From NCBI GenBank assembly GCA_045805065.1, contig JBJMMA010000153.1, positions 1 through 30,776 on the forward strand: a stretch of DNA of 30,776 bases, written 5' to 3'. The notes beneath the pieces were generated by a model, which saw only the letters and a list, made by a program, of their open reading frames with translations, did not search any database and was not told the DNA's origin. Positions 1 through 30,776 of the stretch are shown here, in pieces. This DNA comes from Bdellovibrionia bacterium (GTDB lineage: Bacteria > Bdellovibrionota > UBA1018). The translations under genes and the position numbers were made by a program. Within the stretch, counting starts at the first letter, position 1; each line of letters starts with the position of its first letter.

Positions 1-672
1 GATGCCTTCATCCGTGACGGTAAAGATGTGTCTGCCGCGGAAATGATCGCTTCCGCGAAGTTTCATGATTTCGATTTCGCGAACACTTCTCATGCTGTCA
101 TGGTGCGCGGAAAGGGAGATAATCCCATCCACCATCGTGTGTTCCGGATGCGCGAGGCTGTCTGTGAACGATGAGAGAAGCACAGCCGTGCAGCCTGAGG
201 TTGAGAGTACGGTGCTGAGTTCATGCACAAACTTTTTGAAGGACACAGGTGACTTGGCAAGATCCTCAGCCGAAGCAACGCCATCCAGAAAAAGCAGGTC
301 TGCGCGGTACTGACGAACCATATGCGCCAGTGAGCGGAGCAGGCCATCCAGCCCTTCTTTCTCAAGAGTCTGATAGGCACTGATGAAATTGAAAGATTCA
401 GAGATCGGCGCCTCGTCAAAAAAGCTTAATGGCTTTAAATGTCCGAAAAGGCGGCCATGACCTTCAGAGAGAAGCGATACATAAAGAGCTCGTCCACCGC
501 GCTCACAGTGCTTGAATCCAAATTGGGTGGCCAGAATGGTTTTTCCTGCCCCTGGGGTTCCCATCACAAGATAGATTCCGCCCCTGAGAAAGCCTCCACA
601 GAGCATTTCGTCGAGCCCGGGAATATGGGTGGGCACGCGTTTAAAAATTTGGATTTGGTCTTTTTGGCTCAT
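1..672 (-). CDS. KaiC/RAD55-like RecA-superfamily ATPase, N-terminal part (runs off the left edge)
   Basis: Not in the ORF track; translated by hand from ATG at 672: MSQKDQIQIFKRVPTHIPGLDEMLCGGFLRGGIYLVMGTPGAGKTILATQF (Walker A), LLFLDG (Walker B), HTMVDGIISL and REIEIMKLRGSDHFRGRHIFTVTDEGI (KaiC-type K-x-R-G motif). The frame is open to position 1. Confidence 0.9.
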   Translation of the reverse strand, partial: MSQKDQIQIFKRVPTHIPGLDEMLCGGFLRGGIYLVMGTPGAGKTILATQFGFKHCERGGRALYVSLLSEGHGRLFGHLKPLSFFDEAPISESFNFISAYQTLEKEGLDGLLRSLAHMVRQYRADLLFLDGVASAEDLAKSPVSFKKFVHELSTVLSTSGCTAVLLSSFTDSLAHPEHTMVDGIISLSAHHDSMRSVREIEIMKLRGSDHFRGRHIFTVTDEGI

Positions 673-838
673 ATTGTCTTGAATTCAATAGATCTCGAGT
701 GACGAGACAGTCGTACGTAAAGGTTTGACTGCTTGAAAACGCATGAAGCAATTTACCCCGTCTTAACAGAGAATAGATGATTTAGCCAATGAGCCTTAGC
801 CAACGCGTTGCGCTACATGAGGTGCTTTGATCGGATTC

Positions 839-1129
839 CTAAACTGAAGAACTGGTTTTTACGATCTTGTTATAAATTCCAAGCAAGAGAATGGGCGCAG
901 GCCACATTCCAACAAAGCGGGCTGTCTTTTCTTTATTCGACAGCTCGAGAAAAAGAGAAGCGCCCATTGCTGCCAGCGCAAGCATCAGGAAATAGTTTGA
1001 AGGAATCTTGGCCGTCTGCTGCTCGATCAGACGCGTGATCGTGTCTTCGCGATGTTCCGCGCGGACGACAGGGATCTCAAGGTATTCTCTCTCTGATAGC
1101 TGGCCGACTGGATTGATTGGGGCATTCAT
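839..1129 (-). CDS. Small conserved hypothetical membrane protein
   Basis: EDTITRLIEQQTAKIPSNYFLMLALAAMGASL...FVGMWPAPILLLGIYNKIVK with two hydrophobic segments; resembles a small family I recall from stress-gene clusters. ATG at 1129 preferred over TTG at 1150. Confidence 0.75.
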   Translation of the reverse strand: MNAPINPVGQLSEREYLEIPVVRAEHREDTITRLIEQQTAKIPSNYFLMLALAAMGASLFLELSNKEKTARFVGMWPAPILLLGIYNKIVKTSSSV

Positions 1130-1146
1130 AGATAAGCTTAGCGTTC

Positions 1147-1161
1147 TCAATTCTTATGCCA
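1147..1161 (-). promoter_or_regulatory. Putative sigma54-type -24/-12 promoter (TGGCATAAGAATTGA)
   Basis: TGGCA-N6-TTGA, 18 nt upstream of ATG 1129; the -12 element is TTGA rather than TTGC. Confidence 0.45.
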
Positions 1162-1171
1162 TGAGCTGATT

Positions 1172-1187
1172 CGGAGTCAGACTTGCA
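1172..1187 (+). promoter_or_regulatory. Putative sigma54-type promoter (CGGAGTCAGACTTGCA)
   Basis: GG-N10-GC spacing with TTGCA just upstream of the DUF1990 gene. Confidence 0.4.
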
Positions 1188-1199
1188 ACGACTTGAGTC

Positions 1200-1838
1200 G
1201 TGGAATTACTGAAGGGCCACTCAAAGCACTCATCGGAAAATTCAGAAGACGAGCTTCAAAAAGTCGCCGATGGCTTTGGCCCGGTACTCATTCGAGATTA
1301 TTGGACGGTGATCCGCAATAGTCGTCTCAGGCCATCTGAGATCATGGACTTGGTTGCACACAAATTTCCTGAGTTCGCTCCTGATAGTCTTTGCCTGTTC
1401 GCGCAGGACCAAGGAAAAGAGGGCAGGCTTAGCGTGGGTGACATACTGCACATTCGAATTCGGATGGCGGCTCACTGCCAGGTGCGGGTTCTTGGACATG
1501 ATAAAAGCAGCATTACTTTAGGAACTTTAAAGGGGCATCCTGAGGCGGGAAAAATCACATTTGGTGCCTATCGCAACCCCCATGGCGACGTGATCTTTCA
1601 TATTCGAAGTCGCGCTCGTTCAAAAGACGCGCTGACTTACCTTGGGTTTACGACCGTGGGTGATCCGATGCAGACCAATACGTGGACCGAATTTGTAGAT
1701 CGCGTTGCGCTCACCGTGGGTGATGGACCCATGAAGGCGATTCATGCAGACCTCTCGGTGGTGAGAGGCGAAGAGGCTGAAAAGATTACCCGAGAAGACG
1801 ATGACGAAAGCCCTACCTTTATAGCCCAGGGAGACTGA
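1200..1838 (+). CDS. DUF1990-family protein
   Basis: TLGTLKGHPEAGKITF...VIFHIRSRARS motif typical of DUF1990; first gene of a three-gene + strand unit. Confidence 0.75.
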   Translation: MELLKGHSKHSSENSEDELQKVADGFGPVLIRDYWTVIRNSRLRPSEIMDLVAHKFPEFAPDSLCLFAQDQGKEGRLSVGDILHIRIRMAAHCQVRVLGHDKSSITLGTLKGHPEAGKITFGAYRNPHGDVIFHIRSRARSKDALTYLGFTTVGDPMQTNTWTEFVDRVALTVGDGPMKAIHADLSVVRGEEAEKITREDDDESPTFIAQGD

Positions 1839-1843
1839 GCGTA

Positions 1844-2737
1844 ATGAGCAAGGAGCTGCGGGCAGAATGGCGATTTGGGCGAGGCTGGTCGGAGCGTGAG
1901 CTTGCATCACGACTCGAAAAGTACCGCCATGCGGACGTCAATTTCCATGCTGAAGGATCGCACATCCCCACTGGACCGCAGTGGAAGCGCTACTACACGC
2001 AAGCAATCATTGCGCACGAGAAACCGGGCCCTCCTGAGCCAGGTGGAGCATTTGAGAAAGCCTGGAAGTTGATCGAGGGCTACCAATTCTCCGATCCAGG
2101 GATCGTGAAAGCGCATTATGATCCTCGAGATCCGTTGGTGGGTCGAACCATGCTCCTTGAGCTTCAGGTGATGGGCTTTCGATTTTTGTGTGGAACGCGG
2201 GTCACTTTCGATCGGTCGATGAATGAGGAGAGCGAAACCAGCTTAGGCTATCGCTACGATACTCTCCAAGGTCATATTGAAGCGGGCTCTGAGTGGTTCA
2301 TGCTGACAAAGCTTCATCAGACCGGAGAGATTCGCTTTCGCATTCACGCGTCTTGGAAGCTGGGAGTCTTCCCAAACTGGTGGAGCCGCATGGGCTTTCT
2401 TGTCATGGGAGAGCATTACCAACTGGCATGGCACAGGCTTGCGTATCTCAGGCTCAGGCATTTTCTTGATTCCGATAATCAGTACAAGCTTGCGCCCGTT
2501 CCCGTCGGCCGTGAGCTTGTGCACACAGATGCAGATGATGCGGACTCTGATCTTTGGATCTTGAGAACCCATCGGCCTGCGATGCAGGCAGGGATTTTGG
2601 GTGGGAAGAAGAGCCATGGTGTAGAACGAATCGATCAAGCAGGAGGAAAAGGTGATGAAGCAAAACGGATCGAACGGATTGGGAAAGGCAGCCATCGTCG
2701 GAGGAATCACAGGAATTCGAAGTACGGCGGCACTTAG
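1844..2737 (+). CDS. DUF1990-family protein (second copy, long C-terminal tail)
   Basis: GYRYDTLQGHIEAGSEWF...GEIRFRIHASW motif; starts 5 nt after the previous stop. Confidence 0.75.
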   Translation: MSKELRAEWRFGRGWSERELASRLEKYRHADVNFHAEGSHIPTGPQWKRYYTQAIIAHEKPGPPEPGGAFEKAWKLIEGYQFSDPGIVKAHYDPRDPLVGRTMLLELQVMGFRFLCGTRVTFDRSMNEESETSLGYRYDTLQGHIEAGSEWFMLTKLHQTGEIRFRIHASWKLGVFPNWWSRMGFLVMGEHYQLAWHRLAYLRLRHFLDSDNQYKLAPVPVGRELVHTDADDADSDLWILRTHRPAMQAGILGGKKSHGVERIDQAGGKGDEAKRIERIGKGSHRRRNHRNSKYGGT

Positions 2738-3068
2738 TCAGATCTTTGATCGCAACGGAGTTGTAAGGACCGTCACATTTTTAGAAAGCGTTGCGGATAA
2801 GTTGCCCTTCATTCCTGCTCGAACTCAGGTCATGTCGCTTTTGGGTCGGGCTGGGTTTGGCGGATATGCCGCGTCTTTGCTTGCAGACGAAAAGCGCAAG
2901 CGTTTGACCTATGCCACCGTCGGAGCATTGAGTGCTATCATTTGCACTTTCGCAGCGACTCAAATCAGAACAAGGCTTGGCGCAAAGAGCCGTATCGCCA
3001 ATACGGCTTTAGGATTTGCTGAAGATGGAATAGTTTCGTGGGCAGGCAGAAGTTTGAGAGCCGCTTAG
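2655..3068 (+). CDS. DUF4126-like membrane protein
   Basis: GGITGIRS...ESVADKLPFIPART...GRAGFGG...ALGFAED; AGGAGG RBS at 2641-2646 ahead of GTG 2652/ATG 2655. Confidence 0.7.
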   Translation: MKQNGSNGLGKAAIVGGITGIRSTAALSQIFDRNGVVRTVTFLESVADKLPFIPARTQVMSLLGRAGFGGYAASLLADEKRKRLTYATVGALSAIICTFAATQIRTRLGAKSRIANTALGFAEDGIVSWAGRSLRAA

Positions 3069-3961
3069 CCTGATACGCTCATTTCATCAGCGGCCAATAC
3101 GGGACTCAGAACGACATTTTCCACGAGGATTTTCTGTCCTAGAATGCGCTGACCGTGCTCGCCAAACCAGCCCGCATCGTCAGTTGTTGCAAATCGGCGT
3201 TGGCCTATGGGCTTTCCGCGGCTGAGTCGCGTATCCATTTCGGGATGACGCCTGAGCCAGTCTTCCAGGCGCTCAGCGATGATCTCGCCTTGGGCAATCA
3301 CTTGAATCTCGGGAGGCGTAACGGCTCGAATCAGTGGATAAAGAAGCGGATAGTGCGTGCATCCAAGAAGTATGCGTTTAGGGACATCAGGACCTTTGAA
3401 CAAAGGATCAAGATACTGATGAACGAAATGCTCAGTGCCAGGCCCGCTGAGTTCTCCTGCTTCAATGAGTGGAACCCAAAGCGGGCAGGCTTGCTGAATG
3501 AGTTTGAGACCTGGGGCAAGCTTTGCGGTTTCAAGAGCGTAAGAATTGGAAGCCACGGTTCCGCGCGTGGCTAACACTGCAACAGCGCCTCCTGTGATGT
3601 CAGGACGTCTGAGCGCAGGTGGCGTCGCTGGGGGGATTCCTACCAGTGCTTCAACCGAAGGTCGAATCACACCTAAAACCCTGCGGTCCGGCCAACGGTT
3701 CGGAAGATCGAGCTGTTGAATGTTTCTCAGTGCCTGAGCGGATGCCGTATTGCAGGCAAAAATCACAAGGCTGCAGCCTTCATCAAAAAGCCACTGCACG
3801 GCTTCGCGAGAAAACTTATGCACAATCTCCAGGCTTCGTCCGCCGTAGGGGCTGCGTGCGCTGTCACCCAAATAGAGGTAATCGTATTCAGGCAAGCGCT
3901 CGAGAAGAGACTTCAAAATTGTAAGACCGCCGAAGCCGGAGTCAAATACGCCGATCATCAT
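3065..3961 (-). CDS. murI: Glutamate racemase
   Basis: IGVFDSGFGGLT, YLGDSARSPYG and both catalytic Cys motifs ACNTAS and LGCTHYP. Start uncertain between 3958 and 3970. Confidence 0.95.
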   Translation of the reverse strand: MMIGVFDSGFGGLTILKSLLERLPEYDYLYLGDSARSPYGGRSLEIVHKFSREAVQWLFDEGCSLVIFACNTASAQALRNIQQLDLPNRWPDRRVLGVIRPSVEALVGIPPATPPALRRPDITGGAVAVLATRGTVASNSYALETAKLAPGLKLIQQACPLWVPLIEAGELSGPGTEHFVHQYLDPLFKGPDVPKRILLGCTHYPLLYPLIRAVTPPEIQVIAQGEIIAERLEDWLRRHPEMDTRLSRGKPIGQRRFATTDDAGWFGEHGQRILGQKILVENVVLSPVLAADEMSVSG

Positions 3962-4023
3962 ACTGATCATCGTAACTTAACTTTGATTCACAGCTCCAGG
4001 TCTTTTCAGGGGCAAGCTCTGGT

Positions 4024-4995
4024 CTAACCGCTTGCACAGGTCCCGGTACTGGAATCACCCGGGGTTGAACAGGCCTTGGCAATCAAACCGTCGAGGAACG
4101 TTTCAAGGGAGGTCAGACTTCGGTCCGCAATATAAGGGGGATTAGGGCTGGTTGAGCACGCTGAGTACGAGTCTCCATGATAGACCGAAGGCAATCCTGA
4201 CCCTGTGTGAATGGTGAGCTCATTCAAAGGCGCATCTGCCGTACAGCGGCTGAGTGGACAGCTTGTCTGGAGTTGGAACATTTGTATTGCGATTTGGGCC
4301 GTCGCATTCGGGGTGAGCTGGACGGAGTTTGCAATTGGAGCAAGATGAGCCGAGCTTGAACTTGGATTTGAGATACCGCATCCGTAGACCGACAGGGTTT
4401 GTGCCTGCACATTAAACTCATAAGTCAGGGAGCGCTCAGTGCAAACATCGCCAGGACGTCGTGCGAACAGCCCGTTAAATGAGCTCAGCACAAAGCTTGT
4501 GGCATCGGATGACCAGACTGCCCGAGGCGAGCACCCATAGCGGCTTCGAAGTTCAAGCAGGTTGTCTAAGAGATCCTGAGTAGCAGTGGGATCTCCGCTC
4601 GTACATACCTGCCCCGTTGATCCATTGCTGGGCTGAAACTGATAAACAATCGCATTTGGAGCATTTGCGAACGTCAATGAGATCTCGTTTCCGGCATTGG
4701 AAACATAACGATCAGCACTGCAACTGAGAGGCTCCAGCGCCTCCTCTTTGATGGCATCAATCCGGCTATCTAAAGTGGCGAGCTCAGAATTAGTAATCTG
4801 TCCTGCGCTTGCTGAAGGGGCTGATGAAACATAGTTCCCATCATCATCGATTGTGAAAGTCTGATCGGCTCCATTTTGAGTGGTCGTGCTCAGGGTGACG
4901 GAGTCCCAGTCAAACTGCTGGGCTGATATTGGGCGGCTTAAGAGAACTAGAGACACGAGTGCCAGAGCACCTTTGACACGTACGCTAAAATTCAT
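4024..4995 (-). CDS. Secreted Cys-rich hypothetical protein
   Basis: ATG 4995 gives a signal peptide MNFSVRVKGALALVSLVLLSRPISA; the mature part is Ser/Thr-rich with 10 Cys. The upstream extension to 5193 overlaps the next gene and is rejected. Confidence 0.7.
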   Translation of the reverse strand: MNFSVRVKGALALVSLVLLSRPISAQQFDWDSVTLSTTTQNGADQTFTIDDDGNYVSSAPSASAGQITNSELATLDSRIDAIKEEALEPLSCSADRYVSNAGNEISLTFANAPNAIVYQFQPSNGSTGQVCTSGDPTATQDLLDNLLELRSRYGCSPRAVWSSDATSFVLSSFNGLFARRPGDVCTERSLTYEFNVQAQTLSVYGCGISNPSSSSAHLAPIANSVQLTPNATAQIAIQMFQLQTSCPLSRCTADAPLNELTIHTGSGLPSVYHGDSYSACSTSPNPPYIADRSLTSLETFLDGLIAKACSTPGDSSTGTCASG

Positions 4996-5030
4996 ATGAA
5001 GTCCCGGATCAGTTATTTTAAAGCAGAGTA

Positions 5031-5046
5031 TGCAATACGCATCCCG
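5031..5046 (-). promoter_or_regulatory. Putative sigma54-type promoter (CGGGATGCGTATTGCA)
   Basis: GG-N10-GC with TTGCA about 36 nt upstream of ATG 4995. Confidence 0.35.
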
Positions 5047-5101
5047 CTCGAAAAATTTCTTAAGGCTGTAACGGACGGGAAGGCCGATATATAACGCCAT
5101 T

Positions 5102-5722
5102 ATGCTGATCCCTCTCAAATGTAAGTGCGGCTTACTCCGTGGACAGGTCGAGTTCTCACGTTCCATGAACAAGCGAATCGTATGTCTGTGCAATGACTGC
5201 CAGGCATACGCTCACTATCTGGACCGGGTGGATCAGATGCTGGATGCGAATGGGGGGACGGATATCATCCCGGTTCATCCTGCAAAGATTCGCCTCACTC
5301 ATGGGGTTGAGAATCTTGCCTGCGTTCGATTGAGCGATGACGGAGTCTACCGATGGTATGCAGGCTGCTGCAAAACTCCGATTGCCAACACACCGCAGGG
5401 ACGACACCCTTACGCAGGTATTGTGACGAAAATTCTGGATTTGGGTGACGATTCCGCAAAGCTTGATTCAGCGCTCGGACCTGTATTTGCACGGATCAAC
5501 GGTAAATATGGCATTCCCCCACTTGCGAAGGGAACCTCCCAGAATACCCCTCTTCGCGTGTTCCTTTACGTGATCAAGTTCATGCTTGTGGGCAAGATGA
5601 AGGGGCTTCGATTGCCTTCTCCATTTACAAACCCAGAAACAGATCGTCCCGCTCTTAAGCCCACGGTGCTCTCAGACCCTGAGTACTACGCACTCATTGA
5701 TCGAACCGGGCCAAAGCGCTGA
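5102..5722 (+). CDS. DUF6151 / GFA(CENP-V)-like Zn-binding protein
   Basis: CKCG...VCLCNDCQAYA...GGTD...RWYAGCCKTPIANT cysteine pattern. Confidence 0.8.
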   Translation: MLIPLKCKCGLLRGQVEFSRSMNKRIVCLCNDCQAYAHYLDRVDQMLDANGGTDIIPVHPAKIRLTHGVENLACVRLSDDGVYRWYAGCCKTPIANTPQGRHPYAGIVTKILDLGDDSAKLDSALGPVFARINGKYGIPPLAKGTSQNTPLRVFLYVIKFMLVGKMKGLRLPSPFTNPETDRPALKPTVLSDPEYYALIDRTGPKR

Positions 5723-5736
5723 CGTTGAATCAAGTT

Positions 5737-6357
5737 TTACTTGGCGATCGTTTGAAAATATCTTTTCAGCGATTGATAAAGCGCATCGAATGCCTTCGGG
5801 TCATCGAGACCCTTCAGCATTCCATAAAAACCTTCGTGAGCCATGACGATAAAGTGAGCTACCTGTCGCGCGTTTACGTCAGCTTTCATAAAACCATTCT
5901 TCTTGGCACGACCGAGTTGTTTTTCCATCTCGTCGATCCAAAAATTGAGGGATGCCTGCAAGCGTATTTTGAAGCCTTTATCCACTGGCGCCATTTCTTG
6001 AACCAGGTTGTTCAGTGGGCATCCTAACTTCAGAATAGCGGGGTCTGCTTTTCCAATCAACTCATCCAGCTGCTCCAAGATGCCTTCGAGTGGATTGTCG
6101 TATTGCGCAAGTGGCGCAATCCAACGATCAATAATCATGGGCTTGATGACGTCATCCACCAGGGCGTAACCTAAATCCAGTTTGGTTTGGAAATGGTGGT
6201 AGAAAGCACCCTTGGTCAGCGAGGTCTTTTTGACGATATCATCCACGCTGACTCCCTGAAATCCGCGCGTGAAAACCTCCATAAAAGCCACGTCGAGAAT
6301 CTCTCGGCGGGACCTCTCGAAATCACGTTGTTTTTTCACAGGGGCACGACTTGCCAT
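5737..6357 (-). CDS. TetR/AcrR-family transcriptional regulator
   Basis: N-terminal HTH GFQGVSVDDIVKKTSLTKGAFYHHFQTK; C-terminal GCPLNNL motif. Confidence 0.93.
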   Translation of the reverse strand: MASRAPVKKQRDFERSRREILDVAFMEVFTRGFQGVSVDDIVKKTSLTKGAFYHHFQTKLDLGYALVDDVIKPMIIDRWIAPLAQYDNPLEGILEQLDELIGKADPAILKLGCPLNNLVQEMAPVDKGFKIRLQASLNFWIDEMEKQLGRAKKNGFMKADVNARQVAHFIVMAHEGFYGMLKGLDDPKAFDALYQSLKRYFQTIAK

Positions 6358-6391
6358 GAGGTCACCTTACAATAAGAAGGTACGACTAGAC

Positions 6392-6411
6392 AACATACTA
6401 TTTAGTATGTT
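6392..6411. promoter_or_regulatory. Perfect inverted repeat AACATACTA-TT-TAGTATGTT, probable TetR operator
   Basis: 9-bp perfect arms in the divergent TetR/SRPBCC intergenic region. Confidence 0.75.
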
Positions 6412-6476
6412 AACTTAATAACAAACGACAAAAGACAAAAAAGCTATCCAACGAGTTTAATTCTGGAGACCTCGAC

Positions 6477-7004
6477 ATGATGAAAGTAGCACTCATAGTA
6501 CTGGCCGTTTTGGTGGCATTTTTCGGGTTTGTAATGACCCGTAAAGGTGAATTTCGCTATGAACGAAGCGGACTCATCAATGCGTCTGCCGAGAAACTCT
6601 TTCCTTATATTAGTGATTTTAAAAAGGGCACTCTCTGGAATCCCTATGATCAACGCGATCCTAATATGAAGCGGACTTATAGTGGTCCAGATGCCCAAGT
6701 TGGATCCATTGTTGAGTTTGAAGGAAATCGCCAATCCGGATCTGGAAAAATTGAGATCTTGAGAATCGTGCCCAATCAGCTTGTAGAGTTGAAACTGACC
6801 ATGACGAAGCCATTTCATGCAGAGAATCTGGTTCGCTACCGACTCACTCCAGAAGGATCCCAGACCCGGTTTTCCTGGGAGATGGAAGGGAACGGCGGCT
6901 TCATCGGAAAGATGTTCACCCTTTTTGTCGATTGCGAAAAAATGGTCGCTGGCGATTTTGAGAAAGGCATCTCAAACCTAAAGTCAGTCGCGGAAAAAAT
7001 GTAG
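6477..7004 (+). CDS. SRPBCC (START-like) family protein with N-terminal membrane anchor
   Basis: RYERSGLINASAEKLFPYISDFK..WNPY..DPNMKRTYSG...VELKLTMTKPF...FEKGISNLKSVAE. Confidence 0.88.
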   Translation: MMKVALIVLAVLVAFFGFVMTRKGEFRYERSGLINASAEKLFPYISDFKKGTLWNPYDQRDPNMKRTYSGPDAQVGSIVEFEGNRQSGSGKIEILRIVPNQLVELKLTMTKPFHAENLVRYRLTPEGSQTRFSWEMEGNGGFIGKMFTLFVDCEKMVAGDFEKGISNLKSVAEKM

Positions 7005-7018
7005 TTCTTGAGAAAGAC

Positions 7019-7444
7019 TCAAGCCGCTTTTGACGAACCTCGTCCAGCGGTGCTGATGACTTCTCCGGTCTCGGTGAGTTGCTTAAAACGGCGCAATGTC
7101 GAGAGCAGCGCTCGATCGATCATCTGTGCCACGAGGCGAGTGGTTCCTGGCGGACAGAGCACCTCGGCCTTAATTTCTGTTCCCCGATCGGCTGGCGCAT
7201 TTTGAAATCGAAGCGTGGCGTCCACGCCATTTAGGTGAATCAGAGCGCCATTTTCGCTCGTTTCAAAGTTCTCAAACTCTTGGGCACTCCTGAGTACGAT
7301 CTCCATGGGGCGTGCAATTGTAAGGCTGTGACGAATTCTGATGGGTCCAGAAACTCTCAGAGCGGACTGATAGATCCAGGCAAGGACCGCGCTGAGCGAA
7401 ACAAAAGGTACAAAGACTAAAGCTGCTTTACTTGCGGATTTCAT
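7019..7444 (-). CDS. Shortened SRPBCC/cyclase-like protein
   Basis: N-terminal TM helix, HSLTIARP..., F.NAPADRGTEI and LRRFKQLTETGEVIST motifs as in SRPBCC proteins linked to Zn-dehydrogenases; the central part appears to be missing. Confidence 0.65.
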   Translation of the reverse strand: MKSASKAALVFVPFVSLSAVLAWIYQSALRVSGPIRIRHSLTIARPMEIVLRSAQEFENFETSENGALIHLNGVDATLRFQNAPADRGTEIKAEVLCPPGTTRLVAQMIDRALLSTLRRFKQLTETGEVISTAGRGSSKAA

Positions 7445-7446
7445 AA

Positions 7447-8646
7447 TCAGGCCGCCTCCCGTTGCGGATCAAATGCGACGCGTACGCAGCCCTCTTTCTT
7501 TTCCTTAAAAAGTGAATAGCCGTGAGGACCTTCTTCCAGACTCATCGTATGAGTCAGGATATAGCTGGGGTCGAGCTTTCCCTGGCGGACTAGATCGATG
7601 AGAGTGGGGATGTACTTCTGAGCATATGCGCCAGAGGCCTTGAGGGTCAGTGATTTATGCATCAGGACGCCAAATGGGAATTTGTCGGCGAGACCGTAAA
7701 CACCGACAACCGAAAGGCGCCCCCCCTTTGCACAGCAGTGAATCGCCTGACGAAGAGCTTGGGCGCGATCTGTTTCCATTCGAAGCGCTTGCTTGACTCG
7801 GTCGTAGGCGTAACTGATGCCAGTGCCATGACCTTCCATCCCAACGGCGTCAATGCATGCATCTGGCCCGCGACCGCCGGTCATCTCCAACAGAGCTCCT
7901 GGAATATCGACTTGCTCATAATTCAGAGTCTCAGCATGACCATAGTCGCGTGCCATCTGCAGACGCTCGGGTACGCGGTCGATCGCAATGACTCTTTCTG
8001 CTCCCAGAAGATTTGCGCTTTGAATGGCCATTTGGCCAACTCCTCCACATCCCCAAACAACTACGGTGTCTCCTGGACGGATATCGCACAGTGATGCACC
8101 GGTGTAGCCTGTCGGTGCGGCGTCGGTCAGAAGTACTGCTTGCTCGTCACTGATCTCGTCAGGAAGAACAAAGGCTCCGTGGTCAGCAAACGGAACGCGG
8201 ATGTATTCTGCATGGCTTCCGGTAAATCCTCCTAACGCATACGTGTAACCATAAACTCCGCCGACCTCTTGCCCGAGCACTTTTTCTTGGAAGGCCTGAG
8301 GGGCATTAGGTACATCGGCAGGGTTCGCATTGTCGCAAAGTGGCCATTGATCGTGCTGGCAAAAATAGCAGCCTCCGCACCCAATGATTGCGGCCACGGC
8401 AACCCGATCGCCCTTCTTCAACTTACGAACGTCCTTTCCGATTTCCACGACTTCACCAATGAACTCATGACCGAGAATCTCGCCATGCCGCACTGTAGGA
8501 ATAAGGCCATCAATGATGTGAAGGTCAGATCCGCAAGCCGACGACAACTTGACTCGAATGATGGCGTCTCGAGGATCTCTTATTTGAGGATCAGGTACGT
8601 TTTCGACCTTAAGCTTATTGATGCCTTCCCAGCAGAGCGCTTTCAT
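7447..8646 (-). CDS. Zinc-dependent alcohol dehydrogenase (formaldehyde dehydrogenase-like, YbdR-type)
   Basis: CGSDLH and GHEF catalytic Zn motifs, CGGCYFC..C structural Zn site, VWGCGGVG NAD-binding motif, GRGPDACIDAVGME. Confidence 0.92.
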   Translation of the reverse strand: MKALCWEGINKLKVENVPDPQIRDPRDAIIRVKLSSACGSDLHIIDGLIPTVRHGEILGHEFIGEVVEIGKDVRKLKKGDRVAVAAIIGCGGCYFCQHDQWPLCDNANPADVPNAPQAFQEKVLGQEVGGVYGYTYALGGFTGSHAEYIRVPFADHGAFVLPDEISDEQAVLLTDAAPTGYTGASLCDIRPGDTVVVWGCGGVGQMAIQSANLLGAERVIAIDRVPERLQMARDYGHAETLNYEQVDIPGALLEMTGGRGPDACIDAVGMEGHGTGISYAYDRVKQALRMETDRAQALRQAIHCCAKGGRLSVVGVYGLADKFPFGVLMHKSLTLKASGAYAQKYIPTLIDLVRQGKLDPSYILTHTMSLEEGPHGYSLFKEKKEGCVRVAFDPQREAA

Positions 8647-8665
8647 ACGGATTGCCTCTCATGAC

Positions 8666-9184
8666 TCAGGTTATATAGGCTTTCCTCTTTCCTGCAGAAG
8701 CTGGGCCTTTGGACTCGTGGCGGACGAGCTTTTTGGAAGCCGTGGGTGAGGCGATTCTCTTCTCAAAATCCGGATAGCTGTTTGTAACTTTATCTGTCTT
8801 GGCTTTGAACCACTTCTTAGCAAGGAGAAGGACCATTTCACGATGGCAGCGCTGACCGACTCGGCAGCTGCAGATGAAATAGACGTCTTTCTTTTTGCTC
8901 ATTTCTGAGAAGTGCTTGAGGAGTTCGTAGCCTTTCTCGCTAATCGTGAATCGCTTATCATAGTGAACGCGCTCAAACGCGCCATCATGATCATCGTACT
9001 TGCGCTTGGCCGAAAGCCAGTCCTCATGGAGCTTGGGTTCCGGTGACATCTCGGGCGTGTATTCATCACGATAAGAGCGATTCACAAATCGAGGATACCT
9101 TCGCATCGTGATGACGATGTAGGTATTTCTGCCGCGAGATACGCGATCCATGATCAAGTCAGAGACTGAGGCTTGTTTCAGCAT
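8666..9184 (-). CDS. DUF488-like (YeaO-related) protein
   Basis: MRRYPRFV...EMSPEPKL and C-terminal YFICSCRVGQRCHREMV (C-x7-CHR) pattern, followed by a basic tail. Confidence 0.65.
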   Translation of the reverse strand: MLKQASVSDLIMDRVSRGRNTYIVITMRRYPRFVNRSYRDEYTPEMSPEPKLHEDWLSAKRKYDDHDGAFERVHYDKRFTISEKGYELLKHFSEMSKKKDVYFICSCRVGQRCHREMVLLLAKKWFKAKTDKVTNSYPDFEKRIASPTASKKLVRHESKGPASAGKRKAYIT

Positions 9185-9224
9185 AGTGGGCTCCTGGGCC
9201 GGACTTACCTGAATTGAGATTCAA

Positions 9225-9842
9225 CTAAGCGGCTCGTTTGGTTTTGCTCTTAGTTACAAGTCGAATAGGACCAGACCCGGTAGTCTGTCTCACTGGTCTT
9301 TTAGTGGGTTGAGTGGCGGGGCGAGAAGCTGAACGCTTTTCTGTGCCTGACGTCATCTCAGTGTACTTTTCAGCAAGCTCATCGCGTTTAGGTTTATAGA
9401 CCGCATTGAAAAAGCGCTGTTGGTTCTGAAGATCTCTGTCATCTGACTCTTCGATGATGTGACGCGCTTCTTTCCAAGCTTGGTTCCATTGATCGCCAAA
9501 GCGAGCTTTGATCTGGCGATCGAATTCGTAAGGAGTCTGCACTTCTCCTCCCATTTGAAAACGGAGCTTTCCACCAGGGCCACTCGCAGCAAGGTTTCCT
9601 CTTTCACCGCCTAATACGTAGAACTGATCAGGTCGGATGCGTTTTCTTTCTTCGGCTTCAGCCTCCCCGCCAGGAGATAAGTATTGAGCTCTTTTTTTTC
9701 TGAACCCGTGTCTTGCGGCAGCGTAGAAGATGGCGCGATTCAAGCCCCAGCTTTTTGCTTCGTCAACTCTTAGGCCCAGTCGCACAGCTCGTGCGGCTTG
9801 AAGAAGCGCCATGATCTGAAATCGTCTCACTCCTTGCGCCAT
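9225..9842 (-). CDS. Uncharacterised protein, paralog A (LQAARA..SWGLNRAIFY family), basic C-terminal tail
   Basis: 205-aa ORF overlapping the ligD end by 16 nt; colinear similarity to 12382..13023 supports it as coding. Confidence 0.85.
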   Translation of the reverse strand: MAQGVRRFQIMALLQAARAVRLGLRVDEAKSWGLNRAIFYAAARHGFRKKRAQYLSPGGEAEAEERKRIRPDQFYVLGGERGNLAASGPGGKLRFQMGGEVQTPYEFDRQIKARFGDQWNQAWKEARHIIEESDDRDLQNQQRFFNAVYKPKRDELAEKYTEMTSGTEKRSASRPATQPTKRPVRQTTGSGPIRLVTKSKTKRAA

Positions 9843-12289
9843 TTGTTTTCTCCATGTTCTAAAAGGTTTTTCATTGGATCCTGACGAAGTCGCCGTAATT
9901 TCCTTAAAACGGATTTCATGTCAAAGCGGGTAGGATTCAGGCGAGCCGTTAGATCTTCCCAGGCAAGCGGCATTGATACCGTTGCGTTAGGAACTCCGCG
10001 CAGTACAAAAGGTGGAACGAAATGATGACCTCTCGCGTTCTGCATGACATCGAGGTAGACCTTGCCTTCGCGTTTGTGTTTTGCTCTTTCCAGAGTTGAG
10101 ATCTCACCACACCTCTTTTCAAGTTCGGTGGCGATTTCCAACGCCCAATTTCTGGCATCATCATGGGTTCCTGTCTGGGTCCAGGATGTCAGGATATGGA
10201 GCCCGGACTTTCCAGAAGTCTTTAAGTAAGAGGGAATGCCTTGGTCGTTGAGCAGATCATGAAGCTCACGCGCCAGTGTGATGACATGCCGAAAGGGCGC
10301 ATCACCTGGATCAAGATCAAAGAGCACAAAATCAGGATGATCGAGATGATCGATCGTCGACGCCCAGATATGAAAAGTGAGCGCTCCTTGATTGACCAGA
10401 TAAAGAAGCGTGTCCAAATCGTTTACAAGGACATATCGGACAGGTTTTCCAGTTTCTGAAGACAGCTCTGCTCGAGGAATCCAGTCTGGATAATAGGCAG
10501 GCGTGTTCTTCTGCCAGAAGTGAGGAGAGTCTTCCGCTATGCCCTCAGGAAAACGCTCCAGAGTAACGGGTCTATTTTTCAGATAGGGAAGAAGGTAAGG
10601 CGAGATGGCGCGGTAGTACTCAAGGATGTCTCCCTTTGTGATGTCTTTCTCGGGAAACATGATTTTGTCAGGGTGAGTGAATGCAATCTCTCGATCTGGC
10701 TGAATGATCTTTTCTTTGGCTTTGATCAAAAGCCACTGAGGTTTTGATCCTACTTCACGAAGCGCCATTCGAACGAGAGCAAAATCTCCCTTGAGCCGTC
10801 TTCCATGAAGCTTGAAATGAATCTTCCCGCTCTCATAGGCACTTGCAAAGTTCTCGGGCCCATCAAAGGTTCCCTTGTCCCAAATCTCCACATCACCGCC
10901 GCCATACTGACCTTCGGGAATATGTCCTTCAAAACGCGCGTATTCGAGTGGATGATCCTCAACTTCAACGGCCAGGCGTCGGATCGATGGGTCAAGTGAG
11001 GGCTCTTTAGTGACCGCCCAGCTTTTCAGTACGCCCTCGGACTCCAGGCGAAAATCCCAATGCAGGCGCGTAGCGTGATGCTTTTGAATCACGAAAAGCG
11101 GTTTCTTGGGCTTTGCTTGTGGTGGCACTCTCGGATTCTTGCCAGAAGGTTCCTGCGTCTTGCTGAAGTCACGCATCTGTTGATACCGATTCAGCGCATC
11201 GAGTTCCTTTTTGGATAGATGTTTCGGAGTCTCTCGCCGAACCTCCTCAGGATTTTTATCCATTCTGAGGCCTTCAAATCGCGGGTGGCGGAGCATCCCA
11301 TGGTGAGTCCAGCTCCCAAATTCAACCTCGGCGACGAGCAGAGGCTCCACCCAATGAACGTCTGTTCCCATATCCGTATCCGGATCAGAGAGTGGCGCTC
11401 TCTGTCGGGTGATGCGATCCAGCCTGCTGCGAAGGTCCCTCAAAATCGTAGTGTCAAAGCCCGTGCCCACTTTTCCAGCGTAGATGAGTTTCTTTCCATC
11501 ATCCGAGTAATAGGCAACAAGAAGAGCACCCAGGCCCGGCCTGCTGCCTTTGGGGTCTGTGTATCCAATGATGACGAACTCCTGGCGATGAGTGCACTTG
11601 ATCTTCACCCAATCGCCGCCGCGACTTCCCACGTAGAGTCCATTTTTCCTCTTGGCGACGATCCCTTCGCCATGGGCCTTACAGGTTTTTGTGAAAAAGC
11701 TCTTTCCCTTCTCTTCATGGATTTCAGTCCTGCGAAGGCGTTGATCCCACTTTACGGCAGCGTTTAAGAGCAGCTTTCTTCTGAAAAGTGGAAGCTGAGT
11801 GACTTCAAAGCGATCCACGTAGAGAATGTCGAAGAAGTAGGCGAAAGCAGGATGTTGTTTAGCCCGTGCTTCGACCATTCCTGTATCTTCAATGTGGAGG
11901 CGTTGCTGGAGCTCTTTAAAGCTGGATTGGCCTTGCGAATCCAGACAGACGATCTCGCCGTCCAGAAGAGCAGGATACTTAAGAGACTTCTTAAGCGCCT
12001 GAACGATTTCTGGGAATTGAAGCTCCTGGCGATTGCCGTTGCGGCTGAACAGATAGACGTCTTCGCCGTCAAACTGACAGAGGATGCGCAGACCATCAAA
12101 CTTTGTTTCAAAGATCCATTCCGGATCATCAAAGGGCTCCTCCACGGCAGTGCAAAGCATCAGTCCTGTGGAATCAGGCATCGGTACTGGATCCATCTCT
12201 CGAGCCAAATCTTCGATCGGATTCGGTGAGCTATGCGAATCAGGAGACTCTGATTTGACGATTCGAAGTGGGCGTTTTCGGGAAGGCAT
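9827..12289 (-). CDS. ligD: Multifunctional NHEJ DNA ligase D, domain order LIG-PE-POL
   Basis: Ligase motif I ETKFDG (Lys codon 12101-12103), EGIVAKR, WVKIK and OB domain LRHPRFEGLR; then phosphoesterase FVIQKHHATRLHWDFRLE...VEDHPLEY; then AEP polymerase THPDK...RFPEG...FDLDPG...SGKSGLH...YLDVMQN. ATG 12289 preferred. Confidence 0.95.
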   Translation of the reverse strand: MPSRKRPLRIVKSESPDSHSSPNPIEDLAREMDPVPMPDSTGLMLCTAVEEPFDDPEWIFETKFDGLRILCQFDGEDVYLFSRNGNRQELQFPEIVQALKKSLKYPALLDGEIVCLDSQGQSSFKELQQRLHIEDTGMVEARAKQHPAFAYFFDILYVDRFEVTQLPLFRRKLLLNAAVKWDQRLRRTEIHEEKGKSFFTKTCKAHGEGIVAKRKNGLYVGSRGGDWVKIKCTHRQEFVIIGYTDPKGSRPGLGALLVAYYSDDGKKLIYAGKVGTGFDTTILRDLRSRLDRITRQRAPLSDPDTDMGTDVHWVEPLLVAEVEFGSWTHHGMLRHPRFEGLRMDKNPEEVRRETPKHLSKKELDALNRYQQMRDFSKTQEPSGKNPRVPPQAKPKKPLFVIQKHHATRLHWDFRLESEGVLKSWAVTKEPSLDPSIRRLAVEVEDHPLEYARFEGHIPEGQYGGGDVEIWDKGTFDGPENFASAYESGKIHFKLHGRRLKGDFALVRMALREVGSKPQWLLIKAKEKIIQPDREIAFTHPDKIMFPEKDITKGDILEYYRAISPYLLPYLKNRPVTLERFPEGIAEDSPHFWQKNTPAYYPDWIPRAELSSETGKPVRYVLVNDLDTLLYLVNQGALTFHIWASTIDHLDHPDFVLFDLDPGDAPFRHVITLARELHDLLNDQGIPSYLKTSGKSGLHILTSWTQTGTHDDARNWALEIATELEKRCGEISTLERAKHKREGKVYLDVMQNARGHHFVPPFVLRGVPNATVSMPLAWEDLTARLNPTRFDMKSVLRKLRRLRQDPMKNLLEHGENKWRKE

Positions 12290-12309
12290 AAGTTTGTCTT
12301 CTAATATGG

Positions 12310-12325
12310 AGCAAGGGCCGTTCCT
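12310..12325 (-). promoter_or_regulatory. Putative sigma54-type promoter for the ligD operon (AGGAACGGCCCTTGCT)
   Basis: GGAACG-N4-TTGC, close to the TGGCACG-N4-TTGC consensus, 21 nt upstream of ATG 12289. Confidence 0.55.
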
Positions 12326-12353
12326 CAAAGCCAGCGGCTATTGATCGATCCGC

Positions 12354-12369
12354 TGGATAACAACTTGCA
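12354..12369 (+). promoter_or_regulatory. Putative sigma54-type promoter for paralog B (TGGATAACAACTTGCA)
   Basis: TGG-N8-TTGCA, back-to-back with the ligD site. Confidence 0.45.
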
Positions 12370-12381
12370 ACAATGGAGCCT

Positions 12382-13023
12382 ATGATCAAGCTAGTGCATA
12401 GTCGGTCGCACGCACCGGTAAAAAAGAAATCCAGCTCGAAATCAAAGTCGAAAAAACCCCAGCTTAGATTGGTGCGTAATGAGCCTCCTAGGCCAACAAA
12501 GGATTTGGTCTCAGGTGTGAGTGAATTTTACGTCCACGCTGTTTTGCAGGCCGCACGAGCGCAAAGTCTGGGTCTTGATATGGATTCCGCGAAAAGCTGG
12601 GCACTCAATCGCGCCATTTTCTATGAAGCCGCAAAAAAAGGATACATTCACAGGGGCAGAAGAAAGGCGTCGCCAGGAAATTCGTCCTCGGGTAGCGCTC
12701 CAAAGAAGAGGCAGAACTTTGGTCAGCTCTATTCACTGGGCAACGAAAAAGCCTATGCCGTCGAGACACAGGATGGTGGTGTCAGGTTTGTCATTGGCGG
12801 GCAGGTGCAAAGTCCTGATGCTTTTGACAAGCAGATTCGCCGCCGCTTCAGAGATTGGAAATTGGTCTGGTCAGAGGCTATGGAGCTCATGGATCAAGCG
12901 GGCCCAGCAGTTCTAAAGTCCGCATCGAGATTCCATGCTCAGGTTTACAAGCGTTGGAGGGACTTGCTTCGAACGCGATGGCCGCAGGGAGAGAGTGCAA
13001 TCCAAGAGATTCGTGCAGCATAA
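12382..13023 (+). CDS. Uncharacterised protein, paralog B (LQAARA..SWALNRAIFY family), basic N-terminal tail
   Basis: Divergent from ligD and aligns along its length with 9225..9842. Start is ATG 12373 or 12382; GGAG precedes the latter. Confidence 0.85.
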   Translation: MIKLVHSRSHAPVKKKSSSKSKSKKPQLRLVRNEPPRPTKDLVSGVSEFYVHAVLQAARAQSLGLDMDSAKSWALNRAIFYEAAKKGYIHRGRRKASPGNSSSGSAPKKRQNFGQLYSLGNEKAYAVETQDGGVRFVIGGQVQSPDAFDKQIRRRFRDWKLVWSEAMELMDQAGPAVLKSASRFHAQVYKRWRDLLRTRWPQGESAIQEIRAA

Positions 13024-13024
13024 A

Positions 13025-14014
13025 TCAGGTACGACAAATCTCAGCGATGAGCTCAAATGATCGGACTCGTGCCGTGTGATCAAAGATATGTGATGTGATC
13101 ATGAGTTCATCCGCACCGGTTCTTGTAATAAACTCATCCATTTTAGCGCGCACCGTTTTTGGTGATCCCATAGCCGTGCAGCTCAAGGCTTGATCAAGAA
13201 TTGAGTGCTCCATCGGGGTGAGCTGGCTCAAGTAGTCGCGCACGGGTGGTTTAAGCCGAGTAGGGCGTCCTGTTCTTAGGGCCACAAAGGATTGTTGGAC
13301 GGAGCTTGCGAGGAAAGCTCCTTCTTCATCCGTATCTGCTGCAAAGACATTAAAGCCCAGCATGACATAAGGGCGATCCAGCTGCGCAGAAGGTTTGAAC
13401 CGCTCGCGATAAAGCTCGAGCGCAGGCATGAGCATCGCTGGCGCAAAATGCGAGGCAAATGCATAGGGAAGTCCAAGTTCAGCGGCCACTTGAGCACCAA
13501 ACAAGCTGGAGCCCAGAATCCAGATCGGTATATGGAGCCCTTCGCCTGGAATCGCTCGAACAGGGCGAAATCCCTGCGTTTGAGGCTGAAAGTAGTTCAT
13601 CAGCTCCATGACGTCTTGTGGAAACTCGTCAGGATTGGTGTCGAGTGTTCTACGAAGCGCGCGTGCCGTGATTTGATCGGATCCCGGCGCACGTCCCAGT
13701 CCGAGGTCAATTCGGCCGGGGAACAAAGACTCCAACGTGCCAAATTGCTCAGCAACAACCAGTGGCGCGTGATTGGGCAACATAATGCCGCCCGCGCCAA
13801 CGCGAATTGAAGATGTGTTGCTTGCCACGTGCGCGATCAGGATTTCAGTCGCGGAACTCGCGATGCCAGGCATGCTGTGATGCTCAGCAAGCCAGTATCG
13901 ACGATAGCCCCATTGTTCAGTCTTCTTGGCGAGATCAACGGTGTTGCGAAATGACTGAGCGGCATCGCCACCTTCGGTAATCGGACAAAGGTCTAATACA
14001 GAGATAGGCTTCAT
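13025..14014 (-). CDS. LLM-class flavin-dependent oxidoreductase (luciferase-like, YhbW-type)
   Basis: [62 protein letters not shown] 14014 overlaps the upstream stop (ATGA). Confidence 0.93.
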
Positions 14015-14712
14015 CTTCCATTCCTCATCCATTCAACCATTGCTTTTGTAACAAGCTCGGGTTGATCCAGCGTGGCCGCATGGCCACATTCGGATAGTTC
14101 AATATAGCGAGATCCCGCGATTCCTTTTGCGATCTCCTGGAGGCGATCGGGAGGCGTCTGTTTGTCATTGGATCCTGAAATGACCCAAGTAGGACAGCGA
14201 ATGCTTTCAAGCAATGGGCGGGAATCCTGTCGACTCATGATTGCACGCAACTGGCGAATATACGTTTCGGCTCCGACTTCTTCTGCCATTTTGAAGAGCT
14301 GATTGCACAGTCCTGTGTCATTCGCGTGATGCAGCAGGGCCGGCATCGTGGCCCGAATGAGCTTTGAGTATCCTCCCGCTTGCGCGATCGCGATTTGATC
14401 CGTACGATTTTTGGTTTGTTCAGGAGTATCAGGACGGGCGGTCGTGGATATAAGCGCAAGCTTGGTGACTCGCTCAGGCGCCTTGCGCAGGATTTCAAAC
14501 GCGATGTACCCGCCCATGGAGAGCCCTGCGAGCGCAAACCGTGGTGGAGCGTTTTCAAGAATACTTCGTGCGATCTCGGAAATGGTCTCATGTTTCCGGT
14601 GATCAGCAATAGTCACGGGCCCAAATTGCCAGAGCGCAGGAATCTGCTCCGCATACATTTGAGGAGTGCATGCTAACGCTGGGATCAAGATCACGGGCGT
14701 GGACTGAATCAC
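14011..14712 (-). CDS. Alpha/beta-fold hydrolase
   Basis: Nucleophile elbow GLSMGG, acid GSND, His in CGH. Confidence 0.9.
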
Positions 14713-14713
14713 T

Positions 14714-15106
14714 CTATTTGCGCCTCTCTTTGGTCCATCGGCTTCTCAGGACGGATTCCGCAGGCTGCTTTTTCACCCATCTGACAAATTTATTCATCTC
14801 CGGATGAGAGAGCAGCCTTTCAAAGGTGTGGTACTCCTTTTCCAGCTCTTTTTCAGTAAATACTGAGTGAATCTTCTGGTGACATGTCTTGTGAATCACA
14901 TACTTTTCGCGTCCGCCCAGCGACTTTGGCACCAGGTGATGCTCATTGAGTGATGGTCCAGGCATCACTTCCCGCCCGCACAAAGGACAAGCGTCGTCTT
15001 TCGGCCATTTCGCTGCAAGCTCGATACTTTTCTTAGGAGCTAAATCATCGGCCTTATCAGGATTTAGGGTCTTTTGTTTCGAGCGGCTTCTTCTGGTCCG
15101 AGTCAT
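14714..15106 (-). CDS. Small HNH endonuclease-like protein (YisB-type)
   Basis: CPLCGR...NEHHLVPKSLGG...HKTCHQKIH...FVRWVKK. Confidence 0.85.
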   Translation of the reverse strand: MTRTRRSRSKQKTLNPDKADDLAPKKSIELAAKWPKDDACPLCGREVMPGPSLNEHHLVPKSLGGREKYVIHKTCHQKIHSVFTEKELEKEYHTFERLLSHPEMNKFVRWVKKQPAESVLRSRWTKERRK

Positions 15107-15189
15107 AGGAGCAAGGATGAGAGAATCACATTTAGTGTTTGGCCAGGCGTAGCAATTTCACTGACTTGGGCTAGAAATTAATTCTTGCC

Positions 15190-15217
15190 CATTAATCTAC
15201 CATCTGATAGATTAATG
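15190..15217. promoter_or_regulatory. Inverted repeat CATTAATCTA-N8-TAGATTAATG, TetR operator 1
   Basis: 10-bp perfect arms immediately before TetR ATG 15221; core ATCTACCATCTGATAGAT. Confidence 0.8.
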
Positions 15218-15220
15218 CCT

Positions 15221-15811
15221 ATGGGACGACCTACTCTCCAAGAAAGCAAAGATACAAAGGCAGAATTGCTTCAGGTCGGTTTGGATTTGATCCAAACTCG
15301 CGGGTACAACGCCTTTAGCTATCAGGATCTTGCTGATCGTCTCAATATTCGCAAGGCAAGCATTCATTACTATTTTCCCAGCAAAGAGGATTTAGGCATC
15401 GGTCTCATGGAACACGGGATTGAAAGACTGAAGGCCTGGCAGCAAAAGCACAACGATCCAAATCTTTCTGCACTGACTCGGTTGGAAGCTTATTTTGATT
15501 ACTTTGCAATGCTCTCAGCGAGTGGAACGAAAATCTGTCCTTGCGGAGCGCTCATGTCAGATTGGGGTGCGTTGCCTCCTAAGCTGCAGGGAGCCGTTTC
15601 AAAGCTGCTTACAACCCATCGCGAATGGGTGAAAGCGACTTTAGAAAGCGGGCGGAAGTCAGGAGAGATCGCTAAAAACGGAACGGCTGAAGAGCAGGCA
15701 ATGTTTGTTTTTGCTTCTCTTCAGGGCGCGCTCCAGGCCAGCCGAGCGCAAAGTAGTCCTGCGTATTTTCGGGCGATCACCAGGCAGCTTCTCAGCGCAT
15801 TAAAAGCATAG
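15221..15811 (+). CDS. TetR/AcrR-family regulator (NemR-like)
   Basis: GYNAFSYQDLADRLNIRKASIHYYFPSKEDL HTH and ICPCG motif. ATG 15221 (MGRP) preferred. Confidence 0.92.
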   Translation: MGRPTLQESKDTKAELLQVGLDLIQTRGYNAFSYQDLADRLNIRKASIHYYFPSKEDLGIGLMEHGIERLKAWQQKHNDPNLSALTRLEAYFDYFAMLSASGTKICPCGALMSDWGALPPKLQGAVSKLLTTHREWVKATLESGRKSGEIAKNGTAEEQAMFVFASLQGALQASRAQSSPAYFRAITRQLLSALKA

Positions 15812-15831
15812 TAAAAAAATTTGGGAGTAAA

Positions 15832-15849
15832 ATCTACCTGTTAGTAGAT
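15832..15849. promoter_or_regulatory. Inverted repeat ATCTAC-N6-GTAGAT, TetR operator 2
   Basis: ATCTACCTGTTAGTAGAT matches the core of operator 1 and sits directly upstream of the TolC gene. Confidence 0.7.
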
Positions 15850-15857
15850 AGATAAAT

Positions 15858-17180
15858 ATGAAAAATCAAATCTCGCTTCTGTGGCCAAGTGTGTGGATTT
15901 TAGGTTTCTTGCTCACAAGTCTATCGGTCTTTGCAGACGATCGACTGACGTTGGGACAAGCAATTCAGGAAGGATTGGAACTCTCGCCGACTGTCCAGAA
16001 GTTTCAAAGCGTCAGAGATCAGTCCAAGTGGAACACCTATGTGGGCCTCAGCGGACTTCTTCCCAAAATCGAGCTTCATGCAAAGCATGACTTTTCAAAC
16101 CGGTACGAGACTGTTCCCGTCACCTTGGGCTCTTTGAGTGCGGCAGTTCCTAAAGTTTATCCAAAGACTGCGTTTGGTATTGAGGCCCAGTGGGTACTTT
16201 TTAATGGTTTTGCCAACGTTCACCAATATCAAGCAAGCCTCAACACATACGAGGCCTCCGAGCAGCAGCTTTCTCGAACCCAGTTTGAAGCAAAAAAGAG
16301 AATCCAGCTCGCTTTCTACAACGCACTAGCCGCCCAGCGATTTGAGGAAGTCGCAGAAGAAAATGTAAGAACACTTCAGGAGAACATGCGCCAGGTCAAC
16401 CTGCGCATGCAAAATGGGCGTTCTACACAGTACGACGTCCTCCGCGTCGAGGTTCAGCTCAGTGATGCGAAGACGGAGCTCGAGCGTACGCAAGATAATG
16501 TGATTATCTTAAGACGACTTCTTGCTCAAGCCATGGGCAAAAAGTCGGATCCCCGATTTCTCAATGGAGAGCTTCCTGTTCCGAAGCAGGCAGGGATCGT
16601 CCAAAATCTTTCAACTCCTGATGTCCACGAACGACAAGATTATCGTGCGGGAGCGCTTCGCAGTGAAGCTGCAGACCATGAGGCAAAAGCCGCTTCTGGG
16701 GCGCTTCTTCCGGTCATTGGACTTTCTACAGCTTATGACAGGTACGAAAACACAGATTACCCGGGACAAGCATACGGCGGATTTCGAGATGCCTGGAACA
16801 TAGGCGTCTTCGCAAAATGGAATATATTGGATGGCGGCGCAACGATTGCGAGGTCTGGTGCAGCGCAAGCCAGTGCTCGCCGTGCCGAATATGAATATCA
16901 AGAGGCAGTGCTTAACGTGCCTGCGGACTATGAACTTTGGAAGCGCAGGTACCTCTATTCCGCACACCGCTACGACGCCAAAAGCGAAGATTTAAAGCGC
17001 TCTCAAGAAAGTCTTCGGATCGCTGAGCTTTCTTTTCAGCAAGGACGTCGAACAATCACCGATGTGCTGGAAGCAGAGACCGACCTATTTAGAGCACGGG
17101 CCGGTGTTGTTCAATCGCAGCTCGACGCTGAAGAAGCTCTCGTTAAACTGGAACTCACCTTTGGGAAGGACCTGATATGA
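15858..17180 (+). CDS. TolC-family outer membrane efflux protein
   Basis: Signal peptide, two OEP repeats (LLPKIEL...WVLFNG; LLPVIGL...WNILDGG), G..T..DVL motifs. Confidence 0.9.
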   Translation: MKNQISLLWPSVWILGFLLTSLSVFADDRLTLGQAIQEGLELSPTVQKFQSVRDQSKWNTYVGLSGLLPKIELHAKHDFSNRYETVPVTLGSLSAAVPKVYPKTAFGIEAQWVLFNGFANVHQYQASLNTYEASEQQLSRTQFEAKKRIQLAFYNALAAQRFEEVAEENVRTLQENMRQVNLRMQNGRSTQYDVLRVEVQLSDAKTELERTQDNVIILRRLLAQAMGKKSDPRFLNGELPVPKQAGIVQNLSTPDVHERQDYRAGALRSEAADHEAKAASGALLPVIGLSTAYDRYENTDYPGQAYGGFRDAWNIGVFAKWNILDGGATIARSGAAQASARRAEYEYQEAVLNVPADYELWKRRYLYSAHRYDAKSEDLKRSQESLRIAELSFQQGRRTITDVLEAETDLFRARAGVVQSQLDAEEALVKLELTFGKDLI

Positions 17181-18094
17181 ACCGCCTAGATCAAAAGAAA
17201 AAAACAACCATCGGCGTCATCGGATTTGCAATCATATTGGCGACCGGTTGGCAGATATCCAACTCGAGATTCGAGGACACAGACAATGCATACACTGCTG
17301 CTCACGTTGCCACCTTGTCTCCAAAAGTCGGGGGCCTGATTACGGAGGTTTTCGTTGAAGAAAACTTCAAGGTGAAAAAAGATCAGGTCCTTGCGCGAGT
17401 CGATGCTCGTGACTATCAAAATGCGCTCAACAACTTGAAGTCGCAACTCGGCGCAATTCAGGCGTCTTTGAAACTTGCGATGAAAGACTACCAGCGGTCC
17501 TCCATGCTTTTTGCCGAGCACGCCATCTCCGAGCAAGATCGTGATAACGATGCCACAAAGGTCCAAGAGCTTGAGAAAAGGAGAGACGCTCTCAGCGCGC
17601 AGATTGCTCAAGCGGAGCTTAATCTATCTTTCACTGAGATTCGCGCTCCATCGGACGGAACAGTTGGAAAGAAGCTGGCTGAGCCAGGAATGGTGGTTTC
17701 GGCAGGGCAGCCGCTTTTGTCCTTCGTTGACTCCCAGACTCCTTGGGTAGTTGCCAACTTCAAGGAAACGCAGCTTAAGAAAATGAGAATCGGCCAAAAG
17801 GCTGAAATCGTAATTGATTCCATCGGAGGAAAGGTCTTTGAGGGTGAGATCGAGAGCTTTGCTCCTGGCACCGGGGCAACTTTCGCGTTGATTCCACCAG
17901 ACAACGCGACAGGGAACTTTACAAAGATTGTTCAACGCGTTCCTGTGCGTATCCGATTCGAACCTCAATCAATCCATGGCTACGAGGACAGAATCGTTCC
18001 AGGTCTCTCGGCCGAAGCGAAGATTCTCTTGAATAGCGTAGCGGCAAGTTCAGCACAGAGCGCCAAGACGGAAAAAAAGCTTACTCAGAAATGA
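17177..18094 (+). CDS. EmrA/HlyD-family membrane fusion protein
   Basis: TDNAY, TEIRAPSDG, WVVANFKETQL, PPDNATGNFTKIVQRVPVRI; ATGA overlap with the TolC gene. Confidence 0.95.
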   Translation: MNRLDQKKKTTIGVIGFAIILATGWQISNSRFEDTDNAYTAAHVATLSPKVGGLITEVFVEENFKVKKDQVLARVDARDYQNALNNLKSQLGAIQASLKLAMKDYQRSSMLFAEHAISEQDRDNDATKVQELEKRRDALSAQIAQAELNLSFTEIRAPSDGTVGKKLAEPGMVVSAGQPLLSFVDSQTPWVVANFKETQLKKMRIGQKAEIVIDSIGGKVFEGEIESFAPGTGATFALIPPDNATGNFTKIVQRVPVRIRFEPQSIHGYEDRIVPGLSAEAKILLNSVAASSAQSAKTEKKLTQK

Positions 18095-18107
18095 AACGAG
18101 GTGATTT

Positions 18108-19670
18108 ATGTCCACGTCTCAAGCTGCGCCCGAGCGCGCTAGTAAAAAACAGTGGATTGCTGTCTTTGGTGCTCTATTAGGCGCGTTCATGGCGATTTTG
18201 GACATCTCAATCACAAACGCCTCGATGCAGGATATCCAAGGAGGACTATCTGCCGCCCTTGATGAAGGAGCATGGATCTCGACCGCTTACCTTGTGGCTG
18301 AGATCATTGTGATCCCTTTGACAGGATACTTCGCGAGAATATTTTCACTCAAAAAGTACCTTCTTTGGAACGCTGTTATCTTTATCGCTGCATCCATGAT
18401 GTGCGGATTCGCAAGCAGCCTTCCAGCAATGATTCTTTTCCGTGTCCTTCAAGGGTTTGCTGGGGGCACGTTGATTCCGATAAGCGTGTCAATCATTCTG
18501 ACACACTTGCCGAAGTCTCAGCAGCCTACGGGTCTTGCGCTCTTTGGCCTCTCCGCAACATTTGCTCCCTGCATCGGCCCAACAATCGGGGGATGGCTAA
18601 CCGTCAATTATTCTTGGCCTTACATTTTCTTCATCAATTTGTTTCCGGGAATGCTTCTCTTTGGTCTCATTGCCTATGCGCTCGAAGAGGCGCCGATGCA
18701 ACTTCATCTTTTAAAGGATGGTGATTGGTTTGGAATCGCAAGTATGGCTGCCGCGCTTGGATCTTTGACAGTCGTACTCGAAGAGGGAGTCCGAGAAGAT
18801 TGGTGGGGTTCCAATATGATCATCATCCTAAGTTGGGTGTTCGCCATTTCGTTTACGGCATTTGTTTATCACGAACTGACGACAAAGACGCCCTTCATTA
18901 ATCTAAGGCTTCTTAAGAGAAGAAATTTTTTATTGGCAACGCTGATGGCCACAGTATTGGGTTACGGCCTGTATGGATCGATTTTCATGCTGCCCTATTT
19001 TCTTGCATCTGTGAGGAAAATGGATGCCTTACAGATCGGACAGATCATCATGTGGTCGGGACTTCCTCAGCTTTTCATTCTTCCTTTTATCCCAAAGCTG
19101 GTTCAACGCTTTGACAATCGTGCTCTTCTCGGATTCGGATTGAGCTTGTTTGCGACGAGCGCTCTGATGAATTCAGGGCTCACACGCGACTGGGGGTATG
19201 ACCAGTTTTTTTGGTCTCAAATCATACGTGCAATCGGGCAGCCCTTTGTCATCACGCCACTGTCAACAATCGCATACTTTGGAATCGAACCATCCGAGAT
19301 CGGATCCGCCTCCGGGCTCAACAATATGATGAGAAACTTAGGGGGATCTCTTGGCATTGGAACGCTGGGTGCGATATTTGATCATCAATATCACTTGCAC
19401 TTCACCCGCCTTGCGGAGGCGACGTCTCGCTTCTCCGGTACTGTGCAGGAGCAACTGGCCTATCGGCATGAAGTGCTAGGAGTGCACTCTCCGGTCGCAG
19501 GGATCAAACAGGCAGTTGCAACGGTTTACGGAAGCATGAATAAAGAGGCATTTGTCATGTCTTTCGGCGACTGCTTCATGGTGATTGCACTGATGGTATA
19601 TTTCGGGGCATTTCTGGTTCTTTTCACGAAACGCCCGCAGGCTGGCGCAGGATCTGAAGCCAGTCACTAA
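18108..19670 (+). CDS. EmrB/QacA (DHA2) MFS efflux permease
   Basis: FMAILDISITNAS, WISTAYLVAE, FRVLQGFAGG, APCIGPTIGGWLT, RNLGGSLGI. Confidence 0.95.
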   Translation: MSTSQAAPERASKKQWIAVFGALLGAFMAILDISITNASMQDIQGGLSAALDEGAWISTAYLVAEIIVIPLTGYFARIFSLKKYLLWNAVIFIAASMMCGFASSLPAMILFRVLQGFAGGTLIPISVSIILTHLPKSQQPTGLALFGLSATFAPCIGPTIGGWLTVNYSWPYIFFINLFPGMLLFGLIAYALEEAPMQLHLLKDGDWFGIASMAAALGSLTVVLEEGVREDWWGSNMIIILSWVFAISFTAFVYHELTTKTPFINLRLLKRRNFLLATLMATVLGYGLYGSIFMLPYFLASVRKMDALQIGQIIMWSGLPQLFILPFIPKLVQRFDNRALLGFGLSLFATSALMNSGLTRDWGYDQFFWSQIIRAIGQPFVITPLSTIAYFGIEPSEIGSASGLNNMMRNLGGSLGIGTLGAIFDHQYHLHFTRLAEATSRFSGTVQEQLAYRHEVLGVHSPVAGIKQAVATVYGSMNKEAFVMSFGDCFMVIALMVYFGAFLVLFTKRPQAGAGSEASH

Positions 19671-19678
19671 CATAGTGG

Positions 19679-20824
19679 TTAGAGAGTCTTTGCTTTTGGG
19701 ATCGTGAAGCGGAACGAAGTGCTTTCGCCCGCCTTGCTTTGAACGGAGATATGCCCACCGTGAGCTTCCACAATACCTTTAGCAATCGCTAGGCCCAGGC
19801 CTGTGCTGCCGCTTCGTTGTTTCTTAGCCTGCCAAAAGCGATCAAAAATAAAGGGAAGATGTTCGTCTGGAATCCCAGCGCCGGTATCGCGGACGTCGAT
19901 CTCCAGGAACTCGCCTGCGTCGGTGCAAGACAATGTGATCACTCCGCCACTGGCCGTAAATTTGAGGGCATTCCCAAGGAGGTTTGAAAAAACCTGCTGA
20001 ATCCGGTTTCGGTCGCATTTCAAGACGATTGTGTCACAGCAATGGTCGGTCTCTAGATGAATGGATTTTTGACTTGCAAGCGCTTCTACGGACTCAATCG
20101 CTTCCTTGAAAAGATCAGCAAGAGTGACATTGGATAATCTCAATTCCAGGCGCCCCGCCTCAATGCGAGTGATCTCTAAAAGATCCTCAATTAGATTATC
20201 CATTCTCTGAGTCGCTCCCCGAATCGCGTTCACTGCCTTGCGGACGTAGGTGGAAGTCTCAGTCTCGCTCTCATTCTTATCGAGCCTTTTAAGAATAAAT
20301 GACGTATTGAGAACGATCGCTCCCAACGGATTCCGCAAGTCGTGGCTGACGGTCGAGAGAACTTCGTCGCGAATCTCAATGGCGCGTTGAAATCTCAATT
20401 CGGATTCTTTGCGGGTTGTCGTGTCACTGAAGTAGATCGTTATTCCTCCTTCTTCAGAAGGATAGGTACTGACCTCGCTCCAGACTCCCGTTGCCTCGTT
20501 TTGAACTTCATAGGAAGTCGGAACTCTTTCTTCCATCGACTTTCGAAAGTTCAACTCATGCTTTGTGCCACGAAGCTCTGGAAAAGCATCCCAAAGTAGC
20601 CTGCCGATCAACGGTTCAATATTTCGGACTCGTCGAGCAGTTTGAAGGGCGGAGCGGTTCAAAAAGGTGAAGCGCCACTCGGAATCTAGGGCGACAAAAC
20701 CGTCTCTCATACTGTCCAGTACGGATCGCAGATGATTTTGAGATCGCTTGAGCTCATCTTGTGTGCGCTTGAGTTCAGTATGGAGATCGTTTGCTTGAGA
20801 GTCAGGCTTGAAGAGTTCGAGCAT
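19679..20824 (-). CDS. Cytoplasmic PAS-domain sensor histidine kinase
   Basis: PAS (VLDSMRDGFVALDSEWRFTFLN), H-box VSHDLRNPL, N-box NLLGNALKFT, G1 DTGAGI, G2 GTGLGL-like. Start at 20824 or 20845. Confidence 0.93.
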   Translation of the reverse strand: MLELFKPDSQANDLHTELKRTQDELKRSQNHLRSVLDSMRDGFVALDSEWRFTFLNRSALQTARRVRNIEPLIGRLLWDAFPELRGTKHELNFRKSMEERVPTSYEVQNEATGVWSEVSTYPSEEGGITIYFSDTTTRKESELRFQRAIEIRDEVLSTVSHDLRNPLGAIVLNTSFILKRLDKNESETETSTYVRKAVNAIRGATQRMDNLIEDLLEITRIEAGRLELRLSNVTLADLFKEAIESVEALASQKSIHLETDHCCDTIVLKCDRNRIQQVFSNLLGNALKFTASGGVITLSCTDAGEFLEIDVRDTGAGIPDEHLPFIFDRFWQAKKQRSGSTGLGLAIAKGIVEAHGGHISVQSKAGESTSFRFTIPKAKTL

Positions 20825-20974
20825 AGAAGCAAAATAGCCTTTCAAAAGTTTGACGTCCGATACCTACCTTAGTCCGTCGGTTTGTTAAAGGTCTTGAGCG
20901 AAATAGTTAAAATGGCAGGCGTTTAACTCATTGTTGGACCGATGACGCTTAATTATGAATCAATTGCAAAGCTA

Positions 20975-21001
20975 TAAGGTCTTAAGCGATACGGTCGATA
21001 C
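20975..21001 (+). promoter_or_regulatory. Putative sigma28 (FliA) promoter TAAG-N15-GTCGATAC
   Basis: Resembles TAAA-N15-GCCGATAA with correct spacing, upstream of an MCP gene. Confidence 0.45.
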
Positions 21002-21057
21002 GAGAGGTGACGTGCGAAATATAGCGGCGTCGAATAGTGACTAGAGGCAACATCACG

Positions 21058-22725
21058 ATGTTTTTCCAACTTAGCTTAAAAGCCAAAGTCTTTATTTTCA
21101 CCCTTTTCTTGTCCTTCTGCCTGCTGATTGTCGGCAGCATTGGTTACTGGTCAGCCGAGAGAGTCAAATCGATGTATGCACAAGTCACGGATGTGCTCTT
21201 GCCAGGCGCGTATCATACGGCCACCATGCAGGCGAGCTCTCGCGAGATGGTATCCATGCTGGCGTCACTGGGAATGGCAGGAATCTCTCAGGAAGAATCC
21301 GCGCGCCTTCGAAAGCGGGTGAACGAGAGCCGCGAGAAAATGAAGGCCAACTATGCGGATTATGCGCATGATTCAGTTGGCTCTCCTGAGGAGGCTTCAA
21401 TCCGTCAGGACGTAGAGAAAAAATGGAAGCAAGTTGAAACGCAGATCGACCTGATGCTAACAAGCTGGGACGCAGGTTCGCCTGAGGGCAAATCAAATTA
21501 CGTTAAGATTTATGGAACGGATTTTAAAGATGCTCGTGTCGCTTTCTACAAAGTGCTTGATCATCTGATGAAGTCTCAAAAAGATCAGATCGATAGCTGG
21601 AATGCCCTTGCAGTCCAGGCGGTAAAAAACGCGCTTTGGTTGATCTCAGCAGCGGTCATCACAGGTTTTTTCCTGTCGATGTTCTTTGGTTATTTGTTTT
21701 CAGCTTCGTTGGCAAAGGCACTGACCGGAATCGCGAAAACGCTTTCAAGCGGTGCTCAGGAAGTCGCACAGGCGTCTGCCGGAATTTTCCACGAATCAGA
21801 TTCCCTCTCAAGCAGCACGGCCCAACAGGCTGCCGCTCTTCAGGAAACCTCATCTTCGATGGCGCAAGTGAGCGCAATGATCGCTAAGAACTCCGACAAC
21901 TCAGCGCATGCGCTGCAAACATCGGAAGAGAGCGCTGAAGCCAGCAAGCAGGGTAAAGAGGTCGTAGGTGAAATGATTCAGGCCATGTCCTCCATCGAGG
22001 ACAGTAACTCCGAGATTCAGGCCCAGATTGTGAGCTCGAACGAAAAGATTGGAGAGATTGTTGAGTTGATCTCTGAAATCGGGGATAAAACAAAAGTCAT
22101 TAACGACATTGTTTTCCAGACCAAGCTTTTGAGTTTTAACGCGTCCGTTGAGGCGGCGCGTGCCGGCGAGCAAGGTAAGGGATTTGCGGTCGTTGCCGAA
22201 GAAGTGGGAAATCTCGCGGTCATGAGTGGAAAAGCTGCTCAGGAAATCTCAAGCCTTCTGGATACAAGTACAAAGCGGGTTGAAGAGATTGTCCAGGAAA
22301 CGACTGCTAAAGTGGATCTACTGATCAAAGGAGCTGGAGAGCGCGTGAAAACGGGTTCCCAGATCGCGATAAAATGCGGCGAGGTGCTCGATCGGATCGT
22401 GCAAAATGTGACCGAAGTAAAGAGCCGGGCACATGAGATCTCAGTCGCATCGCGTGAACAAAATCAGGGTGCATCTGAAATTAACCGCGCTATGGGACAG
22501 ATGGATCAAGTGACCCAGCTCAATGCGGAGGCCGCGCAACGTTCATCTGAGTCCGCAAAACGGCTTGAGACGCAGGCGAAAATATTGGCCCAAAGCGTAG
22601 AAGATTTGTCTCGCACGATTTTTGGCAAGAGCAGTTCATCTCAGCCGGATCATCCTGAGCGCGTAGACAGCCCTCAATCAGTAAATGATGAAGCACGGAC
22701 GAATGAATCCAGTCATGCTGCTTGA
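21058..22725 (+). CDS. Methyl-accepting chemotaxis protein (four-helix periplasmic sensor)
   Basis: Two TM helices flank a helical periplasmic domain; signalling hairpin [37 protein letters not shown]. Confidence 0.95.
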
Positions 22726-22787
22726 AGTTATTTCCCGTGCTCAGCAGCTGCCCGATGTTCGAGCAAAAATTCGCGTCCTAGACCAGC

Positions 22788-22803
22788 TGGCATATGGGCT
22801 GCA
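22788..22803 (+). promoter_or_regulatory. Putative sigma54-type promoter (TGGCATATGGGCTGCA)
   Basis: TGGCA...GC with exact GG-N10-GC spacing upstream of the PAP2 gene. Confidence 0.45.
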
Positions 22804-22836
22804 AACCGGACCGGCGTGGGCGTCTAGGAGATTGGG

Positions 22837-23628
22837 ATGCGACAGTACCTCAGGCTATCGGTCTGCGTCTCAGTTGTTTTCACTATTTGCCCAGGGCGTC
22901 TGATTGCTGCTGCATCTCCTGACTCTGTTTATGAGATTTCACCCGCCGTGGATGCAGCGATTATCGGAGCAACGGCGTTGGGGAGCGTGATTCCACAGAC
23001 GTTGAGTTCTCACCTTATTAGCCCAAGTTGCCCTTGCAATGCAGGTGATGTGAACGGTTTTGATCGCCCGACAATCGGAAATCATTCCCAGACGGCGGCT
23101 ACGATCAGTGATGTCACGCTGGGTGCTGCCATGCTTGTTCCACCGGTTCTGGACTATCTCACAGTCGGTGCAGGATCGGCGTGGGTAGAGGATCTTGTAG
23201 TCTACAGTGAAGTTCTAAGCGTCAGTGGGGCTTTTACAACGCTGTCAAAGTTCACGGTGCAAAGGCCCATTCCGTTGGAATACTCTGGCGATCTATCGCA
23301 CCAAGACACTAACGGATACGCGTCTTTTTTCTCTGGCCACACGGCACTAGCCTTCGCAGCGTTATCTGCAGCTGCAATCACAGCTGATTATCGTTATCAT
23401 CTGGGCGCCTGGCCCTGGCTAGTGGTTGCGGGCGCCGGAGCAAGCGTAGCTTACGAGAGAGTTGCAGCAGGCAGGCACTTTCCAACTGATGTCATGATGG
23501 GGGCATTAGCAGGAACGGTGACGGGCGTTTTCATTCCCATTTTTCATCGGCGTAAGAGTGATCCACTTCCCGTTACGATCTCATGGGAGGATCAAGGTGT
23601 GATGGTGACCTGGAGGTATCACTTCTGA
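22837..23628 (+). CDS. PAP2-family phosphatase
   Basis: KFTVQRPIP (KxxxxRxRP variant), SFFSGHT, RVAAGRHFPTDV. Confidence 0.88.
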   Translation: MRQYLRLSVCVSVVFTICPGRLIAAASPDSVYEISPAVDAAIIGATALGSVIPQTLSSHLISPSCPCNAGDVNGFDRPTIGNHSQTAATISDVTLGAAMLVPPVLDYLTVGAGSAWVEDLVVYSEVLSVSGAFTTLSKFTVQRPIPLEYSGDLSHQDTNGYASFFSGHTALAFAALSAAAITADYRYHLGAWPWLVVAGAGASVAYERVAAGRHFPTDVMMGALAGTVTGVFIPIFHRRKSDPLPVTISWEDQGVMVTWRYHF

Positions 23629-23683
23629 AGCTTGCTGCCGTCCATGGAATACGCTACAAGCAGGGCAGCTGAGGCAATCAAGA

Positions 23684-24271
23684 ATGAAAAACACGCGGTG
23701 CTCACCCATTGAGCGGTTTACCGAATGGTATGAGGATGCCAGAGCGAGTCATGATCCTTGTTTGAACTCAATGACGTTGGCGACCTCGAACGCAAGCGGC
23801 CATCCCTCAGCAAGAATCGTGTTGCTGAAGGGCGTTTCAGAATCAGGATTCGTTTTCTACACGAACTATCTCTCGCGCAAATCTAAAGAGATCAGTGAGA
23901 ACCCTTTTGCGGCGCTCGTTTTTTACTGGCCAACGCTTGAGCGACAAGTTCGCGTGGAAGGTGAGCTTAAGAAGGTCAGTGCACAAGAATCGGATGAGTA
24001 TTTCGCCACACGCCCTAGAGGAAGCCAGTTAGGAGCGTGGGCATCTTTGCAAAGCCAGCCTTTGCCGGATCGGAAGACTTTGGAAGATCGGGTTCAGCAG
24101 ATCACTGATCGTTATGAAGGAGCGGATGTTCCTAGGCCAGAAAACTGGGGCGGCTTCCGGCTCAAGCCCACTGTGATTGAGTTTTGGCAGGGAAAAGCGG
24201 ACCGACTTCATGATCGCGAACGATACCAACGAAAAGGCGATCAGTGGGAATTGGATCAGCTTTTTCCTTAA
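23684..24271 (+). CDS. pdxH: Pyridoxine/pyridoxamine 5'-phosphate oxidase
   Basis: MTLAT, PSARIVLLKG, FYTNYLSRK, RQVRVEG, RPRGSQLGAWAS, EFWQG...RLHDR. Confidence 0.96.
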   Translation: MKNTRCSPIERFTEWYEDARASHDPCLNSMTLATSNASGHPSARIVLLKGVSESGFVFYTNYLSRKSKEISENPFAALVFYWPTLERQVRVEGELKKVSAQESDEYFATRPRGSQLGAWASLQSQPLPDRKTLEDRVQQITDRYEGADVPRPENWGGFRLKPTVIEFWQGKADRLHDRERYQRKGDQWELDQLFP

Positions 24272-24280
24272 AAGTTTCCC

Positions 24281-24757
24281 TTAAGCTTGCTCTAGTTTAA
24301 GAAGCTTTGCTTTGATTTCAAGACCGCCTGAATATCCTCCTAGCGTTCCATTGGATGCAATTACCCGATGGCATGGGATCACAATGCATAGAGGATTTCT
24401 TCCATTGGCCGTTCCAACCGCTCGGACAGCATTTTTGTTTTCTATCTGGTTTGCGAGCTCTTGATAGGAGACCGTTTTGCCATAGGGGATCTCTGTTAAG
24501 GCGGCCCAGACTTTTTTCTGAAACTCGGTCCCTTGAACATCTAATGGAAGATCAAAGCGTTTACGGTCTGCCCGGAGGTACTCATCCAGCTGCGATTGAG
24601 CACGTGCCAGGATCTGCACCTCAGGGGAGCGAGATTTGAGCGAGTGAACCAAATGTGCAGGCTGTTGTTTCCAATAAATGCCCAGTAATCCCCTCTCAGA
24701 GGCTACGACAAATAAAGGGCCGATTACGGAGTTCATCATCAGTTGAACGGAGCTCAT
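24281..24757 (-). CDS. ogt: Methylated-DNA--protein-cysteine methyltransferase
   Basis: GTEFQKKVW, IPYGKTVSY, RAVGTANGRNP, active site PCHRV. Confidence 0.95.
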   Translation of the reverse strand: MSSVQLMMNSVIGPLFVVASERGLLGIYWKQQPAHLVHSLKSRSPEVQILARAQSQLDEYLRADRKRFDLPLDVQGTEFQKKVWAALTEIPYGKTVSYQELANQIENKNAVRAVGTANGRNPLCIVIPCHRVIASNGTLGGYSGGLEIKAKLLKLEQA

Positions 24758-26196
24758 GCCTTTTTCCTTTTCGTTTTTTTCAACTGCTCGGCGTACTCAC
24801 GCCAGAAAAGAACAGCGACATAGCCTCGCCACGGGCTCATTTGCTCGATGACTTGTAGAGAGTGAAACTCGGCGGCACGAGCCAATATGAGATCGGTTGC
24901 AGGATAAGCATCGGTATGTCTGAGAACTTTGAGAGCCATATAAGACGCAGTCCAGGGACCAATTCCAGGAATTGCCATGAGCTTTTCCATGAAGAGAGTG
25001 ACGTCTTGCGCGGCGTCCAAAGAGATCGCACCCTCATCCACTGCTTTTGAGAATGCGATCAAGGTTCGCTTTCTGACAGCAGTGGTTTTCAAATTCTTGA
25101 GATCAGCCTGGGCGATCGCTTTTGCAGTTGGAAAGAGCTTAACGCGCTCTCCATTGATAGACAGACCTGAGTCTCTGCCCAGCATCTCAATTAAGTCAGA
25201 TACCAGCGCTCGTCCTCGCTCAACGCTTACCAACTGCCCCAAGATGGTGGATATCGCGACTTCGAACGGATCCCATCCCGAAGGAAGGCGAAGACCAGGA
25301 TGCTTTTTCACAAGCGCCCTTATTTTTGGATCCGTCTCCAGCTGATTTGCAATAATGATTGGATCCGAATCCACATCAAACAAAGCTCTTACTCGCGAAA
25401 CGATTACGCCGATCTTTGAGTGATCAGGAAAGTCGATGTTCAGCTCAAGGCGAGACTTCTGAGCATCATTCGAAATCGATATCCTTCCGACCTTACCATC
25501 AAGCTCAACGATCCGATGCAGGGTGGATGAGTCTACCGCCTCGAGATTTCCGACTTTATGGGAGCGATAAGAATGAAGGAGCGCTTCAAAGTCGAACGGA
25601 GGGCGGTAGGGAAGGGAGATCTTTAAGCCGCGTTCAGTAGAAAGAGGGCTTCGCCGGATCTCACTTGGGCTTCGTTTGAATCGCTCCTTGAAGGCGTCGT
25701 TGAATCGTCTGACTGATTTGAAACCTGCAGCAAAGGCAACATCTGCTATGGGAAGTTTGGTCTCAGTGATGAGCTTTCTTGCCAGAGCCAGGCGGTTTTC
25801 GATCGCGAGCTGTTTGGGTGTCTTGCCGATCTCTTCAATGAACAGTCTTCTCAAGTGCCTCGCTGAGACTCCAAATTGATCGGCAAACCGATCCTCATCG
25901 AAATGCAGCGTCTCCTGGTTATTTAAAACTTTGAGGGCCCGTTGAACGATGGCGGTTTTTCCAATCCAGACAGGTGACCTAGGCGCGCTTTCAGGTCGAC
26001 ATCGAAGGCAGGGGCGGTAGCCAGCTTTTTCGGCCTCCAACGAGTTCTGGAAGAACTCAACATTTTCACGCTTTGGTTTTGCCGGACAAATCGGACGACA
26101 ATAGATGCCGGTCGTCTTTACCCCGACAAAGAATTTGCCATCAAACCGATGATCTCGGGCCTGCATGGCTTTGTAAAACGTGTCATCGCGATTCAT
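24754..26196 (-). CDS. alkA: Ada(N)-AraC-AlkA fusion: alkylation-response regulator / 3-methyladenine DNA glycosylase II
   Basis: Ada Zn site GIYCRPICPA...GYRPCLRCRP, AraC HTH, AlkA_N, HhH motif IPGIGPWTA and DAYPATD; ATGA-coupled to ogt. Confidence 0.93.
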   Translation of the reverse strand: MNRDDTFYKAMQARDHRFDGKFFVGVKTTGIYCRPICPAKPKRENVEFFQNSLEAEKAGYRPCLRCRPESAPRSPVWIGKTAIVQRALKVLNNQETLHFDEDRFADQFGVSARHLRRLFIEEIGKTPKQLAIENRLALARKLITETKLPIADVAFAAGFKSVRRFNDAFKERFKRSPSEIRRSPLSTERGLKISLPYRPPFDFEALLHSYRSHKVGNLEAVDSSTLHRIVELDGKVGRISISNDAQKSRLELNIDFPDHSKIGVIVSRVRALFDVDSDPIIIANQLETDPKIRALVKKHPGLRLPSGWDPFEVAISTILGQLVSVERGRALVSDLIEMLGRDSGLSINGERVKLFPTAKAIAQADLKNLKTTAVRKRTLIAFSKAVDEGAISLDAAQDVTLFMEKLMAIPGIGPWTASYMALKVLRHTDAYPATDLILARAAEFHSLQVIEQMSPWRGYVAVLFWREYAEQLKKTKRKKA

Positions 26197-26287
26197 TGAA
26201 GTGACTCTAGCCCATTTCTTTCAAAGAGTCTGGCTGGATTCGGACATCATCGAAGTTCAGATTTTGCAGCCATCGGACTCGAAATCT

Positions 26288-26521
26288 ATGAACCTAAAAA
26301 GAGTCCTTGCGTTAACCTGGGTGGAATTCTTGGCCTTTGCGCTATTTGCCGCATCATCAGTTGCCTGCCCGCTCTGTCACACCGAGACAGGTCAGCAGGT
26401 AAGAGCAGGGATCCTGGGCAGCGACTTTACTTCCAACCTGCTTGTGATTTTAGCTCCATTCCCGGTTTTTGCTCTGGTTGTAGGTTGGATTTACTACGGA
26501 AAGGACTCGAAACTCAAATGA
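26288..26521 (+). CDS. Small membrane/exported protein with CPLCH motif
   Basis: Signal-like N-terminus, ACPLCHTETGQQVRAGI, C-terminal TM helix; ATGA-coupled to the DUF2243 gene. Confidence 0.7.
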   Translation: MNLKRVLALTWVEFLAFALFAASSVACPLCHTETGQQVRAGILGSDFTSNLLVILAPFPVFALVVGWIYYGKDSKLK

Positions 26522-27009
26522 CTCGCCCAAACTTCAGACCTCTGATTGCAGCAGGAGTCACATTAGGAATCGGCATGGGGGGATTTGTCGACGGGATCCT
26601 TCTTCATCAGATTCTTCAAGTACACAACATGCTCTCAAACCGTCGGTTTCCGGATACCTTGGTCAACGTAGAGATCAATATGTTCTGGGACGGTCTTTTT
26701 CATGCATTTACCTGGATGGCCACGTTAGCCGGAATCGCAATGCTTTGGGTATCGACTGCTCGGGGGGACGTTCCACACTCTTCAAGAGCACTTGTGGGTT
26801 CACTCGTGATGGGGTGGGGAATCTTCAATGTGGTTGAAGGAGTGATTGATCATGAAGTCCTTCAAATTCATCATGTCATCCAGCGCGCGCCCTATCCAGC
26901 ACAGCTCTATTGGGATCTTGGCTTTTTATTGTTTGGCGGCGTGAGCCTGATCTATCTGGGTTGGGTGCAACTCAGGAAGGCGATCAGGATCCGCCGCAAC
27001 GCGATTTAA
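26518..27009 (+). CDS. DUF2243-family membrane protein
   Basis: GGFVDGILLHQILQVHNM, WDGLFH, FNVVEGVIDHEVLQIHHV, WDLGFL. Confidence 0.9.
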   Translation: MTRPNFRPLIAAGVTLGIGMGGFVDGILLHQILQVHNMLSNRRFPDTLVNVEINMFWDGLFHAFTWMATLAGIAMLWVSTARGDVPHSSRALVGSLVMGWGIFNVVEGVIDHEVLQIHHVIQRAPYPAQLYWDLGFLLFGGVSLIYLGWVQLRKAIRIRRNAI

Positions 27010-27478
27010 CCCAACCCCCAACTTGCTCAAGCAGCTCTTTTGGCAGGTCATGAACTAGTTCTCTCTGAAGATCCAACAGCGTCATCTTGCTGAGTTCATT
27101 TCTCCAGGCCTGATCGGCCCGATACATGACGCGCGCGATGGCGCAGGGTCCAGTATCACGAGTCTTTGCCGAGCGGCAGGGGCTGTTTTTACGAATTTCA
27201 GTGCATTCAAAAGTCGAGCGGCGACCCTCAATGGCCTCCACGATATCGAGAAAAGAGATCTCCTTCAGGGACTTTGCAAGACGATAGCCCCCACGCGGCC
27301 CAAGAGTCGTGTGTACGATCCCGGCTTGCGAGAGCGCCTGAAGCGCTTTTGAAAGATACTCTTTTGGAACGCCATGAAACTCTGCCAGATCCTTGGTCGC
27401 CAAATAATGGTCTTGAGGTAAAGCCGCCAGGATCGAACAGCAATGGATCGCCCACTCAACTTGATTTCTTAGAATCAT
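26984..27478 (-). CDS. Rrf2-family regulator, RsrR-like [2Fe-2S] redox sensor
   Basis: VEWAIHCC (E8, W9, H12), GPRGGYRL wing, FECTEIR and GPCAIARVM..ADQAWR, matching the S. venezuelae RsrR ligand pattern. Confidence 0.88.
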   Translation of the reverse strand: MILRNQVEWAIHCCSILAALPQDHYLATKDLAEFHGVPKEYLSKALQALSQAGIVHTTLGPRGGYRLAKSLKEISFLDIVEAIEGRRSTFECTEIRKNSPCRSAKTRDTGPCAIARVMYRADQAWRNELSKMTLLDLQRELVHDLPKELLEQVGGWVKSRCGGS

Positions 27479-27493
27479 TCCTATCTATCTAGA

Positions 27494-27970
27494 TCATTTC
27501 AAGCCGGCACGATCAAGCCCATATAGCTTATCGGCCGATCCCGGAACCGGTCTGAATGCAACGGATATACGGTTCCACGCATTGATCGCCGAAATCGCAA
27601 AGGTAAGATCGGTGAGCTCCTTTTCAGAGAATTGAGAACGGGCCTGCTCGAAGATCTCGTCCGAGATGCCTTTGTCTGAAAGCCGGGTGACAGCTTCAGT
27701 CCACTCCAGTGCAGCCCTCTCTTTTTCGGTAAAGAGCGGCGACTCTCGCCAGATGGCGACGTGATGAACGCGGAGATCTCTTTCTCCGTGGATTCTAGCT
27801 TCCTTCACGTGCATATCCACGCAGAACGCGCAGCCGTTCAGCTGCGAAGCGCGGATGTTAATGAGATCGACCAGCGAAGCATCCAATGTTGATTTCACTC
27901 CCAGGGTGAGATCGGTCAAGTGCTTCACTGCGGTTGGGGATTGCTGAAAATAGTTCAATCGAGCGGACAT
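27494..27970 (-). CDS. Carboxymuconolactone decarboxylase / AhpD-like protein
   Basis: IRASQLNGCAFCVDMH, WRESPLFTEKERAALEWTEAVT, INAWNR; ATG 27970 with an AGGAG RBS. Confidence 0.93.
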   Translation of the reverse strand: MSARLNYFQQSPTAVKHLTDLTLGVKSTLDASLVDLINIRASQLNGCAFCVDMHVKEARIHGERDLRVHHVAIWRESPLFTEKERAALEWTEAVTRLSDKGISDEIFEQARSQFSEKELTDLTFAISAINAWNRISVAFRPVPGSADKLYGLDRAGLK

Positions 27971-27982
27971 AGTGTTTCTCCT

Positions 27983-28009
27983 AATTAAGGATATTATATA
28001 TCCATAATT
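27983..28009. promoter_or_regulatory. 12-3-12 inverted repeat AATTAAGGATAT-TAT-ATATCCATAATT, probable RsrR-type operator
   Basis: 11 of 12 arm positions pair, with a 3-nt spacer, directly upstream of the CMD-Rrf2 operon. Confidence 0.75.
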
Positions 28010-28074
28010 TGCGCCAGTCAAACAGGTTCCTAAGTAGCTGCAATATCTCTCTTTATGGGCTTGGCGGACTACTT

Positions 28075-29418
28075 TTATCCGGGCCGGGCAAGTGAACCTG
28101 AGTAAAAATGATCACATCCGGATGACGGGAGGATGCCACCTAAAATCCCTGCCAGCTCTTTACCAACGGAGTGAGACGACGGGTGAGGGGAATCAAGGGG
28201 GCCAGCAATTTCCATCTGGCGTTTCGAGCATCCCTTCTCATCGACGGTCGCGACAAAGAAGTTTTGAAACTTTCGATCCCTGAGGTCAATGCTGCCTCGG
28301 GCAGCAACTGTGCTCTTTGGTGTAGAGAGGGCTACATCTTTTGCTTGGGCGATCCCGTTTTTGATTGACCAGTCCATGACAAGTTTTTGAATCTCAGACA
28401 GACCTAATCCCGAAAAGCCAGAGTTAGCGCCAGGCATTGAGCTTAAGATGGAGGCCAAATTGGTTAATTTTGGTGCGTTCAGTTTGAAGTTCTGACTTTG
28501 GATGGAAACAATTCCGTTCAAGCTTCGCATGATTGATTGAGATTCAGATCCAACGGCATTCAGCTTGATTGATCCATCAATAAGTCCCGAAATCTTATCT
28601 TTCAATGATTGAGCGATCTGCTTGATCTCAACTTGAGACATTTTTTGATCCAGAGTCCACTTGGGAGTTTTGCTTTGGAAGTCTCCTTGAGCAGTACCTT
28701 GAATCGTTCCACTAAAGACCTTTGCGTGTGTGGAATCAAGGCGCAAGATCCCATGGTCGGCATGAATTTTTGTTCTCAGATCTGTAGCCTGAACATCGCC
28801 TACCTGAATTGAGCGGGCCTCAATGGAGCCGTTTAATGACAAAGATTGGATGATATTCTGATCGCTCCAGTCGACACCGGAGAGATGGGTATTTACTCCT
28901 CGTGCCTGGATGCGTTTTTGTGTTGATCGATCCACGTAGTTCAACTCGCCGTTATCGATTTGAATGGATTGGATTTCTCCGGCTGGCGTTGATTCATCAG
29001 CTTTCTTTCCCGCTTTTCCTTTTGACGGGGATGCCGGCTCATAGTTCATTTTTCCGTTCGCAGTTTTCTCAAGATGGACCGTTGGCTGATTGAGCGCAAT
29101 CTTCCCAATGCGGATTTCCTGGTGAATTAAGGAGGAGAAGAGCTTGGGGGTCGCCTCAATGGTCTGAGCGGCTAGCAATTCGGTGCCGCGATTTTTAAGG
29201 TGGACGTCATGAAGAACAATTCGAGCGGATGGAAACAGTTTAAAGCGGATATCCCCACGAATTTGCAAATCCATTGCGGTTGACTGAGCTACAGCAGCCC
29301 GGATTTTCGATTTGTATGGGTTAGCATCAAAAAATAAGCTGATACAAATCAGTGCCAATACGAATAGCCCGACCACTATTCCGATCAATAAGCCTGTTCG
29401 TCGAGCTGCTTTACGCAT
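28075..29418 (-). CDS. AsmA-family protein
   Basis: N-terminal TM anchor, FDANPYKSKI...LQIRGDI.FKLFP and beta-rich AsmA-like repeats; ATG 29418 preferred. Confidence 0.85.
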   Translation of the reverse strand: MRKAARRTGLLIGIVVGLFVLALICISLFFDANPYKSKIRAAVAQSTAMDLQIRGDIRFKLFPSARIVLHDVHLKNRGTELLAAQTIEATPKLFSSLIHQEIRIGKIALNQPTVHLEKTANGKMNYEPASPSKGKAGKKADESTPAGEIQSIQIDNGELNYVDRSTQKRIQARGVNTHLSGVDWSDQNIIQSLSLNGSIEARSIQVGDVQATDLRTKIHADHGILRLDSTHAKVFSGTIQGTAQGDFQSKTPKWTLDQKMSQVEIKQIAQSLKDKISGLIDGSIKLNAVGSESQSIMRSLNGIVSIQSQNFKLNAPKLTNLASILSSMPGANSGFSGLGLSEIQKLVMDWSIKNGIAQAKDVALSTPKSTVAARGSIDLRDRKFQNFFVATVDEKGCSKRQMEIAGPLDSPHPSSHSVGKELAGILGGILPSSGCDHFYSGSLARPG

Positions 29419-29451
29419 GGATGATTTCCTGCTTTGTTCATCCTTATAGGC

Positions 29452-29467
29452 AGCAAGATTCAGACCT
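29452..29467 (-). promoter_or_regulatory. Putative sigma54-type promoter (AGGTCTGAATCTTGCT)
   Basis: GG-N8-TTGC, 34 nt upstream of the AsmA ATG at 29418. Confidence 0.35.
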
Positions 29468-29500
29468 TTGCTGGGCGCGCCATTTGCACTCCTCACTTCC

Positions 29501-29869
29501 GTGTCTCAAGCTGCTCAACTCAGAAATTCCATCCTCGTGATCGCACCCTATTGGAACTCAGGAACCTGGGTGTTCGACGACCCAAGTGTTGGTTTGGTCA
29601 AAGAGCCGTTCGTCTCAGGAGTTCCGGAAATTTTGGATGCACTGGTAGCGGCAATTCCCAACGCAAGATCAGGCTTTCGTCTTTTGTTCTCAGATAGCCC
29701 GTTTCCGGGCTTTCAAGACGAGTTTGTCAAAGTGCGCGAAGAGTACAGCGGAACCTGGTATCGACGCGCAAGCGATGCCCGAGTTGAGGGATGGCTTTGT
29801 CCTGCGCTCTTTAAGTACTACTCAAAGGCACCTGAGCACCTTTTTGTGAGGGCCGAGGCTTTACGATAA
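29501..29869 (+). CDS. DUF6717-family protein
   Basis: NSILVIAPY...WVFDD..GLVKEPFVSG...FPG...EGWLCPALFKYY; start uncertain (TTG 29468 or GTG 29501). Confidence 0.8.
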   Translation: MSQAAQLRNSILVIAPYWNSGTWVFDDPSVGLVKEPFVSGVPEILDALVAAIPNARSGFRLLFSDSPFPGFQDEFVKVREEYSGTWYRRASDARVEGWLCPALFKYYSKAPEHLFVRAEALR

Positions 29870-30776
29870 AGCGTCCGAGCGCAAGAAGAAGCAAGAGGAT
29901 CGCGGAAAGGCAAACACCGCTCCAATGAAACGCGCCCCAGCTCCACGTTCCCAGAAGTGATCCCAAGGCGCCGCCCAGAAAATAGCAGAACATGTACGCG
30001 GTCTGAATTCGGCTTCGGGCTTCCGGAAGAAGGCTAAAGATTCGGCTCTGGTTGCAGATATGGCCCGATTGCACTCCGATATCCATCACGATCACGCCAA
30101 TGGCGAGGCCAACCAGACTCTGAGCAGATACCAGATAGATCAGAAAGGAGATGATCGTTACAATGATCATGATTCCCGATCCGGTTCTCGCGTCACGACG
30201 ATCGGTCAAAGCTCCCACCCAAGGCGTGGCAAGCGCCGCTGCAGCGCCAAGCAAACCAAAGAGTCCCACCGCACGAGCTCCCAGATTAAAGGCTGGCGTC
30301 TCCATCAGGTGGATGAGGTTTGCCCAAAAAGCACTGAATGCGCCAAAAAGCATCGCGCCAAAAAAGCTGGATTCCCGAAGGACAGGCTCTGAGCGAAAAA
30401 TTTCGCCCACTGATCGAATGAGTCCCGAGTACTTTCCATGAAAAGTAGGTTCGCTTTTAGGAATAAAGATCGCGAGTAGCACAGTAACCAAAAGAACGAC
30501 AACTGCGGCCATCCCAAACATGGCGCGCCAACCGAATGCTGCCCCGATGAACCCCGCGACGGTCCGGGCAAGAAGAATTCCAAGTAAAAGCCCGCTCATC
30601 ATCGTGCCGACCACTCGACCTCGCTGATTGGCAGGAGCCAAATGCGCGGCAAAAGGGATAATCAGCTGAGGAGTGGTAGTTCCCAGCCCCAGCGCAAGGC
30701 TTGCAATCGCAATTGAAAGGAAGCTCGGTGAGAGTGCAACCCACGCTAACAAAAACGCTGAAAGAAAAGTGAAACC
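29811..30776 (-). CDS. MFS transporter, 5' end outside the window
   Basis: QLIIPFAAHLAP..RGRVVGTMMSGLLLGILLART...GWRAMF, NQSRIF...YFLGGALGS; the frame is open to the window edge. Confidence 0.92.
   Translation of the reverse strand, partial: GFTFLSAFLLAWVALSPSFLSIAIASLALGLGTTTPQLIIPFAAHLAPANQRGRVVGTMMSGLLLGILLARTVAGFIGAAFGWRAMFGMAAVVVLLVTVLLAIFIPKSEPTFHGKYSGLIRSVGEIFRSEPVLRESSFFGAMLFGAFSAFWANLIHLMETPAFNLGARAVGLFGLLGAAAALATPWVGALTDRRDARTGSGIMIIVTIISFLIYLVSAQSLVGLAIGVIVMDIGVQSGHICNQSRIFSLLPEARSRIQTAYMFCYFLGGALGSLLGTWSWGAFHWSGVCLSAILLLLLALGRFIVKPRPSQKGAQVPLSST

Follow-up and report, generated by a model that had tools for sequence, protein, structure and literature searches.

Results of our analysis indicate that two proteins encoded on either side of the ligD gene of a Bdellovibrionia bacterium, referred to here as A and B, represent lineage-specific paralogs within a widespread protein family of about 160 aa that has no annotation. 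Members of this family probably act as a new helper subunit in repair enzymes of the ligase and primase-polymerase types. The comparative context of the family members, both in the analysed stretch of DNA (30,776 nt, below referred to as the window) and in other genomes, supports their assignment as recurrent companions of ATP-dependent ligases and primase-polymerase (AEP) enzymes. In the current view, repair of LigD type involves two components, Ku and LigD. LigD proteins without Ku are known from surveys and unexplained, and the locus described here offers a concrete candidate for their partner.

Organization of the ligD locus

The ligD gene (positions 9827..12289, minus strand) encodes, from the ATG at position 12289 used in the gene call, a protein of 820 aa with the domain order LIG (NTase and OB)-PE-POL (AEP); a longer frame with a TTG start extends to position 12328 (833 aa). 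In the numbering of the 833-aa frame, the protein matches Pfam families PF01068 (aa 66-244, E = 8.2e-32), PF04679 (aa 263-358, E = 1.8e-26), PF13298 (aa 415-520, E = 2.6e-42), and PF21686 (aa 564-818, E = 1.1e-79), and its score of 516.8 bits with TIGR02776 (cut-off 373.2) identifies it as a full three-domain LigD. It has an OB domain of its own, comprising the PF04679 match and the motif VI region (PRFEGLRxDK in the LigD consensus), and is the sole protein of the genome that matches the NTase profile of the mini-ligases described below, as well as the sole match to the LigD POL domain. Its N-terminal extension with the sequence RPLRIVK (12212..12289, minus strand) is kept in close LigD orthologs (n = 3) and missing from LigDs of about 50% identity.

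The gene of A (9225..9842, minus strand; 205 aa, the family core followed by a basic C-terminal tail) starts within the end of ligD. The 16-nt overlap of its start with the ligD stop, claimed in an earlier reading of this DNA made from the sequence alone, is indeed present, and GGAG precedes the ATG of A by 8-9 nt. The gene of B (12382..13023, plus strand; 213 aa, the family core preceded by a tail rich in Lys and Ser) lies in a frame open from position 12373 and is divergent from ligD, from which it is separated by 92 nt (12290..12381), presumably a shared control region. A scan of the ligD/B intergenic context for consensus promoters gave two sites as compared to 4.8 expected, which is not above chance, and in the joint promoter and terminator scan no signal exceeded the shuffled expectation. 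The same-strand gene located 40 nt downstream of A (8666..9184, minus strand; AGGAG 7 nt before its ATG) encodes a DUF488-N3a protein, as indicated by matches above both gathering thresholds (PF22751, 49.2 bits, cut-off 27; PF04343, 23.5 bits, cut-off 22.2).

The sequence-only reading had placed the four open reading frames, those of DUF488 (8666-9184, minus), A (9225-9842, minus), LigD (9827-12328, minus), and B (12373/12382-13023, plus), at positions that our analysis confirms. It had also counted DUF488 as a component of the LigD module. In a tblastn search, DUF488 was found at none of the best 80 of 274 genome loci of the family; it is not a conserved neighbour, and the membership of this gene in the module is uncertain. 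Orthologs of A, B, and LigD occur together on five other contigs, their placement being inferred from the equal nucleotide sizes of contigs: A, B, and LigD on that of 412802 nt, A and B on that of 57539 nt, LigD and B on those of 5768 and 158540 nt, and LigD and A on that of 3620 nt. The DNA of a genome of the same genus (G001) is too diverged for a comparison of synteny. The sequencing runs listed for the organism comprise four DNA runs of a single study and no RNA run.

Sequence, predicted fold and distribution of the A/B family

The alignment of A and B along their length, noticed in the sequence-only reading, reflects true paralogy, as 68 of the 170 aligned residues are identical (40%, E = 2e-37), which is far above chance. 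A sequence search revealed 297 homologs of A. The core of about 160 aa is characterized by motifs LQAARA, AKSWGLNRAIFY, LGxE, F.IGG, and VYKP.RD, all of which are present in both A and B. In an alignment of 30 sequences that included A and B, 24 columns show no variation among archaeal and bacterial members, and A and B keep all of them; the invariant polar residues include Q15, R18, S31, R36, E80, Y149, R153, and D154, while the alignment shows no conserved cysteines that could hold an Fe-S cluster. The family is encoded by many archaea (Asgard, Bathyarchaeia, Thermoplasmata, Nitrososphaeria) and by candidate bacterial phyla. The statement of the sequence-only reading that similar proteins are archaeal hypotheticals proved right, the named matches coming from Promethearchaeota, Thorarchaeota, and Nitrososphaerales, and also from WOR-3.

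Neither A nor B matches any family of Pfam, NCBIfam, PADLOC, or PHROGs; a Pfam scan at E <= 1 gave just two sub-threshold, unrelated matches. The family profile has no significant match among PDB sequences (best E = 0.62), and neither does the profile of the fused forms described below. The AF2 model of A (pLDDT 83) consists of helices and four short strands. In the monomer fold search, which had been proposed in the earlier reading, no clear match was found for this model: Foldseek found no match in PDB at E <= 0.001, BFVD likewise yielded none at this threshold, a wide VIA-align search reached Z = 4.4 at best, with no chain at Z >= 5, and the best feature score in ESM Atlas (0.81) was under the lead level. 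The N-terminal helical hairpin of the family (LGL....AKSW) resembles, as we presume, a helix-hairpin-helix; no HhH family was among the Pfam matches of A and B at E <= 1. The scan of viral contigs with the fused-form alignment revealed no relative, and nothing therefore points to a phage origin. Our search of the literature on split, two-subunit, or OB-less ligases, on DUF488 with ligase or rhodanese, and on Ku-less LigD, limited in its coverage, found no description of the family.

The genome encodes a third paralog, C (G000:C61:6005-6520), among unrelated genes and with no repair gene nearby; the neighbour of C, considered as a possible ligase, is a secreted-looking low-complexity protein. 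The family profile detects A, B, and C in their own genome with E-values of 1.3e-69, 9.3e-59, and 3.0e-54, respectively. In a quick tree of 58 chosen sequences, the clade of members linked to mini-ligases (SH-aLRT 100) is separate from the copies encoded in the window, which group with C (SH-aLRT 90 for A, B, and C).

Basic tails of A and B and the motif common to them and LigD

The C-terminal tail of A (9225..9332, minus strand) comprises 35 aa, of which 9 are K/R and none D/E, contains the sequence GPIRLVTK, and ends with KRAA. It is predicted to be disordered (pLDDT 51-63 in the AF2 model). Orthologs of A at 60-76% identity retain both the start and the tail, and GPIRLVTK is kept in 8/8 orthologs inspected. 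The N-terminal tail of B (12382..12510, plus strand), with sequences MIKLVHS and QLRLVRN, is Lys/Ser-rich and conserved among orthologs as well. Eleven of the 14 proteins that match B at E <= 1e-40 begin with MIKLVHSR[SA]H, directly or behind a leader that is short or over-called, and this favours position 12382 as the start of B. The basic C-terminal tail of A and the Lys/Ser N-terminal tail of B noted in the sequence-only reading were confirmed. Tails of this kind are present in a part of the family: a C-terminal tail of at least 15 aa occurs in 20 of 97 members, and in 19 of those 20 its net charge is at least +3.

A short motif is common to the tails of A and B and to the extension of LigD. 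The pattern [ILM][RK][ILV][VI][KRTHS], defined post hoc, occurs four times in the 9987 residues of the window open reading frames, in each case in the tails of LigD, A, or B, and these occurrences are conserved in orthologs.

No Ku found in the genome

The sequence-only reading noted that the window contains no Ku gene. This extends to the whole genome (94.17% complete, 262 contigs), in which the PF02735 profile search gave no candidate; the same HMM does detect Ku in the B. subtilis control and in the related genome G030. Nor are A and B homologs of Ku, as neither matches PF02735 in the Pfam scan at E <= 1. Among 41 genomes of the order searched, the only Ku is that of G030, where its gene adjoins the LigD gene. 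Ten of the 11 genomes of the order with the LigD POL domain are without Ku, and none of the 11, apart from the genome studied here, carries the family, which is missing from 39/41 related genomes, while LigD is present in 10/40 relatives. The occurrence of Ku-less LigD in relatives that do not have the family indicates that such LigD does not depend on it. An uncharacterized protein that follows LigD in relatives was considered as a possible family member and is unrelated (hhalign probability 0.14%). Ku was also not found in five genomes with a mini-ligase pair. According to a survey, POL and PE are missing in 90% of "LigD only" genomes (PMC7719229), which makes a full LigD without Ku unusual.

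Linkage of the family to mini-ligases and primase-polymerases

The genome neighbourhoods of the family were counted in the best 80 of 274 loci (25 bacterial and 55 archaeal). An NTase-only, ATP-dependent mini-ligase of about 190 aa, with motifs I, III, IIIa, IV, and V and without an OB domain, is encoded near the family gene in 17 of these 80 loci, all of them within the 25 bacterial ones. At 13 loci the mini-ligase gene is directly upstream, on the same strand, and at most 121 nt away or overlapping; one gap is of 521 nt, and in the three remaining loci the distance is about 6 kb. Such pairs occur in unrelated housekeeping contexts in Calescamantes, WOR-3, Calditrichota, Omnitrophota, Aerophobetes, Aminicenantes, and others. 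Some family loci also contain genes of base-excision enzymes, namely, of MPG glycosylase (L053) and of a PolX fragment (L051). In the case of the 55 archaeal loci, no ligase or AEP neighbours were found. A search of five archaeal genomes revealed no mini-ligase; their ligase matches are confined to frames of 319-685 aa with scores of 41-56 bits, as compared to about 300 for true mini-ligases.

In another architecture, the family domain forms the C-terminus of proteins of about 470 aa with an N-terminal AEP fold. Foldseek comparison of this AEP domain with PDB gave 52 matches at E <= 0.001, with PriS, LigD POL, and Prim-PolC on top (E from 4e-6 to 1e-4, probability 1.00), and the AEP motifs (DxD, sGxGxH, and downstream H/R) are visible in the alignment of the fused forms, which places them among AEPs. 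A Pfam scan of 31 fused proteins gave one sub-threshold match to LigD_Prim-Pol. A metagenome scan yielded 581 stretches with a relative of the fused form, and the fusion is present in 79 of the best 80 of them. No conserved neighbour was found at these best 80 loci, the commonest cluster being present in nine. An archaeal affiliation of the fused forms may be suggested solely by their archaeal-type neighbours (AdoMet synthetase PF01941, TIP49). The co-occurrence of the family with repair genes, proposed as a check in the sequence-only reading, was observed for ligases and AEPs (17/25 bacterial loci and the AEP fusions), but the usual partners are enzymes of the nick/gap type rather than a full LigD.

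Predicted complex of A with LigD

The prediction of a complex of the LIG and POL modules with A gave a median ipSAE of 0.35 (0.34, 0.35, and 0.44 in particular runs), as compared to 0.00 for the best of three controls; the control with the LIG chain replaced also scored 0.00. The runs share at least 21% of contacts, and the pLDDT of the partner is at least 66. The mark applied is reached by 116/157 solved complexes and by 2/215 mismatches, and passing scores of 0.60 or less comprise 18/157 solved complexes and both passing mismatches. The result falls into the band of weak support, in which predictions are more often wrong than right unless there is a strong prior. The proposal of the sequence-only reading that A and B are partners of LigD is consequently upheld by the genomic context (mini-ligases, AEP fusions, and contigs shared with LigD), and the complex prediction lends it weak support (0.35 vs. 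0.00).

Possible roles of A and B

The explanation that we favour, and to which we would give an even chance, is that the family is a non-catalytic accessory subunit of ATP-dependent ligase/AEP repair enzymes, and that A and B dock on LigD while their tails tether it to DNA. The ligD and A genes, and probably the DUF488 gene, would form one transcript, with the translation of A coupled to that of LigD and with B driven by a divergent promoter. The helical core of A and B would dock onto LigD, most likely onto its ligase (NTase) module, and the Lys/Arg-rich disordered tails would keep LigD on DNA at the break. A and B could thereby supply LigD with a DNA-tethering aid like that provided by Ku in classical systems and stimulate sealing, possibly at nicks and gaps or at double-strand ends. 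Several observations fit this explanation less well. The score of the predicted complex falls within the weak range and does not amount to a strong predicted structure for binding; the 55 archaeal loci among the best 80 of 274 are without a ligase or AEP neighbour, and paralog C is encoded among unrelated genes. LigD, unlike the mini-ligases, has its own OB domain, which makes the need for a helper less obvious, and in related bacteria Ku-less LigD works, or at least persists, without the family. Moreover, the many invariant polar residues would be expected of a specific ligand site more than of a simple tether.

These residues bring to mind a catalytic helper, the core of which would bind a nucleotide or a 5'-phosphate/5' end and complete a nucleotidyltransferase active site in trans, comparably to the OB domain/motif VI of ligases, the C-domain of Rnl2-type RNA ligases, or PriX, PriCT, and PriL-CTD; the likeness to Rnl2 and PriX is in part our assumption. 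Such a role would agree with the defined site suggested by the 24 columns that are invariant across archaea and bacteria and with the accompaniment of ligases that have no OB domain, and hence no motif VI. It would also agree with the position of the family domain C-terminal to AEP, where helpers of PriCT-1/2 and PriL type are located in other AEP families (PMC5862659). However, an OB domain including the motif VI region is already present in LigD, Pfam revealed no match of A or B to PriCT, PriL, or OB, and the hhalign probability for the family versus the LigD profile is 0.37%. Among the VIA-align matches of the A model with Z >= 3 (best Z 4.4) there is no chain of PriCT, PriL, PriX, or OB type, which concerns the families represented there. 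We regard a catalytic role of this kind as quite improbable. A true analogue of Ku, the strongest form of the proposal made in the sequence-only reading, in which a homo- or heterodimer of A/B would bind double-strand ends, recruit LigD, and bridge the ends, is unlikely as well. The complete three-domain LigD in a 94%-complete genome without Ku, a combination that is unusual according to the survey (PMC7719229), would be explained by it, and so would the two diverged paralogs flanking ligD in a layout conserved on other contigs (matched by equal nucleotide size), the basic tails, which many bacterial Ku proteins also bear (PMC8656161), and the docking-like motif common to the tails of LigD, A, and B. 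Against it, A and B have no sequence similarity to Ku, the Foldseek and VIA-align searches with the A model gave no fold match, ten other relatives with Ku-less LigD are without the family, and the presence of a single family copy in most genomes implies that a heterodimer is not the general mode of action. The usual partners, an NTase-only ligase or a lone AEP, encoded sometimes next to base-excision genes (L053, L051), point to nick/gap repair instead.

It is very improbable, in our opinion, that A and B are not partners of LigD at all, and that they have another general role (e.g., as nucleoid-associated or stress proteins), their adjacency to ligD reflecting co-regulation or a chance structure of the genomic island. 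Paralog C and the 55 archaeal loci (of the best 80 of 274) without a ligase or AEP neighbour could be interpreted in this way, and so could the absence of the family from 39/41 related genomes though LigD is present in 10/40 relatives. Yet the 16-nt overlap of A with ligD, the A-LigD-B arrangement kept on other contigs (matched by equal nucleotide size), the adjacency to mini-ligases across many phyla together with the AEP fusion, and a complex score that is above all controls, though weak, argue for a functional link. In a far-reaching variant of such a link, which we consider doubtful, the family would serve archaea, Asgard lineages among them, and bacteria as a universal break-site cofactor of primase-polymerases and ATP-dependent ligases. 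A, B, and LigD would here constitute a Ku-independent end-joining machine, joined via the [IL]-[RK]-L-V tail motif to each other or to a common hub, such as a sliding clamp.

The two catalytic modules of LigD, namely its ligase NTase and its AEP polymerase, are those with which the family is associated in three independent architectures. If it is a helper subunit, it would represent a new class of ligase/polymerase cofactors, explain how OB-less mini-ligases can work, and provide a function for hundreds of "hypothetical proteins" encoded by uncultured bacteria and archaea. In that case, the mini-ligase pair could also find practical use as a compact ligase made of two parts.

Comparison with known systems

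The locus resembles those of the Ku-LigD non-homologous end-joining system in encoding a complete LigD with LIG, PE, and POL domains and small neighbouring products with basic low-complexity tails. It differs from them in that A and B contain no Ku domain, the modelled A consists of helices and four short strands, for which PDB gave no clear match, and no Ku was found in the genome. Other partners of the A/B family are NTase-only ligases and lone AEP domains, and Ku is not known to accompany either of them. XRCC4 and XLF are small, non-catalytic cofactors of ligase IV that bind the ligase and DNA and promote end joining. The comparison of A and B with them is functional only, as our searches revealed no similarity in sequence or fold.

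LigC has an OB domain. In the mycobacterial LigC/Prim-PolC system, an ATP-dependent ligase and an AEP cooperate with base-excision enzymes at nicks and short gaps (PMC5663958, PMC7442782). The adjacency of some family loci to glycosylase or PolX genes is reminiscent of this system, although the abstracts of these two papers describe no protein of the family. The fused forms of about 470 aa are similar to proteins with PriL-CTD, PriX, PriCT-1, or PriCT-2 in having a mostly helical domain C-terminal to AEP (PMC5862659). The family differs from these domains in having no PriCT/PriL Pfam match and no conserved Fe-S cysteines, and in pairing also with ligases. When compared to the pairs of the family with mini-ligases, the locus studied here is distinguished by its partner, a full LigD that itself comprises OB, PE, and POL domains, and by the presence of two flanking paralogs and a third, unlinked one.

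Results

In the window, the frame encoding LigD (9827-12328, minus strand; gene call of 820 aa with ATG at 12289) lies between those of two paralogs, A (9225-9842, minus strand; GGAG just before its ATG) and B (12373-13023, plus strand), the start of the latter being placed at 12382, since the sequence MIKLVHSR[SA]H stands at or near the N-terminus in 11 of 14 close B homologs. The first codons of A contain the end of ligD (16-nt overlap), and A and B align with 40% identity over 170 residues (E 2e-37), which confirms the open frames, the overlap and the paralogy described in the sequence-only reading. LigD passes the NCBIfam LigD equivalog and shows the Pfam domain order LIG (PF01068 and PF04679), PE (PF13298) and POL (PF21686). 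The DUF488 ORF (8666-9184, minus strand), 40 nt past A and with an AGGAG of its own, is probably co-transcribed. Comparative data lend no support to its earlier inclusion as a module part, and the literature found gives no function for DUF488. Nothing unusual stands out among the flanking genes, which encode TetR regulators, a Zn-dependent dehydrogenase, a luciferase-like monooxygenase and a hydrolase. At 1.7 kb beyond B lies a small ORF (14714-15106, minus strand) whose product resembles an HNH-type nuclease and has a basic N-terminal tail; its match to PF14279 is sub-threshold (22.7 bits; cut-off 27.5).

Neither A nor B has a significant match in Pfam, NCBIfam, PADLOC or PHROGs. Of 776 candidates from a word-indexed search, 297 were homologs at E ≤ 0.001, and an exhaustive representative search with B as the query yielded 163 matches at E ≤ 0.001; none of the 120 listed homologs carries a precomputed Pfam domain, and their sole name is "hypothetical protein". 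Relatives are encoded by 274 stretches of one-genome-per-species contigs. By record titles, the best 80 of these are all from MAGs, of which 55 are archaeal (including Asgard groups, Bathyarchaeia, Thermoplasmata and Nitrososphaeria) and 25 bacterial (including WOR-3, Calescamantes, Calditrichota, Omnitrophota, Aerophobetes, Aminicenantes and Acidobacteriota). As judged from an alignment of 30 archaeal and bacterial sequences, conservation is striking, with 24 invariant columns, among them Q15, R18, S31, R36, E80, Y149, R153 and D154. The AF2 model of A (pLDDT 83, pTM 0.73) opens with a helical hairpin, continues through a variable, disordered linker and four short strands, and closes with long helices at the C-terminus. 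This model had no PDB match at E ≤ 0.001 in Foldseek, a best Z of 4.4 in VIA-align wide, and no match in BFVD; a PDB sequence-profile search with the family gave nothing, and the ESM Atlas gave nothing over lead level. The predicted fold appears to have no clear relative.

Neighbours of the family genes were clustered without a prior hypothesis, annotated with Pfam and then queried with an HMM derived from the matches. An ATP-dependent ligase of about 190 aa, consisting of the NTase domain only (mini-ligase), was found near the family gene in 17 of the best 80 of 274 loci, all of them bacterial (17 of 25 bacterial loci). It lies immediately upstream on the same strand, at 121 nt or less or overlapping, in 13 loci, at 521 nt in one and about 6 kb upstream in three. 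Motifs I (EPKxDGWR), III, IIIa, IV and V are all present in the mini-ligases, which end right after motif V and therefore have no OB domain. The housekeeping surroundings of the cassette differ between phyla, which argues for a functional pair. Base-excision genes are occasional neighbours: an MPG glycosylase gene overlaps the mini-ligase start in locus L053, while a PolX fragment and a full ligase lie near the cassette in L051. In L075 the ligase is extended at its N-terminus by 256 aa, which align weakly with an AEP (primase-polymerase) profile (hhalign probability 60%, E 9e-5). In an Aerophobetes MAG (L065:1-1825), DUF72 directly precedes the pair.

None of the 55 stand-alone archaeal loci among the best 80 of 274 has a mini-ligase or AEP neighbour, and in the five archaeal genomes searched ligase matches occurred only in longer open frames (319-685 aa), with scores far below those of true mini-ligases. 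A gene for an Fpg/Nei-type DNA glycosylase stands a few kb from some of these family genes, mostly in Asgard-type MAGs (about 3 kb upstream in L001, L007, L021, L035, L036 and L056; about 5.5 kb downstream in L027), a recurrence that may be plain synteny among mutually related genomes.

The family domain also occurs at the C-terminus of proteins of 400-500 aa, which form about 25 representative clusters. Their N-terminal part carries DxD, sGxGxH and PLSLHR-type motifs and adopts the AEP fold in an AF2 model (pLDDT 87), which had 52 Foldseek matches in the PDB at E ≤ 0.001, with PriS, the LigD POL domain and Prim-PolC at the top. A metagenome scan found relatives of the fused form encoded in 581 stretches; in 79 of the best 80 loci the family domain ends an ORF of about 470 aa. 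Among these 80 no conserved neighbour was found, the contexts being archaeal housekeeping genes. A UPF0047 (YjbQ-like) gene is among the more frequent neighbours (7 of 79 loci, e.g., L105:9534-9956).

The genome of the window also encodes paralog C, a third member of the family, on contig C61 (L085:6005-6520), between a gene for a secreted-looking protein and a UPF0047 (YjbQ-like) gene (L085:6504-7025) that converges on it. Among 41 related genomes of the order, the family was found only in this genome and in G001 of the same genus, which has the C type only and no LigD POL domain. A, B and C form one group with their orthologs in a quick tree of 58 selected rows (SH-aLRT 90, not starred); the mini-ligase-linked bacterial clade (100, well-supported) and the fused forms (99) fall outside it. 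For A, B and LigD, orthologs (60-82% identity) lie on contigs of equal length, namely 412,802 nt (all three), 57,539 nt (A and B), 5,768 and 158,540 nt (LigD and B) and 3,620 nt (LigD and A), which argues indirectly for a conserved arrangement. The LigD of the window is the sole match to both the mini-ligase profile and the LigD POL domain in its genome. Relatives' LigDs are ordered PE-LIG-POL, unlike that of the window, with which they share 25-47% identity in segments only; these differences and the absence of LigD from G001 suggest that the locus was acquired as an accessory element.

The absence of Ku, which had been noted for the window, extends to the whole genome (94.17% complete, 262 contigs), where no PF02735 candidate was found. 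Among the 41 genomes, 11 encode a LigD POL domain and one (G030) encodes Ku, so that ten LigD-bearing genomes are without detectable Ku, and nine of these are also without the family. The Ku gene of G030 (L097:8735-9712), split in two ORFs by an in-frame TAG, adjoins ligD; it also adjoins a Zn-dependent dehydrogenase gene whose product is 41% identical to that of window 7447-8646. Three genes come after ligD (PE-LIG-POL) in each of three Ku-less loci (L093:6777-8011 in G025, L094:3654-4917 in G002 and L095:5614-7034 in G020). They encode a protein of about 200 aa that differs from the family and has a basic N-terminal tail (PFKTRKTKT...), an NTase-only ligase-like protein of about 200 aa that differs from the mini-ligases (active-site region KIHGHR; EGLVFK), and DUF72. 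They look like a second candidate module of a small partner plus an OB-less ligase beside a Ku-less LigD. DUF72 in L093 and L094 comes after the ligase-like gene, while in L065 it comes before the pair.

Basic tails, proposed earlier as a feature of A and B, do recur in the family but are not universal: of the 97 homologs whose core end is complete, 20 carry a C-terminal tail of at least 15 aa, and 19 of those 20 have a net charge of at least +3. The pattern [ILM][RK][ILV][VI][KRTHS] matches four times across the window ORFs (9,987 residues), each time in LigD, A or B: RPLRIVK at the LigD N-terminus (12212-12289, minus strand), GPIRLVTK in the tail of A (9225-9332, minus strand), and MIKLVHS and QLRLVRN in the N-terminal tail of B (12382-12510, plus strand). 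As the pattern was defined post hoc, the count shows low background only. Orthologs retain these motifs; LigDs at about 50% identity lack them. One idea is that they could serve as a shared docking motif, mutual or for a common hub, for example the sliding clamp. The three paralogs and the majority of their orthologs have [KRQ]AA at the C-terminus, which may be a conserved signal there; a degron-like role is a guess.

One complex prediction combined LigD LIG (residues 1-362), LigD POL (532-820) and full-length A, with an alignment for each. The ipSAE values were 0.34, 0.35 and 0.44 (median 0.35), above all three controls (best 0.00) but within the "weak support" band: 116 of 157 solved complexes reach the ipSAE mark, as do 2 of 215 mismatches, while values up to 0.60 comprise just 18 of the 157 solved complexes but both passing mismatches. 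The runs share at least 21% of contacts, with partner pLDDT of at least 66. When the LIG chain was replaced, the score fell to 0.00, which is compatible with an interface of A that would depend on LIG.

Discussion

The statement best supported by our results is that A and B belong to a new family associated with ligases and AEPs, and that they act with LigD. As to how they act, a non-catalytic accessory and tethering role has about an even chance of being correct. The sequence-only reading had proposed that A and B, perhaps as a heterodimer, replace or supplement Ku. The lack of a Ku candidate in the genome and the basic tails of A and B are consistent with a true Ku-like binding of DNA ends. 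However, a recurring theme in the order is LigD with a small protein of no known family, with or without an OB-less ligase, a theme that makes a specific replacement of Ku by this family less likely; we consider that role improbable.

A role as catalytic helper, binding a nucleotide or a 5' end, would fit the invariant polar residues and the pairing with mini-ligases that have no OB domain, yet we regard it as quite unlikely. That A and B are functionally unconnected with LigD in this genome would fit the unlinked paralog C and the archaeal loci without a mini-ligase or AEP neighbour; set against the overlap of ligD with A, the equal-sized contigs and the predicted complex, it seems very unlikely. 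The accessory and tethering role is the reading that we prefer.

The open-access literature searched yielded no account of the family, nor of two-part ligases without an OB domain. A published survey defines a "LigD only" state and reports that 90% of such genomes are without POL and PE (PMC7719229), which makes a full LigD without Ku the less common case. The window adds the association of the family with a complete LigD, its duplication into paralogs flanking LigD, a tail motif common to LigD, A and B, and a picture of variable small partners around the Ku-less LigDs of one bacterial order.
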